The translations under genes were made by a program, and so were the position numbers. Below the pieces are notes generated by a model that was not told the DNA's origin, did no database searches, and saw only the letters and a list, made by a program, of their open reading frames with translations. A stretch of DNA of 64,000 nt. Origin: Eledone cirrhosa (taxonomy: Eukaryota). The stretch is taken from positions 7,006,001 through 7,070,000 of the forward strand of contig OZ024761.1 of assembly GCA_964016885.1 (NCBI GenBank), read 5' to 3'. Shown one piece after another: positions 1 through 64,000 of the stretch (positions within the stretch are counted from its first letter, which is position 1; each line of letters opens with the position of its first letter).

Positions 1-13500: not shown

Positions 13501-15643
13501 GGTAGGAGTCTAACTCTTGTGTGATCTATTGATCTAGAGGGCTATACTGGTAGGAGTCTAACTCTTGTGTCATCTATTGATCTAGAGGGCTATACTGGTA
13601 GGAGTCTAACTCTTGTGTCATCTATTGATCTAGAGGGCTATACTGGTAGGAGTCTAACTCTTGTGTCATCTATTGATCTAGAGGGCTATACTGGCAGGAG
13701 TCTAACTCTTGTGTCATCTATTGATCTCGAGGGCTATACTGGCAGGAGTCTAACTCTTGTGTGATCTATTGATCTCGAGGGCTATACTGGTAGGAGTCTA
13801 ACTCTTGTGTCATCTATTGATCTAGAGGGCTATACTGGCAGGAGTCTAACTCTTGTGTGAACTATTGATCTAGAGGGCTATACTGGTAGGAGTCTAACTC
13901 TTGTGTCATCTATTGATCTAGAGGGCTATACTGGCAGGAGTCTAACTCTTGTGTCATCTAGTGATCTAGAGGGCTATACTGGCAGGAGTCTAACTCTTGT
14001 GTGAACTATTGATCTAGAGGGCTATACTGGTAGGAGTCTAACTCTTGTGTCATCTATTGATCTAGAGGGCTATACTGGCAGGAGTCTAACTCTTGTGTGA
14101 TCTATTGATCTCGAGGGCTATACTGGTAGGAGTCTAACTCTTGTGTCATCTATTGATCTAGAGGGCTATACTGGCAGGAGTCTAACTCTTGTGTGATCTA
14201 TTGATCTCGAGGGCTATACTGGCAGGAGTCTAACTCTTGTGTCATCTATTGATCTAGAGGGCTATACTGGCAGGAGTCTAACTCTTGTGTCATCTATTGA
14301 TCTAGAGGGCTATACTGGCTGGACTCTAACTCTTGATAAAGTTTATTTCAACACTGAAAGGGATGAACCTGACTAAATCTTTATTGCTAGAAGAGTAATC
14401 CTTAATATAATTAAAAAATCTAAAAATGTTTTAACCCATTCATGACCTAATGACATAGAATCTATTTCAATTAACTGATGAAGAATTTTGAGGAATTTAC
14501 TAAAATTATTAATTACTTCATTACTAAGATAGTTACTTAATGTAAGGATATTATAAAAATTTATGTTGGAAGATTTTAATTTAAATTGGAAAACTTTAAA
14601 ACGGGTGGTTTTATTTCATAGAACCAGAGTTGGTTTTGGCCGGGTTGGGAACGAAAGGGTTAAAGTGTTTATATTTATCTAAAAACCTTGATGCTTTGAT
14701 ACAAAGAGTTACGGCCCTTTCCATTCTGAGTTCTAATCCCGCCGAGGTTAACTTTGCCTTTCATCCTTACGGGGTCGATAAAATAAAGTACCAGTAATAC
14801 ACTGGAATAATTGCTGGCCTTGTTCCAAAAGTAGAAATTATTAATAATTTAATAACCTTTGTTAAGTTATGTTCCAAGCATCAACTTAATCCTTTTGATA
14901 CCAAACTCCAATTGAGTACTAACTTGGTCTACAATGACCCATCCAACCCATGCTAGCAGAGAAAAGAGACATTGAATGATGATGATGATGATAAACACTT
15001 TAAAATGAACAGCTTAGCATTGTAGTATGAGGGGCAGTTAGGGACCACAACTGATTATGAGAGTGGCAGTGTGAGGTGGGCTGTGACTATCTGTACTGGG
15101 TTTGAAACCCCACTGATACCTGGCCACAGGTAACGTAACTGATTATGAGAGTGGCAGTGTGTGGAGGAAGATTGAGGTGGGGGTGGGGGGGAGGTGATAG
15201 AGAACTTTAGTTTCAGTCTGATAGAAATTTCCTTGCTTCATCGACACAAACGAAATGTGACTCTATATTTAGGCATATGTGTTTATTATTCAGACAAAAT
15301 GGACAGAAGAAGAAACTGAATAATTACATCCAATTCCCCGAGGTGCTGGATATGACGGAGTATTTGAAAGATTCTGGTAGGAGTAATCTCTTGCTTTCAT
15401 CTTTTATCACAGTGTAGAACACAACATTTGTATCACACCATACCACACCACACTACACCACTCTACACTACATTGTATCACACCATACTACACCACATTG
15501 TATCACACCATACTACACCACATTGCACCACTCTACACTACATTGCGCTGCGCCACACCACACCACACCACATTGCACGACATCACACTGCACTACAGTA
15601 CAGCAAACCAAACCATTAAGTGTAGCAGCCCTGAGATGTGTTG

Positions 15644-15675
<32 letters not shown>

Positions 15676-18600
15676 AATTCAATTTTCAGACCGGGTGATG
15701 TGTTGTTTCCTTGAGCAAGACACTTTATTTCACATTGCTCCAGTTTACTCAGCTGTAGAAATGAGATGATAGGGACTGGGGTCCATATAATTCCACTGCA
15801 AAGTGGTCGTGGAGGTGCCACGGCAAAAAAACACCCAACACTCACTGTAAATGTGGTTGGTGTTAGGAAGGGCATTCAGCATCAAGCCAGCATCAGTTCC
15901 TGTCCAACCCTTGCAAGCAGGGAAAAGCGGACATAAAATGAAATGATGCTATATATTTATATATATCATCATCATTCATCATCATCATCATCATTTTACG
16001 TCCGCTTTTCCCTGCTTGCAAGGGTGGGACGGGTCTTATTCAGCACAGCATCTCTCCACTCGTCACGGTCCCTCGTCATCTCCACCGTGAGCTTCAATGA
16101 TCTGAGGTCTGTTCTCACCACCTCCGCCCATGTTTTTCGTGGTCTACCTCTACCACGTCTTCCTTCAACTGGCATTTCCTGGCACTTCTTCACCCATCGG
16201 TCATCCTCCATGCGCATCACATGTCCATACCACCTCAGTCTCCTCTCCCGTACACTACATTCTATCCCTCTCAGACACAGTTTCTCTCTCAACACATTTA
16301 TGCTGGGTCGTTCACGCACATTTACACTGCACATCCAACGGAGCATGCTTGCCTCATTTCTCTCCAGCCGTCGCATATCTTCTGCGGTAGCTGCCCATGT
16401 CTCACTACCATGCAGCATCGCGCTCCTCACACAGGCATCATACAACCGGCCTTTCGTACGCAGGGAGAAACCCTTCTTCGTCAACAGAGGAAGCAGCTCC
16501 CTAAACTTCTTCCAACCCGTCCTTATTCTAGATACTATGGCCTCGGAACACCCTCCTCCCATGCTAATCTGATCTCCTAGGTACCGGAAGCTATCCACCA
16601 CTTCTATAGCGCCCTCTCGCATTTGAAAAATGTGTCTATCAGTGCGACTTCTACTGTCTAATTTCCCTGTACATCTACTGCATACATATTTCTCCCTACC
16701 TGTTAGTTTGCCTGCTATCCCGCTACATCTCTTGTGTACCCAGGACCTACATTGTGTGCATTTTATAGAATTTATGCCAGTTCCTTTTCTGCATATCGAA
16801 CATGGCCATTTCCCTGACGGAATCAGGGTTTTGTCCTCTTTTCTACTCATCAACACTTTTGTCTTAGCTAGATTTACTCTCAGTCCTCTTGCTTCCAACT
16901 GCTGTTTCCATAGCCGGAATTTATTCTCTAGCTCCTCTACTGATTCTGCCATAAGAGCCAGATCGTCAGCATAGGCCAGATCGTCAGCATAGAGAAGTTC
17001 CCATGGACAGCCAGTCTTAAACTCCTCTGTTATGGCTTGGAGGACTATAATGAACAAGAGCGGGCTGAGGACCGAACCCTGATGTACTCCTACTTGTATC
17101 TGGAATTCCTCACTAAACTCCATTCCTACCCTGACTTTACTGAGAGTACCTCTGTACAAAGTTTGCACTGTCCTTACAAGCCATTCCTCAACACCCAGCT
17201 TCCTTAGGGACCACTAGATGACAGATCGGGGTACCCTATCAAAGGCCTTCTCTAGGTCAACAAAGGCTAAGTATAGTGGCTTATTCTTCTCTAAGAACCT
17301 CTCTTGCATTTGTCTCACCAAGAAGAGGGCATCTGTTGTACTCTTCCCAGGCACAAAACCAAACTGCATCTCATCTAGTTTGACCCTTTCTCTAATTAGT
17401 TGTGCTAGAATCCTTTCTGCCACTTTCATAACCTGATCTATCAGTTTTATACCCCTATAATTGCTCCTCTCCAAAGCATCCCCTTTACCTTTGTAGCAAT
17501 TTATGAGAATACTGCTGCACCAGTCTTTGGGTATGACACCACCATATATAGCCTGATTGATTATGCGTGCAACCAGTTTAGTGCCTACGTCCCCTGATGC
17601 CTTCAGCATCTCAGCAACTATTCCCGATGGTCCGGCCGCCTTACCATTTTTCATTTCCCTAATCGCCTCTTGGACCCTATATTCGTCAATCTCAATAGCT
17701 GGTCCCTCTGTCGGATCTACCAAGGGTAATTTCTCTCTCTCCCATTCGTTCTCCACATTCATCAGTCTCTCATAATGACATTTCCAGGCCTCCTTTTTCT
17801 GGTCATTCGTGACACTAAGTACACCGGCATCATCCCGGACACATTTATCACCAACAACATCCTGATTTGCATTGACACACTGCCTTGCAATGTGGAACAC
17901 CGCACGCCTCTGATCTTCCCGTCGCAGAACATTGGCAAACCTCCTACTCTCTGCCTCCCTGCGTGCTAAGTACACCTGACGTCTAGCTTCTCTCTTAGTG
18001 GCTGTATATTCTTCCCTACTCCCACCCTTATTCCAAGCCTTCCATGCTAGTCTTTTGTCTCTAATAGCCTTATCTACACTGCTGTTCCACCACCAGGTCA
18101 CTCTCTGTCTGGTTGGAGCTCTGCTCCAGCCACAGGTTTCATCAGTAGCCTTCAGCAAGTTGTCACGTAAGAACTTCCAGTTATTATCTATGTCATACGT
18201 CTCTAAATCGTCTTCTTTTTCGTCATATACATCTTGAAGGGCTTTCCTAAATTTGAATTTTAGTGAAAGGTCTTTTAGCTTCCAGACCTTTCTTCTCCAC
18301 ACCTTCCTATATGTCTCATTCCATCTCTTGCTTACTGAGATATCACTAACAACTAACCTATGCTGTGGGGTACATTCTTCCCCAGGGTATGCCTTGGTAT
18401 TAGACACTATCTGCCTGTCCCGCTGCCTAACTAGCAGGAAGTCAATCTGGCTTATGTGCTCACCAGATTTGTAGGTTATTAGGTGATTGGCAGGTTTCTG
18501 GAAGTTTGTGTTGCAAATAGTCAATGTACTTGCATCACAAAATTCAAGAAGTCTCACTCCTTCTTCATTTCTTGAACCGTAACCGTGCCCACCATGTACC

Positions 18601-19271
18601 CCAGTGTAACCATCCTGGAGCTGTCCAACATGACCATTGAAGTCTCCTGCTAGCATAACGATGTCTCTGTCCTCTGTCATTGTGGTTGTTTGCAAAAGTT
18701 GCTCATAAAAGCAGTCTTTCTCATCTTTGCCTAGGCCTGCTTGGGGAGCATAGACCGAGATGATTGTCAGTAGTCTCCTACCTACAACTAATCTAAGCTT
18801 AATTATTCGATTACTAACTCGAACTACCTCTATTGTCTTATTGATCCATTTCTCAGCCAGGAAAATGCCTACTCCCCCTAACCCATCATCCTTACCTACC
18901 CAGAATAGCTTATAGCTAAGACGCTTGCCTACGACTAGTCTCGCAGAGGCACCCCTCCATCTCACCTCTTGCACGCAGCACACATCCACCTGCCTTCTCT
19001 CCAGCATCTCCGCTATTTCAGCAGACCTACCTCTGAGAGTGCCAACATTAAGTGTTGCAACTCTGAGATGCGACGTCTTCATATTTTTCTATGCTGTTTT
19101 GTTGCTGTGCTGATAAGCTTTTTGGCATTGATACACTGGTTGGATGCCCTTCCTAACACCAGCGCCACTTTACAGCATGGACTGGGTGCTTTTATTTGTG
19201 CCACCAGCACTAGAGAGGATGTCTTACTAGACTCAAGGGCCCTCTCTACCCCTCCATTTTACAGCATGGTC

Positions 19272-19304
<33 letters not shown>

Positions 19305-20715
19305 AAACTTATTGACACGACTCACACACTAATACTCATGCATACAAACCACAACCACACATACCAACACTCATTCATGCATACAATCACGCACACCACT
19401 CACAAACATATATATATATACATATATTACCGACAGTACTGATACAAAATCAAAATCAAAGTCAAAATCAAAATCGTCAAAATCACTATCATGTCAACTG
19501 TTGACCTTTCCCAGTCCAGTTCGGCTTGTATATAATAACAATAACAATAATAATTGTTTGTTTACGCTGGTAATGGCGGTGGTGGATGGTGTCAGTGTGG
19601 TGGTGGTGGATGGTATCAGCGTGGTGGTGGTGGATGGTCAGTGATGGTGGTGGCAGTTGTTGGTGCTGTAGTTGTTATTGTAGTTGTTACTGTTGTTGTT
19701 GTCCTTCATTTCACTGCTGCTGTTGCTGCAGACAATGGTGTTGATGCTGTTATTGCTGTCGCATATATACAAATACATACACACACATTCAACACAGACG
19801 ATGGTGTTGTTGCTGTTGTTGTTGTTGTTGTTGGTGTTGCTGCTGTTGTTGTTGTAGTTGTTGCTGTGTTGAAATCTGGTCGAATCCACTGAGATATACA
19901 TATACACACACATACACATATGTATATACACATACATACATCAAAAGAGAGTCAGCAGTATGTCAACAGGGGACAGGACAGCGACCTTAGAGTAATGTGG
20001 TGATGGTGGAGAACGAGTGTAGGCGTTATTGTTAGTGTGGTGACGGGGGGGGGGGGGGGTCAGTGAGATGTTACAAGTTCATAGATCCCTTCTCTCTTTT
20101 CCTCTCTCTTCAAAATTTTGAATTGATGGCCTTTTGCAATGGCGGACAAGTATATATAATATATATATATGAAGCAAAGAAAAGAAAATTTTCACTGATA
20201 TGAAAGATTTCCTGGTAGAAGTTCAGGTGTATTCAGTAATTGGTATCCAGTTTCGGGGTATCCAATTAGAAAATCCAACGAATCTTTAAGAGGGGTCCAC
20301 GCAACCATTGATATATATATCTATATATGTAAAATGCAAGCAGAAATGACAACGAAAGATTTCCTGGTAGAAGTTCAGGTGTATTCAGTGTTGGTATCCA
20401 GTGTTAGGGTATCCAATTAGAAAATCCAACGAATTTTTGAGAGGGGTCCACGCAAGCATATATATAGATATATGCAAAATGCAAGCAGAAATAACAACAC
20501 ATATACTAATGAACATACATTAAACACAGAGGGACTGTAAATGATAATAGCAATATCTAGATATAAATATATAAATGTACATATCTCTATTGGTCTCATA
20601 AATTTTAAATTTTCTCTTTCCTCTTGTGTGTGTGTAGCAACACGTGGTTGTGTGTTGCTGCTGACTCTAGCAGAGCCCAAGAAAACACGTCTTGCCCTAA
20701 CAGATGCTGCTCCCT

Positions 20716-20766
<51 letters not shown>

Positions 20767-23700
20767 TTTATGTTTAGTGGTTCACCTCTGGATAGAACTG
20801 GTCATTCTGTTTAGTTAATCATGATGTAATAGTAGGATAAGCACTCTACGTACGCAACTCGTCTAACATTGATGTTGAATCCTGTGGTTGGTATAGGACC
20901 ATAGTTAAATATTGGTTTGATTAAAACAGGGGACCGGACTGGTTATGTTCCTTTAATGTTTTGTTGCAAAAATACTATATTTCAATTGCCTGGTTACGTA
21001 AGATTCTAGTGACATCATCAGGTGTCTATTGCATAATTAGTTGATCAATAAAGGGATTACAGCATACACAAATAGAAAAAATATTTGATTCGGGGATGGC
21101 CTGCAATCTAGGTGTTATTGTTGTCGCAGACGATCCCCAAATGACTAGCTGTTGAATGCAAAGCATCGTAGGTTTGTTGGGCTAGTATAATGGGGACACA
21201 CATCCTGTTTTTATAGATACTACTATGCTGAAGGTAGCTGCACTGACCATAGCGACTGGAGCGGGGGCTTAGTACTGCGTGAAGATACTCTAGCCTAATC
21301 CAGCAAAGTGTAACGGTGAAGAATATCACGTTACTGTAGATAAGGAGCTCGGGTTATAGAATTCTAAAACATCCAACAAGAATATATAAAGCGTTTAAAA
21401 ATATAATGAAAGTTGGGTGTTAAATAAATGAACAAAAAGGAATTATGAAGACTAGATTACATACTAACTACCTTAACCCTTTAGCATTTACATTACTCTA
21501 TATATACTAATGTATTTTCACAGTAAAGGCTTTACCTCACATAATATCTCACATAACATTTACATTATTCTATATATACTATTGTATTTTCACAGTAAAT
21601 GCTTTACCTCACATAATATCTCACATAATATTTACATTACTCTATATATACTATTGTATTTTCACAGTAAAGGCTTTACCTCACATAATATCTCACATAA
21701 CATTTACATTACTCTATATATACTATTATATTTTCACAGTAAAGGCTTTACCTCACATAATATCTCTCATAACATTTACATTACTCTATATATACTAATG
21801 TATTTTCACAGTAAAGGCTTTACCTCACATAATATCTCACATACCATTTACATTACTCTATATATACTATTGTATTTTCACAGTAAAGGCATTACCTCAC
21901 ATAATATCTCTAACATTTACATTACTCTATATATACTAATGTATTTTCACAGTAAAGGCTTTACCTCACATAATATCTCTAACATTTACATTACTCTATA
22001 TATACTAATGTATTTTCACAGTAAAGGCTTTACCTCACATAATATCTCTAACATTTACATTACTCTATATATACTAATGTATTTTCACAGTAAAGGCTTT
22101 ACCTCACATAATATCTCTCATAACATTTACATTACTCTATATATACTAATGTATTTTCACAGTAAAGGCTTTACCTCACATAATATCTCTCATAACATTT
22201 ACATTACTCTATATATACTAATGTATTTTCACAGTAAAGGCATTACCTCACATAATATCGAATCTATGAGATTTTGATATTTATTTTGAGAACAAGTATG
22301 AGCAACTGGTTACGACCGGTTTGAACAGAAAAAGGTGAGAGAATTCTGGCCAGATATAGCTAGTTTAAATGCTAAAGGGTTAAGAAAAAAGTATAAATTA
22401 AAATTTAAAAAGTTTAAATTTAAATTAGAAACCATGTAAATTAGAGGTAAGTTTAGACAGAGTATAGGTATATACACCCACACACATATATGTGCACATA
22501 CACATGTACACACACAGTTGTTGTCTCTGTGGCCTAGCGGTAGGTCCTAGAGATGGTGGTGATCCTGGCCTTGGGTTCAATCTTGATCAAGAGGTGCATG
22601 TAACTTTTAGAAAAAAAAAAAAATGACCCCTTCCTTCCTCAACAATCTCTAGTGCATAACGGACAAATACACAAGTCTTTTATATTAGTAGATATTTTTA
22701 TTTCTTATTTCATTTCGAAATTCACTCACTGCCTAACATTTGATATAATTCTCTTGTACTATACAAGGACATACTACATAATAGGAACCCCAATGAGGGG
22801 TCAGAAAGGAACAAACCTCTGTTTTAGGTCTTTGTTAATTTTTTTTCTCATTTTTCTGTTGTTTTTTTTTCTTTGTTCTTCTTTCCTCCAAATCAATGAT
22901 CCGTCATGTCATTTGGTGATTAGTAACAGATGGCTCTAAACCTGTTGTGTATGACTTGAGTGCTGTCCTCATCCACCGAGGCATCAGTGCTTACAGTGGT
23001 CACTATATTGCCCACATCAAGGACCGGACTAGCCAGGCTTGGTATAAGTTCAATGACGAAGAGACGGAGCGTATGCAAGGACGTAACCTGCACCTGGGTA
23101 ACGAGGAGGAGGTTCATGTGCAAGGTGAGCAACTGTTGACGCAAATATCTCACTACCTTTCACACTTTTTCCTACTTCTTTTTTTCTGCATTTATTATCT
23201 CTCTCCCCCTCTCTCTCTGTGTCTCTCCCCCCCTCTTTCTCCCCCCTCTCTCTCTGCCCCCCCCCCTCTCTCTCTCTTATATACAACATATATATACAAT
23301 ATCAAGGCGGCAAATTGGCAGAGTCGTTGGAGCATCTGGTAGAGTGTTTTATGGCATTTGTTCCGACTCTCGGCTCTCTGAGTTCAAATCCCGCTCAGGT
23401 CAACTTTGCCTTTCATCCTTTCGAGGTCAATAAAAAAGTACCAGTCTAGTACTGGGGTCGATTCTTCCTCTATACCTCTGTCTCATGTCCTCTCTCTCAC
23501 TTTCTATCTTTCTCTGGAAGAAATCTGCTGTAGTGTGGCCTGGGGAGGGATGGGCTCCGCCAGGATTAAAATGCCCAAGAAACTCTGTATCCCAATATGG
23601 TGCCCTCCCTACAACTCCATCAGGAGTTACGGGACCATACCATATATATCAGTATCATCGCTTCCTTGCTTGCCCGGGTTAGACAGGTTATTACATTATG

Positions 23701-26700
23701 AGACAAGTCAGCTCAACTGACCACGTCTTGCTCATACAGATCTGTATTTTGGTTTGGTTTCTATGGCTGGATGCCCTTCCTAAAGTCAACCACATTAGTG
23801 TGGACTGGGTTCTTTTGATTGTGGCACCAGAATGACTATCTAACAGGGTGGGCTGGGCTGGGTGCTTTTCCGTCGTAGTGATGGTGTCATTGTAAAAGGC
23901 ACTCTGTAAAACATGGGACCATATGTGAGATGTAGGCCTGGAGCCCATTTGTGAGGTCAGTTGCTGCCCATGAGTACTGATTCTTTTGACGAACCATCCA
24001 AGCCTTACTAGCTTGAGAAACAGATGGTGTTGATATATAGATTGTCAGAACAAAAAGCACCCACCATACTGTAAAGTGGTTGTGTAGGTGTCACAACAAA
24101 AGACACCCACCACACTGTAATGTGGTTGTGTAGGTGTCACAACAAAAGACACCCACCATACTGTAAAGTGGTTGTGTAGGTGTCACAACAAAAGACACCC
24201 ACCATACTGTAAAGTGGTTGTGTAGGTGTCACAATAAAAGACACCCACCATACTGTAAAGTGGTTGTGTAGGTGTCACAACAAAAGACACCCACCACACT
24301 GTAATGTGGTTGTGTAGGTGTCACAACAAAAGACACCCACCATACTGTAAAGTGGTTGTGTAGGTGTCACAACAAAAGACACCCACCATACTGTAAAGTG
24401 GTTGTGTAGGTGTCACAATAAGACACCCACCATACTGTAAAGTGGTTGTGTAGGTGTCACATCAAAAGACACCCACCATACTGTAAAGTGGTTGTGTAGG
24501 TGTCACAACAAAAGACACCCACCACACTGTAATGTGGTTGTGTAGGTGTCACAACAAAAAGCACCCACCATACTGTAAAGTGGTTGTGTAGGTGTCACAA
24601 CAAAATACACCCACCATACTGTAAAGTGGTTGTGTAGGTGTCACAACAAAAGACACCCTCCACACTGTAATGTGGTTGTGTAGGTGTCACAACAAAAGAC
24701 ACCCACCACACTAATGTGGTTGTGTAGGTGTCACAACAAAAGACACCCACCATACTGTAAAGTGGTTGTGTAGGTGTTACAATAAAAGACACCCACCATA
24801 CTGTAAAGTGGTTGTGTAGGTGTCACAACAAAAGACACCCACCACACTGTAATGTGGTTGTGTAGGTGTCACAACAAAAAGCACCCACCATACTGTAAAG
24901 TGGTTGTGTAGGTGTCACAACAAAATACACCCACTATACTGTAAAGTGGTTGTGTAGGTGTCACAACAAAAGACAACCAACACACTGTAATGTGGTTGTG
25001 TAGGTGTCACAACAAAAGACAACCAACACACTGTAATGTGGTTGTGTAGGTGTCACAACAAAAGACACCCACCATACTGTACAGTGGTTGTGTAGGTGTT
25101 ACAATAAAAGACACCCACCATACTGTAAAGTGGTTGTGTAGGTGTCACAACAAAAGACACCCACAACACTGTAATGTGGTTGTGTAGGTGTCACAACAAA
25201 AGACACCCACCATACTGTAAAGTGGTTGTGTAGGTGTCACAACAAAAGACACCCACCACACTGTAATGTGGTTGTGTAGGTGTCACAACAAAAGACACCC
25301 ACCATACTGTAAAGTGGTTGTGTAGGTGTCACAACAAAAGACACCCACCACACTGTAATGTGGTTGTGTAGGTGTCACAACAAAAGACACCCACCACACT
25401 GTAATGTGGTTGTGTAGGTGTCACAACAAAAGACACCCACCACACTGTAATGTGGTTGTGTAGGTGTCACAACAAAAGACACCCACCATACTGTAAAGTG
25501 GTTGTGTAGGTGTCACAACAAAAGACACCCACCACACTGTAATGTGGATGTGTAGGTGTCACAACAAAAAACACCCTCCATACCGTAAAGTTGTGTATAT
25601 GTCACAACAAAAAGCACCCAGTACTCACTGTAAATGAGGTTGGCATTAGAAAACATGCCCAAATCAGTTCTGTATGAGCAGGACACAGTCACCTGACCTG
25701 GAATTGCTCACAACAGAACAACCAATGCTAGTGTGGAAAATGGACGTAAAACTATGATGATGATATTATTGTCGTCATTATTTTACATCTGCGGTGGATT
25801 GGCAGTATCGGTAGGGGGTCGGACGCCATGCTTTGCAGCATAGAGTTACGGCTCTTTACGATCTGAGCTCAAATCCCGCTGAGGTTAACTTTGCCTTTCA
25901 TCCTTATGGGGTCAATAAAATAAAGTACCAGTCACGCACTGGGGTCAATTTAATCGTGCCTATATAAGAAACCATTATTTTACATCTGCGGTGGATTAGC
26001 AGTATCGGTAGAGGGTTGGACGCCATGCTTTGCAGCATAGAGTTACGGCCCTTTATGGTCTGAGTTCAAATCCCGCCGAGGTTAACTTTGCCTTTCATCC
26101 TTACGTGGTCGATAAAATAAAGTACCAGTAATGCACTGGATAATTGCTGGCCTTGTTCCAAAAGTAGAAACAATTATTTTACATCTGCTTTTCCTCATTT
26201 GCGTGGGGTTGGATAAATCATTTTCAGCATGGCATCTCCCCACTTGTCTTGCTCCTTCTTCATTTCTTCGATGAGCCTCAGCGATTTGAGATCAGCTCTC
26301 ACCATATCTTCCTCAGTCTTCCTCTACTGCAGCTTCCCTCCACTTAGAATTCTAGGCACTTCTTCAACCAGTGATCATAATTCATGCTTATCACATGTCC
26401 ATACCTCTGCAGTCTTCTCTCATGCCCATTATATCTGATTCATACTTGTTTTTTTTTTGTTGTTTTTTTTATTCCATTCTAGAAAGTAGCAGTACCACCA
26501 GCAAGTCTAAAGCCCCAAGGCTAACAAAGGGCTATCACTCTTCTCGGAATGCTTACATGCTGGTATATATAAAACGGATATCTGAAGAGAAGGCTGGTAA
26601 ATAGACCTTGGATTGTTGATGGTGTGTCTGTACGATATCAGGGTATTGGTGGTGATCTGTTGGATAGGAGGGTGTTGGTGGTGGTCTGTAGGATGTCAGG

Positions 26701-29700
26701 GTGTTGGTGGTAGTCTATAGGATATGAGGGTGTTGGTGGTGGTCTGTAGGATATCAGGGTGATGGTGGTGGTCTGTTGGATATGAGGGTGTTGGTGGTGG
26801 TCTGTTGGATATCTGACTGTTGGTGGTGGTCTATAGGATATCAGTGTTGGTGGTGCTCTGTAGGATATCAGGGTGTTGGTGGTGGTGGTCTGTAGGATGT
26901 CAGGGTGTTGGTGGTTGTGGTCTGTAGGATATCAGGGTGTTGGTGGTTGTGGTCTGTAGGATATCAGGGTGTTGGTGGTTGTGGTCTGTAGGATATCAGG
27001 GTGTTGATGGTTGTGGTCTGTAGGATATCAGGGTGTTGGTGGTTGTGGTCTATAGGATATCAGGGTGTTGGTGGTGGTGGTGGTCTATAGGATGTCAGGG
27101 TGTTGGTGGTGGTGGTCTGTAGGATATCAGGGTGTTGATGGTTGTGGTCTGTAGGATATCAGGGTGTTGGTGGTTGTGGTCTGTAGGATGTCAGGGTGTT
27201 GGTGGTTGTGGTCTGTAGGATGTCAGGGTGTTGGTGGTTGTGGTCTGTAGGATATCAGGGTGTTGGTGGTTGTGGGATGTAGGATATCAGGGTGTTGGTG
27301 GTTGTGGGATGTAGGATATCAGGGTGTTGGTGGTTGTGGGATGTAGGATATCAGGGTGTTGGTGGTAGTCTGTACGATATCAGGGTGTTGGTGGTGTGTC
27401 TGTAGGATATCAGGGTGTTGGTGGTGGTCTGTACGATATCAGGGTGTTGTTGGTGGTTGGTAGGATATCAGGGTGTTGGTGGTCTGTAGGATATCAGGGT
27501 GTTGTGGTGCTGGTCTGTAGGATATCAGGGTGTTGGTGGTGTGTCTGTAGGATATCAGGGTGTTGTTGGTGGTTGGTAGGATATCAGGGTGTTGGTGGTC
27601 TGTAGGATATCAGGGTGTTGTGGTGCTGGTCTGTAGGATATCAGGGTGTTGGTGGTGTGTCTGTAGGATATCAGGGTGTTAGTGGTGGTTTGTAGGATAT
27701 CAGGCTGTTGGTAGTGGTCTGTAGGATATCAGGGTGTTAGTGGTGGTCTGTAGGATATCAGAGTGTTGGTGGTGGTCTGTACGATATCAGGGTGTTGGAG
27801 CTGTGTTTAAGATATCAGTCTGATCAGGTTGCTGATGGTGTCTGTTGGTCTGATTTTTATGGAACGAGGCTGCAGAATTCATTAAACTATCACATTCGTG
27901 ATGTATTGAATGTCTTAAAAACATGGGAAGGTTTTAAGTTGTAAAAACATGAAGGTTTTATGTTGTATAAACATGGGAAGGTTTTATGTTGTAAAAACAT
28001 GTGAAGGTTTTATGTTGTAAAAACATGTGAAGGTTTTATGTTGTAAAAACATGTGAAGGTTTTATGTTGTATAAACATGGGAAGGTTTTATGTTGTAAAA
28101 ACATAGGAAGGTTTTATTGTTGTAAAAATATGTGATGGTTTTATGTTGTATAAACATGGGAAGGTTTTATTGTTGTAAAAACATGGGAAGGTTTTATGTC
28201 GTATAAACATGGGAAGGTTTTATGTCGTATAAACATGGGAAGGTTTTATTGTTGTAAAAACATGTGAAGGTTTTATGTTGTATAAACATGGGAAGGTTTT
28301 ATGTTGTATAAACATGGGAAGGTTTTATGTCGTAAAAACATGTGAAGGTTTTATGTCGTAAAAACATGTGAAGGTTTTATGTCGTATAAACATGGGAAGG
28401 TTTTAAGTTGTAAAAACATGGGAAGGTTTTAAGTTGTAAAAACATGGGATGGTTTTATGTTGTAAAAACATGGGAAGGTTTTATGTTGTAAAAACATGGG
28501 AAGGTTTTATGTTGTAAAAACATGGGAAGGTTTTATTGTTGTAAAAACATGGGAAGGTTTTATGTTGTAAAAACATGTGAAGGTTTTATGTCGTATAAAC
28601 ATGGGAAGGTTTTATGTTGTAAAAACATGTGAAGGTTTTATGTTGTGAAAAGAATATGAAAAAAAGGCAAATGCAGAAATGTGAGTTGTGAATTTAATGC
28701 ATTTCTGCTAGTCTTTGTCACTGTAAAGTCAGCATGACATGGTGTTGTTATAATTGTTGTTGTTTGTAGTCTTAGGAAAACCAAATGTAACACTTTTTTT
28801 AAGGGGATGGAGGTATTTTCCTATTTAAATATTCCCCTCACCCTACGCACTTTTGTTTTATGATTCTCCCCCTGCCAGCCAATAGCTTGGATTCTGACAA
28901 AGTCAATGAAGATTTGCTACCAGACCATGTACGAGATTATGTTTTGATGGACAACAAACGGTTTGAGGATTGGATCCAGGAGCTGCTAAATATGAGGGTG
29001 AGACCAAATTATTATTATTATCATCACTAGCAGAAAAACCACCCTTCGAATGGTTTTCTGCTAGCTTGTGTAGTGTGCATATTGATATTATATGCAAATA
29101 TATATTCATGTAGATATGATACATCAAATAAAACCCTAATTAACAATATGTACACAAATTGAAGAGAGACTGTGTTACACTGTCTTCTGTAATCAGTAAA
29201 GTAATCCATGATATATTTTAAAAAGACAATATTATATATAAACTGCATTACGGTGAAATGTAATGAAAACGAAAAAGGAGAAAATTAGTGACAGAAATAT
29301 AAACGTTATATAACGATGTAAATATATGAATGTTTATATAAGCGATGTGATATAGCATGTTATATCAACCGAAAGTATTGACATTTGAAAATTTTAAAAG
29401 AAGTGAATCTTAAAATAAGCAATCATTATATATAAGAATATTTATGTTTAACCCTTTAGTGTTCAAACCGCCCCAAACTGGCCGCAATTATTTCCCCTTC
29501 ATTTGTTCAAACCACCCGAAACTGGCCGATAACATCCACACTAAAATATCGTTCTAAAAATAAACAATACTGTCATCAAAATCTCGTCAATTCGAGATTA
29601 CTGCGAGATTAGGCCCTTACCGCGAAAATTAACACTTAATATAGTAAAACAACTTAAAACAACACAACAACACGTGTATTTTTAACATTGAAAGTAGAAC

Positions 29701-32700
29701 AGATTTTTTTGTGTATCAACATGGCTTGTGAAAGTAGCGATACCGATTTTGAAGGTTTTACACATGATGACATTCAGAATGAACAAGAAACAAAAGATAA
29801 TATTAGTGATTTATCTTCAAATGAATCAGATGTTTATATTTCTGAAATATCATCTGACGATGATTGTTGTTTTGAAAGTGAAAACGGAGTTCTCCAGGAC
29901 GCCATTGAAAATATTACAGCAACGTGGTTGAAAAATACCACACTAATATATGTTCCCGATTTTATTCAAAATACTGGTCCACAACACACATTAGCTCCCG
30001 ATGCTAAAGCACTGGAGGATTATTTCTTTTTGTTTTTACCACAAACTTTCTTCGAAGTTGTGGCAGAAGAGATTAGTCGATATGCCCAACAACAGATTTC
30101 AAATCAAGGAAAACCTGATCTGTTTGGCAACCGATAGATGCTGCAGAAATGCAAGCATTTTTTACCATAAATATTATGTTCGGTATAAAACAATTTCCAA
30201 GACTGGAATTACTGGAGCACTGATATAAGGTTTAGTGATCCTTATATATCAAGTATTATGCCGAAAACAACGTATTTAAAATTAAACCAGTATTTGCACC
30301 TGGTTGATACTTCAAATGCCCCTATTAGTTAATTTCACCTGCCCATAAAAGTCAAATTTAACTAAAAAAATCAGGTAAAATTATATAATTGTAAGTTATT
30401 GATATTTAAACATCTACTGACAAAATTTCAAGCCTGCACATAGAAAATTAAGAAAATTACAAACAAATAAAATTGATAACCCTCTTGAGTACGATTAACT
30501 GAAAATAATTGTTTCTACTTTTGGCACAAGACCAGCAATTATCCCAGTGTATTACTGGTACTTTATTTTATCGACCCCGTAAGGATGAAAGGCAAAGCTA
30601 ACCTCGGCGGGATTTGAACTCAGATCATAAAGGACCATAACTCTATGCTGCAATGCATGTCATCCGACCCTCTACCGATTCTGCCAATAATGTGAACAGA
30701 TAATGACATTTGATAAATTAATGTGAATGCTAAAGGGTTAATCAACAGCCACGAAATTTAGTAGGTAAATTATATTATATTCATTCATTATTTATTTAAA
30801 GTAAAGGGCGGTAGATTGGCAGTATCGGTAGAGAGTCGGACGCCATGCTTTCCAGCATAGTTACGTCCCTTTACGATCTGAGTTCAAATCCCGCCGAGGT
30901 TGACTTAGCCTTTCATCCTTACGAGGTCGATAAAATAAAGTACCAGGAATGCACTGGGTAATTGCTGGCCTTGTGCCTAAAGTAGAAACAATTATTTATT
31001 CAAAGTAAACGGTGACAGTCACTTGATCACCTATAGATCAGGGGAATACACCAGCCAGATAGGTTTTATCCTTACTAGAAAATGAGACAGATTGTCTGTT
31101 ATGAACACTAAGACCCTCACGAAGAACGCACCTCCCAACATAGCTTAATAGTTAGTTACCTCATAGTCGGGGCCAGATGAACTCGTCGGCAGAGGAATAC
31201 CTCGAGGAGAAGAATATGGAAGTTAAACGACCCCACAGCCAGTAACAAATTTAAAAGCATATTACTTGATGCTTTTAACAGTAAGGAAGAGCAATTAGAG
31301 ACGTACAATATAGAGGAACAGTGGGAATGCCTGAAAGTTAACCCGCTGAAGGCAACAGATGAAATCTGTGGCTGGAGCAGACCTATTGGCAGGAGGAAAG
31401 TAACTTGGTGGTGGAACAGTAAGGTGGAGGAGTCAATTAAGGCCAAAAAGCAGGCTTGGAAAGTATGGTGAGATGGGGGGGGGGGAAGTAGAGAAGACTA
31501 TCAAGTGGCCAGGAGAGAAGCTAGGAGACAAGTGTACCTTGCAAGAAGAGGGAAGCAGAGGATAGAAAGTTCAAGCATGTTCTACAATGTGAGGATCAAA
31601 AGTGAGGTGTTCAGGATTGTGAGGCAATGTGTCAAGGAGCACTGTGATATTGTCAGGGAGACATGTGTCCATAATGACGATGGTATACTTGCCCTCACTG
31701 ATACTGATAAGGTCGCTTGGAAGTGTCACTACGAGGGACTACTGAATGTGGAGAATGAATGGAATAAAGATAGTCTGCTCACATTGATCCAATAGAGGGA
31801 CCAGCGGTGCAAGTTGATGGTAGTGTAATAAGTAAGGCAATCAAAGATATGAAGACAGGCAAGGCAGCTGGGCCTTCAGGGATAGTTGCTGAAATGTTGA
31901 AGGTATCTGGAATGGTGGGACATACTATGGTCACCCGGATAGTAAACCAAGTCATACAGAATGGGGTCATACCAAATGACTGGCGTAGCAGCATCATCGT
32001 CAACTGTTACAAAGGCAAAGGAGTTGTTATAGATAGGGGAAACTATAGAGGCATTAAGTTAGTTGACCAGGTAATGAAGGTCACAGAAAGAGTTATTACT
32101 TAACTGACTAGAGACTGAATTGATTTAGATGAAATGCAGTTTGGGTTTGTGCCAGGTAAAAGTACCACGGATGCTCTTTTCCTTGTACGGCAATTACAGA
32201 AGTACCTAGCTAACAGTAAATCCCTCTACTTAGCTTTTGTTGACTTGGAGAAAGTCTTTGACAGAGTCCCACGCATCTTAATCTGGTGGGCTCTTAGAAA
32301 ACTAGGAGTGGAAGAATGGCTTGTGGGAGCTATACAAGCCATGTATAGAGGAACAGTCAGCAAGGTTAGAAGTAACAATGAATATAGTGAAGAATTTAGC
32401 GTAAAAGTAGGGGTTCACCAAGGCTCCATCCTTAGCCCCCTCCTGTTTATTATTTCCTACAAGCTATAACAAGGGTTTAAGACCAGCTGTCCATGGGAAC
32501 TTCTATATGCAGATGATCTAACTCTCATAGCTGAATCTATGGCTGAACTAGAGAAGAAATTCCAAATATGGAAGCATGGCCTAGAATCAAAAGGCCTTAG
32601 AGTTTAGACTAAAGTTCTAGTATGTAGAAAGGATAGGGTGCAGGTGCCCTCTGGGAGATGGCCATACTCAGTGTGTAGGAAAGGAGTAGGTAGAAATACC

Positions 32701-33762
32701 ATTCTATATCCCAAATGCAAACTATGGGTACATGAAATATGTAGTGGGATCACAGGTAAGCTATCTAAGAACATAGATTTTATATGTGGCCGATGCTCAG
32801 GTGCAGTAAGTAGCAAGGACCCACTGGATGCTATCTCCTTCAACTGCCCAGATGGTTCTATAGAAATATTAGACACTTTCCGTTACCTGGGTGACAAAAT
32901 CAGCAGTGGCGGTGGGTGTTCTGAAAGTACAGTAGCCAGAGTTAGAATGGGATGGAAAAAGTTCAGAGAGCTTATACTGCTGTTGGCCACAAGCGGTTTT
33001 TCTTTAAAAATGAAAGGCAGATTGTATGATGCTTGCATACGAACAGCAATGTTACATGGCAGTGAGACATGGGCATTGTGTGCAGAGGACCTGTGCAGAC
33101 TGGAAAGGAACAAAGGAACAAAGCTTGCATGTGCACAAACGGCTAAGCATAAACGAATTGAGAGAGAGACTAAGCATAAGAGGTATCAAATGTTGTGTTC
33201 TGGAGAGGAGATTGTGTTGGTATGGACATGTGATGCATATGAAGGATCACACCTGTATAAAAAAGTGCAATCAAAATTGATGGAAGTTACAGAGTGGGGA
33301 GACCAAGAAAAACCTGGGACGAGGTGATAAAAACTGACCTTGCTCACCTAGACCTCTCTAAGACAATGTCACTGGATCGAGATCTTTGGCGCCCTGCATT
33401 TATACAGAAGACCTGCCTTCCCTTGCATACAAACTTAAATCTACAGTCAGTAGGCACCTCTTAACCCAATACACACCCACCCCACACACTCTATTCCAGC
33501 CTCTTATTTCCGTCCACTGTAAAGTGGTCATGTTGGTGACACAACAATAAGCACCCAGTTCACACTGTAAAGTGGTCGTGTAGGAGACACGGTAAAAAGG
33601 CTCTCAGTCCACACTGTAAATGTGGTTGGTGTTGTCCAGCCGTAGAAAACCTGCCAGATACAGTCCTATACAAGTGAGACACGGTCACCCAATCAATCTT
33701 GCCTCAAGTAGGACAATTCCCATCCAGCCCATGCTAGCGTGGAAGATGGACGTTAAATGATG

Positions 33763-33797
<35 letters not shown>

Positions 33798-36606
33798 TCA
33801 TCATTTTACGTCCCAGGACCTGTCCCACCCTTGCTTGCAAGGGTGAGACAGGTCCTATTCAGCACAGCATCTCTCCATTCGTCGCAGTCCTTTGTCATCT
33901 CCTTCGTGAGCTTCAGCGATCTGAGGTCTGCTCTCACCACCTCCGCCCATGTTTTTCGTGGTCTACCTCTACTGCGTCTTCCTTCTACTGGGATTTCTTG
34001 GCACTTCTTTACCCAGCCGTCATTCTCCATGCCCATCACATGTCCATACCATCTCAGCCTTCTCTCCTGCACACTGCAGCCTATCCCTCTTATACACAGT
34101 TTCTCTCTCAACTCGTCTATGCTTGGTCGTTTATGCACATTGGCACTGCACATCCAACAGAGCATACTTGCTTCATTTCTCTCCAGCTGTTGCATATCTT
34201 CCACAGTTGCTGCCCATGTCTCACTACCATGCAGCATCGCACATCTCACACAGGCATCATATGACCGGCCTTTCGTTCGTAGGGAGAAATCCTTCTTTGT
34301 TAACAGAGGAAGCAGCTCCCTCTTCCAACCTGTCCTTATTCTAGATACTATGGCCTCGGAGCACACTCCCCCCTTGCTAACATGATCACCTAGGTATCAG
34401 AAGCTATCAACCACCTCTATAGATTCTACCTGCATTTGAAAAATATGTCTATCACTGCAACTTCTACTATCAAATTTCCCTGAACATCTACTGCATATGT
34501 AGTTTTCCCTACCTGTTAGTTTACCTGCTATCCCACTACATCCCTTGTGTACATTCTATAGAATTTATGCCAACTCCTTTTCTACATATCGAACATGGCT
34601 ATTTCCCTGATGGAATCAGAGTTTTGTCTTCTTTCCTACTTTAGAAGTATTAAATAAAGATATAGATGTGCGTGTGGATGTTAATGTTTGTATTAGTATA
34701 GTGTGTATTTTGTATCGATAGAAGTTACCAGTAAAGCAGTTAAAGGCAATGTCGTGGTAAATAGTATCATAAGTCTTTATGATGTTTTTACATAATTTAT
34801 TTACAGACCGATTACAAAGGTTTAGCTGGCATGCCAAAAGAAATGAATAAACAAATGAAGAGTTTGAGAAGGTGCGGGGAACTGGCTGAGGTGTTAGCCA
34901 AGTCTGTAGTGATGTTTTGTTACATATTGTTTATGCTTGAGGAACGAATTCAAGAGGTGTTTACCTTAACGGTGTCGAGCTGCATGAGAAAGAGTTTATC
35001 GAAAAGAAGCGGGAATTTCTCCATTTGGGCGGAAGTTGAGATACATTTCCCTACGCTGGTAGCGATTGGCTGAATTCAGCCAAACAACGCACGGAAAAGG
35101 TATCAATGCACCAAAGGAAAATAGCTTGCTACACTACTTATCAACACTTTTGTCTTAGCTAGATTCACTCTCAGTCCTCTTGCTTCCAACTGCTGTTTCC
35201 ACAGCCAGAATTTCTTCTCTAGCTCCTCTACTGATTCTGATATAAGAACCAGATCGTTAGCATAGAGAAGTTCCCATGGGCAGCCAGTCTTAAACTCCTC
35301 TGTTATGGCTTGGAGGACTATAATGAACATGAGCGGGCTGAGGACCGAACCCTGATGTACTCCTACTTGTATCTGGAATTGCTCACTAAACTCCATTCCT
35401 ACTCTCACTTTACTGACAGCACCTCTGTACATAGCTTGCACTGTCCTCAGAAAACATTCCTCTACACCTAGTTTCCTTAGGGACCACATGATGACAGATT
35501 GGGGTACTCTATCAAAGGCTTTCTCTAGGTCAACAAAAGCTAAATATAGTGGCTTATCCTTCTAAGAACCTCTCTTGTAGTTGTCTCACTAAGAAGAGAG
35601 CATCTGTTGTACTTTTCCCAGGCACAAAACCAAACTGCATTTCATCTAATTTGACCCTTTCTCTAATCAGTTGTGCTAATATCCTTTCTGCCACTTTCAT
35701 AACCTGATCTATCAGTTTTATGATCCTATAATTGCTCCTCTCCAGAGCATCCCCTTTACCTTTGTAGCAATTTATGAGAATACTGCTGCACCAGTCTTTG
35801 GGTATGACACCATATATAGCCTGATTGACTATGCGTGTAACCATTTTAGTGCCTACGTCCCCTGATGCCTTCAGCATCTCAGCAACTATCCCTGATGGTC
35901 CAGCAGCCTTACCACTTTTCATTTCCTTAATTACCTCTTGGACCCTATAGTCATCAATTTCAATAGCGGGTCCCTCTGTCGGGTCTCCTGGGGGCAGTTT
36001 CTCTCTCTCCCATTTATTTTCGACATTCATCAGTCTCTCATAATGACATTTCCAGGCCTCCTCTTTCTGATCATTTGTGACACTAAGTACACCAGCATCA
36101 TTCCGGACACATTTGTCTCCAACAACATCCTGATTTACACTGACACACTGCCTTGCAATGTGGAACACCGCACGTCTCTGATCTTCCCGTCGCAGAACAT
36201 TGGCAACCCTCCTACTCTCAGCCTCCCTGTGTGCTAAGTACACCTGACGTCTAGCTTCTCTCTTAGTGGCTGTGTATCGGTCCCTACTCTCACCCTTTTT
36301 CCAAGCCTTCCATGCTAGTCTTTTGTCTCTAATGGCCCTATCTACTGTGCTGTTCCACCACCAGGTCACCCTCTGTCTGGTCGGAGCTCTGCTCCAGCCA
36401 CAAGTTTCTTCAGTAGCCTGCAGTAAGTTGTCACTTAAGAAATTCCGGTTATCATATATGTCGTACGATATGAGTGTGTGTAAATGTTTCATTGATTCTT
36501 AAACAATGTCCTCTTTCTCTTTCAGGACCAAAGTGTTGAGAGTGGACGAGAGAGACAGCAGGAGATTAAATATGTATATTATTCACTAGTGCCTAAAGGG
36601 AGTAAG

Positions 36607-36692
<86 letters not shown>

Positions 36693-38795
36693 ACGTTTAA
36701 CGTCCGTGTTCCACGCTTGCATGGGTTTGGACGGGGGTAGTCCCACTTGAGGCAAGAGTGATTGTCTTGCTCGCATAGGACTGTCTGGCAGGTTTTCTAC
36801 AGTTGGATGCCCTTCCTAACACCAACCACATTTACAGTGTGGGTCTGGGAGGTTTTTACCGTGTTGCCTACACGGCCACATTACAGCGTGGACTGTGTGT
36901 TTTTTTGTCGTGACACCTACACGATCTCATTTGTTTCGGCCTGGATGGTGTGGCACGAATATATATGTATATGTATAAATATATGTATGTATGTATGTAT
37001 GTGTGTATATAGATGGAAAAGACAGCGGATTAGCTGTCGAAACGACTGGAGCTCGGCCGTCGGAGTCCTGACTCTTTTCCTATTACCCTAAGTATCGAGT
37101 ACTCTGGTGCGTTATGGTCCACTTGGTTCTTTACCGCACTTTCTTTGTTATATATATATATATATAAAAACTAAGATCCTCCCTTGCTCAGTATGTAGGA
37201 AAGGTGTAGGTAGGAATTCCATCCTCTGCCCCAAATGCAAACTATGGGTACACAAGAGATGTAGTGGGATCTCAGGAAGCTTCATTAACCCTTTAATCTT
37301 CAAACCGGCCAAAACTGGCCAGAATTCTCTACCTCTTTCTGTTGAAACTGGCTGTAACTGGTCACTCATACTGATGTTAAGGTATTGTTCTCAAAATAAA
37401 TACTTTCAAAATCTCATAGATTCGATATTATGTGAGATAATTATGCGAGATAAAGCCTTTACCATGAAAATATAATAGTATATATAATGTGAATGCTAAA
37501 GGGTTAAGAATGTAGGCTTTACATGTAGCAGCTGCACCAGGACAGTAAGCAGCAAACGACCACAGGAAACAAGCCCCACCAAACTCTGGGAGGGCTCTGT
37601 AGAAACAGTAGACAGCTTCTGCTACCTGGGTGACCAAATTAGCAGCGGAGCTGGGTGTTCTGAAAGTACAGTAACCAGGATAAGAACTGGATGGAAGAAG
37701 TTCAAGGAGCTACTGCCACTGCTAGCTGCAAAAGGCTTTTCCCTCAAAATGAAAGGCAGACTGTATGATGCATGCATACGAACGGCAATGTTACATGGAA
37801 GTGAGACCTGGGCGCTGTCTGTAGAAGACTTGCATAGATTAGAAAGAAATAAAGCTTGCATGTTCTGATGGATGTGAGATAGTAATATACGCGAAAGGCA
37901 AAGCATAAATGAATTGAGAGAGAGACAGCATAAGAGGAATCAAATGCTGTGTGCAGGAGAGGAGGTTGCATTGGTATGGACATGTGATGTGTATGAAGGA
38001 TGACAGCTGCATAAAAAGGTGCAGAGCACTAAAAGTTGATGGAAGCCGTGGAGTGGGGAGATCCAAGAAGACCTGGGATGAGGTGATAAAAGCTGACCTT
38101 GCACAATTGCACCTCTCAAAGGCGATGACACAGGACCGAGACCTCTGGCGTCACACAGTAATACAGAAGACCCGACTTCCCACGGGTACAAGCCGAAGCT
38201 GAAGCATATTGATAGTCTACCCCCAACACCTCCCACTGCAAAGTGGTCGTGTAGGCGTCACAGTAAAAAGAAGCACCCAGTACTCACTGTAAATGAGGTT
38301 GGCATTAGGAAAGGCATCCAGCTGTAGAAATCAAGCGAAAGTCAGTTCCATATGAACAAGACATGGTCACCTGACCTGGCATTGCCCACAACAGGACAAC
38401 CTGTCTAACCCTTGCTAGCGTGGAAGAACGGGCGTAAAATGGTGATGATGATATGTATCATGATCATCATCATCATTTAACGTCTATCTTCCACGCTAGC
38501 ATGGGTTAGACGGGAATTGTCCTACTTGAGGCAAGATTAGGCTGCTCAGCCGTTAATATGCATAAGGAAAGTATATACTTTCAGACGTTCAATCATCTGG
38601 CAGGAAGGTATACGTTGCTGACGATAGCTAATAAGCTTGAAACTAGTACATCGTTCCTTTGTCAGTGTTGAACAAAAGAGCAACGATGGTTGCTGGACAC
38701 TGTACGGCTTAATACGGGATGTTTGTTTACAAACACACCGAGCATTATAATAAATGTTCGGTGAATCCATACATACATATATATATGTGTGCATG

Positions 38796-38837
<42 letters not shown>

Positions 38838-39578
38838 CTACTGTACGTCTGTATACATATATGTATGTACGTATACATACTTATATTTAAGTAACATCCT
38901 TACTAAGAGTGAGAAATGAAATTTTGTTTCATTTTTTCCGTTTATATATATATATAACAATGATAAACAAGACCAAGATGGTTAATTATATTACATTTTA
39001 ATAAATTAACACGTTTCTTCCAAATCTTAATTATATGAGCAAAAGATTGGATTCATCAGGGTTAATAAAATGAAAACAAAGAAATTATTAACTAGCAAAA
39101 TGATATCAATATCAGATTTAGCCTAACAGCTAATGTTTACCTTATACAACATCAAATTTGAATAACACGACACCAAGTTTGAATATGGCACTCAAACAAA
39201 CAAAATTTACTACAAAATTGAGTTATGCACTCAAGCAAAACAGGTTATAATATTTTCTTTTAAAAAATATATATAAAGTGGTTGTGTATCTGTCCGTAAC
39301 AAAGTAGAGATGACTGAAGAAGAAAGGGGTGATTACATCGACTGAAACTGACAGACTTAGAAAAAATAATTATTATATACATACACATCTATGTGATGAC
39401 TGAGGAAGGAGGTGAGAAACTATAGAAGTCCAGAGTTCTAAGATTCATCACAGCTGTGTGTTTGTATCACCTGTGTGAGTGAACGCAAAGGTACCAACTA
39501 ACCAACAAACAAACAGATATTACAATTTGCCGTGACAACATGGGGCCACCTAGTTTATATATATTTAGTACAAAGAAA

Positions 39579-39614
<36 letters not shown>

Positions 39615-40713
39615 CATCATCATCGTTTAACGTCCATTTTCCATGCTAGCATGGGTCTGGATGGGAATTGTCCCACTTGAAGCAAGATTGGTTGTCTTGC
39701 TCAGGACTGTCTGGCGGGTTTTCTACGGCTGGATGCCCTTCCTAACACCAACCACGTTTACAGTGTGGACTGGGAGGTTTTACCGTGTTACCTACACGGC
39801 CACATTACAGCGTGGACTGCGTGTTTTTTTGTCGTGACACCTACACAATCTCATTTGTTTCGGCCTGGATGTTGTGGTACCAACATAGCTTCACATCGAA
39901 AGGGGTGGTGTGGATGGCGATGGGGGTGTATTTTGGTTAAGAGGTGCCTACTGACTAGGTTTCGCTTTGTACTTAGGCAAGGTGGGTCTTCTGTATTACT
40001 ACGTAGCGCCAAAGATCTCGGTCCAGTGACATTGTCTTGGAGAGGTGTAAGTGTGTGAGGTCGGATTTTATCAAGTCATACCAGGTTATATATATGTATA
40101 TATATATATATGTATATGGTGGCTGCCAACTCGTTTTCGAGTACGGCCACTACTTTATATCCATGTAGGAGAACCCTACCGATGCGCTGTACGAGTGACT
40201 TTTTAGTCCAGCCAGCGACTTGAAAACTCTGGTACAAATTATGTGACAATTATTGACACATAGTGCTGGGCCCATGGTACCATGTGACAAGTGCAGAGAG
40301 ATCTCCAGATATAAAGCAATGCCTGTGCCGTGAAGCTTTTATAGTGAGCAAAGGCACTGCACAAAGCCAGTCCCACTCTCTTAACCAAGATGATATTTAC
40401 CAAAAAGAAGAACAAGTCAACATCATTGGATACCATCAGGGTTGCAGGTGTTATATCAGAGTTTTCCTTCTAGAATTCTGCCTTGACAAAGGCTAAGGGG
40501 TCATCTCTCCCAGTGATTTTGGATGGCCATTGACTCTTAAGAGCTCCTTTGCCCTTTGACAGGTTTTGTTTTTAGTCCTGCAGGATGTCCAAAGTCACCC
40601 TCCTCACCAAGAAACCTTGGTGGGGTTGACAGTTTAGTTGCCAACGACCCGACCATGATACAGGTTGTACTGGGATACATGTTACCAGTAGCACCAACTG
40701 GTGACCTGATATA

Positions 40714-40760
<47 letters not shown>

Positions 40761-43570
40761 GGGTGTTACAGGTAAATTGGAACCATTTAAATATCATCAC
40801 CATTTAGTGTCCATTTTCTATGCTTGATGGGTTAGATGGGTCATCCCCTTTGGGAGAGAAGTCTGGCCAGTGTTGGCCACATTATACCTTGCTCTGTTGT
40901 GAACTAACCCATGCTCGCGTGGAAAATAGACGTTAAACAACAATGATGATGATGTGTGTGCATATATATATGCGACGGCTAGAGAGAAATGAAGCAAGTA
41001 TGCTCCGATGGTTGTGCAATGTCAGTGTGCATGAACGACCAAGCATGGATGTGTTGAAAAAGAAACTGGGGATAAGTTGTGGTGTGCAGGAGAGAAGGCT
41101 GAGATGGTATGGACATGTGATACCAACTAGAGATGACTGAGGGATGTGTATATATGTATGTATGTATGTGTGTGCTTGTGTAAATGTATGTATTTGTGTG
41201 TTTGTGTAAATGTTTGTGTGAGTGTGTGTTTGTGTAAATGTGTTTGTGTGTGTTTTTGTAAATGTATGTATGTGTGTGTTTGTGTTTGCATGTTTATATT
41301 TATATACTCATACATATAAATGTATGCATATGCGTATACACACACACATACATATATACAAACCTGTATATATATTTCTAGTGTATATATATTTCTAATG
41401 TATATATATTTCTAGTGTATATATATTTCTAATGTATATATATTTCTAGTGTATATATATTTCTAGTGTATATATACTTCTAGTGTATATATATTTCTTT
41501 CTAGTGTATATATATTTCTTTCTAATGTATATATATTTCTAGTGTATATATACTTCTAGTGTATATATATTTCTAGTGTATATATATTTCTAGTGTATAT
41601 ATATTTCTTTCTAATGTATATATATTTCTAGAGAATATATATTTCTAATGTATATATATTTCTAATGTATATATATTTCTAATGTATATATATTTCTAGA
41701 GAATATATATTTCTAGTGTATATATTTCTAATGTATATATAATTCTAATGTATATATATTTCTAGAGAATATATATTTCTAGTGTATATATTTATAATGT
41801 ATATATATTTCTAGTGTATATATATTTCTAATGTATATATCTTTCTAGAGAATATATATTTCTAGTATATATTTCTAATGTATATATTTCTAGTGTATAT
41901 ATATTTCTAGTGTATATATAATTCTAATGTATATATATTTCTAGTGTATATATATTTCTAGTGTATATATATTTCTAGAGAATATATATTTCTAATGTAT
42001 ATATATTTCTAATGTATATATATTTCTAGTGTATATATATTTCTAGTGTATATATATTTCTAGAGAATATATATTTCTAATGTATATATATTTCTAATGT
42101 ATATATATTTCTAATGTATATATATTTCTAGAGAACATATATTTCTAATGTATATATTTCTAATGTATATATATTTCTAATGTATATATATTTCTAGTGT
42201 ATATATATATTTCTAGTGTATATATATTTCTAATGTATATATCTTTCTAGAGAATATATATTTCTAATGTATATATCTTTCTAGAGAATATATATTTCTA
42301 GTGTATATATTTCTAATGTATATATTTCTAGTGTATATATATTTCTAATGTATATATATTTCTAATGTATATATATTTCTAATGTATATATCTTTCTAGA
42401 GAATATATATTTCTAGTGTATATATAATTCTAATGTATATATATTTCTAGTGTATATATATTTCTAATGTATATATATTTCTAGTGTATATATATAATTT
42501 TAATGTATATATATTTCTAGTGTATATATATTTCTAGAGAACATATATTTCTAATGTATATATATTTCTAATGTATATATATTTCTAATGTATATATTTC
42601 TAGTGTATATATATTTCTAATGTATATATATTTCTAATGTATATATATTTCTAGTGTATATATATATTTCTAGTGTATATATATTTCTAATGTATATATC
42701 TTTCTAGAGAATATATATTTCTAATGTATATATCTTTCTAGAGAATATATATTTCTAGTGTATATATTTCTAATGTATATATTTCTAGTGTATATATATT
42801 TCTAATGTATATATATTTCTAATGTATATAGCTTTCTAGAGAATATATATTTCTAGTGTATATATTTCTAATGTATATATTTCTAGTGTATATATATTTC
42901 TAATGTATATATATTTTTAATGTATATATTTCTAATGTATATATCTTTCTAGAGAATATATATTTCTAGTGTATATATTTCTAGTGTATATATATTTCTA
43001 ATGTATATATATTTCTAGTGTATATATATTTCTAGTGTATATATTTCTAGTGTATATATAATTCTAATGTATATATATTTCTAATGTATATATATTTCTA
43101 GTGTATATATATTTCTAGTGTATATATATTTCTAATGTATATATATTTCTAATGTATATATATTTCTAATGTATATATATTTCTAATGTATATATATTTC
43201 TAATGTATATATATTTCTAATGTATATATATATTGCTAATGTATATATCTTTCTAGTGTATATATATTTCTACAAATCTTCTAATCTTTCTCTCTCACAA
43301 CAGATGTTCTAAATACATTTGAATGGCTCAGCCATGACTGGCTTTCTCGCTGGTTGACTGACCCTATCAAAGCACCGTCCATTAACAACCAAACTTTCCT
43401 CTGTTGTCACAGCAGGTATTTCATTTTTTACCACATTATTTCTATCTAGCCCCTCCTCTCTCTCTCGCTCTCTCTCTTTCTCTCTCTCTCTCTCTCTTTC
43501 TTTCTGTCTCTCTCTCTCTCTCTTTCTTTCTGTCTCTCTCTGTCTGTCTGTCTGTCTGTCTCTGTCTGTC

Positions 43571-43657
<87 letters not shown>

Positions 43658-43718
43658 GTCTGTCTCTCTGTCTCTCTCTCTCTCTCTCTGTCTATCTCTC
43701 TCTCTCTGTCTATCTCTC

Positions 43719-43749
<31 letters not shown>

Positions 43750-46700
43750 GTCTATCTCTCTCTCTTTCTGTCTTTCTCTGTCTACTCTCTCTCTCTACTC
43801 TCCCCTTCTCCCCCTCTCTCCCAGTTTATATATATCTATGTATGTATATCTCTCTGTATGTGTGTGTATTTAACACCTTTCTATCTCACCCTATCTTTAT
43901 TTATGCATGTGTACGTAGATATATTGGACATACACGCCTGGGCGGCGTGTCACAGCTTGAGATTGGTGTGGGGGGTCAGACCTTCGTTAAGACCTGAAGA
44001 TCCGTCTCTTCGTTGCTGTAGTGGAGTATGTTCTGCTGTACGGGTCTGAGACTTGGACACTGACCAAGAAACTCACTCAGATGGTGGATGGGTGCTACAC
44101 GAGAGTGCTGAGGATGGCTCTGAACATTAATCAGTATACACTGAGGATGAAGAACTCAGAGCTGTATGGGAGCCTCCCAAAAGTCAGCTCAGAAGTGACA
44201 CAGAGGAGACTGAGGTTGGCTGGACATGCTCACCGACATCCAGAGTTGACACTGCACTCAGTGCTCCTATGGCATCCCCACAGTGTTAGAAACTTTACCA
44301 CACACAGGGATATGGTGCACAATAGTATATATAAAGTAATGTAAATGTTGTGAGATATTATGTGAGGTAAAGCCTTTACTGTGAAAATACAATAGTACAT
44401 ATAGAGTAATGTAAATGTTATGTGAGGTAAAGCCTTTACTGTGAAAATACAATAGTATATATAGAGTAATGTAAATATTGTGAGATAAAGCCTTTACTGT
44501 GAAAATACAATAGTACATATAGAGTAATGTAAATGTTATGTGAGGTAAAGCCTTTACTGTGAAAATACAATAGTACATATAGAGTAATGTAAATATTATG
44601 AGATAAAGCCTTTACTGTGAAAATACAATAGTACATATAGAGTAATGTAAATGTTATGTGAGGTAAAGCCTTTACTGTGAAAATACAATAGTATATATAG
44701 AGTAATGTAAATGTTATGTGAGGTAAAGCCTTTACTGTGAAAATACAATAGTATATATAGAGTAATGTAAATGTTATGCGAGGTAAAGCCTTTACTGTGA
44801 AAATACAATAGTACATATAGAGTAATGTAAATGTTATGTGAGGTAAAGCCTTTACTGTGAAAATACAATAGTACATATAGAGTAATGTAAATGTTATGTG
44901 AGGTAAAGCCTTTACTGTGAAAATACAATAGTACATATAGAGTAATGTAAATGTTATGTGAGGTAAAGCCTTTACTGTGAAAATACAATAGTATATATAG
45001 AGTAATGTAAATATTGTGAGATAAAGCCTTTACTGTGAAAATACAATAGTACATATAGAGTAATGTAAATGTTATGTGAGGTAAAGCCTTTACTGTGAAA
45101 ATACAATAGTACATATAGAGTAATGTAAATATTATGAGATAAAGCCTTTACTGTGAAAATACAATAGTACATATAGAGTAATGTAAATGTTATGTGAGGT
45201 AAAGCCTTTACTGTGAAAATACAATAGTATATATAGAGTAATGTAAATGTTATGTGAGGTAAAGCCTTTACTGTGAAAATACAATAGTATATATAGAGTA
45301 ATGTAAATGTTATGCGAGGTAAAGCCTTTACTGTGAAAATACAATAGTACATATAGAGTAATGTAAATGTTATGTGAGGTAAAGCCTTTACTGTGAAAAT
45401 ACAATAGTACATATAGAGTAATGTAAATGTTATGTGAGGTAAAGCCTTTACTGTGAAAATACAATAGTACATATAGAGTAATGTAAATACTAAATAATTA
45501 ATAGGCCAAGGTTACTGCTATCTGATTTTTTATTTAAAAACAATTTTTTATTGTGGCTCCATAGGACTGAGATGTACGACTAATTCTAAATCTTACTCCA
45601 TACGTCATCCTTTTTCCTTTCACATATATACAAGATGAGTTATAAATAAGCGGACAGTTCAACATTTTATTCCAAATGATAATCTATCTATCTATTACTA
45701 AAACTCTGTGATAGCTTGCTTGAAATGTCATACAGCCAAAAGGGTGCATAATGGGGAAAATACTTTGAAAGGAAGTTGACCCTGAAATGGGAATACAGAT
45801 GGAATAAGACCAGTTTTTCATAAATCGGAGCACGGGTTCCCGACATATGGGGTTTTTCTAGGTAACTTCGTAAACCGAGAGAGAGTAAGAGATAGTGGTT
45901 GTGAGAGAGTAGATTGAAAGAGACATAGAGAGAGGGTGATGAGACAGAGAAGGAGAATGGAAGAGAGAGAGAGAGCTGGTGGTGGTGTTGTTGTGTGTGT
46001 ATATATATATATATGTGTATGTCTATGACCAGTGTATATAGATCAGACACCCACATATATATATACATATATATATACACACACACACATACACATATAT
46101 GTATACAAACACATACATTTATATATATACACACACACACACATATATATATATATGTATACACACGCACTCACATACATACACACACGTATATATATGG
46201 GCCTTCCAGTTTCATTTCACACTATATACATGTCTGTATATTTTAATTATTTAAAAATTATTTTTAAGTGAACAGGATTTTTTTAGAAATATTTTGAAGT
46301 GAACGTCACCCAACGGTCATGGGTGGTTTACTATTATTCTCATTCAGTATGGAACTATAAATATATCAAACAAAAGTAGTTAAAAATATAATTAGTGTTT
46401 GAAAAACTGACCCCCGTTCTCCAATATATTTTGAAGTGGATGTTCAAAAGGTTATCTGTGAACATTGAAATACATCGACTGCTCGGTTACTTATGACTCA
46501 CTCTGTATTTCGATGATTTATCTCCCCTTACCTCGCTCTCTTTCACCCTCTTTCTATCTCACCCGCTCTCTTTCACTCTCTTTCTATCTCACCCTCTCTC
46601 TCTCTCTCCTGCAGGTTAAACCCTAATATGGTATCCAAATTAAAGTTTGTCAACAGTGAAGGTGTGAGTAAAATTAACTTAATTGCTTTGTTGTTATTGT

Positions 46701-49457
46701 TTTCGTTGTGAGATGAAATCCTGCTGAAGTGAACTTTGCCTTTCAGCCTTACGGGTTATATAAAATAAAGTACCAGTAACACACTGGGGTCAATTTAATT
46801 GACTTTCTCCTCCCCCAAAATGTTTGGACTTGCACCTAAATCAGAAGTTATTATAATTGAATTTGGGTGGTGGATTGGCAGTATCAGTAGAGCATCAGAA
46901 ACCATGCTTTGTGGCATAAAGTTACGGCCCTTTGCATTCCGAGATAAAATCTCGCTATGGTTAGCTTTGCCTTTAACCCTTAAGGGGTCTATAAAGTAAA
47001 GTACCAGTTATGCACTGGGGTCAATTCAATCGACTTTCCTATTTCCCAAAGATTGTTGGCCTTGTTCCTCAACCAGAAACCATTATTGTGGATTGGAAGA
47101 ATCGGAAGCTGTCATTCGCTGACGTTATCTCTAGGGATACGGGAATCAGTAGACAGGACCTGGGGGCAGCGATGGGGGACAGGGAATTCTGGGGCACGAG
47201 AGTGAGATCCATCATCTCGACGGTAGTCGACGAATGATGATGATGAGAGCGAAAGACAAAATGCCTTGCAGCATTTAGTTAAGACTTTCTACATTCTGAG
47301 TTGAAATCCTGCAAAGGTTAACATCACCTTTCATTCTTTCAGGGGTCAATCTAATCAATGGGTGGTGGTGACTTGTGATTGTGTTTGAGGTAGGTGTTGT
47401 GGTGGTGTAGGATGATGATGGTGATGATCAGTAAAGTACAGTGATATTCTTATTGCAGGCTGCTGCTTTGTTTGCTAAATTTATGGGTGGCCCTCGCTTA
47501 CTTGGGTAAGTTAAACTTCTATTATACCTCCTGCTTGTTGTCACTGTTGTTGTTCCCTTGTGGTCAAATACATTTCTCACCTCTATCTACTTCTATAGAA
47601 GTTACATTTTTTTCTCCCTAAAATATAAAGGGAAAACCAGCATTGAACTTAACTACTGGACCTACAAAACCTCAGTTTACAATGTATGAAGTAAAGTAGA
47701 GTATGACTTATACACACGTATATATGGTGGATTTAGTAATATAACTATCTCTTGAATTAGTAAGCTGGTCTTTGGAGCATGGACAGCCGAACTGTGTGTT
47801 CTTGGGGCTCTGCTAGAGACAGCAGCAACACACACTACCACATGTTGCTACCCACAAAACAAAAAAAATGAGATCAAATAGAGATATATACATCTATATG
47901 GAGAGGCACATGGCTTAGTGGTTAGAACATTGGCCTTGCAATCGAAAGGTTGGGAGTTCAATTCTCAGACCGGGTGATGTTGTTTCCTTGAGCAAGACAC
48001 TTTATTTCACATTGCTCCAGTTTACTCAGCTGTAGAAATGAGATGATAGGGACTGGGGTCCCTATCATTCCACTGCAAAGTGGTCGTGGAGGTGCCACGG
48101 CAAAAAAGCACCCAGCACTCACTGTAAATGAGGTTGGTGTTAGGAAGCGCATCCAGCTGTAGAAATGAAGCCAGAATCAGTTCCCGTCCCACCCTTGCAA
48201 GCAGGGAAAAAGTGTACATAAAATGAAATTGATGATGATGATATCTATTTTGTCACGGCAAAAAGCCCCCAGCCCACAGTGTTAAGGTGGTAACCATTAC
48301 CTACATCCGCAATTTCCCCAAGTTTCCTCCTTTCCCCCTCCCTAGTTCCAAGACAAATGCACCCAGCCCACACCGTGTTGGTGACACAACAAAAAGTGCC
48401 CAGTCCACACTGTGAAATGGTCGTGTAGATGTCATGACAAAAAGTTGCCAGCACACACTGTAAATGTGTTTGGCATTAGGAAGGGTATGCAGCTGTAGAA
48501 ACCAAACCAAAATCTGCCCTCGGTGAGCCAAACATGGTCCTCTGACCTGATTCTCCCGCTAAAGGTCAATCTATCTTTACCCATGCTAGTGTGGAAGACT
48601 GCCCTCTTCCCCTTGATTCCAGTTTTTCCCCTCCACCCACCCACTGTTGGGCCAAGCGCCCTGGCGAGAGACAACGAGCCACGCACATGCCGGCTCCACC
48701 ACAAACAGGCAGAAGAAAGGACGGAACTGTTCAGGGTGCAGATGTTTCCAGCACCTTTCTTGTGTTTGCCTGGTTTGTTGAGCCTCCAGTGCCTTCACAG
48801 CGTGGCAATGCAGCAATTGTCTCTTCCTCTTGTCTACACAGCTGTGGCCGTCCATTACACCACCAGCAGATAAGACTGCGAGCTTCTCTGATGCTCAAGC
48901 CTCGCTGGTCAACATTGCTCGGCTCAGCGGAAGATTCTGCTCAAGTTCCTGTGAGCAGCTTGGGTGCTAGTGGCCGATGCCCTCGCATCCTCAATAGAGA
49001 GGGCCCTGGATTCTGATCAAGCCTTTTCTATTTCACCTCACTTGCTCTTGGCCCCCCTAGCTCTGATGCTGACCAAGGCAGCCTGTAGACAGCAGCATTT
49101 GTCAAGGCTAATGTTTAGTCCTTCTGGGCATGCCACTTGCTAATCGAATGAGGTCTGGGTTTTTGTCAATCAATTCTTAATATATCAAAAAGGCGTAGAA
49201 ACTAATGTTTGTCTTAAATCTTGTAACAATTTTCTCTTTTATCTTCATTATTTGCTGGCGAATTCACCCACCCCTCCTACGCCATTACCACTGCTGCGGT
49301 GTTACTGGTACAGGGAGGAGAGTCTCTGCCTGCTGTGTGTACAGAAACAGTGTCATGTGATGAGGATGAAACAGAGGATGGAGAAAGACATGAAATATAT
49401 TACCAACGTTATGAAGTATAGTCATGACTCGTAAGTATTATCTCTCTCCTGTCTACC

Positions 49458-49503
<46 letters not shown>

Positions 49504-52500
49504 GTCTACCATGGTGTCTCTCTCTCCTGTCTACCATGGTGTCTCTCTCTCCTGTCTACCATGGTGTCTCTCTCTCCTGTCTACCATGGTGTCTCTCTCT
49601 CCTGTCTACCATGGTGTCTCTCTCTCCTGTCTACCATGGTGTCTCTCTCTCTCTCTCTCCTGTCTACCATGGTGTCTCTCTCTCTCTCCTGTCTACCATG
49701 GTGTCTCTCTCTCCTGTCTACCATGGTGTCTCTCTCTCCTGTCTACCATGGTGTCTCTCTCTCCTGTCTACCATGGTGTCTCTCTCTCCTGTCTACCATG
49801 GTGTCTCTCTCTCCTGTCTACCATGGTGTCTCTCTCCCCTGTCTACCATGGTGTCTCTCTCTCTCCTGTCTACCATGGTGTCTCTCTCTCTCCTGTCTAC
49901 CATGGTGTCTCTCTCTCTCCTGTCTACCATGGTGTCTCTCTCTCTCCTGTCTACCATGGTCTCTCTCTCTCTCCTGTCTACCATGGTGTCTCTCTCTCCT
50001 GTCTACCATGGTGTCTCTCCTGTCTACCATGGTGTCTCTCTCTCTCTCTCCTGTCTACCATAGTGTGTGTCTCTCTCTCTCTCTCTCTCCTGTCTACCAT
50101 GGTGTCTCTCTCTCCTGTCTACCATGGTGTCTCTCTCTCCTGTCTACCATGGTGTCTCTCTCTCCTGTCTACCATGGTGTCTCTCCTGTCTACCATGGTG
50201 TCTCTCTCTCCTGTCTACCATGGTGTCTCTCTCTCCTGTCTCTCTCTCCTGTCTACCATGGTGTCTCTCTCTCTCCTGTCTACCATGGTGTCTCTCTCTC
50301 CTGTCTACCATGGTGACTCTCTCTCCTGTCTACCATGGTGTCTCTCTCTCCTGTCTACCATGGTGTCTCTCTCTCCTGTCTACCATGGTGTCTCTCTCTC
50401 CTGTCTACCATGGTGTCTCTCTCTCCTGTCTACCATGGTGTCTCTCTCTCCTGTCTACCATGGTGTCTCTCCTGTCTACCATGGTGTCTCTCTCTCCTGT
50501 CTACCATGGTGTCTCTCTCTCTCTCTCTCCTGTCTACCATGGTGTCTCTCTCTCCTGTCTACCATGGTGTCTCTCTCCTGTCTACCATGGTGTCTCTCTC
50601 TCCTGTCTACCATGGTGTCTCTCTCTCCTGTCTACCATGGTGTCTCTCTCTCCTGTCTACCATGGTGTCTCTCTCTCCTGTCTACCATGGTGTCTCTCTC
50701 TCTCCTGTCTACCATGGTGTCTCTCTCTCTCCTGTCTACCATGGTGTCTCTCTCTCTCCTGTCTACCATGGTGTCTCTCTCTCTCCTGTCTACCATGGTG
50801 TCTCTCTCTCTCCTGTCTACCATGGTGTCTCTCTCTCTCCTGTCTACCATGGTGTCTCTCTCTCTCCTGTCTACCATGGTGTCTCTCTCTCCTGTCTACC
50901 ATGGTGTCTCTCTCTCCTGTCTACCATGGTGTCTCTCTCTCCTGTCTACCATGGTGTCTCTCTCTCTCTCCTGTCTACCATGGTGTCTCTCTCTCTCTCC
51001 TGTCTACCATGGTGTCTCTCTCTCTCTCTCCTGTCTACCATGGTGTCTCTCTCTCTCTCCTGTCTACCATGGTGTCTCTCTCTCTCTCTCCTGTCTACCA
51101 TGGTGTCTCTCTCTCTCTCCTGTCTACCATGGTGTCTCTCTCTCTCCTGTCTACCATGGTGTCTCTCTCTCTCTCCTGTCTACTATGGTGTCTCTCTCTC
51201 TCCTGTCTACCATGGTGTCTCTCTCTCTCTCTCCTGTCTACCATGGTGTCTCTCTCTCTCTCTCCTGTCTACCATGGTGTCTCTCTCTCTCTCCTGTCTA
51301 CCATGGTGTCTCTCTCTCTCTCCTGTCTACCATGGTGTCTCTCTCTCCTGTCTACCATGGTGTCTCTCTCTCCTGTCTACCATGGTGTCTCTCTCTCTCC
51401 TGTCTACCATGGTGTCTCTCTCTCTCCTGTCTACCATGGTGTCTCTCTCTCTCCTGTCTACCATGGTGTCTCTCTCTCTCTCTCTCCTGTCTACCATGGT
51501 GTCTCTCTCTCTCTCTCTCCTGTCTACCATGGTGTCTCTCTCTCTCTCTCTCCTGTCTACCATGGTGTCTCTCTCTCTCTCTCTCTCCTGTCTACCATGG
51601 TGTCTCTCTCTCTCTCTCTCCTGTCTACCATGGTGTCTCTCTCTCTCTCTCTCCTGTCTACCATGGTGTCTCTCTCTCTCTCTCTCCTGTCTACCATGGT
51701 GTCTCTCTCTCTCTCCTGTCTACCATGGTGTCTCTCTCTCTCCTGTCTACCATGGTGTCTCTCTCTCTCCTGTCTACCATGGTGTCTCTCTCTCTCCTGT
51801 CTACCATGGTGTCTCTCTCTCTCCTGTCTACCATGGTGTCTCTCTCTCTCTCCTGTCTACCATGGTGTCTCTCTCTCTCTCCTGTCTACCATGGTGTCTC
51901 TCTCTCTCTCCTGTCTACCATGGTGTCCCTCTCTCCTGTCTACCATGGTGTCTCCCTCTCTCCTGTCTACTATGGTGTCTCTCTCTCTCCTGTCTACCAT
52001 GGTGACTCTCTCTCCTGTCTACCATGGTGACTCTCTCTCCTGTCTACCATGGTGTCTCTCTCTCTCCTGTCTACCATGGTCTCTCTCTCTCTCTCTCCTG
52101 TCTACCATGGTGTCTCTCTCTCTCTCCTGTCTACCATGGTGTCTCTCTCTCTCTCTCCTGTCTACCATGGTGTCTCTCTCTCTCTCTCCTGTCTACCATG
52201 GTGTCTCTCTCTCTCTCCTGTCTACCATGGTGTCTCTCTCTCTCTCCTGTCTACCATGGTGTCTCTCTCTCTCCTGTCTACCATGGTGTCTCTCTCTCTC
52301 TCCTGTCTACCATGGTCTCTCTCTCTCTCTCCTGTCTACCATGGTGTCTCTCTCTCTCTCTCCTGTCTACCATGGTGTCTCTCTCTCTCTCTCTCTCCTG
52401 TCTACCATGGTGTCTCTCTCTCTCCTGTCTACCATGGTGTCTCTCTCTCTCCTGTCTACCATGGTGTCTCTCTCTCTCTCTCCTGTCTACCATGGTCTCT

Positions 52501-53570
52501 CTCTCTCTCCTGTCTACCATGGTCTCTCTCTCTCTCCTGTCTACCATGGTGTCTCTCTCTCTCTCTCCTGTCTACCATAGTGTCTCTCTCTCTCTCTCCT
52601 GTCTACCATGGTGTCTCTCTCTCTCTCTCCTGTCTACCATGGTCTCTCTCTCTCTCCTGTCTACCATAGTGTCTCTCTCTCTCTCTCTCCTGTCTACCAT
52701 GGTGTCTCTCTCTCTCTCTCCTGTCTACCATGTGTGAGTCTGTCTACTATAGTCTGTGCATGTGTCCACCATGGTGTTTATCTACCATGGTGTGTGTGTG
52801 TTTGCTGCTCTCCCACTCTCCCCTTTCACTAATACCACCACTCCCCCCTTTCACTAATACCACTACTCGCTCCTCTCACTACTACCACTACTCTCCTCCT
52901 CCTCTCACTACTACCACTACTCTCCTCCTCCTCTCACTACTACCACTACTCTCCCCCTCTCACTACTACCACTACTCTCCCCCTCCTCTCACTACTACCA
53001 CCACTCTCACTACTACCACTACTCCCCCCTCCTCTCACTACTACCACTACTCCCCCCTCCTCTCACTACTACCACTACCCCTTCCTCTCACTACTACCAC
53101 TACTCTCCCCCTCCTCTCATTACAGAGCTGAATGTTACTGGGTTGGGAAGTCATCGTTCCGAAGATGGAGGAAGTTGATGGCTGAGAAGCTGGAGGAAGC
53201 TAAGAGATATAATTCTGACACTGCTGCTGCTGCTGCTGTTGCTGCTGAAAACAATGATGGTGGTGCTGGTGGTGATGATGAAGACGACGACGAGGAGGAT
53301 GATGATGATGACAGTAGCTCAAAAGGAGGTAGCTCTCACACCCTTCTATTGTCATCTCCCCCTCCTCACTTATTTCCAGATATTTCAGGTCTCTATGGTC
53401 ACATTGAATTGTTGCTTAGCTCCCTCCCTCCCTCCCTCCTGTCTTCCTCCAGTTGCAACGTTTTTTTAAATATTCACTTCTGCATTCACAGATTGACTTT
53501 GTTAGTTTCAGAAGATCCCGTTAAGGGTGAAAGCAGCGATTCTTTGCTTAAACTTTAATCTGTTATTTTA

Positions 53571-53602
<32 letters not shown>

Positions 53603-54233
53603 GCTGCATGGTAGTTAGACATGGGCAGCAACTGCAGAGGATATGCGACTGCTGGAGAGAAATGAGGCAAGCATGCTCCGTTGGATGTGCAGTGTCAATG
53701 TGCGTGAACGGCCCAGCATAAATGTGTTGAGAGAGAAACTGTGTCTGAGAGGGATAGAATGTAGTGTACGGGAGAGGAGACTGAGGTGGTATGGACATGT
53801 GATGCGCATGGAGGATGACCGATGGGTGAAGAAGTGCCAGGAAATGCCAGTTGAAGGAAGACGTGGTAGAGGTAGACCACGAAAAACATGGGCGGAGGTG
53901 GTGAGAACAGACCTCAGATCATTGAAGCTCACGGTGGAGATGACGAAGGACCATGACAAGTGGAGAGATGCTGTGCTGAATAAGACCCGTCCCACCCTTG
54001 CAAGCAGGGAAGAACGGACGTAAAATGATGATGATGATGATGATGATATATATATCCAGTGGGTGTAACTAGGAGTTACATTTTCTTATAGCATTTTAAG
54101 AGCGTCCGTCGAGCCGCCGATTATTGAGTCGGGTAGGATCGATATAGATCGAACCTTGAGCTGATCAGTGGCAAAACGTGCGTCACCTATCAATAAATGC
54201 AATGAAGGAGTAATCAATCGTCCTTGTTATCCT

Positions 54234-54286
<53 letters not shown>

Positions 54287-54502
54287 ATATTAACAAAATA
54301 GATATTCTTGTGATCAAGTATATTTTATTATACATATTTCAGAGGTACTGAGTTAAGTTCAACAGTACGTCCTCATCAGATAAAATAAGATGATGCATGA
54401 CATACCCTGACATAGTAGATGGTTAAGATTCAGTCATGGTAGTGCTTCCAATCTATTGTAAAACTCATTCTTTGATTTATTCATTGAACCTTGTTTATCT
54501 TT

Positions 54503-54570
<68 letters not shown>

Positions 54571-55108
54571 TAATAAATGGAAACTATATTTACAAAACCA
54601 TAATTATTTTATTATATATATTTCAAGGGCAACCAAGACAAATTATGGTGCGCAGATAAAATACAGATTTGTTTTATAAATAAATATTGACATGGAGGCA
54701 CATGGCTTAGTGGTTAGAGCATTGGGCTTGCAATCGTAAGGTTGTGAGTTCAATTCTCAGACCGGGGTGATGTGTTGTTTCCTTGAGCAAGACACTTTAT
54801 TTCACATTGCTCCAGTTTACTCAGCTGTAGAAATGAGATGATAGGACTGGGGTCCATATCATTCCACTGCAAAGTGGTCGTGGAGGTGCCACAGAAAAAA
54901 AAGCACCCAGCACTCACTGTAAATGAGGTTGGTGTTAGGAAGCGCAACCAGCTGTAGAAATCAAGCCAGAATCAGTTCCCGTCCCACCCTTGCAAGCAGG
55001 GAAAAGCGGACGTAAAATGATGATGATGATGATGATACCCGGAAAAAAGCAACCTTAATGGTTGAAGTTTGCTGGATAGTTGAATCCCAACAAATTAAAT
55101 ATAACCTC

Positions 55109-55178
<70 letters not shown>

Positions 55179-57845
55179 TGTTGGATGCTTAAAGCGTCCG
55201 TATGCGGCAGGCCGTATAAGCACTCGATGCTCTCATAGAGCAGAGTATGATATCACAGAAAAAAAGAGAATCAGTGGTGCGACGAATGGAATTTATTGGA
55301 CATATTACAATCATTTCTCTGGCAACCAGCTCGAGGCACGATTGATGTGATGATCGAACCTGACTCTGAAAATCGCAAGGTCCTCAGATTTGGAAAACAA
55401 TGACATGATTATTTTTGAATAAATTAGTGGTTTATTTCGCTCGTGAGTTTTTGAATTAAAGGGCGTGTTAATTTTTTATAAATTTGATCGTTCAAGTAAA
55501 CGTTGCGCGTAAATGCCGATTGTTTTTTTCGTAATTTCCAATCATTTAGCGAATTTGTAATTTTCAGTTTCGTAGTGTCGTTTTTTCGGTATATGAACCC
55601 CCTCCCCCGAAAATAAGCTGTAGTGGTACATTTCCTCATTCGTAAAATCGTAAATATCTTCCATGATGTTTTTATGGCTTTTTTCATGCTTTTTAACACT
55701 AAATTATTAATAACAATAATATACCATATTTGCTGGCCTATATTTAACGTTATATATTGACATAGGCATTTATATGGACCACGTCCAATATTCACGGTTT
55801 TTCACTCTTTGCGGGGTTTACATTCCTAGAGCACCCGCGACAACGGGTACAACTGTATATATTAAATCTCCCCCTATTTGTCCATTAGGTGGTGACTGTC
55901 CATCCGACAATTCCAATAAATGGTCTGAAGAAACAGGTTTCAACAATGACCTTCTCTGTAACACACACAGTAAGTTACTCTGCTGCTGCTTCTTCTTCTT
56001 CTTGCTATTGTCAAAACTAGCATGTGTCTGTGTGATATGCATATGTGTTGTTTTTGTATATGTATGGCTGTTACCTGGGTGACGAAATCAGCAGTGGTGG
56101 AGGGTGTTCTGAAAGTACAGTAGCCAGAGTCAGAACGGGATGGAAAAAGTTCAGAGAGCTTATACCACTTATGGCGACTAAAGGTTTCTCTCTAAAAATG
56201 AAAGGCAGATTGTATGATGCCTGTATACGAACAGCAATGCTACATGGCAGTGGGACATGGGCATTACGTGCAGAGGACTTGCGTAGACTGGAAAGGAACG
56301 AAGCATGCATGCTCCGTTGGATGTGTAATAGTAATATACGTGAACGGCAAAGCATAAATGAACTAAGTGAGAAATTAGGAATAAGAGGGATCAGATGCTG
56401 TTTACTTGGGAGAAGACTACATTGGTATGGCCATGTGATGCACATGAAAGACGACAGCTGTATAAAAAAGTGCAGGGCGATCAAAATTTATGGTGGTTAC
56501 GGAGTAGGTAGACCCAGAAAAATCTGGGACGATCTGATAAATTCCGACCTTACACACTTGCACCTCTCTGAGACAATGTCATTGGACCGAGATCTTTGGT
56601 GCTACGCAGTAATACAGAAGACCCGCCTTGCCTATGTACAAAGCGAAACCTACAGTCAGTAGGCACCTCTTAACCAAATATACACCCCTGTCCCACTACC
56701 CCTACCCTATCCTCCCACTCCCACAAACACCACCCTCTCTCTGTAAAGTTGGTACCACAACATCCAGTCCAAATAAATGAGATAATGAGATCGAGATCGT
56801 GTAGGTGTCACGAGAAAAAAATACAGTCCACGCTGTAATGTGGTCATGTAGGTAACACGGTAAAAAGTTCCCAGTTCCACACTGTAAATGTGGTTGGTGT
56901 TAGGAAGGGCATCCAGCCGTAGAAAACCTGCCAGACAGTCCTATATGAGCGAGACACGGTCACCCGACCAACCTTGCCTCAAGTGGGACAACTCCCGTCT
57001 AACCCATGCTAGCGTGGAAAATGGACGTTAAATGAAGATGATGATGGTGGAAAATTTGGCAAAGTCGTTAGAACGTTGGATAGAATGCTTTAAGGTATTT
57101 GTTCTGGTTCTCTGAGTTCAAATCCCGCCGAGGTCAAGTTTGCCTTTCATCCTATCGAGGTCTATAAAAAAGTACCAGTCTAGTACTGGGGTCGATTCTT
57201 GCTCTCTCTGGAAGCAATCTGCAGTAGTGAGGCCTGGAGAGGGATAGGCTCCACCAGATGCAAAATGCCTGAAAAACTCTCTATGTCAATACGGTGCCTT
57301 ACAACCCCATCAGGGGTTACGGGACCATACCATATCATATACAATGTATGGCGGTGAATTTGACAAAGTTGTCAGAAAGTCGGATAAAATGCTTTATGGT
57401 ATCCATTTTGGCCCTCTGCTCCCTGAGTTCAAATCCCGCTGAGGTCAACTTTGCTTTTCATCCTTTTGAGGTCGATATCTCTCTCTGGAAGAAATCTGCT
57501 ATATTCAGGCCTGGAGAGGAGACGGGATGCGCCAGGTTTAAAAAATCTCAATATTGCCCTACAACGGTCACCCGACCAACCTTGCCTCAAGTGGGATAAC
57601 TCCCGTCTAACCCATGCTAGCGTGGAAGATAGACGTTAACGAAGAAGATGATGAACTCCCTCAGTTGTTACGGGACAATGCATATACAATGTTTGTATCG
57701 TATTTTTAACTCAATTCCAGGGTCTCTCAATCCAGAAGTTAGCTGTCGTCGGTTGGTGCCACAAGATGTCTGGGAAATTCTCCGTTCCTATTTTCCAAAA
57801 TGTCCTGAATTCCAGCGTGATGTTCCTGTTTGTGCCAAATGTGTG
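5044..57845 (+). CDS. USP48: USP48-like ubiquitin carboxyl-terminal hydrolase, partial multi-exon gene (15 exons in window; start and stop outside)
   Basis: Exons join in frame with consistent phases and GT-AG ends. Motifs: (QQ)[82 protein letters not shown], then USP48-type DUSP-region motifs ([47 protein letters not shown]). Orthology is recognised from memory of the vertebrate protein, not from a search. Confidence 0.92.
5270..6490 (+). mobile_element. Decayed RTE LINE 3' part (subfamily B), interrupted by a SINE
   Basis: [31 protein letters not shown]...LGIRGIRC remnants. Confidence 0.88.
5872..6180 (-). mobile_element. tRNA/CORE-type SINE with RTE tail
   Basis: Reverse complement of 54694-55035. 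Confidence 0.88.
6799..6907 (+). CDS. USP48: USP48 exon (109 nt, phase 2->0) [21 protein letters not shown]...EFLQ
   Basis: tttcag|CTGTAG ... TTACAG|gtgagt. Confidence 0.93.
6977..9162. mobile_element. piggyBac-type MITE with internal 72-bp tandem expansion (about 6985-8648) and nested SINE
   Basis: TTAA|CCCTTTAACATT ... AATGCTAAAGGG|TTAA; 24-aa periodicity of spurious ORFs corresponds to a 72-bp unit. Confidence 0.88.
8650..8978 (+). mobile_element. Full-length tRNA-headed CORE-type SINE with RTE-derived 3' part
   Basis: Pol III A box TGGCTTAGTGG, B box GAGTTCAATCC, CORE-like ccttgagcaaggcacttt...cagtttactcagctgtagaaatggg, (GAT)n tail, possible TSD atact. Confidence 0.88.
9692..9875 (+). 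mobile_element. SINE family 2 (tRNA-like head; gcctttcatccttacggggtcgataaaataaagtacc central domain). Other copies at about 10030-10150, 14700-14845, 23305-23465, 25790-25980, 25988-26180, 30505-30690(-), 30806-30995, 46710-46850, 46865-47085, 57045-57200, 57348-57475
   Basis: B box GAGTTCAAATCC; more than 10 dispersed copies; central domain resembles the Meta/Sauria-SINE domain from memory. Confidence 0.82.
10182..10450 (-). mobile_element. RTE reverse-transcriptase fragment
   Basis: [10 protein letters not shown]...[13 protein letters not shown]...KLGVEEW. Confidence 0.88.
10535..10668 (+). CDS. USP48: USP48 exon (134 nt, phase 0->2) [15 protein letters not shown]...RFVFDK
   Basis: ggcag|GAAGAG ... 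GACAA|gtatgt. Confidence 0.93.
10782..10986. mobile_element. piggyBac-type MITE (about 205 bp)
   Basis: TTAA|CCCTTTAGCATTCA ... TGAACACTAAAGGG|TTAA. Confidence 0.88.
11508..11712. mobile_element. piggyBac-type MITE (about 205 bp)
   Basis: TTAA|CCCTTTAGCATTT ... AAATGCTAAAGGG|TTAA. Confidence 0.9.
11741..14335. repeat. 48-bp minisatellite (gtgtgatctattgatctagagggctatactggtaggagtctaactctt), about 54 units
   Basis: Direct periodicity; 16-aa repeat in spurious ORFs. Confidence 0.97.
14435..14659. mobile_element. Second piggyBac-type MITE family
   Basis: TTAA|CCCATTCATGACC ... GGGAACGAAAGGG|TTAA, imperfect TIRs. Confidence 0.6.
15294..15376 (+). CDS. USP48: USP48 exon (83 nt, phase 2->1) [27 protein letters not shown]
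   Basis: ttcag|ACAAAAT ... TTCTG|gtagga; not in the ORF track, found by reading; FPEVLDM is the USP FPxxLDM motif. Confidence 0.9.
15672..15948 (+). mobile_element. 5'-truncated tRNA/CORE-type SINE in (TA)n
   Basis: Matches 54720-55035. Confidence 0.88.
15966..19274 (-). mobile_element. Near-full-length RTE-clade LINE: about 190-nt 5'UTR, single ORF 19082->15996 (APE endonuclease, RT, PHD-type finger), (GAT)n tail
   Basis: [33 protein letters not shown] (APE); [30 protein letters not shown] (RT); the two listed ORFs are in one frame separated by a single TAG at 17214-17216. Confidence 0.96.
21477..22379. mobile_element. piggyBac-type MITE with 72/69-bp internal tandem expansion
   Basis: TTAA|CCCTTTAGCATTT ... 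AATGCTAAAGGG|TTAA; same unit as the 6985-8648 array. Confidence 0.9.
22930..23124 (+). CDS. USP48: USP48 exon (195 nt, phase 1->1), His box GHYIAHI and WYKFNDE
   Basis: aacag|ATGGCT ... GCAAG|gtgagc; catalytic His and Asn/Asp motifs. Confidence 0.93.
24048..25765 (+). repeat. 46-bp minisatellite (acaacaaaagacacccaccatactgtaaagtggttgtgtaggtgtc), about 34 units, ending in an RTE-type SINE tail
   Basis: Direct periodicity; 25610-25765 continues as aaagcacccagtactcactgtaaatgaggttgg...aactatgatgatga. Confidence 0.93.
26483..26596 (+). CDS. USP48: USP48 exon (114 nt, phase 1->1) ...[17 protein letters not shown]
   Basis: ttctag|AAAGTA ... GGCTG|gtaaat; AYMLVY ends the USP domain. Confidence 0.9.
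26620..27805. repeat. About 29-32-bp minisatellite (taggatatcagggtgttggtggt[tgt]ggtctg)
   Basis: Direct periodicity, starting about 25 nt after a splice donor. Confidence 0.93.
27916..28650. repeat. 26-bp minisatellite (aaaacatgggaaggttttatgttgta)
   Basis: Direct periodicity. Confidence 0.93.
28879..28997 (+). CDS. USP48: USP48 exon (119 nt, phase 1->0) [39 protein letters not shown]
   Basis: tgccag|CCAATA ... ATGAGG|gtgaga; supplies the phase change needed between neighbouring exons; not in ORF track. Confidence 0.88.
29452..30737 (+). mobile_element. Internally deleted piggyBac transposon with transposase N-terminal remnant (about 29721-30330) and nested SINE
   Basis: TTAA|CCCTTTAGTGTTCA ... 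TGAATGCTAAAGGG|TTAA; acidic N-terminus, [24 protein letters not shown], then frameshifted [15 protein letters not shown] / [29 protein letters not shown], typical of PGBD4-like transposases. Confidence 0.88.
31020..33445 (+). mobile_element. Decayed RTE LINE (subfamily B), multiple frameshifts and stops
   Basis: [53 protein letters not shown] remnants. Confidence 0.93.
33795..36470 (-). mobile_element. Decayed 5'-truncated RTE LINE (subfamily A) with internal insertion
   Basis: ORFs 35554-36492, 35103-35489 and 33806-34366 are collinear with the 15966-19274 element; YANDL in place of YADDL. Confidence 0.94.
34640..35133. mobile_element. Probable solo LTR (494 bp) nested in the RTE
   Basis: Interrupts RTE collinearity; CTAC duplicated at 34636-34639 and 35134-35137; ends TTTAGAAG...CTTGCTACA (decayed TGTAG...CTACA). 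Confidence 0.55.
36526..36601 (+). CDS. USP48: USP48 exon (76 nt, phase 0->1) [25 protein letters not shown]
   Basis: pyrimidine tract+ttcag|GACCAA ... AAGGGA|gtaagt. Confidence 0.88.
37170..38205 (+). mobile_element. Decayed RTE LINE 3' part, interrupted by a MITE
   Basis: [29 protein letters not shown]; [10 protein letters not shown]... Confidence 0.88.
37289..37503. mobile_element. piggyBac-type MITE, opposite orientation to 10782 and 11508
   Basis: TTAA|CCCTTT ... AATGCTAAAGGG|TTAA. Confidence 0.88.
38612..38654 (+). ncRNA. Candidate type I minimal hammerhead ribozyme
   Basis: ACGTTG CTGACGA T AGCT aata AGCT T GAAA CTAG TA^ CATCGT: full core, helix II, palindromic CTAG helix III, GUA cleavage triplet, helix I with 5 of 6 pairs. 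Confidence 0.6.
40968..41125 (+). mobile_element. Short RTE 3' fragment
   Basis: [18 protein letters not shown]...[10 protein letters not shown]. Confidence 0.85.
41365..43272. repeat. About 17-bp AT-rich minisatellite (tctagtgtatatatatt / tctaatgtatatatatt)
   Basis: Direct periodicity, ending about 30 nt before a splice acceptor. Confidence 0.95.
43304..43415 (+). CDS. USP48: USP48 exon (112 nt, phase 1->2) [36 protein letters not shown]
   Basis: caacag|ATGTTC ... AGCAG|gtattt; DUSP-like WLxxW and IxN..LC.H. Confidence 0.9.
43450..43820. repeat. (TC)n/(TCTG)n microsatellite
   Basis: Direct reading. Confidence 0.95.
44015..44282 (+). mobile_element. Fragment of a different RTE-group LINE
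   Basis: [18 protein letters not shown]...[13 protein letters not shown]...RRLRLAGH; a plausible 3' end of a similar element with (GAT)n tail lies at about 47090-47246. Confidence 0.8.
44319..45493. repeat. 60/58-bp tandem array derived from the piggyBac MITE end (reverse orientation), with a 536-bp higher-order repeat
   Basis: Reverse complement of the 72-bp unit minus 12 bp; identical ORF translations offset by 536 (44436 vs 44972). Confidence 0.92.
46615..46663 (+). CDS. USP48: USP48 exon (49 nt, phase 2->0) [16 protein letters not shown]
   Basis: cctgcag|GTTAAA ... GAAGGT|gtgagt. Confidence 0.85.
47459..47505 (+). CDS. USP48: USP48 exon (47 nt, phase 0->2) [15 protein letters not shown]
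   Basis: ttgcag|GCTGCT ... CTTGG|gtaagt; GGPRL motif. Confidence 0.88.
47900..48241 (+). mobile_element. Full-length tRNA/CORE-type SINE with RTE tail
   Basis: A and B boxes, CORE-like body, (GAT)n tail. Confidence 0.9.
49314..49430 (+). CDS. USP48: USP48 exon (117 nt, phase 2->2) [38 protein letters not shown]
   Basis: gtacag|GGAGGA ... GACTC|gtaagt. Confidence 0.88.
49440..52790. repeat. Minisatellite cctgtctaccatggtgt + variable (CT)n, about 3.3 kb
   Basis: Direct reading; starts 9 nt after a splice donor. Confidence 0.96.
52860..53120. repeat. About 27-bp C-rich repeat (ctcctctcactactaccactactctcc) up to the acceptor
   Basis: Direct reading. Confidence 0.85.
53126..53328 (+). CDS. USP48: USP48 exon (203 nt, phase 2->1) [17 protein letters not shown]... 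with poly-Ala and acidic tract
   Basis: ttacag|AGCTGA ... AGGAG|gtagct; the donor is weak but its phase fits the next exon. Confidence 0.82.
53601..54046 (+). mobile_element. Young 5'-truncated RTE copy in (TA)n
   Basis: Protein nearly identical to the C-terminus of ORF 15996-17168; (GAT)n tail. Confidence 0.94.
54321..54387 (-). ncRNA. Candidate type I hammerhead ribozyme
   Basis: Minus strand: TATTTTAT CTGATGA GGACGTACTG ttgaacttaact CAGTACCTCT GAAA TATGTA TA^ ATAAAATA; 8-bp helix I, helix II with 9 of 10 pairs, self-complementary helix III. Confidence 0.7.
54694..55035 (+). mobile_element. Full-length tRNA/CORE-type SINE with RTE tail
   Basis: A box TGGCTTAGTGG, B box GAGTTCAATTC, tail cccacccttgcaagcagggaaaagcggacgtaaaatgatgatgat identical to the RTE 3' end. 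Confidence 0.92.
55889..55969 (+). CDS. USP48: USP48 exon (81 nt, phase 1->1) [26 protein letters not shown]
   Basis: cattag|GTGGTG ... CACACA|gtaagt. Confidence 0.85.
56070..56690 (+). mobile_element. RTE LINE 3' part (subfamily B)
   Basis: [30 protein letters not shown]...RRLHWYGHV. Confidence 0.92.
57721..57845 (+). CDS. USP48: USP48 exon (125 nt, phase 1->0) [41 protein letters not shown]
   Basis: ttccag|GGTCTC ... TGTGTG|gtaaga. Confidence 0.92.
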
Positions 57846-57869
57846 GTAAGAATTTCACATTTTCTTCAA

Positions 57870-60800
57870 GATGGTGATGGTGGTAGTTGTGGTGGTTATG
57901 GTAGTGGTGGTGGTGGTGGTGGTGGTGATGGTAGTGGGTGTCAGTAGTGGCAGTGGTGGTGGGTGTCAGTGGTAGTCGTGGTTATGGTGGTGGTGGTGAT
58001 GGTAGTGGGTGTCAGTAGTGGCAGTGGTGGTGGGTGTCAGTGGTAGTCGTGGTTATGGTAGTGGTGGTGATGGTAGTGGGTGTCAGTAGTGGCAGTGGTG
58101 GTGGGTGTCAGTGGTAGTGGTGGTGATGGTAGTGGGTGTCAGTAGTGGCAGTGGTGGTGGGTGTCAGTGGTAGTCGTGGTGATGGTAGTGGGTGTCAGTA
58201 GTGGCAGTGGTGGTGGGTGTCAGTGGTAGTCGTGGTGATGGTAGTGGGTGTCAGTAGTGGCAGTGGTGGTGGGTGTCAGTGGTAGTGGTGGTGATGGTAG
58301 TGGGTGTCAGTAGTGGCAGTGGTGGTGGGTGTCAGTGGTAGTCGTGGTGATGGTAGTGGGTGTCAGTAGTGGCAGTGGTGGTGGGTGTCAGTGGTAGTCG
58401 TGGTGATGGTAGTGGGTGTCAGTAGTGGCAGTGGTGGTGGGTGTCAGTGGTAGTGGTGGTGATGGTAGTGGGTGTCAGTAGTGGCAGTGGTGGTGGGTGT
58501 CAGTGGTAGTCGTGGTGATGGTAGTGGGTGTCAGTAGTGGCAGTGGTGGTGGGTGTCAGTGGTAGTCGTGGTGATGGTAGTGGGTGTCAGTAGTGGCAGT
58601 GGTGGTGGGTGTCAGTGGTAGTCGTGGTGATGGTAGTGGGTGTCAGTAGTGGCAGTGGTGGTGGGTGTCAGTGGTAGTGGTGGTGATGGTAGTGATGGTG
58701 ATGGTAGTGGGTGTCAGTAGTGGCAGTGGTGGTGGGTGTCAGTGGTAGTCGTGGTGATGGTAGTGGGTGTCAGCAGTGGCAGTGGTGGTGGGTGTCAGTG
58801 GTAGTGGTGGTGATGGTAGTGGGTGTCAGTAGTGGCAGTGGTGGTGGGTGTCAGTGGTAGTCGTGGTGATGGTAGTGGCAGTGGTGGTGGGTGTCAGTGG
58901 TAGTCGTGGTGATGGTAGTGGGTGTCAGCAGTGGCAGTGGTGGTGGGTGTCAGTGGTAGTGGTGGTGATGGTAGTGATGGTGATGGTAGTGGGTGTCAGT
59001 AGTGGCAGTGGTGGTGGGTGTCGGTGGTAGTCGTGGTGATGGTAGTGGGTGTCAGTAGTGGCAGTGGTGGTGGGTGTCAGTGGTAGTGGGTGTCAGCAGT
59101 GGCAGTGGTGGTGGGTGTCGGTGGTAGTCGTGGTGATGGTGGTGGGTGTCAGTAGTGGCAGTGGTGGTGGGTGTCAGTGGTAGTGGTGGTGATGGTAGTG
59201 ATGGTGATGGTAGTGGGTGTCAGTAGTGGCAGTGGTGGTGGGTGTCGGTGGTAGTGGTGGTGATGGTAGTGGGTGTCAGTAGTGGCAGTGGTGGTGGGTG
59301 TCAGTGGTAGTGGTGGTGATGGTAGTGATGGTGATGGTAGTGGGTGTCAGTAGTGGCAGTGGTGGTGGGTGTCGGTGGTAGTCGTGGTGATGGTAGTGGG
59401 TGTCAGTAGTGGCAGTGGTGGTGGGTGTCAGTGGTAGTGGTGGTGATGGTAGTGATGGTGATGGTAGTGGGTGTCAGTAGTGGCAGTGGTGGTGGGTGTC
59501 AGTGGTAGTGGTGGTGATGGTAGTGGGTGTCAGCAGTGGCAGTGGTGGTGGGTGTCAGTGGTAGTGGTGGTGATGGTAGTGGGTGTCAGCAGTGGCAGTG
59601 GTGGTGGGTGTCAGTGGTAGTGATGGTGATGGTAGTGGGTGTCAGTAGTGGCAGTGGTGGTGGGTGTCAGTGGTAGTGGTGGTGATGGTAGTGGGTGTCA
59701 GCAGTGGCAGTGGTGGTGGGTGTCAGTGGTAGTGATGGTGATGGTAGTGGGTGTCAGTAGTGGCAGTGGTGGTGGGTGTCAGTGGTAGTGGTGGTGATGG
59801 TAGTGGGTGTCAGCAGTGGCAGTGGTGGTGGGTGTCAGTGGTAGTCGTGGTGATGGTAGTGGGTGTCAGCAGTGGCAGTGGTGGTGGGTGTCAGTGGTAG
59901 TGATGGTGATGGTAGTGGGTGTCAGTAGTGGCAGTGGTGGTGGGTGTCAGTGGTAGTCGTGGTGATGGTAGTGATGGTGATGGTAGTGGGTGTCAGTAGT
60001 GGCAGTGGTGGTGGGTGTCAGTGGTAGTGATGGTGATGGTAGTGGGTGTCAGCAGTGGCAGTGGTGGTGGGTGTCAGTGGTAGTGGTGGTGATGGTAGTG
60101 GGTGTCAGCAGTGGCAGTGGTGGTGGGTGTCAGTGGTAGTGATGGTGATGGTAGTGGGTGTCAGTAGTGGCAGTGGTGGTGGGTGTCAGTGGTAGTCGTG
60201 GTGATGGTAGTGGGTGTCAGCAGTGGCAGTGGTGGTGGGTGTCAGTGGTAGTCGTGGTGATGGTAGTGGCAGTGGTGGTGGGTGTCAGTGGTAGTCGTGG
60301 TGATGGTAGTGGGTGTCAGTAGTGGCAGTGGTGGTGGGTGTCAGTGGTAGTCGTGGTGATGGTAGTGGGTGTCAGTAGTGGCAGTGGTGGTGGGTGTCAG
60401 TGGTAGTGGTGGTGATGGTAGTGATGGTGATGGTAGTGGGTGTCAGTAGTGGCAGTGGTGGTGGGTGTCAGTGGTAGTCGTGGTGATGGTAGTGGGTGTC
60501 AGTAGTGGCAGTGGTGGTGGGTGTCAGTGGTAGTCGTGGTGATGGTAGTGGGTGTCAGTAGTGGCAGTGGTGGTGGGTGTCAGTGGTAGTCGTGGTTATG
60601 GTAGTGGGTGTCAGTAGTGGCAGTGGTGGTGGGTGTCAGTGGTAGTCGTGGTTATGGTAGTCGTGGTGATGGTAGTGGGTGTCAGTAGTGGCAGTGGTGG
60701 TGGGTGTCGGTGGTAGTCGTGGTGATGGTAGTGGGTGTCAGTAGTGGCAGTGGTGGTGGGTGTCAGTGGTAGTGGTGGTGATGGTAGTGGGTGTCAGTAG

Positions 60801-63800
60801 TGGCAGTGGTGGTGGGTGTCGGTGGTAGTCGTGGTGATGGTGGTGGTGGTGATGGTGGTGGGTGTCAGTGGTAGTCGTGGTGATGGTAGTGGGTGTCAGT
60901 AGTGGCAGTGGTGGTGGGTGTCGGTGGTAGTCGTGGTGATGGTGGTGGTGGTGATGGTGGTGGGTGTCAGTGGTAGTCGTGGTGATGGTAGTGGGTGTCA
61001 GTAGTGGCAGTGGTGGTGGGTGTCAGTGGTAGTGGTGGTGATGGTGGTGGGTGTCAGTAGTGGCAGTGGTGGTGGGTGTCAGTGGTAGTCGTGGTGATGG
61101 TAGTGATGGTGATGGTAGTGGGTGTCAGTAGTGGCAGTGGTGGTGGGTGTCGGTGGTAGTCGTGGTGATGGTAGTGGGTGTCAGTAGTGGCAGTGGTGGT
61201 GGGTGTCAGTGGTAGTCGTGGTTATGGTAGTGATGGTGGTGATGGTAGTGGGTGTCAGTAGTGGCAGTGGTGGTGGGTGTCAGTGGTAGTCGTGGTTATG
61301 GTGGTGGTGGTGATGGTAGTGGGTGTCAGTAGTGGCAGTGGTGGTGGGTGTCAGTGGTAGTCGTGGTTATGGTAGTCGTGGTGATGGTAGTGGGTGTCAG
61401 TAGTGGCAGTGGTGGTGGGTGTCGGTGGTAGTCGTGGTGATGGTGGTGGTGGTGATGGTGGTGGGTGTCAGTGGTAGTCGTGGTGATGGTAGTGGGTGTC
61501 AGTAGTGGCAGTGGTGGTGGGTGTCGGTGGTAGTCGTGGTGATGGTAGTGGGTGTCAGTAGTGGCAGTGGTGGTGGGTGTCAGTGGTAGTCGTGGTGATG
61601 GTAGTGATGGTGGTGATGGTAGTGGGTGTCAGTAGTGGCAGTGGTGGTGGGTGTCAGTGGTAGTGGTGGTGATGGTAGTGGGTGTCAGTAGTGGCAGTGG
61701 TGGTGGGTGTCAGTGGTAGTGGTGGTGATGGTAGTGGGTGTCAGTAGTGGCAGTGGTGGTGGGTGTCAGTGGTAGTCGTGGTTATGGTAGTCGTGGTGAT
61801 GGTAGTGGGTGTCAGTAGTGGCAGTGGTGGTGGGTGTCGGTGGTAGTCGTGGTGATGGTAGTGGGTGTCAGTAGTGGCAGTGGTGGTGGGTGTCGGTGGT
61901 AGTCGTGGTGATGGTGGTGGTGGTGATGGTGGTGGGTGTCAGTGGTAGTCGTGGTGATGGTAGTGGGTGTCAGTAGTGGCAGTGGTGGTGGGTGTCAGTG
62001 GTAGTGGTGGTGATGGTGGTGGGTGTCAGTAGTGGCAGTGGTGGTGGGTGTCAGTGGTAGTCGTGGTGATGGTAGTGATGGTGATGGTAGTGGGTGTCAG
62101 TAGTGGCAGTGGTGGTGGGTGTCGGTGGTAGTCGTGGTGATGGTAGTGGGTGTCAGTAGTGGCAGTGGTGGTGGGTGTCAGTGGTAGTCGTGGTGATGGT
62201 AGTGATGGTGGTGATGGTAGTGGGTGTCAGTAGTGGCAGTGGTGGTGGGTGTCAGTGGTAGTGGTGGTGATGGTAGTGGGTGTCAGTAGTGGCAGTGGTG
62301 GTGGGTGTCAGTGGTAGTGGTGGTGATGGTAGTGGGTGTCAGTAGTGGCAGTGGTGGTGGGTGTCGGTGGTAGTCGTGGTGATGGTGGTGGTGGTGATGG
62401 TGGTGGGTGTCAGTGGTAGTGGTGGTGATGGTAGTGGGTGTCAGTAGTGGCAGTGGTGGTGGGTGTCGGTGGTAGTCGTGGTGATGGTGGTGGGTGTCAG
62501 TGGTAGTGGTGGTGATGGTAGTGGGTGTCAGTAGTGGCAGTGGTGGTGGTGGTGATGGTAGTGGGTGTCAGTAGTGGCAGTGGTGGTGGGTGTCGGTGGT
62601 AGTCGTGGTGGGTGTCAGTGGTAGTGGTGGTGATGGTGGTGGGTGTCAGTAGTGGCAGTGGTGGTGGGTGTCAGTGGTAGTCGTGGTGATGGTAGTGGGT
62701 GTCAGTAGTGGCAGTGGTGGTGGGTGTCGGTGGTAGTCGTGGTGATGGTGGTGGGTGTCAGTGGTGGTGGTGGTGATGGTGGTGGGTGTCAGTAGTGGCA
62801 GTGGTGGTGGGTGTCAGTGGTAGTCGTGGTGATGGTAGTGGGTGTCAGTAGTGGCAGTGGTGGTGGGTGTCGGTGGTAGTCGTGGTGATGGTGGTGGGTG
62901 TCAGTGGTAGTGGTGGTGATGGTGGTGGGTGTCAGTAGTGGCAGTGGTGGTGGGTGTCAGTGGTAGTCGTGGTGATGGTGGTGGGTGTCAGTGGTAGTGG
63001 TGGTGATGGTGGTGGGTGTCAGTAGTGGCAGTGGTGGTGGGTGTCAGTGGTAGTCGTGGTGATGGTAGTGGGTGTCAGTAGTGGCAGTGGTGGTGGGTGT
63101 CGGTGGTAGTCGTGGTGATGGTGGTGGGTGTCAGTGGTAGTGGTGGTGATGGTGGTGGGTGTCAGTAGTGGCAGTGGTGGTGGGTGTCAGTGGTAGTCGT
63201 GGTGATGGTAGTGGGTGTCAGTAGTGGCAGTGGTGGTGGGTGTCGGTGGTAGTCGTGGTGATGGTGGTGGGTGTCAGTGGTGGTGGTGGTGATGGTGGTG
63301 GGTGTCAGTAGTGGCAGTGGTGGTGGGTGTCAGTGGTAGTCGTGGTGATGGTAGTGGGTGTCAGTAGTGGCAGTGGTGGTGGGTGTCGGTGGTAGTCGTG
63401 GTGATGGTGGTGGGTGTCAGTGGTAGTGGTGGTGATGGTGGTGGGTGTCAGTAGTGGCAGTGGTGGTGGGTGTCAGTGGTAGTCGTGGTGATGGTAGTGG
63501 GTGTCAGTAGTGGCAGTGGTGGTGGGTGTCGGTGGTAGTGGTGGTGATGGTAGTGATGGTGATGGTAGTGGGTGTCAGTAGTGGCAGTGGTGGTGGGTGT
63601 CGGTGGTAGTCGTGGTGATGGTGGTGGTGGTGATGGTAGTGGGTGTCAGTAGTGGCAGTGGTGGTGGGTGTCAGTGGTAGTCGTGGTGATGGTAGTGGGT
63701 GTCAGTAGTGGCAGTGGTGGTGGGTGTCAGTGGTAGTCGTGGTGATGGTAGTGATGGTGATGGTAGTGGGTGTCAGTAGTGGCAGTGGTGGTGGGTGTCG

Positions 63801-64000
63801 GTGGTAGTCGTGGTGGTGGTGGTGATGGTAGTGGGTGTCAGTAGTGGCAGTGGTGGTGGGTGTCAGTGGTAGTCGTGGTTATGGTGGTGGTGGTGATGGT
63901 AGTGGGTGTCAGTAGTGGCAGTGGTGGTGGGTGTCAGTGGTAGTCGTGGTTATGGTGGTGGTGGTGATGGTAGTGGGTGTCAGTAGTGGCAGTGGTGGTG
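57870..64000. repeat. G-rich satellite, about 56-bp unit made of 25+31-bp subunits each starting gtgggtgtcagt; over 6 kb, runs off the window
   Basis: Direct periodicity, starting about 25 nt after a splice donor. Confidence 0.96.

Follow-up and report, generated by a model that had tools for sequence, protein, structure and literature searches.

A 5'-truncated unit of a putative octopus non-LTR retrozyme family, carrying a type I hammerhead motif, lies in a USP48 intron

The 64,000-nucleotide stretch of Eledone cirrhosa DNA that we analysed, hereafter the window, carries a type I hammerhead motif on its plus strand inside an intron of USP48. We consider it probable that this copy is a 5'-truncated unit of a high-copy, non-coding repeat of about 430 bp, a likely non-LTR retrozyme mobilised by enzymes from (TA)n-targeting Penelope-like elements (PLEs), and that the lone copy, as its predicted structure suggests, cleaves slowly if at all. 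On its sequence features the repeat appears to be a new octopus family of an already known kind of element, the non-LTR retrozymes.

The motif consists of ACGTTG (38612-38617), CTGACGA (38618-38624), GAAA (38639-38642), CTAG (38643-38646), TA (38647-38648) and CATCGT (38649-38654), and every segment lies where the original prediction had placed it. Helix I (38612-38617 with 38649-38654) flanks a core formed by 38618-38624 and 38639-38642, and helix II (38625-38638) has four pairs and an AAUA loop above a U.U mismatch at its base, the T.T of 38625/38638, which is found family-wide. Cleavage is predicted after the GUA triplet, 3' of 38648. Positions 38642-38648 hold the helix III palindrome ACTAGT and this site, and on the dimer model of PMC4209133 the palindrome would form two pairs and a 2-nt loop in a monomer and six pairs when two copies pair. 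With a core of CUGANGA, GAAA and UH, an open helix I and closed helices II and III, the sequence is a true type I hammerhead, and the palindrome noted earlier in helix III (CTAG at 15.2-16.2/loop 3) is confirmed; the standard 10.1-11.1 pair, G-C in most type I hammerheads, is here U.U. While the T.T of helix II had been noted, a second U.U mismatch in helix I, at 38615/38651, had been missed. The fold prediction and pair counts place around the motif an extended stem closing helix I (38587-38673), in which a 3-nt bulge (38609-38611) lies six pairs from the core, and this is where the loop 1-loop 2 tertiary contacts of hammerheads are located. Downstream, AGCAACG is indeed found at 38679-38685, but the proposal that it sequesters the 5' arm did not hold, the predicted pairing being 0.00 with that arm and 0.91-0.99 with its own partner in a local AGCAAC/GTTGCT hairpin (38679-38694); in a sister subfamily a shifted hairpin is predicted at the matching place. 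The strong hairpin described near the TA tract is present in the predicted fold as an 11-bp stem at 38736-38763, and in a divergent copy at locus L026 two of its pairs are changed on both sides.

Using Octopus bimaculoides USP48 as a tblastn query we found twelve plus-strand exons in the window at 65-100% identity, and the exon near 22920-23078 matches USP48 proteins, the best match being 100% over 50 residues to the O. bimaculoides protein. The exons on either side of the motif lie at 36526-36601, with a GT donor at 36602, and at 43304-43415, with an AG acceptor directly before it; the host intron is 36602-43303, its donor 2.0 kb upstream and its acceptor 4.7 kb downstream of the motif, and the assignment of the motif to the sense strand of a USP48 intron was borne out. 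Atlas gave a UCH lead at 0.90; Pfam searches with three true exons and ten guessed frames brought nothing useful.

Within the window alone, a loose hammerhead pattern is not found beyond chance, with one match against 0.38 expected and 31 of 100 shuffles reaching one. Rfam returned no hammerhead family at E up to 1 for the window or up to 10 for a 271-nt query; its loose-threshold matches were TA-repeat microRNA artefacts and one weak snoRNA hit only. Our case for the reality of the hammerhead is based on the family. The 31-nt core has 10,697 exact matches genome-wide versus none for a reversed control, and the 43-mer has 16,083 within two mismatches, again with a control count of 0; this genome-wide copy search, called for by the original prediction, found the core conserved among the copies. 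A 231-nt query yielded 1,182 candidates, the best 40 of which are 98-99% identical over 231 nt. A looser pattern for U.U hammerheads has 35,481 genome matches, and among the first 100 listed we counted by eye 79 members of the retrozyme family and 21 of a PLE-linked family. The exact 43-mer of the window copy is a minority form, present at 31 places on contig C1, where the first 100 listed core matches already fall in 42 of 443 Mb. The retrozyme unit is also present in contigs from four organisms.

The repeat unit is non-coding, about 420-470 bp long, and contains one type I hammerhead; its head-to-tail period is 433-435 bp at locus L030 (GC 0.36), 422-424 bp at L105 and 466 bp at L106, which belongs to the sister subfamily. 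With unit positions counted from the cleavage site, the window copy is a 5'-truncated solo copy of the roughly 433-bp unit at about 38531-38945, comprising positions ~317-433 and then 1-279, that is, a monomer slightly shorter than one unit with a single hammerhead. The limits of 38546-38770 given previously were therefore too short, as the TA-rich tract (38769-38893), whose length varies among copies, is internal to the unit. At the 3' junction (38940-38956) the copy stops at the family's commonest 3' end, unit position ~279, and a short (AT)n target follows. Two consecutive complete hammerheads, the least that Li et al. require of an 'active' retrozyme, are absent from the window copy; tandems occur at 19 of 58 family loci. 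Pairing in the predicted circle reaches 67-72%, with z between -6.9 and -8.7 relative to 40 rough shuffles in each case, figures that the TA tract inflates. Besides these regular arrays, L080:1445-1579 is a chimera of a main-subfamily 5' arm and a sister-subfamily 3' arm that switches within the invariant hammerhead; dissimilar monomers ligated at the cleavage site, or a template switch, could have produced it.

The mismatch at the base of helix II had been taken as a possible sign of decay. It is instead the family norm: 38625 is T in 10,697 copies and another base in 117, and the two helix II Ts are kept in 174 and 175 of 176 stored copies, which were collected with a pattern that allowed up to 5 substitutions. 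The only commonly variable positions in this set are N7 (C/T) and one loop-2 base, and N7 and loop 2 are positions where hammerheads tolerate change. Two PLE families of the octopus genome likewise have U.U at the helix II base, as does axolotl HHR_Amex2, whose monomer reached 22% cleavage in 1 h and whose dimer cleaved more (PMC7229834). Judging from the aligned copies, the weakness specific to the window copy is in helix I, not helix II. Pair 4 of this helix, 38615/38651, is U.U in the window copy, and in 14 of 16 aligned subfamily representatives (related rows, hand-picked to span the subfamilies) it is G.U, U.G or A-U. Covariation in the alignment is modest: pairing holds in 98.1% of cells, a single pair has both of its bases changed, and 14 of 500 shuffles reach the score. 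In a secondary-structure calculation that leaves out tertiary contacts, the two helix I pairs next to the core have predicted probabilities of 0.02-0.03 in the window copy and 0.45-0.59 in the main subfamily; the cost of the hammerhead-armed fold comes to 4.2 and 2.4 kcal/mol, respectively. Free co-folding of two 57-nt copies gave an extended duplex and no dimeric hammerhead.

As to class, canonical metazoan type I hammerheads have a helix I of 6 bp, a helix II of 4 bp and a helix III of 1-2 bp with a 2-4-nt palindromic loop, and need a second copy; minimal PLE hammerheads have a helix II of 7-8 bp, a helix I of 4-5 bp and an extra base before G10.1-C11.1 (both PMC4209133). We assign the octopus motif to the canonical metazoan form because its helices I, II and III are 6, 4 and 2 bp long and its 2-nt loop is palindromic. 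The label of a minimal Penelope hammerhead attached to it earlier had to be dropped, since neither its helix sizes nor its U.U at 10.1-11.1 agree with that form, with which it shares the palindromic CTAG at 15.2-16.2/loop 3, a region that lends itself to dimers. Other likenesses to the minimal hammerheads of PLE pseudo-LTRs (Cervera and de la Pena 2014, PMC4209133) are the prevalence of solo copies and the opposite-strand pairs a few hundred bases apart; unlike them, the octopus unit is not attached to an ORF at the loci seen. The closest counterparts are the metazoan non-LTR retrozymes, above all axolotl Rtz_353/HHR_Amex2 and those of mussel (Cervera and de la Pena 2020, PMC7229834). Common to both are a short, non-coding tandem unit within 150-450 bp (433 in the octopus, 466 in the sister subfamily), low GC (36% in the octopus unit), one type I hammerhead per unit, a highly paired predicted circle and PLEs within the same genome, as well as the U.U at the helix II base of HHR_Amex2. 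The helix III of HHR_Amex2, by contrast, has two pairs and a tetraloop where the octopus has a 2-nt palindromic loop, and the octopus unit is set apart by its TA-rich tract, by 3' ends fixed at two internal positions on (TA)n targets and by the lack of a clear target-site duplication. In every testable sequence feature the octopus unit seems to fit the definition of a non-LTR retrozyme. As among the retrozymes of Li, Clavereau and Pollet (bioRxiv 10.64898/2026.07.22.740005), dispersed monomers occur alongside dimers and multimers; that study samples no mollusc, and many of its families match known pseudo-LTRs. Giant squid has 235 Rfam hammerhead-1 hits (PMC6962438). The literature that we found on hammerheads in octopus or cephalopods and on octopus Penelope does not report the family, which supplements of earlier papers or Repbase/Dfam may list; in the main text of PMC13282606 the words 'ribozyme', 'hammerhead' and 'retrozyme' do not appear.

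The way in which the copies begin and end carries a record of their insertion. We mapped ends at 58 loci after dropping two overlapping ones, the loci having been retrieved by their hammerhead region, which biases the possible end positions. Of 91 3' ends, 67 fall at unit positions 219-228 or 276-281, and TA-rich DNA follows 51 of these 67 as compared with 2 of the 24 other 3' ends; the 93 5' ends are spread along the unit, and an inverted partner is present at 29 of the 58 loci. In PLEs, Craig et al. 2021 (PMC8557442) describe a (TA)n bias together with truncated 5' ends, partial tandem copies and inversion of 5' copies, and among the families with a (TA)n preference they list the octopus families Hydra-1_Obim and Naiad_Obim/Ovul. 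Because 3' ends are fixed and mostly followed by TA-rich DNA, 5' ends are scattered and inverted partners are common, we conclude that the unit has probably been copied by a Penelope-like enzyme; the suggested link of the hammerhead to Penelope-like biology stands. All four traits are shared with the Hydra, Naiad and Neptune PLEs of that study, but those encode a reverse transcriptase and a GIY-YIG endonuclease, whereas the octopus unit encodes nothing and has no detectable DNA in common with those sampled. At L121 and L175 an inverted pair of copies lies between flanks that are 97-99% identical to each other over 200 bp, so that host DNA has been duplicated in inverted form there.

The ends gave no direct genomic footprint of cleavage. 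At the cleavage site a pattern for 5' ends matched 20 times, 14 of the matches being true ends, which is no enrichment over the 13 matches and 11 true ends at a control site 10 nt upstream; a few of the 'true ends' at either site are internal deletions. Six 5' ends at unit position 1 that might have been such a footprint were explained by a 28-nt filter. Neither fixed 3' end coincides with the cleavage site. No target-site duplication longer than 4 bp is present at the window copy, and none was clear-cut at five other loci inspected by eye. From these patterns we infer internal priming at UAU on a template that was either circular or a multimer left uncut, with the enzyme continuing across the junction. 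A mechanism of the following kind would account for the family. Tandem retrozyme arrays would be transcribed, neighbouring hammerheads would pair through ACUAGU and cleave after GUA, and a host ligase would close the monomers into circles. A PLE endonuclease would then nick (TA)n, and the nick would act as primer at either of the unit's two internal UAU sites. By passing the cleavage junction, the reverse transcriptase would produce tandems of more than one unit; one such insertion, cut short, would have entered the USP48 intron in the sense direction. The mobilisation of animal retrozymes is still a hypothesis in PMC7229834 and in bioRxiv 2026.07.22.740005, and in Xenopus 8 of 9 predicted dimers did not cleave (bioRxiv 2026.07.22.740005), which cautions against assuming activity.

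Candidate helpers are present, as the genome has PLE ORFs carrying both a reverse transcriptase and GIY-YIG. Among them is a young, abundant Hydra-like family with a 713-aa frame, the motifs RWR, SNKT, CxCX5C, CxxC and CxH, and ends in TA tracts, and another ORF has a CX4CxxC linker and a CCHH-like motif, by which we would call it Neptune-like. The unit and the ends of the sampled PLE families show no similarity at the DNA level, unlike in Xenopus, where many retrozymes match PLE ends (bioRxiv 2026.07.22.740005). Hydra-like copies lie near 4 of 20 fetched loci with TA tracts in between, which we read as shared targeting and not as linkage. Both kinds of PLE carry hammerhead-like motifs of their own. 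The Hydra-like 3' end (L125, L124-L153) has one with the core CAGAAGA in place of CUGANGA, U.U at the helix II base and a 4-bp helix III; it is identical in 32 of 41 copies in the top rows and differs from the hammerhead listed for Hydra-1_Obim. If true, a core in which U4 had become fixed as A would be unusual. The Neptune-like PLE has a compact hammerhead 3' of its ORF (L060, L065, L066, L071) with U.U at the helix II base, a GAAA loop and palindromic GTAC, and it accounts for 21 of the first 100 listed loose matches.

An alternative is that the unit is the pseudo-LTR of an autonomous PLE, the window copy then being a 3' remnant left by the usual 5' truncation. Such an element would be expected to show fixed 3' ends, truncated 5' ends, inversions and (TA)n targets; most PLE hammerheads are solo remnants (PMC4209133), and retrozymes have been derived from pseudo-LTRs (bioRxiv 2026.07.22.740005). 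We nevertheless regard this explanation as unlikely. Copies longer than one unit run into another unit and not into an ORF; the 65 free 5' flanks, taken from 109 of the more than 16,000 loci, have no sequence in common that leads into an ORF, so that at these 109 loci the unit is non-coding and without ORF linkage, as a retrozyme should be. In the opposite direction, 30 of 150 scored GIY-YIG loci with 13 longer stretches, and 30 of 86 Hydra-like loci, contained only independent insertions of the unit and no autonomous parent; at the sampled loci the unit does not flank an RT-GIY-YIG ORF. Where a PLE ORF lies near a copy, it has ends and hammerhead-like motifs of its own, and at L021 a PLE ORF is interrupted by an antisense copy. 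To the idea that the unit is a DNA-level satellite or MITE-like repeat in which the likeness to a hammerhead is merely carried along we give hardly any credence. It would suit the tandem arrays, the TA-rich content and the failure of Rfam to score the motif, but it conflicts with strand-polar ends that are fixed at 3' and variable at 5', with the variation falling on N7 and loop 2, and with changes that keep the pairing of helix I and of the hairpin downstream.

A further proposal is that the ribozyme in the intron works and reduces USP48 output, or sets its timing, by cleaving the pre-mRNA ahead of splicing of the exon at 43304. Its sense orientation, complete core and 4.7 kb of downstream intron speak for this, as does a fast engineered hammerhead in a zebrafish intron that reduces mRNA up to 20-fold (PMC11856399). 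Yet this is a solo copy with a dimer-type helix III, two U.U mismatches and core-adjacent pairs predicted to misfold, and its 98-99% likeness to dispersed copies gives no sign of locus-specific retention. There is also a possible allele without the element: contigs of three runs from one sample, at depth 9-10, join 38513 to 38943, a joint for which the lengths on either side are not shown and whose right flank is an old repeat, and which may reflect a presence/absence polymorphism. We find the proposal very hard to credit. The original prediction that the copy could nick the intron is possible in principle, but the modelled fold makes it a poor candidate, and fast cleavage of USP48 pre-mRNA is unlikely because of the extra U.U in helix I and the missing tandem partner. 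To judge from its sequence, the lone, weakened copy probably does little to USP48 and sits there as an inert intronic monomer. Its location is ordinary, since about 42-44% of Xenopus retrozyme copies overlap introns (bioRxiv 10.64898/2026.07.22.740005).

The single intronic copy being ordinary, the family is the more useful object. A young family that keeps a clear insertion record beside young long-frame PLEs of the same genome makes the ideas of a helper PLE and a circular template testable, and its near-identical natural variants (G.U, U.G, A-U or U.U in helix I; monomer versus tandem) form a series on how tens of thousands of ribozymes are tolerated. A broader scenario, which we offer tentatively and consider doubtful as a whole, is that this octopus family of 16,000 to perhaps 28,000 hammerheads was recently active, its circles being copied from two fixed internal priming sites by a TA-targeting PLE enzyme of a helper without sequence kinship; that three unrelated hammerhead families converged on a U.U-weakened helix II, which would make cleavage dimer-dependent and thousands of sense intronic copies harmless; and that a few tandem intronic arrays would cut host pre-mRNAs and shed circles out of host transcription.

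Several other features of the window were observed. The hammerhead-like motif at 54,325-54,390, on the minus strand and antisense to USP48, has a long helix II and sits in an insert of about 240 bp between (TA)n tracts; the motif in the USP48 intron had been called unrelated to this one near 54,379, and only low-complexity TA matches were found between both regions. A third hammerhead-like motif, apparently decayed and also with a long helix II, occupies 39,000-39,065 of the minus strand in the old repeat directly after the element, and a relative at L190 is a better-paired version of it. The USP48 introns at 31,150-38,460 are filled by decayed LINE reverse-transcriptase fragments, at least four in number and lying in either orientation, probably of RTE type; a 75-bp minus-strand end adjoins the retrozyme 5' junction with microhomology. 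A 159-aa acidic frame at 29658-30137, without a Pfam hit, presumably resembles the start of a piggyBac-type transposase. Finally, a 60-72-bp minisatellite occurs in three introns, at 6982-8649, 21485-22259 and 44358-45488, the third being reversed.

Follow-up and report, generated by a model that had tools for sequence, protein, structure and literature searches.

Penelope-like elements (PLEs) of the Hydra clade are marked, in the parts of the published account drawn on here, by DKT and RWK motifs, a CxCx5C linker, a GIY-YIG-type domain without CCHH, (TA)n targets and hammerheads (PMC8557442). A Hydra family from Octopus bimaculoides, Hydra-1_Obim, has been described (Craig et al. 2021, PMC8557442). 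The minimal hammerhead motifs of PLEs have low activity, and a conditional processing or regulatory role has been argued for them (PMC4209133). The Poseidon PLE nicks and extends both strands in vitro, and its reverse transcription starts at two sites bounding the tail; uncleaved RNA serves as the template, hammerhead cleavage is dispensable and the hammerhead cuts only with protein, as far as the sections of that report used here go (PMC11167929). Penelope of D. virilis likely has an internal promoter, according to the portion of the source we draw on (PMC2377424).

The DNA studied here is a stretch of 64,000 nucleotides from Eledone cirrhosa (contig OZ024761.1, positions 7,006,001 to 7,070,000), called the window below, to which all coordinates refer. 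An earlier note had placed on its minus strand a minimal type I hammerhead with an 8-bp helix I, both core boxes, a long helix II and a palindromic helix III, cleaving after AUA. Reading the strand letter by letter, we found every claimed part at its claimed position within 54387-54321: the CUGANGA and GAAA boxes, the NUH site and helices I and II of a type I hammerhead are all present, and helix III is self-complementary. The segment that carries the motif consists of two arms joined head to head and sharing AGTG. Read in the sense of the parent element, the hammerhead is followed by site I, 46 nt after the cut, by a tail of about 100 nt and by terminus T; the I-arm of the window copy ends about 5 nt short of the usual I end. 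Tracts of (TA)n lie on both sides, as the earlier note had observed. The features are:

54237-54282, no strand: left (TA)n target tract; the (TA)n run is called over 54237-54290
54283-54444, minus: I-arm, 162 nt of pseudo-LTR, from a stop about 165 nt upstream of I, through the hammerhead, to I
54321-54387, minus: type I minimal hammerhead motif, predicted cut between 54329 and 54328
54387-54380, minus: helix I 5′ strand, 8 bp with 54328-54321
54379-54373, minus: CUGAUGA core box
54372-54363 and 54350-54341, minus: helix II, 10 positions, G-U closing pair, C-C at position 4, 12-nt loop
54340-54337, minus: GAAA core box
54330-54337, minus: self-complementary helix III segment with UAUGUA, 8 nt, two G-U pairs in the predicted dimer duplex
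54330 and 54329, minus: U16.1 and A17
54328-54321, minus: helix I 3′ strand
54441-54444, no strand: AGTG, the 4-nt microhomology joining the arms
54441-54505, plus: T-arm, last 65 nt of the tail of about 100 nt, ending at terminus T
54506-54564, no strand: right (TA)n target tract; the (TA)n run is called over 54506-54570
54565-54693, minus: arm of sister family B, a separate insertion in the same TA tract, 91% identical to locus L115, decayed, CUGAUGA box partly deleted

The Rfam check proposed in the earlier note came out negative, the hammerhead models giving no match at E<=1 in 53500-55500. Single-sequence folding of the motif gave modest z-scores of −0.6 to −2.1. By energy evaluation the monomer is less favourable by 3.5 kcal/mol when helix III is closed than when it is open, and helix I, which is out-competed in its context, reaches a probability of at most 0.06 there. 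The window copy is predicted to be a weak ribozyme as a monomer. Since Rfam misses the motif and single-sequence folding is only mildly significant, the proof of the hammerhead is comparative.

A genome search and a covariation test, both suggested in the earlier note, showed many dispersed copies with a covarying helix II and not a single-copy sequence; the stretch with the motif gave 54 matches from 40 scored of 55 candidates. A pattern of the core boxes with flanks matched the genome exactly at 15,028 places and its reversed control at 0; as this is one tight intact-core pattern, the genome holds at least 15,028 such motifs. In 28 distinct motifs, hand-picked to span the variants seen among 105 distinct ones, 90.7% of 616 cells pair, cells being sequences and not events; none of 500 shuffles was as high, and slid controls gave 36-53%. 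The motifs were found via the core, so that core conservation is itself not evidence. Eight of the ten helix II pairs show double changes in these 28 motifs, and the helix covaries across sister families. Its position 4 (54369 and 54344, minus strand) is unpaired in 28/28 motifs with covarying neighbours, possibly owing to a protein or tertiary contact. Helix III occurs in three sequence versions, all self-complementary, and 98.2% of its cells pair; pair 64-67 changes from A-U to G-C in four rows of family D, a double change which, being confined to one family, counts as one event. Covariation of helix II across sister families, together with the lasting self-complementarity of helix III, leads us to take the hammerhead fold to be under selection. 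The motif at 54387-54321 is confirmed as real and not a chance occurrence.

Longer genomic copies, including L031 and L033, carry an ORF and then an AT-rich 3′ UTR of about 2 kb upstream of the same hammerhead. Their order is pseudo-LTR (hammerhead, site I, 100-nt tail, site T), 5′ UTR, ORF, 3′ UTR, hammerhead and end, with a unit length of 4.7 kb; L119 measures 4,596 nt from the 5′ UTR to I, plus tail. In 12 tandem copies the junction between the upstream pseudo-LTR and the 5′ UTR is nearly fixed. The copies of the element include pseudo-LTR tandems and inverted 5′ copies, and they show the one-ended tail, insertion into (TA)n and the 3′ hammerhead. The best open frame has 750 residues (L052), and no fully intact ORF was seen among the 30 of 119 matches examined. 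The ORF has the order RT, linker, putative endonuclease. The motifs RWR, KSDKT, LYRDD, CxCx5C, VYKC..YIG and CxxC..E..N..E..CxH are found in L116, L119, L123 and L126; RWR stands in place of RWK in all four of these loci, and DKT in place of DKG in L116, L119 and L126. The C-terminal VYKC..YIG domain is without CCHH and has CxxC and CxH near E and N.

Pfam gave no domain match for the ORF and two relatives, and a PDB sequence search with a 50-protein profile gave 0 matches. An AlphaFold model of the L052 frame is confident (pLDDT 81), and telomerase RT is its best structural match, with Foldseek at E 1.6e-9 and VIA-align at a Z of 17.2 and an rmsd of 2.8 (262 aligned). The endonuclease region folded as a single sequence with a pLDDT of 39; its motif content and order match the GIY-YIG type, and the C-terminal domain is a putative GIY-YIG-type domain, identified by motifs only. 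Relatives of the protein are 31-40% identical and mostly unnamed; the named ones come from a bryozoan, a coral and Argonauta. Related ORF pieces are also found upstream of the hammerheads of sister families B and D (L115, L159, L127, L138).

The window segment is, with little doubt, a remnant of a Hydra-clade PLE, the clade being placed by protein motifs, (TA)n insertion and the 3′ hammerhead. The element is a family distinct from Hydra-1_Obim of Octopus bimaculoides on comparison of hammerhead and protein by eye. The link to Penelope and the (TA)n-targeting mobile element proposed in the earlier note are borne out by an ORF with a telomerase-like RT linked to the same hammerhead; of the linked RT and GIY-YIG ORFs for which it advised searching, the RT was recovered with a structural match and the GIY-YIG-type domain through its motifs. 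The description of the element as unannotated does not hold for its kind, as Hydra-clade PLEs with hammerheads and (TA)n targets appear in the consulted part of PMC8557442, including the one from Octopus bimaculoides. Metagenome and Logan contigs of 2.2-3 kb often carry Hydra-like ORFs of about 700 residues (P0001-P0120), nearly all unnamed, and the Hydra clade is therefore much larger than the published set.

Within the window no element protein was detected by tblastn. A USP gene lies on the plus strand, with a UCH match at 22812-23081 and a weak DUSP match at 57696-57848 (E 0.056); we take it to be USP48, with an exon at about 53130-53190. The motif had been called antisense to USP48; the antisense orientation to a USP gene stands, and the gene is probably USP48. 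Since the ribozyme strand is antisense, the USP pre-mRNA would not be cut in cis. The window copy is likely inert, as it lies antisense in an intron and the host pre-mRNA is without the ribozyme.

Several other features of the window were recorded. At 54703-54760 (plus) there is a tRNA-like head of 26.7 bits, below the Rfam threshold, which is probably a tRNA-derived SINE adjoining the family-B arm. A second, unrelated minimal hammerhead at 38612-38658 (plus) has a 4-bp helix II, a palindromic helix III and one helix I mismatch. Its pattern has 24,198 exact genome matches (control 0), many in head-to-tail runs with a spacing of about 420-490 bp; it is a retrozyme-like family, whose copy here is on the same strand as the USP gene. 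C-terminal fragments of LINE ORFs, presumably RTE-like, lie at 53619-54023 and 56036-56662 (plus). Related minisatellite arrays of 72 bp and 60 bp occupy 6982-8649, 21485-22259 and 44358-45488, the last on the opposite strand. UCH-domain matches are also dispersed through the genome in open frames of 1,000-2,245 residues with near-identical scores (among them G000 C2:253901738, C5:5374255 and C13:18827712), likely a transposon family carrying a ubiquitin-protease domain.

To describe how copies end, several partly overlapping samples were used. Sites I and T both run into ATAT, and both lie in predicted hairpins. Among 20 ORF-bearing loci 14 were two-ended, 13 of them T+I and one T+T. Loci picked by the hammerhead (35 loci with 38 insertions, scored by eye) gave 20 two-ended insertions, 19 T+I and one I+I; the remaining 18/38 had one arm only or were unclear. 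Exact end patterns occur genome-wide as 1,559 T and 1,501 I ends, and among the first 100 T and 91 I ends listed 19/20 outward-facing pairs were mixed (binomial p 2e-5 versus even chance). In T-anchored loci (36 of 40 examined) the partner ended cleanly at I in 14, nearly so in 2 and at T in 2, while 1 was unclear and 17 were without a visible partner end. In I-anchored loci (14 of 20 examined) the partner was at T in 6 and at I in 1. The samples of outward pairs, anchored loci and arm stops overlap. Exceptions to the rule are L127, L171 and L188 (T/T) and L165 and L211 (I/I).

Partner arms start at I-158 to I-166 in 11 of the 36 T-anchored loci, as does the arm in the window, and stops in this interval are also seen in 3/40 T-arms and 3/20 I-arms. 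No arm ended within 10 nt of the cut (I-46) among 60 arms except one at −36, and neither pile-up nor scar was found at the cut site in the examined arms and motifs. The tail and the UTR upstream of I-165 share homology, which may favour the junction of the window copy; it does not explain the pile-up near I-165, since partner arms stop there whatever the length of the T-arm. Stops of T-arms in the tail are spread from +67 to −5 (14/40). A sharp strong stop of T-arms at a hypervariable tail spot, suggested by the first loci, was rejected for this spread. The spot itself, 4-9 nt about 25-35 nt after site I and just outside window position 54441, is often T-rich and was distinct in 54 of 60 cases. 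Nearest neighbours by flank differ by 5% in the flanks versus 27% at the spot, and the two tails of one insertion differ there in L112, L113, L127 and L171 and agree in L115 and L190.

We consider it probable that the window segment is a 5′-truncated and internally inverted Hydra-clade PLE insertion, made by nicking of both strands and reverse transcription primed at two sites on uncleaved RNA. The pairing of I and T ends suggests twin priming, to which, as a component of this reading, we incline somewhat. The element protein would nick both strands of the (TA)n tract, and each nicked TA strand would pair with AUAU at I or T, so that reverse transcription would be primed at two fixed sites. 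One nicked strand would prime at I, and its cDNA would run off the RNA 5′ end to give the 162-nt arm; the other would prime at T and stall in the tail to give the 65-nt arm, after which the two cDNA ends would be joined by microhomology into the minimal cassette. The stop near I-165 would then be the RNA 5′ end set by an internal promoter in the pseudo-LTR; that it is the transcription start we rate at even chances. For longer arms, priming would have to take place at the 3′ copy of I, or a template jump would have to occur. The hammerhead may be catalytic only with a second copy (helix III duplex) or the element's protein present, and its role would then be that of a conditional site for processing or regulation. 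Cleaved RNA would not be the main template, as no arm ends pile up at the cut. Against simple twin priming stands the frequent overlap of arms in the RNA; strand displacement or a second RNA would be needed. The rule observed here also implies one site per strand, whereas for Poseidon in vitro the pertinent sections report no strand difference in start site and no target homology (PMC11167929). A more complete version is tentative: every insertion would be twin-primed, with T on one strand and I on the other, from uncleaved RNA; I-165 would mark an LTR-like strong-stop cDNA; the tail spot would be rewritten at nearly every insertion; and the palindromic helix III may hold two RNAs that feed a protein dimer, which would explain the head-to-head arms.

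Fold-back of one cDNA as the general source of inversion was rejected, since the long arm often lacks the tail (L033, L118, L120, L122, L124). An unlikely course of events starts from circular or pseudo-circular RNA: the hammerheads of both pseudo-LTRs would release a unit RNA, ligated or held by helix I, that is copied for more than one round, and the endonuclease would trim the tail from one arm at resolution. Circles have been proposed for PLEs (PMC4209133), and the tail has been attributed to resolution by the endonuclease (PMC8557442), both in the parts of these papers used here. Upstream pseudo-LTRs often reach far beyond the cut and beyond I-165, for which reason this model stays a rival, and the inherited junction of T with the 5′ UTR needs a circle, a read-through RNA or template jumps. 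Against the model, arms pile up at I-158 to I-166, whereas a circle would offer no 5′ end. No arm ends pile up at the cut; Poseidon insertion in vitro was unaffected by hammerhead mutants in the experiments consulted (PMC11167929), and non-overlapping arms such as those of the window copy are unexplained without two primings.

That the PLE machinery copies the 223-bp cassette as a non-autonomous mobile unit in its own right, of retrozyme or MITE-like kind, we regard as very improbable. About 8 of the best 30 genome matches share the same or nearly the same junction, but a chimeric query enriches such matches. Cassettes with the window-type junction account for 11/97 arms, and the tree forces at least 3 origins for them and most simply 8; a single clade was rejected (p-AU 1e-56). 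They carry variants diagnostic of different ORF-bearing subfamilies, and the cassette has a single hammerhead and no head-to-tail array, unlike retrozymes as portrayed in the available part of PMC7229834. Since the same junction recurs in different subfamilies and a single clade is rejected, the cassette is a recurrent by-product and not a mobile unit. The segment of about 220 bp, which the earlier note had taken for the mobile element or retrozyme, is two truncated arms of a 4.7-kb autonomous PLE, head to head. Still more remote is a host function, with the motif co-opted for regulation of the USP gene by way of an antisense transcript. The core is intact and the motif lies between two exon-like stretches of the gene; an intact core is, however, expected of a young copy (the window arm shares 99.4% identity with the pseudo-LTR of ORF-bearing L126), at least 15,028 such motifs exist, the ribozyme lies on the antisense strand and the monomer fold is unfavourable.

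Taken by itself the window locus is an ordinary dead fragment; the family is of greater importance. One genome holds at least 15,028 intact-core hammerheads of Hydra-type families, and the clade to which they belong is known from few families and missed by Pfam and Rfam. The T/I rule, the I-165 stop, the absence of ends at the cut site and the hypervariable tail spot provide exact coordinates for in vitro tests. These data bear on the inverted, one-tailed insertion of PLEs and on the role of their hammerheads, questions raised in the portions consulted of PMC8557442 and PMC11167929. If the twin-priming reading is true, thousands of copies form a genomic record of the PLE insertion mechanism. 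The element is of a known kind and a new family, and its end statistics are a testable refinement of the PLE mechanism. We found no publication on the family or on the one-site-per-end rule in the PLE, hammerhead and cephalopod literature, mostly that which is openly accessible.

The comparisons that follow apply to those parts of the cited sources that we used. With Hydra-clade PLEs (PMC8557442) the element shares the motifs of a C-terminal GIY-YIG-type domain without CCHH, DKT, CxCx5C, and CxxC and CxH around E and N, as well as the 3′ hammerhead, (TA)n targets, tandem and inverted copies and the one-ended tail. It has RWR where the clade has RWK, and is 4.7 kb long where less than 3 kb is typical, a tendency and not diagnostic; its tail is about 100 nt, and 30-40 nt is given for PLEs. 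Against Hydra-1_Obim, hammerhead sequence and protein differ in a comparison by eye with the published supplement; that family is 2.5 kb and listed with no pseudo-LTRs, whereas the element here has a 2-kb 3′ UTR within its 4.7 kb, clear pseudo-LTRs and a long helix II whose mismatch is fixed. With minimal type I PLE hammerheads (Cervera and De la Pena 2014, PMC4209133) it has in common the pseudo-LTR location, the long helix II, the palindromic helix III, the predicted dimer and thousands of solo and opposite-strand copies. Helix I is 8 bp here and typically 4-5 there, in most rows here helix II has G-U or A-U at its base, where G10.1-C11.1 stands there, and our motifs are without the extra nucleotide after A9 and have the unpaired position 4 of helix II.

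Anolis Poseidon (Frangieh et al. 2024, PMC11167929) likewise has two start sites, which flank the tail and lie in stem-loops downstream of the hammerhead; in our element these are deduced from genomic ends. Nicking and extension of both strands and an uncleaved RNA template are proposed for the element here and come from in vitro work there. Poseidon belongs to another clade, and its sites lie inside the ORF with a few to tens of nt between them, with no strand preference or target homology reported in the sections used; the sites here are about 100 nt apart, both meet ATAT, and one is used per insertion end. Non-LTR retrozymes (PMC7229834) share the type I hammerhead, low GC and an animal genome, but are head-to-tail non-coding repeats of 150-450 bp with canonical hammerheads, whereas the window copy is a single truncated piece of a coding element.
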